Assembly (NCBI RefSeq): GCF_041956535.1
Contig: NW_027192210.1
Coordinates: 80,984 to 137,209 of the forward strand
Direction: 5' to 3'
DNA: 56,226 bases
Origin: Calcarisporiella thermophila CBS 279.70
Lineage: Eukaryota; Fungi; Calcarisporiellomycota
The translations under genes were made by a program, and so were the position numbers. Positions 1 through 56,226 of the stretch are shown piece after piece. Positions within the stretch are counted from its first letter, which is position 1. Every line of letters starts with the position of its first letter. Under the pieces are notes generated by a model, which saw only the letters and a list, made by a program, of their open reading frames with translations, was not told where the DNA came from and made no database searches.

Positions 1-282
1 CGTGATGGGTCCAGTGTAGGGTCTGGTGGTGCAAGCTCCAGGGGGGTTAGAGCAACTCCTGGTCAAAGTGGTGGTGGATGGAGGGTAAGGACACTTCACC
101 ACTGCCGTTGGTGCACCACAAGTGGTCGCAGCGTAAGGGATGGGGCTAGTTGAGCATCCTCCAGGGGGGTTTGAGCAGCTCCTAGTCAAGGTGGTGGTGG
201 AAGGAGGGGAGCGACATTTCACCACTGCCGTTGGTGCCCCGCAAGTAGGTGCTGCATAAGGAATCCGGCTGGTCGTGCATCT
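1..282. repeat. 123-bp coding tandem repeat (more than 2 copies visible)
   Basis: ccaggggggtt recurs at ~38 and ~161, and accactgccgttggtgc at ~98 and ~221 (123-bp period). Confidence 0.9.
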
Positions 283-576
283 GCCATAAATAGGGTGAAT
301 CTTCTTCCTCCTGCCCTGATTCAGGCTTGCGCTCCCGACACCAGTATTGGCCGAATTACTGACGTCTTCCTATTAAATTATTCAACGTAATAAGATTAAA
401 CCGTTTATAGTAAACGGGGATTCTAAAAAGTGCATTTATACCTCTCCAATTTGCTGATCTTCTGCTACATTGTTGTTGCCTTCAATTGCAATTGCGCGCT
501 TGTCAACATTCTCCTCGGCAAGCACGTTGGCCACCAAAAGGAAAGGAAGCGCTATAAGACAAGCTGAAAACCTCAT
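1..576 (-). CDS. Secreted pre-pro-protein with tandem 41-aa Cys/Thr/Pro-rich repeats (3' end lies outside the window)
   Basis: Manual translation: exon 576-442 MRFSACLIALPFLLVANVLAEENVDKRAIAIEGNNNVAEDQQIGE, GT-AG intron 441-370, then exon 369-1 EDVSNSANTGVGSASLNQGRRKKIHPIYGRCTTSRIPYAAPTCGAPTAVVKCRSPPSTTTLTRSCSNPPGGCSTSPIPYAATTCGAPTAVVKCPYPPSTTTLTRSCSNPPGACTTRPYTGPIT. Hydrophobic signal peptide; frame open to the window edge. Confidence 0.85.
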
Positions 577-660
577 TATTAAATTTTAATGAATGAGCTT
601 AAAAGAGCGTGTTAATAATGAACGTGGTTAGTTTGGAGAAATGTCAAAATAACCCTCCTA

Positions 661-667
661 TTTTATA
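661..667 (-). promoter_or_regulatory. TATA box of the Cys-repeat gene
   Basis: TATAAAA on the minus strand ~85 nt upstream of ATG 576. Confidence 0.55.
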
Positions 668-2832
668 GGCAATCGAAAAGGTGCTTTGGAGTGGGCAAAT
701 TGAGGCAAAACAAGAGATTAGTGGTTTTGATGGACTTTACACGTTAGTTTGGCAAATTAAGACAAAGACCTTGGTTTTATTGAATGTGAAATGGGGCGTA
801 GGGACTGTTGCGTGAGAAAAACGAGCTTAATACCTGAAATTCTTCGGAATAACCACGAAACTTCAAGTAAAATAGGAAAGTTTTCAGGAGCTCTAATATT
901 CGCATTCATTTACTGGAATGAGTCGAAGATGAACCTCTTACCAAAAGAGAAACATAAAAATCGAAACTTTTGGAGTTTTATTCACTAGATAGGGTGATGG
1001 AAGAAGAAAAGTTACAATCTAGCATACCTATTGAAAAGATTAGTAACATGGCCTGACTTTAGACGGTGATGATTATCGTATCGGGAAGTTTTAATACGTA
1101 CTATCTAATATTATTAACACATATGACTACTATCCCTCCAATAATAAACTTTATAAAGATCGAATCGATTCCTGGGCTTTGTTTAAATTTTGATTTAGCA
1201 TGTCTCAGGCATTAGTTTAGATAAAAAGACTGGATGATAAATAAAGTATTGTGAGAATAATATGACTGAATCGAACTAGCAGTTCCTCCTCGAAACTTAA
1301 ACACCTCCTATATTCAACAATGTGATACCCATATTGGCGTTAGCAACAATTCTCGGCACATAAAACCTTCTGAAATATGAATTTACCACGAAAATTGGAC
1401 TGTGCGTTTCCCAAGCAGCTTAGCCCAGATGAGCTATGAGAAACAAAAAATAAAAATAAAATCTGATGAGGCTGCCGTAAAAGAACAGGACAAATCTTAT
1501 AAAACGAATTGTTCTATTTTTGATTTTTTATATTTTCAACTTGAATGCTCCGCCCTTAGGGTTTGCCTTGGCAATTTGCCAAAGTCTTATTTTGATTCTT
1601 ATTGGACATATTGCATTTCGGATTTTAAAATTTAGCCATTTAAACATTCGCCCATATAAGAGAATGTATAGGGATAAAATGCGTGAGATAGCCTATACTT
1701 GGAAAGTAACAAACAAATCAAAAGAATTGCTATGTATAACTGAATCTTCTTATTGGAACTTGCTCCTTTCACAATATACATGAAGTTTTACATATATGAT
1801 ATATCAATTATAAATTTGGTATGAACACATTATAGATTTTAAATGTCATTAAAAGCTCGATTTCAACAGAGTAAAGCTTGGTAAAGTTGGAAATCTCGAT
1901 TTTTGGCACAATGGATTATGGTTATCTATTAGAGATATTGTTGTGGTTGAGAAGAAAATATATTGTATTCAACAATATCTCAATACAACATGCAATGTTG
2001 ACTCCTTAGCTCTGGAGCACATACAATATTTGAGAGGATTTTTTCAAAAATATGTCTCATAGAATTGAATTGAATTTGACAAGAAGGAGCTAAAGCACCT
2101 TTCATATAATTACATCAAGATAAACAGATTACGAGATTCACTTAGGTATGTAATCTTTGTATAAGAATATCTGATACAAAATTCAAATCTTTTGACGATT
2201 CAAGTGTGCCCTGCTAATAACTTGTAGAATTTGTTGAGACATTTATTTCTATTATAAATTATAAAAGTTTAAGACCACTTTCACGATTAAAAAGATATAT
2301 GTTTATTCAGCAGAAACACATGGAACAGAATTCTCCTTGACCTCGAATCATAAATTCCCTTGAAAACATAAAATTAGCAACATTTAGATGGCTCCATTAT
2401 TGTGCGCAAACATATTTGTAGATTTTCCCCGATTAAAACGCTTCAAAGGGTTCTTAGTGATATCTCACCGGGCATCTGGTTCATTTAACCTTTACAGTTG
2501 GAATAAGCAGCTCGAGTGAAATTCTAGCAATGAAAATACGAGTTTGTTGCGGAATCAGAGACATTTCAAATGGTTTTATTGGTCCCACAAAATGCCGATA
2601 AATGAACCCTGATTAGCATAGCAGCGCGGTCTCGGAAATCACAAAGATTGAAATATTGATATTATTACGCGGCAAAAACCTGAATATCACAAGGATTCAG
2701 GGTATGAAGAGTATACTTATTACTATTTTTATGGAGTCAGCTTTTCAAAGTTGAATTTGCCGTGCGTAAATGCTTGTTCTAATACATTGTCAAAGCGATG
2801 TACGTCGGATTTGCCAAAGGACGAAAAATGCC

Positions 2833-2840
2833 TATAAAAA
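2833..2840 (+). promoter_or_regulatory. TATA box of the subtilisin gene
   Basis: TATAAAAA ~70 nt upstream of ATG 2907. Confidence 0.55.
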
Positions 2841-2906
2841 TGCACGCATTCAATGACAAAAGTGCTACAAGTAACTTCAATTGATAATAAGTATTTGATA
2901 TTCAAC

Positions 2907-4360
2907 ATGCGTGCTATTCTACTTCTCTCACTTGTCCTTGCCACACCTGGGTTGGTACTTGGACAAGAGCGGATCGAAATGCCCATTAGTGCCGAGGAGA
3001 TGACCGGGAAAAGTGCTGCTGATAATTACATTGTGATTTTGAAAGAGGGTATCACTAGTGCGGCAGGCCTTCCGATCTCCGACAAATCTAAGACTAAGTC
3101 GTTTCGTATTGGAAACTTCCATGCTCTTGCCGGGAAGTTCGACGCTGAATCCTTGAGCGCATTGAAATCGAATACTATGGTGCAATATATAGAAAAAGAT
3201 AAGATAGTCAAGACATTGGCAACTGTAACTAGAGCAATCTCTAGCACGAACGCAACTGACACGAATGACCTGCAAGAGAATATGTCCGCAAAAGATATTC
3301 AACGCGGAGCTCCTTGGGGATTGGCACGTATCTCCCAGAGGCAAAAGTTGCCGCGATTTAGCCTATTTGGACGTAGATACGATTATGATCCAAACGGTGG
3401 GGAAGGTATCAAAGTTTATGTGATGGACACAGGGATTAATATCAATCATGAGGACTTTGAGGGCCGTGCGGTAAACTCTGAGCTATTGTGCCAATTTTCT
3501 GGCAGCAACTCACAAAATTTCAATTTTTATTATAGAGTCATGGCGCAACAGTATTTGAAGATACTGCAGATACCCATGGCCATGGCACACACGTTGCAGG
3601 CACTGTGGCTGGAAAGCGATTTGGCGTTTCCAAGCGAGCCAACGTGGTGAATGTGAAAGTTTTGGGGGGAGATGGGGAGGGATCAACCATGGGATTTATA
3701 GCTGGATTGGAATGGATTGCTCGAAATGCGGTAAGTTTAGTTTTAAAATGCTTCGTACGGGACCTTATCATATAATATGAATTCCATATCCTTCTTTGTA
3801 ATAGGATAAAACAAAAAGTGTCATCAATATGTCTCTAGGTTTCAATGAAAGGTCCCTTGCAGTTGACATGGCAGTAGGCGAAGTATGTCTCTACATTGCT
3901 CCTAATTCATCAAACTGTATTAAGAGAAATGTGTAAATAGGCAATTAAAAATGGGCTAATTGTTGTCGCTGCTGCTGGAAATGAGAAACGCGATGCGTGT
4001 CTTTCCTCGCCTGCTAAAGTAACAGACGTTATTTCCGTGGCTGCCTCAAACATTGATGACAACCGCTGGGACGATCCAAGAGCTGGGTCAAACTTTGGAC
4101 CAGCCTGCGTCACACTGTGGGCCCCGGGCGAAGACATAGAGTCTGCCGATTTCCGATCTAACACGGGATCCACCACCAAGTCAGGAACCTCAATGGCCGC
4201 ACCTCACGTTGCCGGTGCTGTAGCGAATCTGCTATCCCGTGAAGGTGCATCTTCTCCCCAGGAGATGGCAGAAAAACTTACCCAAAGGGCGACACGAAAC
4301 GCGATTAGTAATACTAGAGGAGCGCCTAACCTACTCCTCTTCGAAAAGAATACCGACTAA
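2907..4360 (+). CDS. Secreted subtilisin-like serine protease (S8A, proteinase K-like) with I9 propeptide
   Basis: Exons 2907-3470, 3536-3730, 3805-3882, 3941-4360 (~418 aa). Signal peptide MRAILLLSLVLA; I9 motifs (YIVILK, VQYIEKD); PWGLARIS; catalytic MDTG, HGTHVAG, AAGN, SGTSMAAPHVAG. Confidence 0.96.
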
Positions 4361-5066
4361 ACATTTGAGCAACTTAGGAGGGTATCAATGCCAGCTCATT
4401 AATTTATCTATTCAAGTCTGCTGTACAACTAAATTATGGCTGGCCTAAATTTAATATGTTTCTAATATGTCTAATAAGGAGAATGGTGTCAGTAATGACT
4501 AGTAGGATTAATTTGCGTAGTACTTATATTAATTAATCTTAGGGTAATGACTCTAGTATTAGTTTCTAACTACGATTAATGTTCTTTGGTATAAATTATT
4601 GTATAAACACTTTTTAATGAACAAATATCTCAAAATTCACCTTGGACTATTGCAAGTTTAATGTTGAAATTTAAGTAGCCCCTAGCCTCCCGCCCACAGT
4701 ATCATTTTTTGGATGAAACTAAACTAGCCTTATTTTATCAAAATACAAACTACACGTTCACCATCAATTTAGATATTTATCCTTAACGGATTAAACTCGA
4801 ACAAACTTCAGCATTTCTATCATACGACAAAACTATTGTCCAATTGCAAACGCTTTTCAGCTATTCCATTAAAGCGTTTTCAATAGCCGTATAAATATCC
4901 ATACAACTTTTTTCTTCGGATTCCATATTTATTTAACAAATGAATTTGAACCTTTATCTTAGAATAGTATTGATCATTTGAAAGATATAAATATAAATAT
5001 AGATATAGTATAAAGCTTTATAAGTTGGTTTCATTTAGACCATGTAGACAGCACCCAAAAGGTTGG

Positions 5067-5243
5067 CTAGCAGCAGTAGCAGGCGCCTGGGTAATAACAG
5101 CAGAGATGATCACAATTCCCTTCTGCCCTAAGGGTCGCTTCGTCCTTAAGCGTGGAAGGGTCGACGCCTTTGGGCAAGGAAGGACTAGCGGAGGCAAGAG
5201 CACTGAAAGCCACGAAGGCAACGGCGAAAAAGTAGAGCTTCAT
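5067..5243 (-). CDS. 58-aa secreted disulfide-rich pre-pro-peptide
   Basis: Intronless ORF MKLYFFAVAFVAFSALASASPSLPKGVDPSTLKDEATLRAEGNCDHLCCYYPGACYCC*. Signal peptide, Cys-free pro-region, 6 Cys in the last 15 aa. GC-richer than its flanks, with a TATA box upstream. Below the ORF-track cut-off. Confidence 0.85.
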   Translation of the reverse strand: MKLYFFAVAFVAFSALASASPSLPKGVDPSTLKDEATLRAEGNCDHLCCYYPGACYCC

Positions 5244-5332
5244 TGGTGATTATGGGAGTGGAAGACCTGAGCTGAATCGAGTAGTAGAGATGCGCTTCAC
5301 TGTAGGAATGAGAAAGGGTTAGAAAGAGGCAG

Positions 5333-5340
5333 CTTTTATA
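5333..5340 (-). promoter_or_regulatory. TATA box of the Cys-rich peptide gene
   Basis: TATAAAAG on the minus strand ~90 nt upstream of ATG 5243. Confidence 0.6.
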
Positions 5341-6140
5341 CGTTTTTTCCTCCGGGTCACACCCCGCAAAGCCTCCTCTAGACCATATGCAAAGTGGAGG
5401 TAAAAATACTTCCTTCGGATCTAAGCGAGCGCCCAAATACCGGAGGTTAGACTCTTGTATATCCGTTGGCCCGATCAGGAACATGAAGTAGTAGTAGTGC
5501 AATAGTTTGAATTGAGAATAAGATACAGATATAAGCGCTCTAGAGGGCTCCAATTGGGGTCACGGGTCTGGGTATAACTCAACCATCCATTTATGGACAA
5601 TCATCTTGGTTATGGAAAGCTGCTTTCGGAAATCTTACTCGGCCTCCATCCATATCCCCCCTCGGATTTAGCCTTGTTCTTCTCTCCAGCATAGAATAGC
5701 CCTACGTGCTCGGTGCCTATTTACTATATCGGTAAATTGCATATCTGCTAGGAGGCGGAGAAGCTAAGCAGGAGAGGAATAAAGGGGCAAAGGGAATCAG
5801 TATCCTTTGTTAATTGTCATATCATCAACATAATATGTGAAAAATAAGCCCGCAGATTTATTGTATTATCGTCGAGAAACTGGGATTCCTAATAAGGAGC
5901 AAGTTTAGATACACTTTCATGGCTTTTTTTTTTAAGTGCTCGTCTAGCAATTTTGCTTGAGGTAAAGAGGGAAAAAATATAATAAAATATATTTTCTAGT
6001 TTCTTCAGCTCCAGAGAGAGGAAGGCACACACCTCCTAACCAATGATAAGAAGAGAAGTCGAATAATGGGTTGAAAACAGAATCCAGAATATATAAAACA
6101 CAAAGCAAGCAAAAATGAAAACACGGAGTAATGCTTGAAG

Positions 6141-7795
6141 TTACGTTGAGGTCACAATGCCCAGTTTATCTAATGCTCGCACCCCTTGCTCTTCCCACTC
6201 CTGCTTTGTAATCCAGAAGCTTTCCTTGTCTTTCATGATGTCCGCCAGAATGGCACCACCCAGGAATACCATGTGTTTGCGGCGCGGAGGATCCTCTACA
6301 CGGATCTTCATTTTCTATATTCCCGATGAAAGTCAATATTAATAAGTACACCACTCGTATAGTCAAGTGCATATTAATAAGGGGGGAGGAGTGGCTTACA
6401 TTCAAACGCTCCACATCCATATCTACCACACGTGTCAAATAAAGTTGCTTGAGCTCTTTCTCAAGACGCGAAGGCAAACCCGGGTACATTGAAGATCCAC
6501 CAGAGAGCACGATGTGTTTGTAGAGCTCAGGGCGTACATCAATATCTGCAGCCTGGATTGTGTTGAAAAGAAGTTCTAATAAAAAACAAGCGTGGTTAGA
6601 AAAAAAAAAGCACAAGGCAGCCATTAGTCGAAAAAGGGTTCCAATTACCTGCCACACCGACTGATTCCACATCCACAAGCTCCGGCTGGAAAAGACATTC
6701 AGGGGCCTCAAACCGCTCTTGGCCTACCTTGATAACTCGACCGTCCGGCAGCTGTAGATTGAAAAAGTTAGGTTGATCTCCAATATTCAGAAGGAAGAAT
6801 AAAAAGGCTAAGTATATACTGTATAGCTCTCTACGAGGACGGTCGTTTCGTTTGCGAGCTTGAGATCCAAGTCAATATCATAGCTAAAGTACATAGTAGA
6901 AAGAACATCAGCCGCATATTCCAGCTAGGACCTAGATGGTTAAGCACATGTGTGTCATTCATAAAACCATTACCTGACATAACATAGTTTCTCTTTGATT
7001 TGCCGCACCGTTTCGAAATCGGCCGTGCGGTTAAAAGCGTACCCTCGCAAAAGGAGCAATTTGATGAGATAGCGGGTAACATCGCGGCCTGCCACGTCCA
7101 ACCGCTTCGTGAGGTGAGGCAGGGAGTACCCATCATACACGGGGACAATATGCGTTACCCCATCGCCCGAATCGACGACCACACCCGTCAAAAGACCTAT
7201 AAGAATGGCAATTTCAGTCGTTATGAATAGAAAAAAGGCGCTATAGGATATTACCTTGAGCATAAAGGGTCAGCACGGCTTGGATAGCCACATATACTCC
7301 CTGGAAGCCATACTCTTCGAACATGGTAGCCACCATTTTTTCCCGATTGGCCTTGGGGTTCATTGGAGGCTCTGTCAGAAGAATTTTACTATCCCGTGGA
7401 TCCACACCCAATTTCTCATCAAAAGTATGCCGCCATATATGCCGGATGTCCTCCCAGTTTCGGATGATGCCATTCTCGAGAGGATATGACATTTGGAGCA
7501 TGGAACGGAGCTCAGCAGCCTCTTCGCCTACCATAATATCTCTAATGGCCACATTCCCGATCGACTCTTCCGCACGAAGAATAGGCCGTCCTACAGCCGA
7601 GGGGAATACATGCTCGGGAAAGTTGGAACCGGCGTAGCCACATTTAACGAACTAGATTAAAAATTATTAAAATGCAGAATGAAAGGAGTTAATGAAAGCG
7701 CTAGCATTGGATGAAGGAGCTGCAGACGGAAAGATGGCGGGGAGGATATTTACCCCTGTCCCGTTATCTACAACGATCGTCTTGCTCGCGTTCAT
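6141..7795 (-). CDS. ARP2: Actin-related protein 2 (Arp2/3 complex)
   Basis: Multi-exon. [100 protein letters not shown]. Confidence 0.97.
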
Positions 7796-7953
7796 GTTGA
7801 TCAAAATGTTGAGTTGATGAACAACGCGTTCGATGACTTATTTCTTGGACTCTTGAGGGGTGAAATCATTTTAATCTCCCCCCCTACGTCACCCAATTCC
7901 TTCCCTATTCCTGGAGTCCAATTCAACTTCCTCGACCAACGCTGCCAGCTGAA

Positions 7954-9224
7954 ATGCTCTATCAACACGTGTTAATATACCTCCCACTCACTACGCTCGA
8001 TCTCTCCTCGGCCCACCACCATACCATTCACCACTCCGTTTCTGCTGCTCAAAATCTCACTATTCTCCTGCGTCTTCCATCTTTACCTCAGCCTCCAGCA
8101 CGCGAATGGCATCAGCTACAATCCTTATTGTGCACCATTTACGTTACCGCTTCCAAGACTGCCAACGCATGTGGTCGGCCATTAACCAATGTGGACGTTA
8201 TCTTTGAAGAATGGTGTGGTTATGATGTGGCAACCCAGTGCGAGAATTTGGACACGTTTATTGGGTTTGAACAAGGTATGGATCCTCGTGGTATACCTAT
8301 ATGCCTAGAATTGATTTGATACGCCCCCCATGGCCGTAGAATGGGTTGGATGATAAGTTGGACTTTTTCTCATATTTCTTTCTTCCACTCAGATAAAGCA
8401 AAGCTCGATTCTATCAATGACCGACGTGCTCTCTCCTCGCTACCCCCGCTCTCCTTTCACGTACTTCCTAGCTTCCCGCTGGAGGAACCTCGCCCCCAAA
8501 GCCAGGAGAGTGGCGAAATCGCCCAAGATGCGTTGGATATGAAGCACTATCGAGTAGCGGCGGTTGGTGGAACTTTCGATCACCTCCACCCGGGGCACAA
8601 GATCCTGCTGACCATGACGGCATGGCTAGCAGAAGAGAGACTTGTATGTGGGATAACAGGTGAGCCCATCGCCCCGGTTGCGTGTCGTGGCTTTGTTATT
8701 GAATAGCCTATAACGATCTTGACCTTCGATTCGCCCCCTCCCTACTGCTCTAGCCGATTCTATCCTATCCTCCAAGAAATATCGTGATTTCCTGGAACCG
8801 CTTGCAACTCGCATGGAAAGGACTCACAATTTTCTCACCAAAATAAAACGCGACCTCCGATATGACATCACCCCTATTTACGACGTGTATGGTCCCACTA
8901 GCACGGATGCTGAGATTGAGGTCCTAGTGGTATCGAAGGAAACCGAGGCTGGAGGATTGGAGGGTAAGTGACATTTCCCCCTTCGCTTCGCCCTTGCATT
9001 CAATCGCCCCTTTCTAATGGGATTATTCCGTTGTTTCGGCCTCATCAGTGAATAAAGAGCGAGCAAGACGTGGTCTACCCCAGCTCGATATCCAGATCAT
9101 TGACGTCGTTTCTCCACAACACCCAGCGCTCGCTGGAGAAGATATCAAGCAACTAAAAATTAGTTCCACCGCCATTAGAGAGTTATTATATCAGCAACAG
9201 AATCAACAACCACAACGGCAATAG
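7954..9224 (+). CDS. CAB4: Phosphopantetheine adenylyltransferase (cytidylyltransferase family, Cab4-like)
   Basis: AVGGTFDHLHPGHKILLT, DVYGPT, LVVSKETEAGG, KISSTAIR; 4 exons. Confidence 0.88.
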
Positions 9225-9418
9225 CACCAGCACTCATGCTTGTGGAAATGTGGTTTATTGGCATGTAATAAAATTAATTTAATATGTATTAAGGAAAGAA
9301 AAACGACAGTAGGATAAAAGAGAAGGGATGAAAAAAAAGCCAAAGACAAAATAGCAAAGCATTCCAAAAAAAAAAAAAAAATTTACAAAAAATTATATTT
9401 AAATTAAATTATTCGACG

Positions 9419-10942
9419 TCAAGTTGCATGAGATGAGATGGTCCGCCGTCTCATTAAAGATGTATCAGGGAGAGAAATGGCAAGCGGCACGTCATCATCA
9501 TCGACATTGTTTTCAGGCCGTGGGTTAAGGATAGGAATGGGGGCGGAGGCGTGTGCTCGGGTCCGGGTGGCGGCGGCTAGAGGCACATCGTCCTCCTCTT
9601 CGTTCTCGCCTTTCGATTGCTTCGCCACTGCCTCGGTGGCCTCCTTCGCTTCATTCCCCTCAGCCACGTTGTCCGAGGCAAGGTTCCGATGGGCAGGGTT
9701 AGCGTCGTCAGGACTTCTTGATAAAATATAATCTCGATATCGCTGGGCGGGGGTTTTGATTTTGATGGAACCATTACGCTGAAGTAGACTCGCATTTGGA
9801 TGAAGGTCCCCGGCCATGAGCGACGATGCCAGAGGCTTCTCATCGTCGTCCTCGTCCTCCTGGCCGCGCAAGCCCTTGTCGTCGCCATGCTCCTTGGCAG
9901 CCTCTGGTTTCTTTGCAAGATCCGCCCCTTCTTTATGCACTGGCGGATGCCAAACCAGATTTCCGCCTATCAGGAGGCAAGAGCGTCGTGACGGCGTGTC
10001 CGCCAACTTTGCTATTGGTATATTGTCTTCGATTTCTTGGTCGATCTGCTTGCTCGCGCTCATCAGCCCCGAGATCATCATCCCAAGCGGAATATTATCC
10101 CCCACTGCCAGCGGTACATTGTCGTCGTCATCCTCGTTGGAGAGGGTCTTGGATCTGTCCTCCGTCAGCCTCTCTTCGTGCTCGCTTGCCTGTTGACGAG
10201 CCAGGACTGCATAGTCCAACGACTGCCGTGCCGCCCTGCCTCTCCCGACACTGCCGCGAGGAGAAGTATCCAGATCGTGTCTTGACCGCATCGATTCGCC
10301 CGGAACTCGCAGAGACACAGAGCGTTCCATTCTCTTATCTGGTTTCAATCCTGAGGAATGGTCAGCGTGGTCAGAGTGATGGTGCTTAGACCGGAGATGA
10401 GATGGAGTCGAAGGCGGCGATGAAGGCGATAAACGGACGGCCGTGGTGGAGGGAAATGTGCGGCTGGTGATAGGCGATACAGGCGGGGGCTGAGATTCTG
10501 GATGGGATCCAAGGGATTCACGGGTGGCGCGTGATCGTCTGGAGGCCTTGCTAACCTTGCGCTCTAGTAGATCCTGGCTGGATGTGGGTGTGGCTACGGT
10601 TGGTGGAGACTCGCTTAGATCTATGTGCGGAGTGACCGGATATTTCCTGCTTTTGTTATGAGAGGCGGGCTGCGATTCCGACTCCACGGGCGGTGTTGAT
10701 TTAGGCTGCTTCGCGCTTTTAGCGGGGGCTGTGGATGAAATTAAGGGTTTAGTGGGTGTGTTGGCCGATGATTCATGACCATCGGTAGGCGCCGATCTTG
10801 TTAGCGATGGGTCGCTGGAATCTCTGTCCGCCCGCGATGTTCGCTTCTTTCTTTTCTCAGCGCTCTTCTCATCGTCATTGCTGTGATGTTTAGGGCGGAG
10901 GAAGGGTACCTTTGAGGGCACCAAACGGCGCAATGTGATCAT
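9419..10942 (-). CDS. Intrinsically disordered Ser/Pro/Arg-rich protein with repeated acidic DDxPLA motifs
   Basis: Single long ORF; first ATG at 10942 (~507 aa); low complexity, no globular domain recognised. Confidence 0.75.
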   Translation of the reverse strand: MITLRRLVPSKVPFLRPKHHSNDDEKSAEKRKKRTSRADRDSSDPSLTRSAPTDGHESSANTPTKPLISSTAPAKSAKQPKSTPPVESESQPASHNKSRKYPVTPHIDLSESPPTVATPTSSQDLLERKVSKASRRSRATRESLGSHPESQPPPVSPITSRTFPSTTAVRLSPSSPPSTPSHLRSKHHHSDHADHSSGLKPDKRMERSVSLRVPGESMRSRHDLDTSPRGSVGRGRAARQSLDYAVLARQQASEHEERLTEDRSKTLSNEDDDDNVPLAVGDNIPLGMMISGLMSASKQIDQEIEDNIPIAKLADTPSRRSCLLIGGNLVWHPPVHKEGADLAKKPEAAKEHGDDKGLRGQEDEDDDEKPLASSLMAGDLHPNASLLQRNGSIKIKTPAQRYRDYILSRSPDDANPAHRNLASDNVAEGNEAKEATEAVAKQSKGENEEEDDVPLAAATRTRAHASAPIPILNPRPENNVDDDDVPLAISLPDTSLMRRRTISSHAT

Positions 10943-13066
10943 TGTTCTAGAGAACGGGTGGTGGGGGAACAAGGATGAAAGAGGGTATAGAGGTGCTACG
11001 AATCAATGGAGGGGGTTGAAGCGTGTCGGTGGATTCTCTCTCTCTCCGTCTTTTTTTATGGAACGCTCCTCTCTTTTTTGAAATTTGGATTTTGGAACGA
11101 AAATTTAACAGGTTTTTGATTCGAGATTGATGTCACGAGTTGACGTTGACTTTTCTGATTCCCCCCCGCTCATGCCTGTAGCCCACTGTACATTAATATA
11201 ATAAACGGTAATGAGGATTCTCTAAGCACCGTACATCGATTACGAAGAGACGGGCAACCGGATGGCCCAAATTAAATATAGAACAGATACACACGGCAAG
11301 GGGGAGCCTCCCTTGCGCAGCACACGCACAGTTAAACTTTTTTCCAGAAGAGAAAATCTAAATAAGATTTCTCTTCGAACCTTCCGTCGGTGCCGGATAA
11401 TCGCTGTGTTCCCCCGGCCTTGCCCAGTTTCCTAGCTGGGTTCCCCCGAGAGCTAAAGTGATCCCGGATCCCCCCTATTTTCTTGGATCAAGCCTTCCAC
11501 GGCTGAGCACCCCTCCCGAGAGATCCTTAGGGCATGGCTGTGGTACACCCAAGAGCGCCTCCGACTGCGCGCTCTCTGGAGAAGACTCAGCCGACAACGT
11601 AAGCCTCTACTGCACCTCGTCTTTCCAAGGGACCATGCCCATGTTCGCTTTTTAACGCGGTGCGCAGAGATGGGAATGCTTACTGAGTATCCTGCGGGGC
11701 AATTGGGGAGACCGTCTTGCTCCTCGTATACTCTGAGAGGGCTGGCGCAGCAGTTTGTCGGGAAATCCAAACTGCCTTAACATGCGTTCGTCTGCGGAAC
11801 AAGTGCGGGCTAATTTTCCCAATATAGCTAGGCCTTATTTTCTTTCAATCTTAAACGGCTTCTGCATACATCGTATTGCGTTGACGAGAGCAGCCGTAAT
11901 AATGAAGACAGGGTCATCGTGTCTAATGGAGAAGGGCTATGCATTCGCAGTGGATTGCAGAACACGTCCTTAGCCGACCCATCTTACCCTGTAGCCATTC
12001 CGTGAGAGGGGGGAAGGCGAGCTCATCTGTAATATCCAGATCGATTGAGCCGAGGTGGGATTGCCAAGCTACGAGCTGGCCCTTCATTATCAGATATCCC
12101 TCTCCCCCGCCATATCGGCGGGATTGGCCAACCCCCCTCCTGCAAATGCTACAGCTTTCTTTGATGATGTTCTATGGATAATCCAGATCTTGCGGAGACG
12201 TGCAATCGGGGACGAAAAATGCATTTTCATTTATCCACAAAATTAATTCTATTAATAGCCCGTGCTTGCTGTTGCAATATCACTAATTTTTTTTCCGGCC
12301 CTTGTTCCCCTCTCTAGATCCAAGGAATCTTTTGCTGGCCCATCCCTTCGAACCCTTTCCCCAAACCTCTAATCTCGTGGCCTACAATTGCAACAGGGAG
12401 CACAACAAGACGGAGAACTCTTGTTTCCTAAACAATCGCCACCAATCGTGCACAAACCTGCAAATGGTCGCGGCCAAATGGCCGAGTGTGGCAAAGCTAC
12501 CAAAACTCCATAAATCACGCCTGAATCATCAATCCGCAGCTTCCTAAGACTCCCGGACCGCTACATAGCTAGGATCAGGAACCGCCGCAGAAACAATCCC
12601 TTCAAAAGCACGAAGCTGACCCCAAGATTCGATCAGCGTTGAGGGATAATCCACCGTCCCAGCGCTCTCCTACAGATGCAAAGCGAGCTTTGGTAGAAGA
12701 AGATACCAATGACCCGCCCGTCTCTGAATGAGGAGTGCATGGCTGGTTCAAGGCGAGCAAAAGACCCCGCTCTGGCTCGCGGTAACTATGACGTTGAACA
12801 CCCACGGCCAAAAACCCACAAACCGGCCGAGTGGCCCGTCCATTTAAAGTATATTTTCCAGCAATTTTCCGAATTTCGTACTAGGAATTCCCGAGAGAAA
12901 AATGGCTATGAACTTGGCACGCCATCTTTTCCGACCGCCCCCTGCCATTGGTTCGATCTGGCCTTTTGACGTCTTCATCTGTCTCCACTCCAAATTCTTT
13001 TCTACTTCCACCCGAATTTTCCTCCCTCTCCTCCTCCCCCTTCCCCTCCAGCCAAGTGTGTATACC

Positions 13067-13866
13067 ATGGCAACTCTGGTCAAGTTTCCCCTCGGCACAA
13101 CCTCTCTTCTGAAGCGGCGCTTTCTAATTGCCGACTACGATTCCTATCCCCTGCAGGGCAGAGTAAGTCATTCTCTTTTCGCCCCGCGGCCTGCGCTCTC
13201 CCCTCCCATTTCCCCATTCTCTCTTCAAAGCGCCCCGGACACCTACTTCTCCGTGATCAATGCTGACCCTTGTGTACACCCATTTTCATTTTAGATGCCC
13301 AGGGATCACTTCGTCTCCCGCACCTACGAGCTCCAACAGCTGGCCACGAAGATCCTCCCAGGGACCGCCGGATTCACATTACTAACCGCGGTTTTAATCA
13401 TTGCTCTGGTGGTGGGCGCTTTGATCATATTTTCATTCCACATTTTCCCGCTTGGGTTCCCTTTTCTTTTTATCCTGCTGGCTGCCATCGGGGTAGTAAG
13501 CGAGCGGAAGAAGCGATTAGTGAGAATGCAGAAGGTATTTATTCATTAGGAAGGGGCGCCATGATGCTTGGCGCGATGTCTCCATTGGACATGGCTCATG
13601 CTTTCCTTTATTCAATTCCTTAGTTCAATCGTGAACTCGATACCTTGATCTCCGTTTTTAACAGCGAGGATGTGACGCTTTACGGCCTTCAGTGGGAGCG
13701 CGAGTCGGACGGGGTGGCCATAAGGGACGTGGGCTTTACCCATCACACGGCCATCAATATCATGCCCCCGCCGCCGGTCTATCAGCAGGATTACTGCCCA
13801 CCGCCCTACGAGGAGGTGTCCCTTCACCCACTGAAGGCCGCTCCCGCCTCCTCGTCATCCTCTTAG
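13067..13866 (+). CDS. Small two-helix membrane protein with C-terminal PPxY motifs
   Basis: Three exons (13067-13162, 13295-~13534, 13624-13866) joined in frame by GT-AG introns. Hydrophobic hairpin, then PPPPVY and PPPYEE. Confidence 0.7.
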
Positions 13867-14852
13867 TCTCCCTTACCACCACCACCGCCACCCCCGCCCC
13901 AAGTCATAGCTTACCCTTTCGCCGACGCAAACTGTGTATATTTGTATATAATCGTAAGGCTGATTCCTATTGTCTTATCCTCCTGAACTTCTATTTCCCT
14001 GAGCTTATTGTTTATGTTTGTGTATTTGCATTGAATGGCCGATTCTATTCACGCGTAATTATTTAATGTACCATATTCTTATCCATACTTTGGTCCGATC
14101 CTTTTCATCAACCCAAATACTATCAAACACTCTTCCTCTCCAGAGAGAACCTTAACCTTCTCTTCCCAGCCTTCCTTGGGCCCCAAACTTGAGATTCCCA
14201 GACTCCCCGTGTCTTCTCTCTAGAAACATCAAGGCTCTTCGGCCTTGCGGTTCGGAAGAGGGGCGTCGGTCATACGCCCCTCCCATTCCCCCCCGCTCCC
14301 CCGCCTCTCCCTTGCCCATTCTAATGCACAGCCATGGCCCAGCCCAATCACCGTCATCCGCCACCCAAGAGATGCCTGCTTTGGCTCTCCAGTCACCGTA
14401 CGAATCTCATGGGCTGCATATTTATTGGGTGACCTTGTGGTGTGCCATGTTGCGTTATTCGAGTGGAATATTCTAGGCGGAAACTCGTCAGCTTTATGCA
14501 GCTGAGTCCGGCCTTGGATGCTTATGGTTGTGCGCACAGAGGGAGCTTATTGCTACCACACATGCACAAAGCACGGTAACTCTTTCCTCAAATGGAAAAA
14601 AGCACAAGGTTTGACACACGGTCAAAACAGCTCTCAACCCATCCTTCCCAGGAATCAGGGCCCGGTTCGCGGCCGGCTTTGGGAATCGCGCCCTAGGGAT
14701 ATGGCTCTCCCATTTGGCTGCAAAGAACCGGCCCACCCACACCCCCTTCATCGGGTCTTCACCCTCCCATCCAACTTCCCCTTTTGAAAGACGCTCCTTC
14801 CCTTTATTAATAAATATCTCTGAAAAAAAAAAGAGAAAAGACATGCAATGGT

Positions 14853-17401
14853 TCAAATATGCCAGAGTTTGATCACATGATCGCGCCCGCCACTGGCCAG
14901 CCACTCCTCGCTGAATCGCACCGAAGTGACAGGCATCTCGTGACCAGGGAGGTCGGTGTATTGGAGCGACTTGCGGTTATAGATCTAGTAAAGAGGGGCA
15001 ACGGGGGGGAGAGGGGGAGGGAGAGAAAGGGGGAGGAAAGAAGGACGATGAGGATTAGCATGAACGCCCCCAGTGATCACAGGCCGGTGCCCTCAGCAAA
15101 TCAGACGTTACCTTGATATCGTTTTCACTTGCCGCACACACAATCCGGTCCAAGTCGAACTGCAGGCTGGTAATGCCGTTGGAGAAGGTGAGCGTGTCGA
15201 AAACAGACCCCGTACGAAGATCCCAGATCCGTACCGTTCCGTCCAGACTTCCGCTCACCACATGCACCTCATCAAACTGGAGGCTTGTGATCGGACCAGT
15301 GTGCCCGAACAGGGCACGATGGGCCTGGCCCGTGCGCATATCCCACATCCTCACCATTCCGTCCGCCGTTCCGCTCGCCAGAGCGAACCGCCAGAACTGA
15401 AGCGCCCCAACATAGCCCCACCCCGAGAGATCAAGATCGTCTAGCACGGCATTCTGGTGCCAAGGGTCAACCTTGGCGACGCTGCCTTTGGTGGCCCAGA
15501 GTATATCGAGAGAAAGGGTACACTGGCCCGTGTTGAGGTCCCATTGTCGCATGGTCTTGTCCTGGGACCCCGACACCAGCGTGTTTCCCTCAAAGTAGAG
15601 GCAGGTTACCTCGCCCATGTGTCCCTCGAGCACAGAGGTACATGTTTGAACACCTTTCGAGGCTGGAGCTATGGACGCCACTGGCGCTTCAGCGCTTTCT
15701 CGCCCCTTTCCTTTCCGCTCTCCGGCTCCGTCTGCCTCGTCTTCAAGCGTTGAGCTCTCAGTTTGTGACCGTATGGGCGCCTCGTCTTGCGGATAAGCTG
15801 GCTCCTCATGGCCCATTCTTTCCAGGTCCCAGACGCGAATGGATCTGTCTCGGGAACCAGTGATGGCACGCTTTCCCTCCAGCTGGAGACATCGAACCAT
15901 ATCTACCATAAAAACAATATCGGTCGAAACAAGGTGGTTAGGAAACACTTGAGTGCGCGCTCCCGAAAACACTCTGTACCTGAATGCCCATCGAGTGTGC
16001 CTAGACACCGATAGTCCGCCAGATCCCACACTCGGACGGTATTGTCCAAGGATGCGGAGACAAGCTTTCCACTAGTCTTGTCGATATCAATGCAAGTGAC
16101 CATATCTTCATGGCCAAAGAGTGTCTATAGGAGCGTGCCATTAGGTCGATATGAAAGCAAACAAATTTAGAAGCCATTTAAACTTACGTTGATGCAAGTG
16201 CCAAATTCTGCCTCCCTTTCAAGGTCGGCAAAGTTATCTTCGGACGAAATGGCATCTAATGAGCACATTGGGTTAGTTGCGACATTCTCTGTGAAAATAT
16301 ACAGTTGGTCGCACCTCTAGATGGTAGGAGTTTAGGATCATATTGTGTTTGCTCTTCGTCAAAGGAAAGGATTTTTTCGTTGAGCTCCTGTACTAAAATT
16401 GAAAAAAGAACAAAAGAAATAACGCGTCAAGATTTCGACACCGAGATCTTGATACAGGGATATATACTTGTCTCTGCAATCACTTCGTCCCGCTTGGACA
16501 TGGTTTCCAGCTTCACCGATAACGTCTCTCTACGTGCGGCTAGTTCCGTCAATTTGGCTTCAATTTCATGAAGTTCTGAAATGATAAGAGACTAAAGAAA
16601 AACCAATGGCATCAAATGATCAACGAAAGGCGACGGAACAAGCGTCGTTGTCTCTACCTTTTGCTTTTGCAGTCTTTGCTTCTCTTTCATCATACTCTCC
16701 CGATCGTTGACCATCTGGCTCAAAACGCGTGTCGGATTATCGTCTGCAAATAAATCGACATAGAATTCAACCATCCGTCAAGAAAACAGAGTCCAACGAA
16801 TTTATATACCTTCAGCATTCTCATTTCCATCCGTAATCAGTCCGCTCTCTCGTCGCTTGTGTCTAGCTTTTCGTGCTGAATGCTTCACATAATTCGGATA
16901 AGTTGCCTTGAAACCCTGGAACAAAGATAGCGGCGCATCCGATTCGGGGATCTCATCCTTCAAAAGCTCATCCGCTCCCAGTAGAGTCCCACTATTATGT
17001 GTGATGGATTTTTTGTTGGAATTGGGAACAATGGAGCTGCCTCTCAATTTGGACATGTTTGCCATACGATCCTGCTGCATCAGATGCGGGGCAAGCTCAC
17101 TAAATATACCCATGGTGTCTCCCCTAACAACCGCTTGTGTCGTGAGGGGGGAAGTGATGACGGTGGTAAGTGACTCCAGCGAAGGGAATGACGACCAGCT
17201 CTCGAAGGTGGGAGTGAAGTCGCGGCGGAGAGAGTGGAAGAAAGATCCCGTGGAGGAGGAGGAGGAGCTTGTGTTGCCCTCTGGCGAGGGGGGGGAAGGA
17301 GGAGAGGAGGTGTTGACGGCGGTGGAGGAGGCGGAGGGCGTCGGATCTTCCCGTGTCTTCGATCTAGGAGTATGTTTTCGTCGTGTGCTTTCACTGCTCA
17401 T
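14853..17401 (-). CDS. MDV1: Mitochondrial fission adaptor Mdv1/Caf4-like (N-terminal extension, coiled coil, WD40)
   Basis: LSLFQGFKAT motif, coiled-coil exons, WD40 repeats (LVSASLDNTVRVWDL, SGSQDKTMRQWDLNTGQC, VGALQFWRFALASGTADGMVRMWDMRTGQAHRAL). Final exon ends KLWHI*. Confidence 0.9.
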
Positions 17402-17596
17402 CAGTGAATACGGTAGCTCTAAAATGGAGTGGTGAATGCCAAGTCCTGTCGAAACCGGGGTCAGCAACAGTGGAAAATATCAGACGCGACCTACTGTAAA
17501 GAAAAAGAATAAGCGTCATTCTTATAAGCCACTCTTAAAATTCCATCCTATTTCGGGTTAACGTTGGAAAATACACCAAGGATCATTCACCACATA

Positions 17597-18313
17597 ATGT
17601 CAGAGCAAACCCAACAGCAGCCGCAGAAACAAGTCATCCTGAAATCGCAGGAAGGAACCGAGTTTACCATCGATCGCGACATTGCTGAAAAATCGGTTCT
17701 GTTGCGAAACATGCTTGAGGACATTGGCGAGTCAGATGCTGGTATTTCTTAACAATCAATCGATAGATAGTTTTTTTTTTCTTCCGCTTATACCCTGAGG
17801 CGACGTTTTTTAAATAATAGCCATTCCTCTTCCCAATGTTAGCGCACCCATTCTCGAGAAGGTTATTGAGTACAATACCCACCACCGGCATACGATTCAG
17901 CAGGAGGACGAGAGCCGACTGAGATCGGATGACATCGACGAATGGGACAGCAATTTTTGCAATGTGGATCAGGGAACTCTATTTGAGCTCATTCTTGTGC
18001 GTATTGCAATGAACCTGTTATTGGATTTTTACCCAGTTTGCGTGCTAACTGATGGCTGTCATGATAGGCAGCAAATTATCTTGACATTAAACCGTTACTC
18101 GATTTATGTTGTAAAACGGTTGCAAACATGATCAAAGGAAAGACAGCTGAGGAAATTCGCAAAACTTTCAACATTGTAAACGATTTTACGCCCGAGGAAG
18201 AGGAGCAAATTCGAAAGGAAAACGGTGGGTCACAATTCACAAGCATCGGTCGTATTTTCTTTTGGTATTGACCCTTCATTTCTATCTATTTAGAATGGGC
18301 CGAGGACCGTTAG
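17597..18313 (+). CDS. SKP1: SCF ubiquitin ligase subunit Skp1
   Basis: [70 protein letters not shown]. Confidence 0.97.
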
Positions 18314-18488
18314 CTTATTCCACCTCCTACATCTGATGCCAGACCTTCTCATGCTATACTCTCTTCTATTTCGTTCCATTAGAGCTTCTATTTTTATTTA
18401 TTTATACAAAGGATTCACTTAGATTAGGGGGTGCTGTTGCATTTTGTACTTTTCTTTTCTTTGGCCAATCTAGAAGAAATATACAGGG

Positions 18489-19046
18489 TTATTGTGCAGA
18501 GAGGCTAAGTTGTTTTTGTTCGTCGGTGTATATTGTGCTGAAGGTTTCGAGTGAGTCGATCAGGATCCCAAGCCTGCTTGTATCGAATCCTTCTTCCTAT
18601 TCATCGCAACCACAACGTCAGTATACACGATGGAAAGCGAAGATACATGATGCTTAGTAGCTCACCTGACGAATTTTGTTCAAATCTTCTCCGAAAGCAG
18701 ACGTGATTCTTGACATGTAGTAGTCACGGAATCGTTTCTCCGCTTGGGGCTGATCGAGTAGGGATAGGCTTCCCTTATCCTTGATGGAGCCAATTTATTA
18801 GATCATGTGAACATATATGATGTCCTCAAAGTTGTAGCATACCTCTTCTTCGTCTCTCGGTTTACTTTGATGCTCTCGCTCATTTTCTTTCTCTTCTTGC
18901 ATTTCTACATCTTCACTCGACTCAGGCTCCAATCTGTGAGATGTGGGATTAATATCCTCGGCATCCATGGGAGCCGTATTGCTATTCGCAGCAGAAGAAT
19001 CGACCTTGTGTTTTAGCTTTTTCTTCTTGTGTATATTAGAAGGCAT
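18489..19046 (-). CDS. RSA3: Ribosome assembly protein Rsa3-like
   Basis: Three exons. Acidic N-terminus, then FRDYYMSRITSAFGEDLNKIRQEEGFDTSRLGILIDSLE, matching the Rsa3 domain pattern. Confidence 0.75.
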
Positions 19047-19533
19047 GGCAGGGTTAATTAGCGTATTAATTCTTAGCCTTCGGTCGGTGTTATTCTTTAG
19101 TTGCTGCGGAATGCCAGTCACTTTTATTTTATAAATATCCCGTCGCAAATCCTTTTGCTATGATAGCGGCAAATTGGGCGTGATATTTGAATTTGAACCC
19201 GAGGGATAGCTCTGGTAATGGAAAGGCAAATTATATTGTATGGAAAACAAATGAATAAAAGCAATCACTTAGATTAGAGATATCATACGGTAGACCACCA
19301 TATAGCTGATGATGTATTTAGAACAAACGCCTTGGTTCTTGCCCCCTTGACTCGATGCTACTGCTAGGTTTTCTAAAATACCTTGAAAACTTTCCGAGAA
19401 ACTAAATTATTCCTGCGTTCCAACTTCCCCCAGCTTTGGATAGGTATGAATAAAGATGACACTCTCAAGCTCGTTAGTCTACTCCATCCAAAGGAATGTC
19501 CTGGGCCATTGATCCAACCGGGTTTATATGATG

Positions 19534-19890
19534 TTATAACTCTCTTAATCGTAACTCGCGCAATGTCCGCTGAATGGTACGCTCTGACACTTTAACATCG
19601 TTACCCATGTTGAACTCGCTAGTGATGATGCGCAAAGGTGCATTCCTATTTTGCTTGATTAGCCGCTCCAGCTTGCGGAGATCCCTCTCCTTCATTATGC
19701 GAGGACGGCCTGGTCTCTTCGCCGGTGTCTCGGACCCTGTCTTCAACCATCGCTTAATGGTACTTCCAACTGTGCTTTTTGGCACGCCGGTCATTTTGCT
19801 GATTTCTCTATGGGTAGTGCCGGACTGAAACAGACCGATTATCTGACCACGTAGTGCATCGGAAAGCTCATGTCTTGTTTGTGGATCCAT
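19534..19890 (-). mobile_element. Tc1/mariner transposase-derived paired HTH ORF lacking the DDE domain
   Basis: ELSDALRGQIIGL...REISKMTGVPKSTVGSTIKRW...KRPGRPR...VSERTIQRTL matches the Tc1 bipartite DNA-binding domain with GRPR linker. Stop after 118 aa; no TIRs seen. Confidence 0.75.
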
Positions 19891-20691
19891 GCGGAAAAAC
19901 TGGAGCTCTATTTAGTGAATGAAGTGAATTAAGATGGCTAGAATTGTTTGCACAAGAGTTAATAGCATTGCGGAGTTCAAATTAGCGTGAATGGATGTTT
20001 TCTGGAACTTAATTAGCAGTTAACCATCGCTCAAGTATTCATATCGGAGGAACATCATTATACAAAGTTTTTACTATTGTTATTGCAAAAATATTATATA
20101 TTCAGCTGGCCTTTTTGCAGTAGTGTCACAAGAAAAATCGATGCCGCTACTTCCGCTTCCATCCTTTCCTATTTCTATATTAGTCAATGAAAGAAAAAAT
20201 GTTGAATAAGGGTGCTATGACCCCGGCTTTGTATTTGTATATTCTAGGCTGCCAAGGCTGAGTTTATACGCTTCAAGGGAATCGGGCAAGTGTTATTGAT
20301 AGTTCAAGTTCAGCGATGGAAGATCAAGCCATTCTAATGCTTAATAATATATTCTGCTCAGCGCCGAAACCAAGTGGATAAACTAGTGCACTTATCCGCA
20401 TTAAAATTAGACCCTTATGAGTGTGCTCATAAATAGATCAATAATTATTGCCGAAACTTTATAAAAAAAAAAATAAAAATGGCGTGATTTGCCTCTTGTC
20501 ATAAACCCATCTAAACCCGAATTGTTAACATGGCCTGATTCGACGGTTCTTGGAAAAGGAAATTCATCAAGATCAATCCGCTCACCATCCTGGCATTAAG
20601 CCGATGAGTGCTCTAGATGAAGTGGTGATTCAGCAGCGCATTAACCATTCATTCAATCCCTAATACCTGTTCTTCAAACTTGTAACTCCTT

Positions 20692-20975
20692 ACGCGTTTT
20701 CTGCGTTTATTTTTATGTTTTTGCTTAGACGCTTTAATATAGAATACATTGCGCTTGCCCCATTTAGAAGTGGAGAACGCGCTTTCCTATTTATTTTCCA
20801 TAGAAATGGCGCGTTTTTTCGCGTCCTTGGAATTTTCGTGTTCAGGCGAAAGTGAGCTGATTTGCTTGAACCAGAATGGAAAGAGAAAACGCGAAAACGC
20901 GAAAATTTTTCCTCGCGTTCATTGGCCGGCGGTTAAATTACGTGTTGTGCCGTGTTCTGCTTCCAAGTTATAAAA
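20692..20975 (+). promoter_or_regulatory. RNR2 promoter: MCB/SCB/E2F-like CGCG cluster, CCAAT box and TATA box
   Basis: ACGCGT at 20692, GGCGCGTTTTTTCGCGT at ~20808, AACGCGAAAACGCGAAAA at ~20888, TCGCGTT at ~20914, ATTGG at 20921, TATAAAA at 20969. Confidence 0.8.
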
Positions 20976-21111
20976 GGAGGCAAAGTTTGGAGGTTTCCCT
21001 TTCGTTTATAGAAAACAACGCTAGAAACTTTTCTCCTCTTACACTCTTCTCTCTATATACACATATTCTTCCTAGCTATTACGTTTAAATATCGGATATA
21101 TAACATTCATA

Positions 21112-22248
21112 ATGCACGCTTCTGCTCTTGTTGCTAACTCTGCTCCCGTGCAAGCGGCTGAAGTCGACGTTCCCAAGAAGATCGAGAACCTCAAGATGCA
21201 AGAGGTTGAGGAACCCATCCTCACCACCAACCCCCGTCGCTTTGTGCTCTTCCCTATCAAATACCACGAGGTACTTTATTTACTTCCACATTGCATTCGC
21301 GCATTCCATCTTACTAACCCTTTCCTATTCTAGGTTTGGCAAATGTACAAAAAAGCCGAGGCTTCCTTCTGGACCGCAGAAGAGGTCGACCTTAGCAAGG
21401 ATATTCACGACTGGGAGAACCGTCTCAATGACGACGAGAGACACTTCATTTCTCATGTGCTTGCTTTCTTTGCTGCCTCTGATGGCATCGTAAATGAAAA
21501 CCTGGTCGAGCGCTTCTCAAATGAGGTTCAGATTCCAGAGGCCCGGTGCTTCTACGGGTTCCAGATTATGATGGAAAATATCCACTCCGAGATGTATAGC
21601 CTTCTCATTGATACCTACATTAAAGAGCCTTCTCAGCGCGATTATCTCTTCGATGCCATTGAAACCGTCCCTTGCATCAAGAAGAAGGCAGACTGGGCGA
21701 TGCGCTGGATCGAGGACAAGGACTCAAGCTTTGCCACTCGTCTTATTGCTTTCGCTGCGGTTGAAGGCATCTTCTTCTCCGGATCATTTGCGTCTATCTT
21801 CTGGTTGAAGAAGCGGGGTCTCATGCCTGGCCTCACCTTCTCCAACGAACTCATTTCTCGTGACGAAGGCCTTCACACCGACTTCGCTTGTCTCCTCTTC
21901 TCCCTTCTCCACAATCGGCCGTCCGAGCAGGTCATCCGCCAGATCATCGTTGAGGCGGTGTCAATCGAACAAGAGTTCCTTACCGATGCCCTCCCTGTAG
22001 CACTTATTGGCATGAACGCCACTCTGATGTGCCGCTACATCGAGTTTGTTGCCGATCGCTTGCTAGTAGCACTGGGCTGCTCTCGTCACTACAACGTTGA
22101 GAATCCCTTCGATTTCATGGACATGATCTCGCTAGAGGGCAAAACAAACTTCTTCGAGAAGCGTGTATCAGACTACCAGCGTGCTGGAGTCATGAACAAT
22201 AACAACCGTGAAGACAAGGGGACGTTCGTTCTAGACGCTGATTTTTAA
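21112..22248 (+). CDS. RNR2: Ribonucleotide reductase small subunit (class Ia R2)
   Basis: [63 protein letters not shown]; one intron 21271-21333. Confidence 0.98.
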
Positions 22249-22541
22249 ACCGAGCATTATTTTTGTCATTTATATTGTGTAAATAGTTTTCCATCAAGCC
22301 TTGTACTAAATTTTCTTATATTTTTCTCCTTTTGATCAATAAAAATAAAGCAGAATACCATTTGAACTATTTAACTCTGGACCACTAAGTTACTTGGGTG
22401 AATCAAATTCACGTCACGTTTGCGTGTTTTACCTATTTTTTTTTTTTTAATAAACGCGCTAAAACACGACTTAATTTTCTTTTAGTGTCCCTCTTTTGCT
22501 CTCCTTCCATAGTTGCATAGACATCATAGCTCAATTAAATA

Positions 22542-23667
22542 ATGGCCCTGGATTCTTCATCAAGCATGCCGAAACCCCGCAGTATGCAGGCGGGGCAGCG
22601 TAATGTACTTCGCTCAAATGATTCTGCAAGTTTATGGAACTACACCCTCTCGCCGGGTAGATATTTTCCCTCCTGTCCTTGACCTGGATGTGGGCTCATT
22701 CATTCAATTGATGTGTCCTTTTTATACAGGATGGACTCGCGAACAATCAGAAACATTGCGAAAAGCGTTGATGAAATTTGGCGTTGGTAACTGGTCCAAG
22801 ATCGTGGAGAGCGACTGTCTCACGGGAAAAACTCCTGCACAATTAAATTTGCAAACACAGCGACTTCTAGGGCAACAGAGTACAGCTGGTACATGCTCTT
22901 GTGCTTGTAGTGTGGCTGGGTGATGACATTGCTAAAGCCCCTTTCTAAATTCCCCCTCTCAATCTTGTAGAATTTGCCGGATTACATATTGACGTGAAGA
23001 TTATTTTTGAGAAAAATGCAAAGATCCAGGGCCCAGATGTCAAACGGAAGAATGGCTGTATTGTCAATACTGGAGGTATGTTGAGTCAATATTGTTCTTG
23101 AATTCAGGCGCCCCACTAACCGATCCTCGGCTTTATTAATGCATTAGCTAAATTATCTCGAGAGGAGCTGAGAAAACGATTACAAGAAAACAAGGAAAAA
23201 TACGAGATTCCAGAAAGCGAGTGGAAGGCTATAGAACTACCCAAGACAGAAGAGGTGAGCTTTGAGGTGAAAATATTAGCTTCAAGGATGTTACTTAATT
23301 TGCTTTTTTACCTTCGAATCATAGCCGAGTTTATGTAATTTTCCCCATATTCCCTATTTCTTGCTATTATTTATTCCATATTGTGTATTGTATTATCCCT
23401 ATCTATAGTACTTGAACGGAAACGCGAAGAACTCCGAAAACTACAGGAGGAGCTGAAGTCTGTGGAGACTAAAATAATGCGTTTAAGAGAAAGGAGTAGG
23501 GTAATGGTCCTAATTGAATGTAACATTCGCTCATGAATCTTGGACTGATGCAGATATGGTATTTTCTGATATAGAGTGCCACCCCAACTACACCATCCTC
23601 AGCTGCATCGGTTGATTCGGCCGACGAAGAGCGCAAGAAAAAACCCAGGACAACCAAGCGTAGTTGA
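22542..23667 (+). CDS. p1 subunit (Myb/homeodomain-like DNA-binding protein) of the MTA1c DNA N6-adenine methyltransferase complex
   Basis: Spliced protein contains SLWNYTLSPGWTREQSETLRKALMKFGVGNWSKIVESDCLTGKTPAQLNLQTQRLLGQQSTAEFAGLHID...KRKNGCIVNTG, the signature I recall from ciliate p1. Includes a 10-nt microexon at 23325-23334. Confidence 0.85.
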
Positions 23668-23754
23668 TTTTTATATTACAAGTTATTTTGGAATGTTTAT
23701 TACTTGAATATGATTAGTATTGCAATAAAGGACATTTTGGTCAAATAAATAACA

Positions 23755-24563
23755 TCACTTCTTTTTCCTCTTCCCCTTGGACACCTTGGATCCTTCATTA
23801 CGTACGCTCATGATATCCTTCTGACTGAGTTTTAGAACCCCATCCTTAAACTTTCCCATGGCCATCTTCATTCCTCTATTCTTTCGTGGTGCGCCCGATT
23901 TTTCTGATGACTTGTCATTATCTGAATACAGGTGTTTGATTGAACTGTGGTATAATCCAAGATTCTTCGCCTCTTGCAGTTTTTTAGAATGCCTTTCTCT
24001 CTGCTTCTCGCGCATCCCCAGCGCTATTTGAATGGGCATTTTGGGACCCTTAGATGGCTAGAAATAAAAGGTAGCAGAGCGTTAAAAATGGGGATTTAGT
24101 TGGGATGATACACGGTTTGAGAATTACCTTTGCACCAAGTTCGACCAGCTTCTGCTCTTTATACTTTCTCAGATCCTTTCCTGATAGTTGTTCGGCAGCT
24201 ATTAAACATATTGATTTAGCCCAAGAAAATCCTATTTATTCCTGCTCACTGATCGATACATACAGTATTCCTCTAACAGGCGTGTCGTTTTTAATAAATC
24301 TTGTAGTTCACGATCCTTCTCCTTATTTACCTGTTCCTCCTCCATTTCTTTTTGTGTCTTGGGCTTTGCCGGTGCTGGAGGCTTTAGCTTGGATATTTTT
24401 GAAGACTATTATCAAAGCACTTATGAGCATATCCTGATGCGCTTACAAAAGTTTCAAAAAATCAACTTGCCAGGAATGCTCTATAATCTGTTTTGCTCCC
24501 ACCGCTGGCATTCTTTTTGGCTGTGGGATCATTAAATACGACCACCTCTGGTGCCTTTGACAT
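23755..24563 (-). CDS. 40S biogenesis factor Faf1/C1orf131-like (DUF4602)
   Basis: PEVVVF, DRELQDLL, ELGAK, KMPIQIALGM, MGKFKDGVLKLS; Lys-rich; first intron is GC-AG. Confidence 0.72.
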
Positions 24564-24757
24564 TATGACTAGGTAATGTAACGAACAACAGTTTAGATCT
24601 TCAACTCAAAATTATTCAAATTAAAGCTTTCCGTGACCGCACTCTTTAACTGTTTACATGCTCCGCCACCATTAATTCTTTTTGAGTCACATCGAAAATC
24701 GAGCACCTTTTATTCGCAAACATCGTATACTATTATTTACATCAACAGCTCCTTAAT

Positions 24758-27700
24758 ATGACAGTTAATATTCCCACCACACCTAAAGTGGCCGATGAGC
24801 CTAAGAAGGTAGGAATTGGATCCCGCATCCAACTAGATTTGCAATCTAATTAGATGATTCATTCACCATCCCTCATCAATCATCTTAATCTTGAACTCTA
24901 GACACATAAACGTGATGTCCTCTGTGCGCTTGAGGCCAAAGCACAAACCCAATGGGAGCAATCAAAAGTTAATGAGATCGATGCACCCACTATTGAAGAA
25001 CACCCTGACTCTTCCACTTTGCATGAAATATACCCGAAATTCCACGGGTGCATGGCTTATCCATACATGAATGGGCGTCTTCATCTTGGACACGCTTTCA
25101 CTGTCTCGAAAATCGAATTCGCAACGGGTTATTATCGTCTGAAGGGAAGACGTGCCCTATTCCCCCAAGGTTTCCATTGTACTGGTATGCCCATTAAGGT
25201 ACTCCTTCAAATTTTTCGAGATGTTCCTGAGAGAGATAATTAAGCGTTTCGCTACATTCTTTTATTTTGCTTTTGGCTACATCATTATAGGCGTGTGCTG
25301 ATAAGCTCGCTCGCGAAATTGAGATGTTTGGTCAGAACTTTGAACGGTATCAGGAACCAAATGAATCGGCACAGGAGGAGAGCATCTCTAACGAGGTTGC
25401 AAACCTTGATCTTAACAAGAAGGATTCTAAAAAAGATGATGCCAAAAAATCCCAAGCAAATAAGGGCAAAGTTGCTGCTAAGGCCTCTACAGTCAACTAC
25501 CAATTCCAGATCATGCTGAGCCAGGGAGTCCCCCGCGAAGAAATCCACAAATTTGCTAACCCATACCACTGGCTCAAATTCTTCCCTCCTATGGCGATCT
25601 CAGACATGCGCGCAATGGGCTTGCGCGTAGATTGGCGGCGCTCCTTTATCACTACTGACGCCAACCCGTATTATGATTCGTTTGTGAGATGGCAGATGAA
25701 TAAACTTCATGCCCTGAAAAAGATCAAGTTCGGTGAAAGATATACGATCTACTCCCCACTGGACCAGCAGCCATGTATGGATCATGACCGCCAAACTGGT
25801 GAAGCCGTCGGACCACAGGAGTATGTCGGAATCAAGCTCGAAGTTCTTGAATTTGGAGAAAAGAGCCAGCATCTGAAGGAGGCAGTTGGCAACCGTAAGG
25901 TATACATGGTGGCGGCCACCCTGAGACCCGAGACAATGTACGGTCAAACAAACTGCTTTGTCGGACCCCAACTCCAGTACGGTCTCTTCCTTATCGACGA
26001 GCAAACCGTATTCATCTGCACTCAGCGCGCTGCACGCAACATGGCGTTCCAAGGATTCTCCATTGAGAACCACAAGGTCACCTCGATCGGATCCACCTTG
26101 GGCGAGGAATTGGTTGGAACAAAGGTACGCGCTCCACTCTCCCCCTACGAATATGTCTACGTTTTGCCGATGGAGAACGTCTTGGCAACAAAAGGAACTG
26201 GGGTTGTCACCTCCGTGCCTTCCGATTCCCCTGACGACTATATTACGATGCAAGATCTTGCAAAGAAAACCGCATATTACAAGATCCAGCCTGAATGGGT
26301 TACCCCGTTCAAACCCGTTCCAATTGTCAAAACCCAACTCTATGGCGACCTTACTGCGCCCCATGTTTGCAAGTTGAAGAAGATCAACTCGCAAAAGGAC
26401 AAAGAGCAGCTTGCAGAGGCAAAGGAGATGGCCTATAAGGAAGGGTTCTACAACGGAACCATGCTCGTGGGCGATTTTGCTGGAGAAGCAGTTCAGGTTG
26501 CAAAGCCAAAAATCCGCGAGCTTCTTGTGAAACGTGGTGATGCATTTATCTACAACGAGCCCGAGAGCCTCGTTATGTCGCGAAGTGGAGACGAGTGCGT
26601 GGTAGCTCTATTGGACCAGTGGTACTTGGACTACGGAGAGGAGGAATGGAGGGGACAGACGGAGAAGTAATAGCCAATTCTGATGAGGAATATTTCCAAT
26701 CCATTGACGCATTTTACCCATCCAATTTTTAGATGCCTTGAGAACATTAACACCTATGGTGAGGAGACTCGCCATCAGTTCCAGCAAGTGCTTGCTTGGC
26801 TGAATCAGTGGGCATGCGCTCGTTCGTTCGGTCTTGGCACGCGTCTCCCGTGGGACCCGCAGTTCCTTGTTGAATCTCTCTCCGACTCCACTATCTACAT
26901 GGCATACTATACAGTGGCCCACATCCTGCACGGCGGAAATCTCGACGGCTCCTCCAGCCCCTACAACATTCCACCCGAGGCTATGACTGACGCAGTGTGG
27001 GACCATATTTTCATGGGAACTCCTGCACCTGCCGACACACAGATTCCTAAGGAGACCCTGCAAAAACTGCAAAGAGAATTCGACTACTTCTACCCCTTGG
27101 ACTTGCGTGTGTCTGGCAAGGATTTGATCCCGAACCATCTGACCTTCTGGCTCTACAATCACGTGGCCCTCTTCCCCGAAAGCAAATGGCCTCTCGGGGT
27201 CCGTGCGAATGGCCATCTGATGTTGAACGGTGAAAAGATGAGCAAGTCAACCGGCAACTTCATGACCATGAATGACGCCATCGCCAAGTATGGTGCGGAC
27301 GCAACACGTATCTCGCTTGCCGATGCTGGCGATGGCATTGAGGACGCAAACTTCGAGGAGGTTACAGCCAATGCCGCCATCCTGCGTCTGTTCACCCTTA
27401 TGGAGTGGTGTGAGGTAAGCATCGTTTTGTTTAGGACGCTCTCCTATTGTTACTCCGCCGCTTGATTCATATACTCACCATTGTATATCCACCCAATAGG
27501 ACATGGTGAAAAACCAAGATTCCCTTCGCACTGGCCCTGTGGACCAAATTTTCCATGACCGCGTTTTCGCCCACGAAATGAACCGGTGCATTCATCTCGC
27601 TGATGAGGCGTACTCTCAGCTGCAGTTCCGTGAAGCTTTGAAGAATGGATTCTACGAGCTGCAGCACGCTCGTGACTGGTATCAGCAGGTGTGCCAGGTC

Positions 27701-28470
27701 GCCGGTGGCATGCACCGCGATCTCGTCTTGCGATTCATCGAGGTACAGGCTTTGCTGTTGTCACCTATTGCGCCACATTGGGCTGAGCATATCTGGAGCA
27801 CTGTGCTGAAGAAGGTAAAAGAGAATATTTTTTTCGGACCCCGTTGAACCCCTTGAATAACCCATCATGATTTCTTGCTCTACAGCCTGAAAGCGTCATG
27901 CGTGCCCGCTGGCCGGAGGCTCCTAAGCACATCGACGAAGGCCTACTTGAAGCAGCTTCATACATCCGCTCGCTGGTCAAGCAAATCCGTGACCTTGAAG
28001 CGAGCAACGATAAGAAGGGAGGAAAGAAATCAAAGGCTCCAAAGGTGGTCTATGATCCCACCGCACCCAAGGCACTCTCCATTTACGTGGCCTCCTCCTT
28101 CCCCGAATGGCAAAACGAGGCAATGGAGATTCTCAAGCTGGTATATGTGGATGGAAAGTTTGATGATGCAGCAATGAAGAAGGAGTTCCAGGAGCGAGGC
28201 CTGCTCAAAAACAAGAAGGTGATGCCGTTTGCTCAGGAGCAAAAGAAGAAAGTGGAAAAATTTGGAGCCGTTGCATTCAACCGCGCTTTACTCTTCAACG
28301 AATTGGAGGTTCTTAACGAGAATGCCGAGTTCATTAAGCGCACCCTGGGCTTCCATACCGCAAGAATCATTATCGCAGACTCGGTGACCGACGAGACCGA
28401 GAAGCGTGCGGCGGAGATTGCCGTACCGGGGGAGCCAGGAATTCTGTTTAAGAATGAGGAGCAAAACTAA
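24758..28470 (+). CDS. CDC60: Cytoplasmic leucyl-tRNA synthetase
   Basis: [40 protein letters not shown] (editing domain), [15 protein letters not shown]. Confidence 0.97.
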
Positions 28471-28698
28471 AATTTCAAAGTCTTTTTTTTTCCTAGACAA
28501 AAATAAACCGATATGAAATATATACACTTTTTATTTTTAGTTGGTGTTTTTCATTTTTTTGTAAGCATCGAAGTAGAATAGCAAGAAGAAAAATAAAAAA
28601 ATGCCTTTATATAAAAAAAAACTAAGTTCACAGGACTATTGGGGAAAAACAGGAAAAAAGCAGCAATAACGATAAAATGTATTAGTGGAACAATAACT

Positions 28699-30069
28699 CT
28701 AGTGTTTTGTTGCATAGCTCCCTTGATACGTGGGATCCTGACTTGCATACTTCACACCTGCATCTTGACCGGGTGGAGGCGGAGGCTGCAACGTGGTGTA
28801 ATCCATCGGTGCTGCACTTGTAGTGCTCTGTCCGGCTGCTGCTTGCTTCAACTCCGATCTAGGCCCTTGAGGTCGGGGGCGTGCCCAAGTAACACGCAGT
28901 ACTTTTCCATTGATTTCCAAATTGTTGAAGGACTTTTCGGCAGCCTTCTCCGCAGCGGCGCGGGTTAAAAAGTTGATAAATGCGCACTTGGACTTATGGC
29001 TTACTACAACCGATTTTAAGTCGCCAAAAGTCGAAAAGTGCTCCTTCAGATCGGTATCCTTGACGCTCTCGTCTACACCCGTGATGAAGAGTGATGTCTA
29101 AAAAGAATTATCGGCAACTTTAGCCATTGATTCCTTTCTCCACATGGAACACAATTTACATACCACCGTCTCGTCATCCGGCTTTTCCAGTGCTTTTTTA
29201 TCGTCTGTCCTATTTAGCATTCTCTTTGCCACTGGATCGTTATTGCCATAGTATCGATCCTTAAAGTTCTGTTTCTTTAGATCTCCTGCGTCGTCATCTT
29301 CGGGCATTGTATGCCTGTAGGGACACTCATTGCCCCGACGACATTCTCCTTTGACATAAAAGGAGCACAAATGCGGCAGATTCCGTTTATAATAAGGTTG
29401 CTTACGTGCGATCTTAGAAAGGAGAGCATGGCCTGTTGCATCGCCCTTACTGTAATCCACATAGCTTTCGGTCATAGTTGACAACTAGTATTGAAATTAA
29501 ATGTTAGATCCAACCCAAGAATTAAGGAGCAGCCGCATCTCAAAGATCACCTACTTTACTCTCCATATTCTGAATGAAATATTCACGGTTTACATCTGAT
29601 TGAGGAGCATCATTCTCCAAGCCTAGTATTGTGTCACGGACTTGCACTGGAAGACCATACTGCAAATCAAGCAGACAAGTCTGACATACGTTCTTGAGCT
29701 TTGCACAAGTTTGGCATATTTCCGTCTTTTTGTAACGCATCCCAGCCCCAGGAAGCCATCGGAAAACTGAAAAAGGACGATTGCAGATCTAAGTGCACAA
29801 AAGAATATTTCGATCGCAAAATTAGATAAATGAGATAGATCAAACCAAAGAAGATGTGTGTTATTCTCACCTTGCATTCTCGGCCATAATTTTGTTTTGT
29901 CTATGAAAAAAATTGATCATAATTGAGTTTCATTGATCTACTGAACACCATCCATTAAATACGTTACCATTCGCACATAAGGGTTGTCACCCAGACATGT
30001 CTCGCACAGGATCGGGAATTCTGCTTCTTCCCATCCTGTTTTATTCAGATCGCCTTTGATTAAACTCAT
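28699..30069 (-). CDS. SLT11: Pre-mRNA splicing factor Slt11/Ecm2/RBM22
   Basis: [43 protein letters not shown] finger [39 protein letters not shown]. Confidence 0.95.
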
Positions 30070-31758
30070 TTTTTTTAATCCCGAGAAGCTGATCTGTACA
30101 ATAGTTTGGAATAACAACTCAAATATTATGAATCTAAGCCACACATATAGATGATTCGATCGCAACTGGCTAATTATTACAAATATAAAGGATCTCATGC
30201 ATACACTGTATATCCAACCAAAGTCTCATTAACAAGACATACACTATGCCAACTAAATCAATGAGAGTCCAAGGAATATTGAGAAAAGAATTAAATATAG
30301 GGCGTTGGCCCGCTGCACTTATGCCCCCCTCCCCAATCCCTATCCAATTTGGCTAATTGAAGAAAGATACCATACCCTAAACTAAACTTATAACGTTAAT
30401 TAGCATATGTATCATATGGAAGCATCTATTTATTTCAACATAAACAAATAGAGCGCGTTAACATTAATGTTAACCGATTTTATCGGTTTCCAAATGGAAT
30501 GAAAAGGAGAATGTGCATAGGTTAAAAGTTAAAATGGTGATATTAAGACAAATTATATTAAGCCCCAACCATTCTGTCTGCACTCCGCATTAAGAAAGAA
30601 GATAAATATAAATGTGCTCAATTGAAATCATATATAGTATTATTTGTCGCTCTGACGCTTGCAAAGACATTTCAATGTCTTTGCAATCTTTAAGCTTTGT
30701 TACAATTGTGACAAGCTTAAACACAAGTTCCAGTTGTTAGCTCCTTTCTCACTTGCTATCTGGCTCATTAATATTTAGAAATATCACTGTGTAGCTTTTC
30801 AGGATCTTTTTTTACTCCCTACACTGACCTTCGTTGGCTATACGTCAAAAGAGCGCCCATGTTTTGACTGAAAACTCTCCATTCGCTGAACCGTTGAATG
30901 CATCAAAACTTTTCTCTTCATAGATCTCGCGGCATCTAAGGGAGATTTGTGGCATTGTCAGATTTAAAACTGAAAAGGTTCCATGGGAAATGTTATGAAA
31001 ATTTACGAATTAATAAATTGCATAATTGGATCTTCGAAATATTAGTTCATATAAACCCAATTTTATGCTACAAGAAACCTTAAAATGATCTGCATTTTAT
31101 TCTTTAACAAGAGTATATGGATAAACACTCGAGTGCTATCTACTATACACAAGGTGAAAATGTTTGTTAGTGTCGAACATGGCATCTTCTAAACATTTCA
31201 AAGTACATCCACGTCAGAGGAAGAATATTGATGCATTTAATACAGAAAATTCTTAGATGAATTGGATTAGAGCAGCATTATGACACCTGCGTAACCTGAT
31301 ACAAGAAGACACCGATCGAAGTTCCTATAATGCTTATATTAAGGGAAACATTGAATTTCGCCCAAAATCTCAAGAAGTATGCAATAGCTAGCCAGCATTT
31401 ACAACCGAAGCCCCTTCCCCGTTCAAATAAAATCTCATAAAGCCCCTCGCTAGTTGTAGGGATTACTAGATGGAGCAATAGGGAGCCCAATCTGCGTGAG
31501 AAGATTTAGGCGGCAAAGACAGGTGAATCCATTATCCACAGCTCGATACCGCGGAATAACCATAGATTTTATGCGAAATGACCATGTTTTTGACAGTTTG
31601 CTCGTCCTCAAGACTCTTATGACTTCCAGCCACCGGATGCTTAGTGACCCGAAACACGGTCCAAATCTGAAATTCAGGCGATTGGTATTTTTTCCTTGGG
31701 AACTTGGTGACCCATACTCTTGCAGCAGCAGCCAGCCTACTTTCCATGGAGTGATAGG

Positions 31759-33192
31759 ATGCATACAGCGAAGACACCGGTGATTGTTGTTCTTGGGGCA
31801 GTGCGCTACTCTCGCACTGAATTCGAAGAATTGACTAAACAATACATAATTCACGTAATGATCCCTCCCAATCCAGCTGATGTGATTAAACACGCGTCTA
31901 TTGGGCTCGAGATTTACAAGAATTCTCGTCTTTTCCCTTTAGTTCGTTGAGGCTGATACAGGGCTAACAAGAAATCAATTTCTCTCGGATTGTACTACTC
32001 GTTACAATGGCATGATAGCTCTTTTTAGGGGCTATATTCCAATAGGGAGTAAGATTTGGACTGTCAGTAATCCGTCCGGAATTTTTGAATAGAGATGCGG
32101 CACATTTACTTGTATGATGACTATAGGAATTTAATTTCGATGCCGATTTTGTGAACACATTGCCAGACACGGTACGGATTATTACACTCATGAGTTCTGG
32201 TTACAGCCATGTCGATGTGGATGCGTGCACTAAGCGGGGAATATGGGTTTCCAATACTAGAGGAGCTGTTGATGCAGGTGGGTACAAACAAAGCTCCCAA
32301 ATGACTACCCTTCAACAACTCATGGATAATATGATGTTCTAGCGGTGGCAGACACAACCATATATCTGATGCTCTCTGCTCTCCGTAATTTCCCCAAAGC
32401 TGAAAAATTGCTAAGGGAAGGAAGGTGGTCGGACAGCTTCGAAAATCATCAAGATCCCGAAGGACTGCGTCTCGGTGTGTTGGGAATGGGAGCCATCGGG
32501 AAGGTGCGATTTAAGCTAGAGGCTTTCCATCCCACCTTTTAAATACTTTGCGGCACACTAACTTTAACTTAATTCTCTCCCAATTGCTTTAGGCAGTGGC
32601 ACAGAGGGCAAAAGTCTTTGGCATGGAAATCCAATATCACAATAGGCATCGGCTTCCACCAGAAGGTAAACACGGAGAGTTCTTCCTCCACATTCTTAGT
32701 CTCTTTTCCCTTAGCATAATGCGCTATTTCTTTCTCCAATTTGTAGAAGAGCAAGGGGCAATCTACGTGTCTCTGGAAACTCTTTTGTCTACCTCCGACA
32801 TTCTCACCCTACATGTCCCCCTAGCCGATGATACCCATCACCTTCTTTCGACTCCCGAGTTTTCCATGGTTAAACGCGGATGCATCCTTATTAATACGAG
32901 CAGAGGCCCCGTGGTCGACGAAGAAGCACTCGTCCATGCCCTGGAGACTGGGCAAGTTCGGGCCGCTGGGCTGGACGTCTTCGAAAATGAGCCATATGTG
33001 AACCCTAGACTCCTGGCCCATGAGAATACTACATTGCTGCCTCACGTGGGCACCTATACACAAGGGACATTTCGCAAGATGGAGCTGAAAGCCATTGAAA
33101 ACTTGTTGAAGTTCCTAGAGGAGGGGAAGCCGTTGACGCCGGTGAATAATCCGCATGTGCAACCGAGCGTTGTCAAAACCGCGGGAGGATGA
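31759..33192 (+). CDS. D-isomer-specific 2-hydroxyacid dehydrogenase (glyoxylate reductase-like)
   Basis: GIWVSNT, ADTTIYLML, LGVLGMGAIG, LINTSRGPVVDEEAL, GLDVFENEP, LLPHVGT. The start may lie further upstream. Confidence 0.92.
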
Positions 33193-33546
33193 GCGTGAAT
33201 AGGAATAATTTGAATAAAGAATAATTTTATATCAGAAATTGGACACGCACACACACATACACACTTAATTCAATGGGATGGTGAGTGAACTTGTATAATT
33301 AAGATGTATAATGAAAGTTGAACCTCGATATGAAAGTATCAACTATGGAATGTATAGACTGGAGATCAAGAGAGAAAAAAAGACCAAAAAAAATGTACAC
33401 CTCGTGACGATCTTCTTCCAGTGATGAATTAGTACAGAAAATGAGCGAACGAAGAAAATAAATCACAAACACAAAAGGGAAATAGCACAGCAAATAAACA
33501 GGGTGTATAATAAAAATGGAGAGGGGGGGGGGAATTTATATATCAT

Positions 33547-35929
33547 CTAAGCTTCTTCCCACTCCAAAATACTCTTCCTTCCCTCTTTCTTTCGCATGAC
33601 CAAACTCCTTGTCCGTGCTGATAGGCAGTCCAGAGTGGATACGTCATTGAACTTCTCGTCCACTGCACTCCTTACGCTCCATCCCACACCCGAGGCAGAC
33701 CTCAGTCGAACCGGTGATTTTGGACTGCTGGGTGACGAATGGGATTTGTAGACGTTCGCAGCAGCAGTATTAATTCGAAGAGAGTTCGCAGGAGAGGGGA
33801 GCGGAGTAGCTGGGTATACGGTGTCATTTCCATGGTTGGATATTGTGGGCATATAGGATAGAGGGCGCATTTGCTGTCGATGTGGATCCGAGATGGAACG
33901 CGAGACGTTTGTCTCTCTTCTGCTATGGTGCCCAGGCGGAGGCGTCTCGCCCTCAGCGCTCTTGCTCGCGGTCATGGAGCGCACCTGGCGACGTCGTGCC
34001 CAGGTTGAATCCTCGATTGGCATGAGAATCCCTGTTAGAGACAGTGAGCCAGCGCCCTTCTCTGTCCCACTCACACTGGGTTTTAACGGCAATACGGAGC
34101 CTTCCGCAATGGTCCTTGACAACACCTGGATCCACAGCCGCTTCTCCTGTGGACATGCTGCGCCAAATTCAAACTGCCTATGTTTGTAGGTTAAGCGCCA
34201 GGCTTCGCCTAGCACACCCTCACCCTCCTCCAAATCCTGTAGAGTAAACATTCGCAATGGGAACCAGTGAACGGGTTCGTATTCGGTTGATCTGGCCCGA
34301 ACAATAATGACATAAGTTGTGAACACAAAGCATCCGTAGTATTTCACCTCCACCTCCTCCAGGTCTTTCTGCTTGCCGTTGACTCCACATAGGTTCACAA
34401 AATGCAATGGGCCAGCGATGACTAGGTCGCCTAGACCGCGCACGAATTCCTTGGATAGACGCCAGTCGCACACCAGTCTCTCGCAGAATCTTCGAGTGCG
34501 AAGAGAGCGCTCTATGGCTTGCTTTGTTGTGTTGATGCGCTCAATGGTTGTCCGCATCATTTTGTGGGCACGACAGAGTTCGGGGTACGCGGGTGAGTGT
34601 GGTAATGTATAGCGCAAAATCTCCTTAAGCAGGAGAGGATAGCGACATATTCTCTGGACAGGCTGGAAAATATTGAAACCCCGTAAGTATTCAGTAGGGT
34701 AAATAACCACTTGAAGTGGGAAATTTGTACCATAATCATTAGATCCTTCAACTCCAGCCTCACTCCATCTCCACCCTCTAATATCCTATCATAGCATGCG
34801 CGTTCGAAAGTCTCCCACTCAGGCTTCTTACGATACGTGTCCAGCACTCTCAGTGCTTCGTCATGAAATATCAGATATTCTGAATAGATGTTGAATTTAT
34901 TTGCCTACATTGGTGCACCGTTCAAATAAGTTTTGTGTCTTCTTCTTCTCTTGCCCTCCTCATCGAATAGGTACTTACAGGCTGCATGAAGCAATAGGCG
35001 AGTTGCTCGAAAGTTCCGCAATCTACTTCCTCTGAATTTGCGGTGGGTGTGCCGGTGGCGTTTTCCAGCACTTCAAGAAACTCCCGCTGAAAATCCAAAA
35101 GTTCCCGCGCGTTGCGTACAAGGACACACTTGTCATCAGCAGGAATCCAGGCTAGCTCATCGATGGGTTCCAAGTAGCCCTGTGGTGGGAAATAGTTGAT
35201 GGGATTTGTTAATGGCCACCACTCATAGTTCGAAATAGAAGAAAAAAAATCTCAAAATAAGCAGAAAATTACATGGAAGAGTAAATGTAGAGCATCGACA
35301 TATCGCTTCTCCGTCTCTACCATCTCTCTGAGCGCATGCTCTCCCTTTAAACTCCTTAATTTCTCTGGAGACTTGTTTTGATTAGAAGAGGAGGAACGTG
35401 GAGGCGGAGGCGTTGCTGAGTCTTGCTGCTGCTGCTGTTGCTGCCGCTGTTGTTGAAAATAAACAGTAGCAACATCTCTTAGGGACTCATTCACCGCACG
35501 GTGTAATTTATCATCATCTAAATCCGAACATGCAGTAGAAATTGAATGAAGGGTTCTAGGGGAGTCGAGTGGTGGCGTGGGCAATTGGTCGGTGGATGTT
35601 TCTTCAGCTATTACTGGTAGCGGGGATAGCTGTGGAGATGTATCCACTGCAAATACCGCATCCATAGTCTCCTGCATCCAACCTGAGTTGTCTTCATTTG
35701 AAGGGTTAGAATTCGTCTCCACACTATAAATTGTAGCAGGGTTCATGTCGGCGTCTTTTTTCATTGCATTCATTGCTGCAGGGCTATTGAATAAAAATCG
35801 GGAGCGGAATGGGGAGTCTGCGAGCGAAAGGATAGAGGTGACACGGCGGCGTAAAGAGGTTGGTTGCAATAAATGACGCCAAGTCTTGGGAGAATGAGCT
35901 GCCGCGGGAACAGTGTTGCTACGACCCAT
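33547..35929 (-). CDS. Dbl-homology/PH Rho guanine nucleotide exchange factor
   Basis: ALREMVETEKRYVDAL, LKDLMIM-PVQRICRYPLLLKEIL, PH-like region. Disordered N-terminus with polyQ. Confidence 0.9.
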
Positions 35930-36860
35930 TTGAAATCCTAGATAATATTAATGAGGGGAAAGGACCGGAATGCGAATGTGGGCGTGTAAAGAAAAGCAGC
36001 AAGAGTTTAAGAAGACGCGCGGCGCCAACAACAGTCTCTCTCTAATAAGTCTAAGCGAATTTTAGGAAAAGAAATAAAAAATAAACAAAAGCGAGGTTTC
36101 ATAAGTCTTAAGTGGTATTTTTGTTCCTGTCCCTCGGGAAACAAGAAACAAGTGGAAGAGGCTGGATTGAAGGATTTTTCAATTTTTTTTCGCGGGTCTC
36201 CCAGGTCCTGTAGCCCAGCAGCCATTCAAATCCTGTGAGCAGTCACAGTATCGATCGAGTGCTTATTAGGAAATTAATATTGTGGAAATCGGGTGGCTAT
36301 CAGTGAATATATTGCTTATTGATGAGCAATATTGGTTTTTCCATGGCTTCAATTTCCTCTCTCATTAACATTATATTAACCCTCAAATCTAGGAGAGCTT
36401 CCATCACGCCTTCCATTAGGTAATCAACTGATAAGCTCAAAGGCAGTCACGACCTGATTTTTTCGCGGCAATAAAAAACCGTATGACTGGTAAAAAGACC
36501 TGAGCAAAGAATTGGGATGGCATGCAATTCCTGGTGAATGAGCTGCTCCATGGAAGCTTTGCAAGAATATTTCAAACGTGGATCTCTATCTTGCTCTCAC
36601 TAATTGCTAACCTTTGATCCCTTGGTTTATTTTCTGCTTGATTTGGAGGGTCCGCTATAGAGAATTAATTCACGAAGTTGTGGTGTTTAAATTGTATTTG
36701 TCCCCTTACCCATAGAGAAAAATCGAGTGCCAGTACAATGACGATAATTAAAGTTTCAAAACATGGAATTGGAGTTTTCATTTCATGTTAACACATTAGA
36801 AGATTATGAATGCTCTATATATTATAAAACAAGGTTACAGTGCCGATTCTATAATGTAAG

Positions 36861-38795
<1,935 letters not shown>

Positions 38796-39283
38796 TTAGC
38801 AAGTAGCCCGATATTAAAGTGGTAATATATATTTCCCCATAATATAGATGCATGATCGAAGATTGATTGGTAATGTTATGCTGTGATGCTCCGAGTAGTT
38901 CAGCCATCAACGAATTCACTAACCTGAGGCCCAACATTGATGATAATAAAGCGCCCATTCACCTATAATCGGCCGCGAATGAGTTTATGACCTCCGTCCA
39001 CGCCATAGCGTGTCTGCTACTTGGGCCTGGGTGATTTCCGCAATTCAACCTCCCTCAAGATAAAAGCTGAAACCAAACCCGTTCTGCCATGTATTTCAAT
39101 AACTTCCTCTTTTGCTACTCAGCATCAACGCACGGAAAACAAGCAAATCCACTTTTTAAGGTCGTGGTCTTTCTTCCCTACCCTTTCTCCGTATTTTATT
39201 TCTTTTGTCTTTACCCGAAGAATAGCGTGCTGGTCACCTTTTCCCTTCTTTTACCCATTATTTCAATCATTTAGTTTTCAGCT

Positions 39284-40855
39284 ATGCAGTTACAGGCCCC
39301 TTTATCCTTCCTTTTACTTACTTCTTCATTACTCGCATTTGCTCTGCCGTTACGAATTCTTCCATCGAGCTCATATGAGATTGCACAAGCCTTAACAGCC
39401 CGGTCATGCAAGCTGCTGGAAAGCTGTGCAAAATTGCATGATATAAGTCCACTGATATCAGTAGCCGAAGTAAGCACTGAAACACCTTTGTGAGTTTTTG
39501 GAATGAATTTCTCGATATTGATGCTTGAATGCTTTAGGATGAAGAAAACAAGAAGCTGGTACGATCTGTTCAATTCGTGAAGAGAACACCACAGAAATGG
39601 CAAAGCACAATAACTAAGAGAAAGGCTCTACCCGAGCACGATTCTACAATTCAGTTAAACCATTTGCTCGAGTCACCTTCAAAACGCTCGCTGCTAGAAA
39701 GCGTCACCAGTTTTGTAGGCGGTGGAAGCGGAGACCTAGTTGAACTTCTCCCTTTGCTTGACCAAGAGGTATCCTTGGATATATTAAATTAATTGAAATT
39801 GTGCAAATCTAATTCGGCTTTCATCAAGAACGAAGGCACCGGTAACAAAGGAAAAGTGGTGAATGAAAATCAAGCTTCCAAACATGAGATATCATCCGAG
39901 CTTCGACAAGATAGGCCAGGGGATGATCTTCTTGGCCTCAACGAGTTGCTACAAAACTTAAAGAAGCGTGGCCTCTTGGACAGTCTAACCTCAAGTTTAA
40001 CTGGTGATGACGGACGCGGTGGATCTCTTCTCGACGGCGTCCCACTGCTAAAGCCAAAGGTAAGCTAGAGTACAGCGGCTTATTTTGCATTGCAGCTGAC
40101 GGGGTGATAAATAGAAGAAAAAGCCAAAAAAATCAAAGCAGAAGTCCAGTAAAGGTAATTCAAACGCATCCCCCCTGGATCTCGTTGAGGCGCTGAGCCC
40201 TTTTTCTTCAAATCCCGAAGATAACAACACTCAAGAATTCAAACCCGAAAAGAAAGCCAAAAGCCGCGAGAAGTTCGCTGGCGAACAATCTCTTGCTACG
40301 AGCCAGCCATCCACACAGGATAGCTTGGACACTGAACAAGGCCAAAACAATGGCTTGCTGGGCAATTTGGTTGATACCGTTAACGACATTCCAATTATAT
40401 CACAATTTGCCATCGAATCTCCTTCAATTACGACTCCATCTCCGCTGGCGGCAGCTCCCGATATCGCTGATGAACTGGGTGTGCTTTCTCGTATCACAGG
40501 CAGTACCTCTGTCCCGACAAGTAGCGTTGACGCCTTCACCGCTTCATCCCCACTTTCCTCTGTAGATGCTCCGAACTCTCCCCAAGTAGTCACACAGTCC
40601 GTTTTCCTCCAGACAATAACTCCCACTGTTACCCAAGCACCCCCCGCTGGTGATGTTCCCGTGGCTCCCGAGGTAGTTGTCGTAACACGTACGGCTTCCA
40701 CTTCGACACCTACCCAATTTTCGACAGCCGGGTCCGCAGGTTTTCCCCAGATAGGCGCCAACTCATTAAGTCAATATAGTGGCGCAACCGCGAGGTCAAA
40801 TCATGTTTTGGTCGTGGTTGGCGCGCTAGCCTTTGCTGTTCTGATGCTGGGTTAG
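39284..40855 (+). CDS. Secreted, probably GPI-anchored precursor with multiple KR sites and duplicated amphipathic segments
   Basis: Four exons joined in frame. N-terminal signal, KR sites (VKR, TKR, SKR, KKR), Ser/Thr/Pro stalk, C-terminal SGATARSNHVLVVVGALAFAVLMLG. Confidence 0.8.
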
Positions 40856-41065
40856 CCGAAACCATTTCCTTTCATTCACACCCTCGATACCTTGGAACCG
40901 AGTAAACTTTTCAATGAACGCTCTGCTGAATCTTTCTATTTCATTTCTATTCTCATGGAGGGGAATGGCTGGACTGTCCCCCTAATATTCCTGTTGCCCT
41001 TGATACAAATGAATAAAGATGTCCCTGAAGGGGTGGAATTAAAATTCTGATCTATTATTATTAAT

Positions 41066-42941
41066 TTATTCTTCATTTTTCCTAAGTACACTTAGGACAT
41101 CCTCTGGATTCACTCTGAATTGTTCCATGCGTTCTAGGTCTCTCACCGTCACCAACTCTTTTTCGATCTCCTCCTCTCCTACCAAGATTGCATGGGAGGC
41201 GTCCTTTCCAAGTTTCGGTAAGAGAGTACGCAAATTCGTTTTCCATCCGCTCAATACTCTCCTTTCGCTAGTCCTTTTCTCGACATTTGCGGTCGTAGGG
41301 TGGTAGAGCATCACTCGCTTTCCACGACTGCGCAAAGCCGATGCAACCTCTACCGATTTTGTGTATATTCTAGCACATATGTCTGGATGAAGCCGCGTTT
41401 CCACCACTGGTATAACCGCAATCTTTTCTCGCTTAGGAGGGGTATAGGTGGTCAAGGCTACGAGTCGATCCACTCCCGCTGCCCATCTGCCCATTAGCAC
41501 ACAAAAGATTGTTAGCGCTCAAAGAATGTGTCCTGGATTCAGCCACACACCTACCCAATTCCAGGGACATGTTGGGGACCGCCCATCATGCCCACCAATC
41601 CATCATACCGTCCTCCTGCCAGAACAGTACCCTGTGCTTTCCCCAATCGTGCTTCTTCACTACTTTGCGACTCTTCGTTGGCGGAATACACGAATTCAAA
41701 TACAGTTTCCTCGTAGTAATCAATCCCCCTCACCAATCGTGGATTGGCCTTGACACGCATTCCTGTTGCCGGTAAAGCCTCGGTCAGAAATGCGAGTCGA
41801 TCGCGAGAGGCTTCAGTAAGATAATCGGTGAGTAGCGGACATTGGGCTATCAAAGGCGCATCGGATGGATGCTTGGAGTCGAGAATGCGTAATGGATTTG
41901 TTGTTAGGCGGCGTGCGCTATCCTCAGACAACTGGGTCGAGTGTGAGCTAAAGTATTCCGTTAAGGCAGCACGATAGCGTTTGCGAGATTCGATGTCGCC
42001 TAATGTGTTGATTTCAAGCTATGGAACAAACGGTTAGAAATGCAAGCACAATTCAGCGGGTAGAGATCAGTAGTATTCAGGACCTACCTCAACCATATTG
42101 CCTAGATCCAAACGCTTTAAAAACTCCCATGCGAACTCGATTACCTCTAGATCAGAACTGGGGTGAGACACGCCAAACAATTCGACTCCAAACTGTTCGA
42201 ACTAATAGGAGGGTTTCCACAGCAATATCTCGTCAAAGAGCGTGCCATTTGAATGGCCGAGCGAATGAATTGAGACGTTACCTGACGTAGCCGGCCTTTC
42301 TGTGGTCGTTCATGTCGAAACATTGGGCCATAGTAATAATATTTCTGTGGGAGTGTATTTACAAGCTTGTTGCTAATCAATGCTCTTGCAATGCCTATAC
42401 AGGAGGGGGGAATAATAAGGCGTTAGCGCTGATATTGCTGACACCACTCGTCGATGGAGATCAACCTGCGGTTCCCTCAGGCCGCATCGTCAAGGTGGAC
42501 CCATTCTTGTCCACAAATTTGTATAATTCTTTGCCCACAATATCCGAGTCATCGCCGAGAGTTCGCTCAAAGACTTCAGCATGCTCAAGAATGGGGGTTG
42601 AGATCTGGAATTGAAAAAAGCAGTCAGCATCCGTTTAAAACCAATACAGAGTTGGAAAACAAAAATGTATACATGTTCGAAATCGTAGAGCTCAGCTACT
42701 GTGGAACCGGTGCGATAGATGTGTTGATAAACGGCATTTTCAGCTCCTAATCGATCTTTCATTCCACGTACGGGGCGCGAATTGTCTTTTGGAGATTGAA
42801 TAGCAATAAAACTTAGGATTCAGCAATGCCTACGATTGCGAACCGGGAGAGCTTACCTCGCGCAGTAGCGAAGCATCTGCGGGCGCCGGGGAAGGAGGTG
42901 TGCCATAGAGATGTCAATAATCGTGATTCAAGTCTTGTCAT
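41066..42941 (-). CDS. hisS: Bacterial-type (mitochondrial) histidyl-tRNA synthetase
   Basis: Presequence [28 protein letters not shown]; [57 protein letters not shown]; several spliceosomal introns. Confidence 0.9.
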
Positions 42942-43348
42942 TCTATTTGCATTCGAACGGCCCCTTTGGCTCAAACCGCACGCTCCGACAACGACCAGAG
43001 TTTATTTGAATAGATGTGTTTGGTGCTTACAATTTTCCAGTCTTTGCACAAGGCTGAGTTTCAAGCGAGAGGAGATTCACTGGAACGCTATCTCCCAGTT
43101 ATTGCTGCTGTATATCTCTCGTGTGTGGGCTAAAAGCTCGTGTATAACCTAGTAACTGCCGGAACCCGTCGGTTACGCATCCGAAACCTCAGCTTATTCA
43201 ACGCATCGGATGGGTGAGATCCAAGGCTGCACCGAAATAAAATAGGCACATCCGGCCTGAGTCTGCCCTGGAGTCTGTGCCTTTTTTTTCCCTCGCCCCT
43301 TTCCCCATCCCAATTCTCCCCTCCGACTTCTATGACCCCCTCCCCGGG

Positions 43349-45068
43349 ATGGAACTCAAATTCATCTATACCAACATAGTCACGGCTGCCAAGAGCAGGA
43401 AAAAGCCCGATGACCATGTTCTCCATCTTCTCATTAAATTGAAGGAGCTTGAATCGCAGGTGGAGGAGGTATCCGGCACCGTGCGCGAGATTTCGGATGT
43501 GAAGGGTCCAGTGAAGAGCACCTCGCTGATTAAGCCCAAAGAACTTCTGCAGCGACACCTGTATAGGCGCATTCCTGCTTTGGGATTGCGCGTACAGTTC
43601 CAGTTAGGGACCTTTTCGGATCTACATGAATTCCTGCGCGATTTTCTGGATGAATTGCCTGCCATGCCTATCGCTCCTGCAGCGCCCGCCGTGAATCGAG
43701 AGCGTATCGGTCCAACACAGATACGCCTCTCGCTCCTCGAAGGGCCTCAGCATACCTCGAAAAATCAAGACATGCAGTCCATCGATATCGCACAACACCC
43801 ATTGCTTCCAGCATTGTATAGCGTGTATTTTTCTTCGTGCTTCTATCACTTCCAACCGGTTAACAACATGCCCGAGCTTAGAGATCAACTGGCTCGCGGC
43901 ACCGCAGACCCAGCCTTTTTCCACTCCCTTATCGCATGGACTGCTCAGCATATCTATCAGTGCCATCCGGACTCTCCTCAGCACGATCTACTGCCGGTTC
44001 TCGCCAAGAGAGGTTATGAAGAGGCACGCAAACTACTTGCGGATGAGGCCATGGAAAACCCATCCGAGCTTACTGTGCTGACTGCTCTCAATTTGTGCAT
44101 GTACCTGATCATGGAGTCGAACTTCAAAGAACAGGCGGGGATTCTGTCATTAATGACTGCAATGGCAGTTCAACTGAAAATGGATGTAGAAGACCCGGAC
44201 CTGGATAGGGTGACTGCCGAAACCCGGCGCCGGTTAAGGTAATCTATTAAGCTGGACGGCCGAATATGCATCCTCTGTGATGTCGAGCTAATTTTTCATC
44301 TATTTGCTGCGGTATGACAGATGGGCTATCCATCACATTGAGCTTGGAGTTGCTGCATATGGCGGTCGACCTTTGACTTTCAATATTTCCCAATACACTC
44401 GACAATTCAAGCCTGTGCTTCAGCCTAAGGAAACGGAAGAAACGCGGCTAGCTCTGAATTTTCTCGTCGAAGCTGCCGAGTGGTATTCAGTCCTGCTAAA
44501 GCTACCCATTATTGACACATCACTCTCGGACATCGAAATTTTAGATCTGCTCGCCAAGAATCTCTCGACCATCAAGGGCTTTCTACCTCGCAAAAACGAA
44601 GGAAGGTACTGTGGGCAGGCTAGCCTTAAAGACTTTTCCTGGGCAGATCTCTCCTACGCAACGCATGTGTGGAGTGCGGTCGGTCTCATTTGGTACAATC
44701 TTCTTCAGCCAGGTCCCCACCGCCCTGCATCGCCTCCAAGTCGATGGAACACCCCTCTAATGCTCGAACTGCGGAAAATAGCCCTTAAAGAATCAATGCT
44801 CGCAGCCTGCAATGTCACCGCGCTTTTCTACGAGATCGCTCGACGTGGTGTATGGTGCGGACAAATGCCCATCTCTAGTATCACAATAACATGCCACATC
44901 TATCATTACATCAGTTTACACCACGACAACTCAAAATATCGACAGGCCGCACTTTTTCACCTGCAAAACACATACAGGATCTTCCATTCGAAGCCTGGTG
45001 TAAGATGGGCCCAGGCCAAGGGGCTTATCAAATGGCTGAAAATGACCATTGCGTCGTTGAGACACTAG
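43349..45068 (+). CDS. Fungal transcription factor middle-homology (Fungal_trans-like) protein without a visible Zn2Cys6 domain
   Basis: Coiled coil LKELESQVEEV, YFSSCFYHFQPV, AMAVQLKMD, AETRRRL; two long exons. Confidence 0.7.
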
Positions 45069-45521
45069 GAACAGACTTAAAGAATATGTTGACCATGTTT
45101 ATTATATACCCCACTTAAACTGTCTATTATTTATTTGTACTCCTTAAAAGGCCTTTTATATTACACGTGTGATTTTTCCTCCTGTTGTATTTTATCCTGC
45201 TTTTATTATTCTTTTTTAACTCCCAATCTATTTCTCATATACCTCAGAACTCTGGATACCGCAAGCCCTTGGCCAGGTTGAAATGCTCCCAACAATTAGA
45301 GAAGCAATAGAAACTTTTGGCCGCGAGGGTAAATGTGCTTGGGCCGAAGCATTTTACAGAAATTTGTATGGAATCCCCCAACATTCAAACAACACGTGAG
45401 TTTTAAATTGTATCCCATTCAGATAATTTTACCGAGTGCTGACATCTGTTTCTACTTCTATAGACATTAGAGCTTGATTACATCTTTTATATCAGTATAC
45501 TGTTAATTGGGACAAGTGGAT

Positions 45522-47963
45522 ATGTTACGTTTGGTAAAGACTTCCATTTCTGTTCTTGAAGGAGATGATTTTTTGACATGTGCGAGCAAATTATAGTTGC
45601 ACCGGTGGCCATCAGTATGCCAAAAAAGAAGCGCAATCTTATTAGCACGGCAACAGACTAGACAACTTTCCTTTCAAAATTTCATCCACACTAATCATTA
45701 TAGGTCACAGAACATCAGGTAATGCATCACCATTGCATTTCTCTCATCGTTCCGGTTCTAATTTACGTTTCTTAGAAGCCAGCCATCTCGAATTTCGATT
45801 AAACCTTCCACATATGCTCTCCCCGTTTTCGGCTTCGTGGTGTCTTATAGAGCGGCCGTTCATACGCGTCACTACACAGGCAGTCTCTTTGTCCAATGTG
45901 AAGCCGCTTCTCATCCTCCCACTTTCTCCTCTTCATACGCCTTAAAAAAGGCTCACGCAACTCCTCTGGCATCAACTACAAATACTTTTCCAGAGGACCG
46001 AATTCCGACACGAGTGCTACTCTGGGAAATATGGAAACTCATCAAGCCCGATCTCTTATTACTGATGGGTGTTACACTGTCTGCTGTTGCGGCAGCAGTC
46101 GTGAATTTAAAGACTCCAGCTGTCACAGGCAAGCTCATCAGCGTGATCTCCAAAAGCTTAACTGGGGCAGGTGCTCAACTCGCGCTTGCACAACTGCGTG
46201 AGCCGGCTTTAAGACTCTTGGCCCTATTTGGGGCTCAAGGTTTTCTGACATTTTGTCATATTTCGTTGGTATCTGTACTTGGGGAGAATATTGCAAGGCG
46301 CTTGAAGCGCCGTGTATTTACCTCGATCGTCTGCCAGGATATGGCTTTCTTCGATCGTTACAAAAGCGGTGAATTGGTGAGCCGGTTGACCACCGATGTC
46401 AATGAGTTCAAGCATACTTTCAAACAAATTATTACCCAAGGGCTCAAAGCAGTTACCCAGACGATAGGAGCCAGTGTTCAGCTCCTCCAGCTCTCCCCCT
46501 CCCTGACTTTTACATTATGCGCTACTATGCCCGTACTGTACGCGCTACTGAATGTTTACGGCGCTTATCTACGTGACCTCAGTCGGCGCGGCCGTGCCAT
46601 TGATGGAATCGCAACCGGGCTAGCCAGTGAGTCGATACAAAACATCCGCACGGTGCGTGCCTTTGCTGCGGAAGAACGCGAGACCCATGCGTTTGATGCT
46701 GCGGCGAACGATGTAGCCAAGGCCAATTCCTATCTTGGCTTGCATGTAGGTCTGTTCCAGGGAATTACCAACTTTTCCATTGGATGTATGGTGCTAGTTG
46801 TTCTCTACTACGGAGGCACGCTAGTGGTTCGCAACGAGATGAGTGGTGGTGATCTCATGACTTATATGATATCCACGCAGTCGACCCAGAAATCGCTGGT
46901 TTCGCTGGGCGTTTTGTTCGGGCAAACAATCAAGGCAATGGCGGCTGCATCGCGCGTATTTGAATTTGCTAGCATGAAACCTCGGATTCCTCTGGTAGGC
47001 GGGCTCACCCCACCCGGAATGAATGGCTCGATCGAGTTTAGAGGCGTGGAGTTTACCTACCCAACCCGGCCTGATCATAAAGTTCTGGATGAATTCAACC
47101 TGAGAATACTGCCTGGACAGATGGTCGCGCTTTGCGGCGCTTCGGGTATGCTAGCTAAAATGGATGAATTGCTTATCAAAATGTATGACCTTTTTTTTTG
47201 TTTTATATCAAGGCTCTGGTAAATCCACCATTGCTGCTCTTGTCGAGCGCTTCTATGAACCGTCCACAGGGGATATTCTCATCGACGGTGTTCCACTTCG
47301 CGCACTTGACCCGTCGTGGGTACGACGTCAGATAGGCTACATCAACCAGGAGCCTGTGCTGTTTGCAACCACCCTTGCAGAGAATATTCGATATGGCCGG
47401 CCCAACGCAACGGATGAAGAGGTCAAGGAAGCAGCAAGGCGAGCCAATGCACTGGACTTCATTGAGAGCTTCCCTCAAGGATTCGACACCATGGTTGGAG
47501 AAAGGGGCGTCACCCTTAGTGGCGGCCAAAAACAGCGCATTGCAATTGCAAGGGCCATATTGAAGAATCCCAGGGTGCTTGTGTTAGATGAAGCAACAAG
47601 TGCTCTCGACACCCAGTCAGAGAAGGTAGTACAGGATGCACTCGAAGAACTTATGCGGGGACGAACGGTGCTTGTGATTGCTCACCGACTCTCGACAATT
47701 GAAGCGGCTGATATGATTGTAAATATCATCTTCCTTCGCTCCTCTGCTGCTTTGCTGACCATCATGCTCTTCTCTACTCCTAACCCTTCCCTTCCCTATA
47801 GGTCGTAATGGGCCGTGTAAAAGGCAACATTGTCGAACAGGGTAGCCATAAGCAGCTTCTTGCCAACAAGGGTGTCTACTATCACCTGTATGCGCAGGCA
47901 GCCTCGGCAGGTGGCATCATCCCGGATATTCAGGAAGAGCCCCGGAGGGAATTCATTAGTTAA
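45522..47963 (+). CDS. Mitochondrial half-size ABC transporter (ABCB8/Mdl-like)
   Basis: [15 protein letters not shown], Walker A GASGSGKST (across an intron), [23 protein letters not shown]. Presequence reconstructed from small 5' exons. Confidence 0.93.
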
Positions 47964-48331
47964 ATCATCTATAACTTAATTCGATTACTCCTCGGATCCC
48001 CGTGTGTATGTATAGACATTTTCCGCATCTAAACCTGTTTACCATAATTCGTCTGGAATCTATCCTCTCCCCCCTCTTCTTTCCCAGGCCACTGTTAATT
48101 TATAAAGGAATCCTTTATTCTTATATCCTTAGTTTAAAAACAATGAGTTATGGTTAGAAAAGAGAGAAATATCAGGGGAAAAAGAGACAATCCAAATGAA
48201 AGAGGAAACTTCGCAAAATAGGAAACAAAACACGAACACGAACAAGAGAAAAATATTTCAAAAGGAAAAACGAAACTAACAAATAAAGAAAAAACTAAGA
48301 AACACGCATATGTCGCACTATGTTATCATGT

Positions 48332-49479
48332 TTAATTTTCATCTTTAGACTCTTCCTGCTCACCCTCCGCAGCTCCAGACTCTTCCCGCTCCTTGCCTTC
48401 ACCAGAATGCATGTCTGACGTCCACAAAGTGAGATTGTCGCGAAGGAGCTGCATGATAAGGGTCGAATCCTTGTACGAGTCTTCGCTCAGCGTGTCCAGC
48501 TCTGCAATTGCATCATCAAAGGCTTGTTTAGCCAGTTGGCATGCACGATCGGGAGAGTTGAAGATTTCGTAGTAGAACACCGAGAAGTTGAGAGCAAGTC
48601 CAAGGCGAATCGGGTGGGTTGGAGGGAGACTTACAATGGCGATATCGGTGGCACTCTTGTAGGCCTTCAGCGACTCATCCGCAGCATCCTTGCGTACGCT
48701 CTCAGTGGCGAACTCAGCAAGATACCGATAATAGTCGCCCTTCATTTTGTTGTAGAAGACTTTGCTCTCATCCGAAGTTGCCTTTCCGATGAGATGCTTG
48801 TCGAGAACTTCAAGGATGTCTTTACAGATACTGGCAAGTTCTGACTCGACCTTTTCAAGATATTTCTTGATCATTACAACATGCCCTTCGTTCCCTTTAG
48901 ATTCCTCCTTTTGCAAAATGGATGAGATGATACGCCATGAAGCACGGCGGGCACCAATCACATTCTTGTATGCAACAGAGAGCAAGTTACGTTCCTCGAC
49001 GGAAAGTTCTTGCTCATTTGCGGCAACCTTCTTCATGTAATCGACCATCTCTGCAAGAGAAGATATGGTAAGTATCTAAAAATGTCGAAGTGATTTCGCG
49101 CAAGTAAACAATGAAACGCGTCAATTCATACCCTCATATCTCTCGGATTGCTCCGCCAGCTTGGCTAGGTAGATTTGGTTTTCACGCTCCTAAAATATAT
49201 AAAAATGATACGTTAAAAATCTACTCTTCAAATTCTCCAGGCTCTTCTCGGAATAATGTTTCTATTTCGCGTAAATTCAAAGATTATTCGCGTCAACTTG
49301 CTCACTCCACTTCCAAAATGACTTGTAATGGCAGAAATTTCTCAATTATTCAGTGATCTCTCCCGATCATCCGAACATTATATTTTGAAATATTCACATA
49401 TCACACCCAAATCAACCATTACATTTTCCTCTTGGAATTTATAAGGGTAGCCTTTATAACTTTTACTTACAGTAGTCAT
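48332..49479 (-). CDS. 14-3-3 protein
   Basis: [68 protein letters not shown]; 9-nt first coding exon (MTT). Confidence 0.98.
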
Positions 49480-49967
49480 TGTGCTAGGATATTGAAAGAT
49501 GGATGGATGGATTGGATTCTTGATGAGATGGATGAAGTAGAGAGATATAACGCGATGGATGTGTGAAAAAAAAATTACGCAAGTGGCGAAAAAAAGGGCA
49601 GAAATCTCGAACAAAGACCAGGGTGATATAGGTTAGGTTAGTCAATGACGTAAAATTACAAAGATATTAGCACACGTAGGGAAGTGCAGTGCTGCTGCTA
49701 CGAGCCTGTATCGATTTTTATTTCCATTTTTTAAGCTTCGATACCCGTATATTGACCAAAAATATGAGTCTTTAGAAATTCACACACATGTTCTTTAGGA
49801 GAATACTCTACCCTCAATATATCATTCACTGACTACTTCAAGGGCTTAGGTTGAAATTGGTAAGTGTGGCTTAGCTCGTAAGAATTGATTAATTTGAGAA
49901 TTAATCAAATACTAAGTTTGATACAATTCAGGGTTTAATTCCCTTAAAAACCACACTATTACATCAA

Positions 49968-50947
49968 ATGCCACACTATCAGCGGCGCTCCAATCTATCA
50001 CCTCTCCTATTACTTGGCATTCTTCTTTTTACACTTTATCTGCTAATAAGAGTTTCGCTTCGAAATGCAAACGCGCGTACAATATCTCCACATTTGACTC
50101 AAATCAGAACTTTAGATCCACTCCCTAAAGATGGACGCTTGGTTTTTATTGGAGATGTGCATGGCTGCGTGAAAGAGCTCAATCAACTGCTTGAGAAGCT
50201 AGAGTTTAATCCTACTAGGGATAAATTGGTCCTTACAGGAGATTTAGTTTCCAAAGGGCCTGATTCTCTCGGCGTGTTATCAAGAGCGGCGGAGCTTGGC
50301 GCAATTTGCGTAAGAGGCAATAACGATGATAAAGTGATCAGATGGAAAGTATTTTTGGATGGGCTACCTGATCGGGAAATGCAGGAATACTTAGATCCAA
50401 ATGATGTACCCCTTGATCTCAAGTTGAATAGTGACCATGAGTTGATTGCAAGGTATTTGATGAGGATTAATCTATATATGTTATTATCAGTTTCATATAT
50501 CTCATAATGATTGGCCATTTTGCTCCTATTACACTTAGAATTATGGACGATTCTACGTTTCAGTATCTCATATCCTGCCCTCTGATCCTGGACGTGCCCT
50601 CATTTGGAATTTATGTCGTTCATGGAGGACTTATGCCAGGGATTCCTCTAAGAGATCAAGTACCATATGATGTGATGAATATGCGGAATATCAAAAAGAA
50701 TGGGAAACCAACAAAGTCTAAGAACAAAGGGCGCTCTTGGTCCAAAGTTTGGAATGAAGCCCAAATAGGAAATGAAAACCCGCGCACAGTTGTATATGGA
50801 CACCAGGCATCGCGAGGTTTAAATATTAAGAAGTTTTCGATTGGAATAGACACTGGATGCGTATATGGAGGAGAATTGACAGCATACGTGTTGCCAGAAA
50901 GAAAGCTTGTCAGTGTACATTGTGATAAGTACACCGATGACGATTAA
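49968..50947 (+). CDS. Metallophosphoesterase, Ppn2/ApaH-like, with N-terminal membrane anchor
   Basis: IGDVHGC, GDLVSKGPDS, RGNND, VVHGG, VYGH, GIDTGCVYGGELTA; one intron. Confidence 0.9.
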
Positions 50948-51178
50948 CTCTACTTTTGAATTCAAGTTGTTCCATTGTACATAATTGGCTTTATACACTC
51001 GCGGCTGGAAGTCTGAATAGATATTTTTTTTAATTAAATACAAACATAAACAGAGGTTATAGCAATATGAATAATGTGTGTAAATATATCAAGAATGGTG
51101 TTCGTTAATGAGGATAAGAGGTTTCGTTCTACCAGAACATGCTAGTTAGTTAAAGTCCGATTATTGCTAAGCGCACTC

Positions 51179-52603
51179 TCATGGACCCACCTGTGCTAAA
51201 GTTTCATGCAAATGAGCTGGTTGTTTCCCCAACGCCTTGGCACTAGGTCTCTGTGGCACCTCTTCTACAATATCGTCAGCAAACGGATCTACTCCAGCAG
51301 CCATGGATGAGGAAGCCTCACTATATGTAAAATGCCCGTTTGATTTACTGCCATTCATTACTGCTTCATGACCTCCCAACAAATCCCCTTCCACGTTGCC
51401 ATGTAATTTCGTTTCCTCATCGGTTCCTCGCCAGTTAACGGTTTTAGAAGCCTTGGTTGCGTTAGCGATACAGTGCCGCTCGACCATCTCGTCGTATTGT
51501 TTAAACGCTTGTACCAATAGCTGGTTTGTTTCTAGTAATCTGCGCATCAACTCTCCGTCGTTATTGTCGGCGCTTTGTTGGATATGTCTTAATATAGTCG
51601 CTTGACTATCACGACACTTTGTGCGGAATTCCTGGATGATATCATGCTGTTCTGGGTTGACAGATTCAGGATTTGTGAACGAGAGTGTTTCAGTCAAAAG
51701 TTGGCTGTTGCTCTTCGCAATTGTAATATCATTTTCAATCTATAACCGTGTTAAGATATTGGTCGGCTTGAAAATCTTCATATTCATCGAGTTAACTCAC
51801 CGTCTCAGCTGTAATAGCACTCAGCACTTCCCTTTCCATCCTCTCGTCCAACTGTGGTATCTGCGAAGTTGCGAAACTAAAATTCTATCATCAAACCTTA
51901 AAGTTAGCGCTTGCCTATCTTGATATACTTTCCTCTGACACCCACATTATTATTGCCCTCTCCTGGACTTCGTTTATTTCCTCCGCTCAGCTCATCGCAC
52001 AATTTTCCGACGGACTTCAGCTCGTTGACACCATTAAAGATATTCTTGCAGTGATATAACAGACTCAATATTCGCTGTCGCCCTAGATCTGAAGTTGACT
52101 ATTAAAAAAAAATTAGCAACCATAATTTTAATTGAAATATCAAATATATACTCGTGAATAATAACACTGTTTTAAATCCTCAAGAAAATGGGGCCTCGCC
52201 ATCTGATCTACATTTTTGTAAATTAAATCCGATTGAGTAAAGCCGCTCCTGACCAGAGTTTAAATTAGAATGACAAACCATGAAATCGCTTTCCGCAGTT
52301 CTCCACTAAACATTGCATAACCTGAGAGCATCATTGGTTAGATACTTAACATTTCAAAGAATCTTAACACTTGATCCTTACAGTTATACTTAAAATGGTT
52401 GTTTTCCCATCTCCGGCCTTCAGCCGTCTCCGCAGTGCCTTGGCCGCCTCGCGTGCCCCTTCTGGCTGCCGATTTACCTCCTCAACGGTTGTAAATAGAA
52501 CTTGCCAGTTTTCTGTATCCTGGCTAGGATGCGTTAGAAAATCAATGTTTTCAGTGATGGTTGTTCGCGCTGGCGGTTTACTTATAGAAAAGATTTTCAT
52601 CAT
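51179..52603 (-). CDS. VHS-GAT trafficking adaptor (Lsb5/Tom1-like)
   Basis: GAREAAKALRRRLK, ENCGKRF (VHS); IAKSNSQLLTETLSF, EFRTKC, LLETNQLL (GAT); DPF motif. Confidence 0.82.
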
Positions 52604-52971
52604 TCTTTGGATATCTAAGGTTGTATTAGACATTCAAGAGATATATGTCCCATATAAAGTCACGTGATCATTGTCGAAAGAATTTTGTTCTATAGAATAA
52701 CCCTCTCAGATGTTGGAGTGCTGTGGCGCAGTTAATTTGTCCTGTCGTGATAGTCTTAGAATAATCTTCGCATCGGTTTTCTTTCCTCCTCTCTCTTTTT
52801 AACGCTACCGCCCAGTGTTCTGTGTGCTTGCATAGCGATTGAAAGGTACGAACGCATCCATCCATCTGTCTACTTTATACAAACATCCATCGGATACGAT
52901 TTTTGCTTGTTTTTGTGTACCCTCATTAACATAAGCTTTTGTTAAATCTTATTAGCTGCTAATCGATCAGC

Positions 52972-53578
52972 ATGGTCCGCATCTCTGTCTTGGTATGTTT
53001 CATACTCTTCGATGAATTTCCGCTTCTATTATAAAATCATCATAATGCAATCTTAATTTACTAAATTGCATCACTTCTGATTTTTCATCATTAGAACGAC
53101 TGCCTTAATAGTATGGTCAATGCCGAACGCCGTGGCAAGCGCCAGGTGTTGGTTCGTCCCTCCTCCAAGGTTGTAGTCAAATTCCTTACGGTCATGCAAA
53201 AGCATGGTATGTAGCTTGGGATAGATCCTTATTTTACACTCTGATTACACTGCTCTTTTACGCTTAATATAATCCTATATAATTCGATTAATTGACCTGT
53301 CTATTTCTAAATCTATAGGATATATTGGTGAGTTTGAGGAAATTGATGATCACCGCTCCGGCAAGATTGTCATCCAGTTGAATGGTCGTCTTAATAAGTG
53401 CGGTGTTATTTCTCCCCGTTTCGACATTAAGGTCAATGAGATTGAGAAATGGGTGAATAATCTGCTTCCATCAAGGCAGTTCGGTTACCTTGTATTCACC
53501 ACCTCTTATGGTATTATGGACCACGAGGAGGCTCGTCGCAAGCACACTGGTGGGAAGATTTTGGGATACTTCTACTAA
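52972..53578 (+). CDS. RPS22: 40S ribosomal protein uS8 (S22/S15a)
   Basis: [73 protein letters not shown]; two introns. Confidence 0.98.
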
Positions 53579-54053
53579 ATATATATCTCTTGCAATTTTT
53601 GTAATAATAAAAAAAAAACATATCAAAAAATCTGTGAATATGGTTGCTAAATAGTGTGTAGGGCTTCATACGTAAATATATAGCAAACAAAAAAGCCAGA
53701 AAAATAGTGTATATCTACCCGAACTTTGACCAACATCCACCTGATTGATTGTACTTTGAAGCACGGTGGCTATATGGTTCTACCCATTAATACTATTTTG
53801 TAGATAACATTCGAAATACACTATGCTACTGAAAACGCAAATGAATTGCTAAATTTCTTGGGACTGTTTTTTATGAAATTGGAAATCTGAGTAAGATTCA
53901 TCTAACTTTCATCTGAGATACGAGAAAATCTTTTGATCGTACGTTTAAAAAAATATCTGATAGTCCCAGAAAATAAAAAATAATAATTACCTTTAAGTTC
54001 CTACATGCACAGTCATTGGTCCACTATATGGATGTCAGAAGTATAATTAATTC

Positions 54054-55631
54054 ATGACCATAATGTCTCTTGACCATATATCATGGCTCTATATCTTCCA
54101 GGCCTCAAGGTTTTGATTATAATATATGCCAAAGGAATGAAACATTACTCTAATAATGATTTATGTGTTTTAGCATGTCTTCCCATCGTATTTATGAGTT
54201 CAGCTCGGCGCTTTTTATATCTCATCTTTTCCCGGAGACACTTCTTCCAACATCACTATATGGATTCGCGCTTACATTGTGTACAATTATAACTAGCAAA
54301 TGGATCGGGAAATACATTGACGGTAAACCACGGCTAAATGGTAATATTGGATACATTTCTTGTTGTTTATACATCCATCTTCTTAAGCTTTGTTGCCGTT
54401 ATAAGTTGTTAGAACATGCTGCCTACTGCAAGAATTTTCCAAGGTCATTAGCTGCCTATTATTTGCTCTCCTCTTTTCACCATTCGCCCGGAATTCTTCA
54501 TTCCTGACTCATTTCATCTTTCTTGTTATTTTGTTACTTGGATGCGCGATGCGCACTTCGTTCACAGGAATGTCGATAGCGATTGATAAAGACTGGGTGG
54601 TTGTCATAACCAACTCAACAACAGTTCCAGATAACACATTAATTGTCAACGCAAAAATGCGAAGAATAGATTTACTGGGGAAGTCTTTGGTGCCTTTTGT
54701 CATTGCTGGATTATCCGCCCTAGGAAAAACGATAGTGCTATCATTACCAATATTAATTATTTGGTGTCTTGCTACTATATGGATAGAATGGGTGGCAACT
54801 AGGAAACTTTATGAATATTTTCCTGCCCTTGCAATTGCTAAAAGTAAGCAGGCATCGAAGGATATAGGAGCCAATGGGATTGAATCAAGTATAGAACAAA
54901 GTGAGGCGGCGATAGATGAAGATATTCCGTTATTCTACGGGCAGGTAGACGCAATCGAGACGGAAGATAGCAACAAATGTCATGATCGTGCTGGAAATTG
55001 GTGGGACAATACACTTCGTGATTGGACAATGTTTTATAGCCATCCTGTATTCCTTAGCTCTGTCTCGCTCTCCATGATCTATGTCAATACACTCACACTC
55101 AATGGCCCACTCATTACTTTTCTTAAGTATCACGACGTTACTGATCCAACTATTGCTCTAGTGCGTGGATTTTCCGTGCTTGTCGGGGTTCTTGCCACCT
55201 ATTTAATGCCCATCGGAGTCAAATATTTGGGTTTACTGGAAACAGGAATATCGAGCTTATTGCTGGAGTTCACCGCGCTATTTTCTGTCCTCCTATATCT
55301 TAGTTTCGCTTCATTAGAATTAAACAATTCCACCAACTCTACCGTCTTCTTCGCTGGCCTAATTATCTCACGTCTCGGCTATTGGAGTTTCGAGCTTGTG
55401 CAGTTGCGGGTTCTGCAAGAACTTGTGCCAAACTACCTCGTAGGTCTCTTCAGTGGTCAACAGGCTATTCTTTGTGGATTTTTTGAGCTTATTCACTATG
55501 GGTTAACCATTATCTGGAAAAATCCAAAGACCTTCGTCATACCAGCAATTACTGGAGTTTCAGCAGTTGCTGTTTCTTGCATAGTGTATACCATATTTTT
55601 TAAACGCTACAAGAAGACGTTTCCTGTATAA
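54054..55631 (+). CDS. Ferroportin (FPN1/SLC40) family metal transporter
   Basis: WLYIFQASSMSSHRIYEF, FPETLLPTSLYG, AIDKDWVVVI, NAKMRRIDL, SRLGYWSFEL; two introns. Confidence 0.88.
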
Positions 55632-55812
55632 GGAAAATTAAAAACATTTTGGAACCTTTATATTAGGGCATTATTTCAAATGTCTCGATGCTTAAAATTC
55701 TTAAAGCAATACTAGGTGTAGTTCCTTGAACAAAGGAAATAGTCATATTCAGTGGGCAGAAAAATATTGTATAATAGTTAAATGTAAAATAATTGTTATC
55801 AAAAAACTTGAG

Positions 55813-55884
55813 TGGACGCTATGGGGATTGAACCCATGGCCTTTCGCATGCAAAGCGAATGTGATACCACTACACCAAGCGCCC
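55813..55884 (-). tRNA. tRNA-Ala (anticodon UGC)
   Basis: GGGCGCTTGGTGTAGTGGTATCACATTCGCTTTGCATGCGAAAGGCCATGGGTTCAATCCCCATAGCGTCCA. Cloverleaf, A and B boxes, G3:U70 alanine determinant, downstream T-run terminator. Confidence 0.97.
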
Positions 55885-56226
55885 TCTACGTTTAATGCTA
55901 CAAGCAAATCGGTTTTTGGTACGAGCAAGTCACTTTGACAGTCACAAGGTATTCGAGAGCTCCACGTGGCGCACTCTCGAAGGCGGTCCGGTCGCGTCAC
56001 CCAACTGGTCAACTCCAGATGTACTGTCTTTACCCTTGTACAAATGCCCTTTAATTACGAGACAAGGTCGACAATTTGAGGAGCCGAAACCGCCAACACC
56101 GCCGTATCTACTAAATGATATTCTAACCTTCCTCATCAATGGAGGAAGGATAGAATGTAGATCACTCCGGCGACAAGCCTTTTTGGAGCGGAACATGCCG
56201 ATACAATCGGAAATGGAGCGCAGATA

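Follow-up and report, generated by a model that had tools for sequence, protein, structure and literature searches.

An open reading frame (ORF) of 58 codons in the genome of the fungus Calcarisporiella thermophila CBS 279.70 is probably a real gene for a secreted, cysteine-rich peptide, its six cysteines either locked in disulfides or engaged in metal binding. The narrower proposition, that this is a lineage-restricted, single-exon C. thermophila gene encoding a disulfide-locked secreted pre-pro-peptide, stands at about even chances on the features of the DNA and its conceptual product. The ORF lies in a 56,226-nucleotide stretch of contig NW_027192210.1 (assembly GCF_041956535.1), the whole of which is referred to below as the window. 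C. thermophila is the sole species listed in its genus and the only one found sequenced in its phylum, Calcarisporiellomycota, which is a phylum of its own.

The three parts of the predicted product are given with their coordinates in Table 1. The signal region opens with MK, continues with 15 hydrophobic residues, none of them charged, and closes with Ala-Ser-Ala as its cleavage motif; it passes a heuristic that takes account of the Kyte-Doolittle mean over 10 residues, N-terminal charge and small residues at -3/-1 (best 10-residue mean 2.47, K2, small residues at both positions). The putative pro-region spacer is free of cysteine, rich in proline, serine and threonine, and has TLR at its C-terminal end. 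A dibasic Kex2 site was looked for in this spacer and none was found. The core that follows has its six cysteines arranged as C-x3-CC-x5-C-x-CC (loops of 3, 0, 5, 1 and 0 residues), so that cysteine makes up 40% of it, and also contains three tyrosines and the string C-D-H. The layout that had been claimed for this ORF in an initial annotation (58 aa, a signal, a cysteine-free spacer ending in TLR, six cysteines in 15 residues running to the stop, and an upstream TATA box) can be read in the sequence in every particular. These are the sequence features of a generic small secreted cysteine-rich pre-pro-peptide (predicted signal, even number of cysteines, short mature part), and the signal peptide, pro-region and even cysteine number are shared with the fungal small secreted cysteine-rich proteins, which are often orphans and under-annotated.

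With three disulfides, the 19-residue peptide (residues 40-58) comes to 2080.63 Da (monoisotopic, computed) and carries a net charge of roughly -2; the corresponding mass for the 39-residue form that retains the spacer (residues 20-58) is 4172.75 Da. AlphaFold2, run on the single sequence, places a hairpin (48-51/54-57) around Pro52-Gly53 (CCYY-PG-ACYC) at low confidence (pLDDT 61.8), a point against the gene reading.

The ATG of the ORF is the first possible start, because it is preceded, two codons before, by an in-frame TAA. A single-exon model is adopted because the ORF holds no plausible splice donor and nothing coding comes after it. (The same lack of an internal donor, the same upstream stop and the AT-rich, non-coding character of the downstream DNA rule out an exon of a larger spliced gene.) At position -3 relative to the start codon there is a C rather than an A, which counts against the gene reading.

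Table 1. Coordinates of the candidate ORF and its parts, of its neighbours in the window (bare numbers are window positions), and of other cysteine-containing peptides and strings elsewhere in the genome (contig numbers follow the letter C)
Feature	Position	Strand	Description
Secreted Cys-repeat protein gene	576 to 1, off left end	-	Predicted signal peptide MRFSACLIALPFLLVANVLA
S8 subtilase gene with I9 propeptide	2853-4360	+	Convergent with candidate ORF
Possible polyadenylation signal	4928..4933	-	AATAAA, ~135 nt downstream of stop, in 30% GC tract
Candidate ORF	5067..5243	-	58 aa, ATG start, from ORF listing; MKLYFFAVAFVAFSALASASPSLPKGVDPSTLKDEATLRAEGNCDHLCCYYPGACYCC
Stop codon	5067..5069	-	TAG, immediately after last Cys
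Six-Cys core, residues 44-58	5070-5114	-	CDHLCCYYPGACYCC, 15 residues
Putative mature peptide, residues 40-58	5070..5126	-	AEGNCDHLCCYYPGACYCC = AEGN-CDHLCCYYPGACYCC
Putative pro-region spacer, residues 20-39	5127..5186	-	SPSLPKGVDPSTLKDEATLR
Predicted signal peptide, residues 1-19	5187..5243	-	MKLYFFAVAFVAFSALASA; predicted cleavage ASA/SP
Predicted 5' leader	5244..5332	-	CT-rich block gctgcctctttctaaccctttctcattcctac; ATG-free up to start codon
TATA box	5333..5340	-	TATAAAAG, 97 nt upstream of ATG; direct reading
Actin-family gene, read as Arp2-like	6141 to beyond 7263	-	Candidate ORF ~900 bp downstream
Twin-octapeptide ORF	L037:910-1086 = G000:C6:100910-101086	+	58 aa; MIWLKLCIVIWLVLIQNGLAAP...SAR-CRYVWVCD-RK-CRYVWVCD-stop
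CCLQGCALCC-stop	G000:C6:850888-850920	+	In-frame string; CC-x3..6-C-x1..2-CC-stop pattern
CCMRIISCLPCC-stop	G000:C6:977628-977666	+	In-frame string; CC-x3..6-C-x1..2-CC-stop pattern
CCDDDCCDDCC-stop (DDCC peptide)	G000:C19:494550-494585		In-frame, non-repeat match to the same pattern
CCIPCPTCPCC	G000:C4:1000283-1000315	-	Cys-dense, not simple repeat
CCDCGDKCCCC	G000:C4:755408-755440	-	Cys-dense, not simple repeat
CCGAGTCCGCC	G000:C4:100174-100206	-	Cys-dense, not simple repeat

The gene reading has to be weighed against the alternative that this is not a gene, merely a frame left open by chance between the Arp2-like and subtilase genes, with hydrophobic codons at its start and a TGC/TGT-rich end. 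A chance origin of this kind is judged unlikely, though it is to be taken seriously, and part of what tells against it lies in the flanking DNA. Among chance ORFs of 40-120 aa, the octamer TATAAAAG is present at -160..-30 in only 0.7%, and the shorter TATAAA in 3-5%. Transcription is inferred to start within the predicted leader, where the 97 nt ahead of the start codon hold no ATG (an outcome with a chance probability of ~0.2, roughly reckoned as 1 - 1/64 per position). A TATA box at -97 with no ATG between it and the start is a promoter layout that would fit a gene. Moreover, base composition steps down at the stop codon: GC is 0.51 at 5101-5400 and 0.30-0.32 downstream of the stop, so that the ORF lies where a GC-richer stretch comes to its downstream end, and exons in the C. 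thermophila genome are likewise GC-rich. The TATA box at the right distance, the ATG-free leader and the GC step at the stop all count against a chance frame. The AATAAA downstream is weak evidence for a polyadenylation signal belonging to the ORF, since this motif is common in AT-rich DNA.

The GC-rich patch itself has a further property. Four of the six frames are open across window positions 5025-5553, the other three being of 74 aa (+), 67 aa (-) and 122 aa (-), so that the length of the candidate ORF is by itself no evidence of a gene; the three further open frames speak for a chance reading. These antisense and overlapping ORFs were also considered as the actual gene and rejected (no Pfam match, low recognition by a protein language model). 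Upstream, the stretch from 5250 to 5850 has 44-46% GC, compared with about 30-37% in other intergenic DNA of the window; neither a gene nor a repeat nor an Rfam RNA can be recognised within it. A repeat or transposon at the locus is rejected on the grounds that the DNA is unique in the genome, and a non-coding RNA on the grounds that Rfam is empty nearby.

How often chance would produce a signal-like start and a cysteine-dense tail in one ORF was estimated in two ways. The empirical sample, 256 kb altogether, joins the window to twenty 10-kb stretches of the genome (four of the twenty, L023, L027, L028 and L037, contain N runs of 1,011-3,569 bases, where sequence is masked or withheld) and yields 917 ATG-initiated ORFs of 40-120 aa. 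The signal-peptide rule is passed by 8 of the 917, the candidate included, and three or four of these 8 are likely to be first exons of secreted proteins. At least six cysteines in the last 20 residues are found in 2 of the 917: the candidate and one other, read as chance. The simulation (block-wise first-order Markov chains keeping local composition, run to 1.05 genome equivalents) generated 108,062 ORFs of the same size range, 0.45% of them signal-like and 3 with at least six cysteines in the last 20 residues; not one combined the two. Multiplying the simulated marginal rates gives an expected joint occurrence of about 0.01-0.03 per genome, which argues against chance. On the other hand, a single chance ORF with six cysteines in 20 residues turned up in only 256 kb, and if it sets the rate, the expectation becomes about 0.4 per genome at this empirical rate of cysteine tails, for a candidate picked from the whole genome. 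The resulting range of about 0.01-0.5 per genome excludes the TATA box from the reckoning, and its limits are rough and optimistic, since the choice of features followed inspection of the ORF.

The composition of the core also has a bearing on the chance reading. Cysteine codons are the antisense of GCA and ACA, and low-complexity DNA rich in CAG and GCA is common in this genome; strings of TGY are accordingly frequent as the antisense of polyQ/polyA-type repeats. (What this means in practice is that the looser pattern CC-x5-C-x-CC has 676 matches at the DNA level, mostly antisense to CAG/CAA repeats.) Codon usage is neutral, as a chance ORF would have it, and is uninformative: the likelihood ratio of coding to chance ORF is 0.9 by full log-odds and 1.45 on synonymous choices only. 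Against chance stands an asymmetry in recognition by the protein language model, in which the candidate scores 2522 and the antisense ORF of 74 aa scores 1228, and where 2300 is reached by 91% of known-family proteins and by 9% of shuffled ones. This value probably reflects the signal peptide and is therefore not independent of the signal-peptide evidence.

No relative of the candidate came to light in the collections searched, which is again compatible with a chance frame. A six-frame protein search for paralogues in the 28-Mb C. thermophila genome returned the ORF itself and nothing else. The exact spacing C-x3-CC-x5-C-x-CC, put forward in the initial annotation as a probe for paralogues, disclosed none in this genome: as a DNA pattern it occurs in the candidate and in a TGT repeat only. 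A Pfam scan gave 0 families at E <= 10, phmmer against PDB sequences gave nothing at E <= 10, and no relative was met in contigs from metagenomes, prokaryotic genomes or viruses; looking up the exact product matched no contig, and the best cluster score in the ESM Atlas was 0.78. Five phmmer matches among 1.84 billion representatives are long repeat proteins that contain DHLxCYRPG or a similar short string and share no cysteine framework; they are taken as chance. Two of them (P0001 and P0005) are long proteins built of a ~50-aa repeat, ...GIGGYDL..ADRVFA.DYDGSGK.DHL.CYRPGTG..., whose likeness in the DHLxCYRPG string is likewise chance. A word-index protein search also found no match, though the collection contains the annotated proteins of C. 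thermophila. Since the annotated neighbour subtilase is present in that public set and the ORF is absent from it, the ORF is unannotated there, as had been supposed when it was said to have been missed by annotation. At present the candidate appears to be a singleton orphan among the collections searched. The notion of a new family is not supported by these searches, which found no paralogue in the genome and no homologue elsewhere, whether among proteins or in metagenomic, prokaryotic and viral sequence.

A strict orphan with neutral codon usage, lying in an intergenic spacer beside an older gene, might also be a proto-gene that arose de novo and not long ago, one that is transcribed and may be translated but has no selected function. 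This reading is very improbable: a signal, a spacer and an even-numbered cysteine core ending at the stop, in the right order, exceed what would be expected of a random young ORF.

The genomic setting is consistent with a gene for a secreted product. Of the two nearest neighbours, the convergent subtilase has a first exon 100% identical to VTP21DRAFT_4800 of Calcarisporiella thermophila, and its best homologue outside this genome is 43% identical; with no genome close enough, synteny cannot be used. Going by the names of its homologues, the enzyme is presumably of the cerevisin/proteinase K type and not a kexin, and for this reason no part in processing the peptide is claimed for it. At the left end of the window, the signal of the secreted Cys-repeat protein is followed by a KR site; an intron interrupts the gene after ...QQIGEV, and beyond it come an RRKK site and a ~41-aa repeat with four cysteines (IPYAAxTCGAPTAVVKC...SCSNPPGxC); a TATA box, TATAAAATA, lies ~85 nt upstream of its ATG, as read off the ruler. 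Judged by their sequences, the subtilase and the Cys-repeat protein make this a neighbourhood rich in secreted products, and their being secreted lends support to the gene reading.

Comparison with known peptide families narrows what the product could be. Fungal defensins (CS-alpha-beta) and PAF/AFP proteins are usually cationic, and their cores, of about 38-60 residues, have beta-sheet folds. In contrast, the candidate core has 15 residues, is anionic and has no Pfam match; the initial statement that it corresponds to no fungal defensin or PAF/AFP framework is borne out by the empty Pfam and PDB searches. The heat-stable enterotoxin ST/guanylin family (PF02048) comprises pre-pro-peptides of similar size with a C-terminal mature part of 18-19 residues and six cysteines; ST is bacterial, and its spacing is CC-x2-CC-x3-C-x2-C. 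There is a local likeness around L-C-C...P-x-A-C, but the cysteine spacing is different, and ST was dropped as an identification when the Pfam scan returned no PF02048 match at E <= 10. A Kex2-processed repeat protein (KEP) is also discarded, the candidate having a single core and no dibasic site.

The designation as conotoxin-like is apt for the architecture only. Conotoxins and the candidate have in common a signal, a pro-region and a very short three-disulfide C-terminal part of similar cysteine density. The frameworks differ: framework III of the M-superfamily is CC-C-C-CC, the candidate is C-CC-C-CC, and in the conotoxin framework tables consulted the latter order occurs only inside frameworks of 8 or 10 cysteines and not on its own. 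No sequence similarity to conotoxins was found in Pfam, the 1.84 billion representatives or the PDB. Knottins, with C-C-CC-C-C or C-C-C-C-C-C spacing (PMC5522442), also differ from the candidate in cysteine order.

The closest counterpart in cysteine order is found in gymnosperms. C-CC-C-CC is the defining order of the beta-ginkgotides, hyperdisulfide peptides of 18-20 aa and ~2 kDa with a 16-residue six-cysteine core (Wong et al. 2017; PMC5522442). They have I-IV/II-VI/III-V connectivity, no regular secondary structure and strong resistance to heat and proteases (PMC5522442). [quoted passage not shown] The six-cysteine C-CC-C-CC order was not found by those authors in ConoServer, the Knottin database, ArachnoServer or the PDB (PMC5522442), and a subsequent paper continues to describe the scaffold as confined to ancient plants (PMC6651024). 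The initial annotation, which compared the spacing with fungal defensin and PAF/AFP frameworks, missed this plant family, the one described with such a cysteine order.

The candidate and beta-gB1 (YETGCKRCCYLDEYGCIRCC) share more than the order of their cysteines. Both have a tyrosine after the first CC, a glycine near the fourth cysteine, four residues before the first cysteine (YETG in beta-gB1, AEGN in the candidate) and a mature part that ends in CC. The core has 15 residues in the candidate and 16 in beta-gB1 (C-x2-CC-x6-C-x2-CC), cysteine content is ~40% and the mature mass ~2 kDa in both, and both precursors are short and begin with signal and propeptide. The differences are as definite. 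Loops are 3/5/1 in the candidate, whereas 2/6/2 is conserved among beta-ginkgotides, as are the loop-2 residues Tyr10, Leu11, Asp12, Glu13 and Gly15 (PMC5522442); of these, the candidate has the tyrosine after CC and a glycine two residues before the fourth cysteine, and no Leu-Asp-Glu. Unlike the beta-ginkgotide precursors, it has neither a C-terminal tail nor a His/Tyr site (its spacer ends TLR/AEGN). Membership in the beta-ginkgotides therefore fails, and if the gene is real the likeness is best read as convergence rather than homology. That peptides with C-CC-C-CC order do fold into three-disulfide, 2-kDa structures in gymnosperms (PMC5522442) nonetheless supports the gene reading.

If the ORF is a gene, its signal peptide would carry the product into the endoplasmic reticulum and would be cut off after Ala19, and the six cysteines would oxidise to three disulfides. 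The spacer may then be trimmed after Arg39, giving the 19-mer; otherwise the 39-mer would be secreted. The trimming step is the weak one, because there is no dibasic Kex2 site. The product would be a compact, acidic and tyrosine-rich peptide of the 'hyperdisulfide' type. Stability to heat and proteases is probable in view of the compact core with its 40% cysteine, and would suit a thermophile. Since the peptide is anionic, membrane disruption of the kind practised by cationic antimicrobials is unlikely. The best guess at a role is that of a stable extracellular ligand or inhibitor, acting in competition or signalling.

The main functional rival to a ligand or inhibitor is an extracellular metal-thiolate role, in which the secreted peptide would keep its cysteines reduced and bind Cu, Zn or Cd as a metallothionein-like thiolate cluster. 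This is improbable. The two CC pairs and C-D-H would provide a dense set of ligands within 15 residues, the peptide is acidic, and the same genome encodes the DDCC peptide on contig 19 (G000:C19:494550), another cysteine-dense string that runs to its stop codon; in the oxidising secretory pathway, however, six cysteines would normally pair. Classical metallothioneins are cytosolic and lack both a signal peptide and aromatic residues; the candidate, with its predicted signal, its three core tyrosines and no metallothionein match in Pfam, is not one of them, and the tyrosines and the empty Pfam scan also tell against a secreted relative of that kind. Finally, the only characterised peptides with C-CC-C-CC order are fully disulfide-bonded (PMC5522442).

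The interpretation of the candidate as a gene for a disulfide-locked peptide gains from a second small ORF on contig 6 of the same genome (L037 in Table 1). It too has 58 codons, a signal-like start and a spacer ending in arginine, with TATAAAT 128 nt upstream; unlike the candidate, it has two cores, split by RK. Its TATA box and that of the Cys-repeat protein gene thus lie about as far from the ATG as the candidate's does. Its two copies of CRYVWVCD, of eight codons each, differ from one another at six synonymous and no non-synonymous positions. Without selection on the peptide sequence it would be difficult to account for six differences that are all synonymous, and the ORF is very likely to be a gene whose secreted product is the precursor of two disulfide-loop octapeptides. 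The ORF is present once in the genome, has no Pfam match and bears no sequence relation to the candidate. A similarly built gene under purifying selection elsewhere in the genome argues against a chance frame: it shows that genes of such a build are real in C. thermophila and so raises the prior for the candidate.

Other cysteine-rich strings are scattered through the genome. The pattern CC-x3..6-C-x1..2-CC-stop has six loci genome-wide: the candidate, the contig-19 DDCC peptide, a TGT repeat, an out-of-frame string on contig 4 and two strings on contig 6. Apart from the candidate, only the contig-6 pair and the DDCC peptide match it in frame and outside repeats. Three further cysteine-dense strings on contig 4 (Table 1), which came up among the 676 matches to CC-x5-C-x-CC, may represent metallothionein-like or other cysteine-rich genes. 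It is tempting to see in part of this material a hidden set of TATA-driven, single-exon genes of ~58 codons, mutually unrelated, each encoding a signal, a spacer and a tiny cysteine core; the candidate, the twin CRYVWVCD peptide, the contig-19 DDCC peptide and the contig-6 CC...C..CC-stop strings would be examples. On this bolder and doubtful proposal, the candidate would be the first hyperdisulfide peptide from a fungus to carry the beta-ginkgotide cysteine order, that is, an independently invented, heat-stable, three-disulfide 2-kDa scaffold.

Either outcome would be instructive. If the ORF is not expressed, it illustrates that signal-like starts and cysteine-dense tails can arise in GC-rich, low-complexity spacers, and that orphan ORFs of similar size need RNA or peptide evidence before a gene is called. 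Should the peptide be produced, few three-disulfide peptides described from a fungus would be smaller, and it would come from a thermophile whose phylum has almost no molecular biology, with a cysteine order so far reported only from gymnosperms; three-disulfide peptides of such a kind are valued as heat- and protease-resistant scaffolds. The candidate is plausible as a fungal counterpart of this rare hyperdisulfide scaffold. By the features of its ORFs, the C. thermophila genome looks as though it holds an unannotated layer of small peptides to which the candidate belongs, and production of the peptide would mean that the annotation of early-diverging fungi overlooks a layer of tiny secreted peptides.
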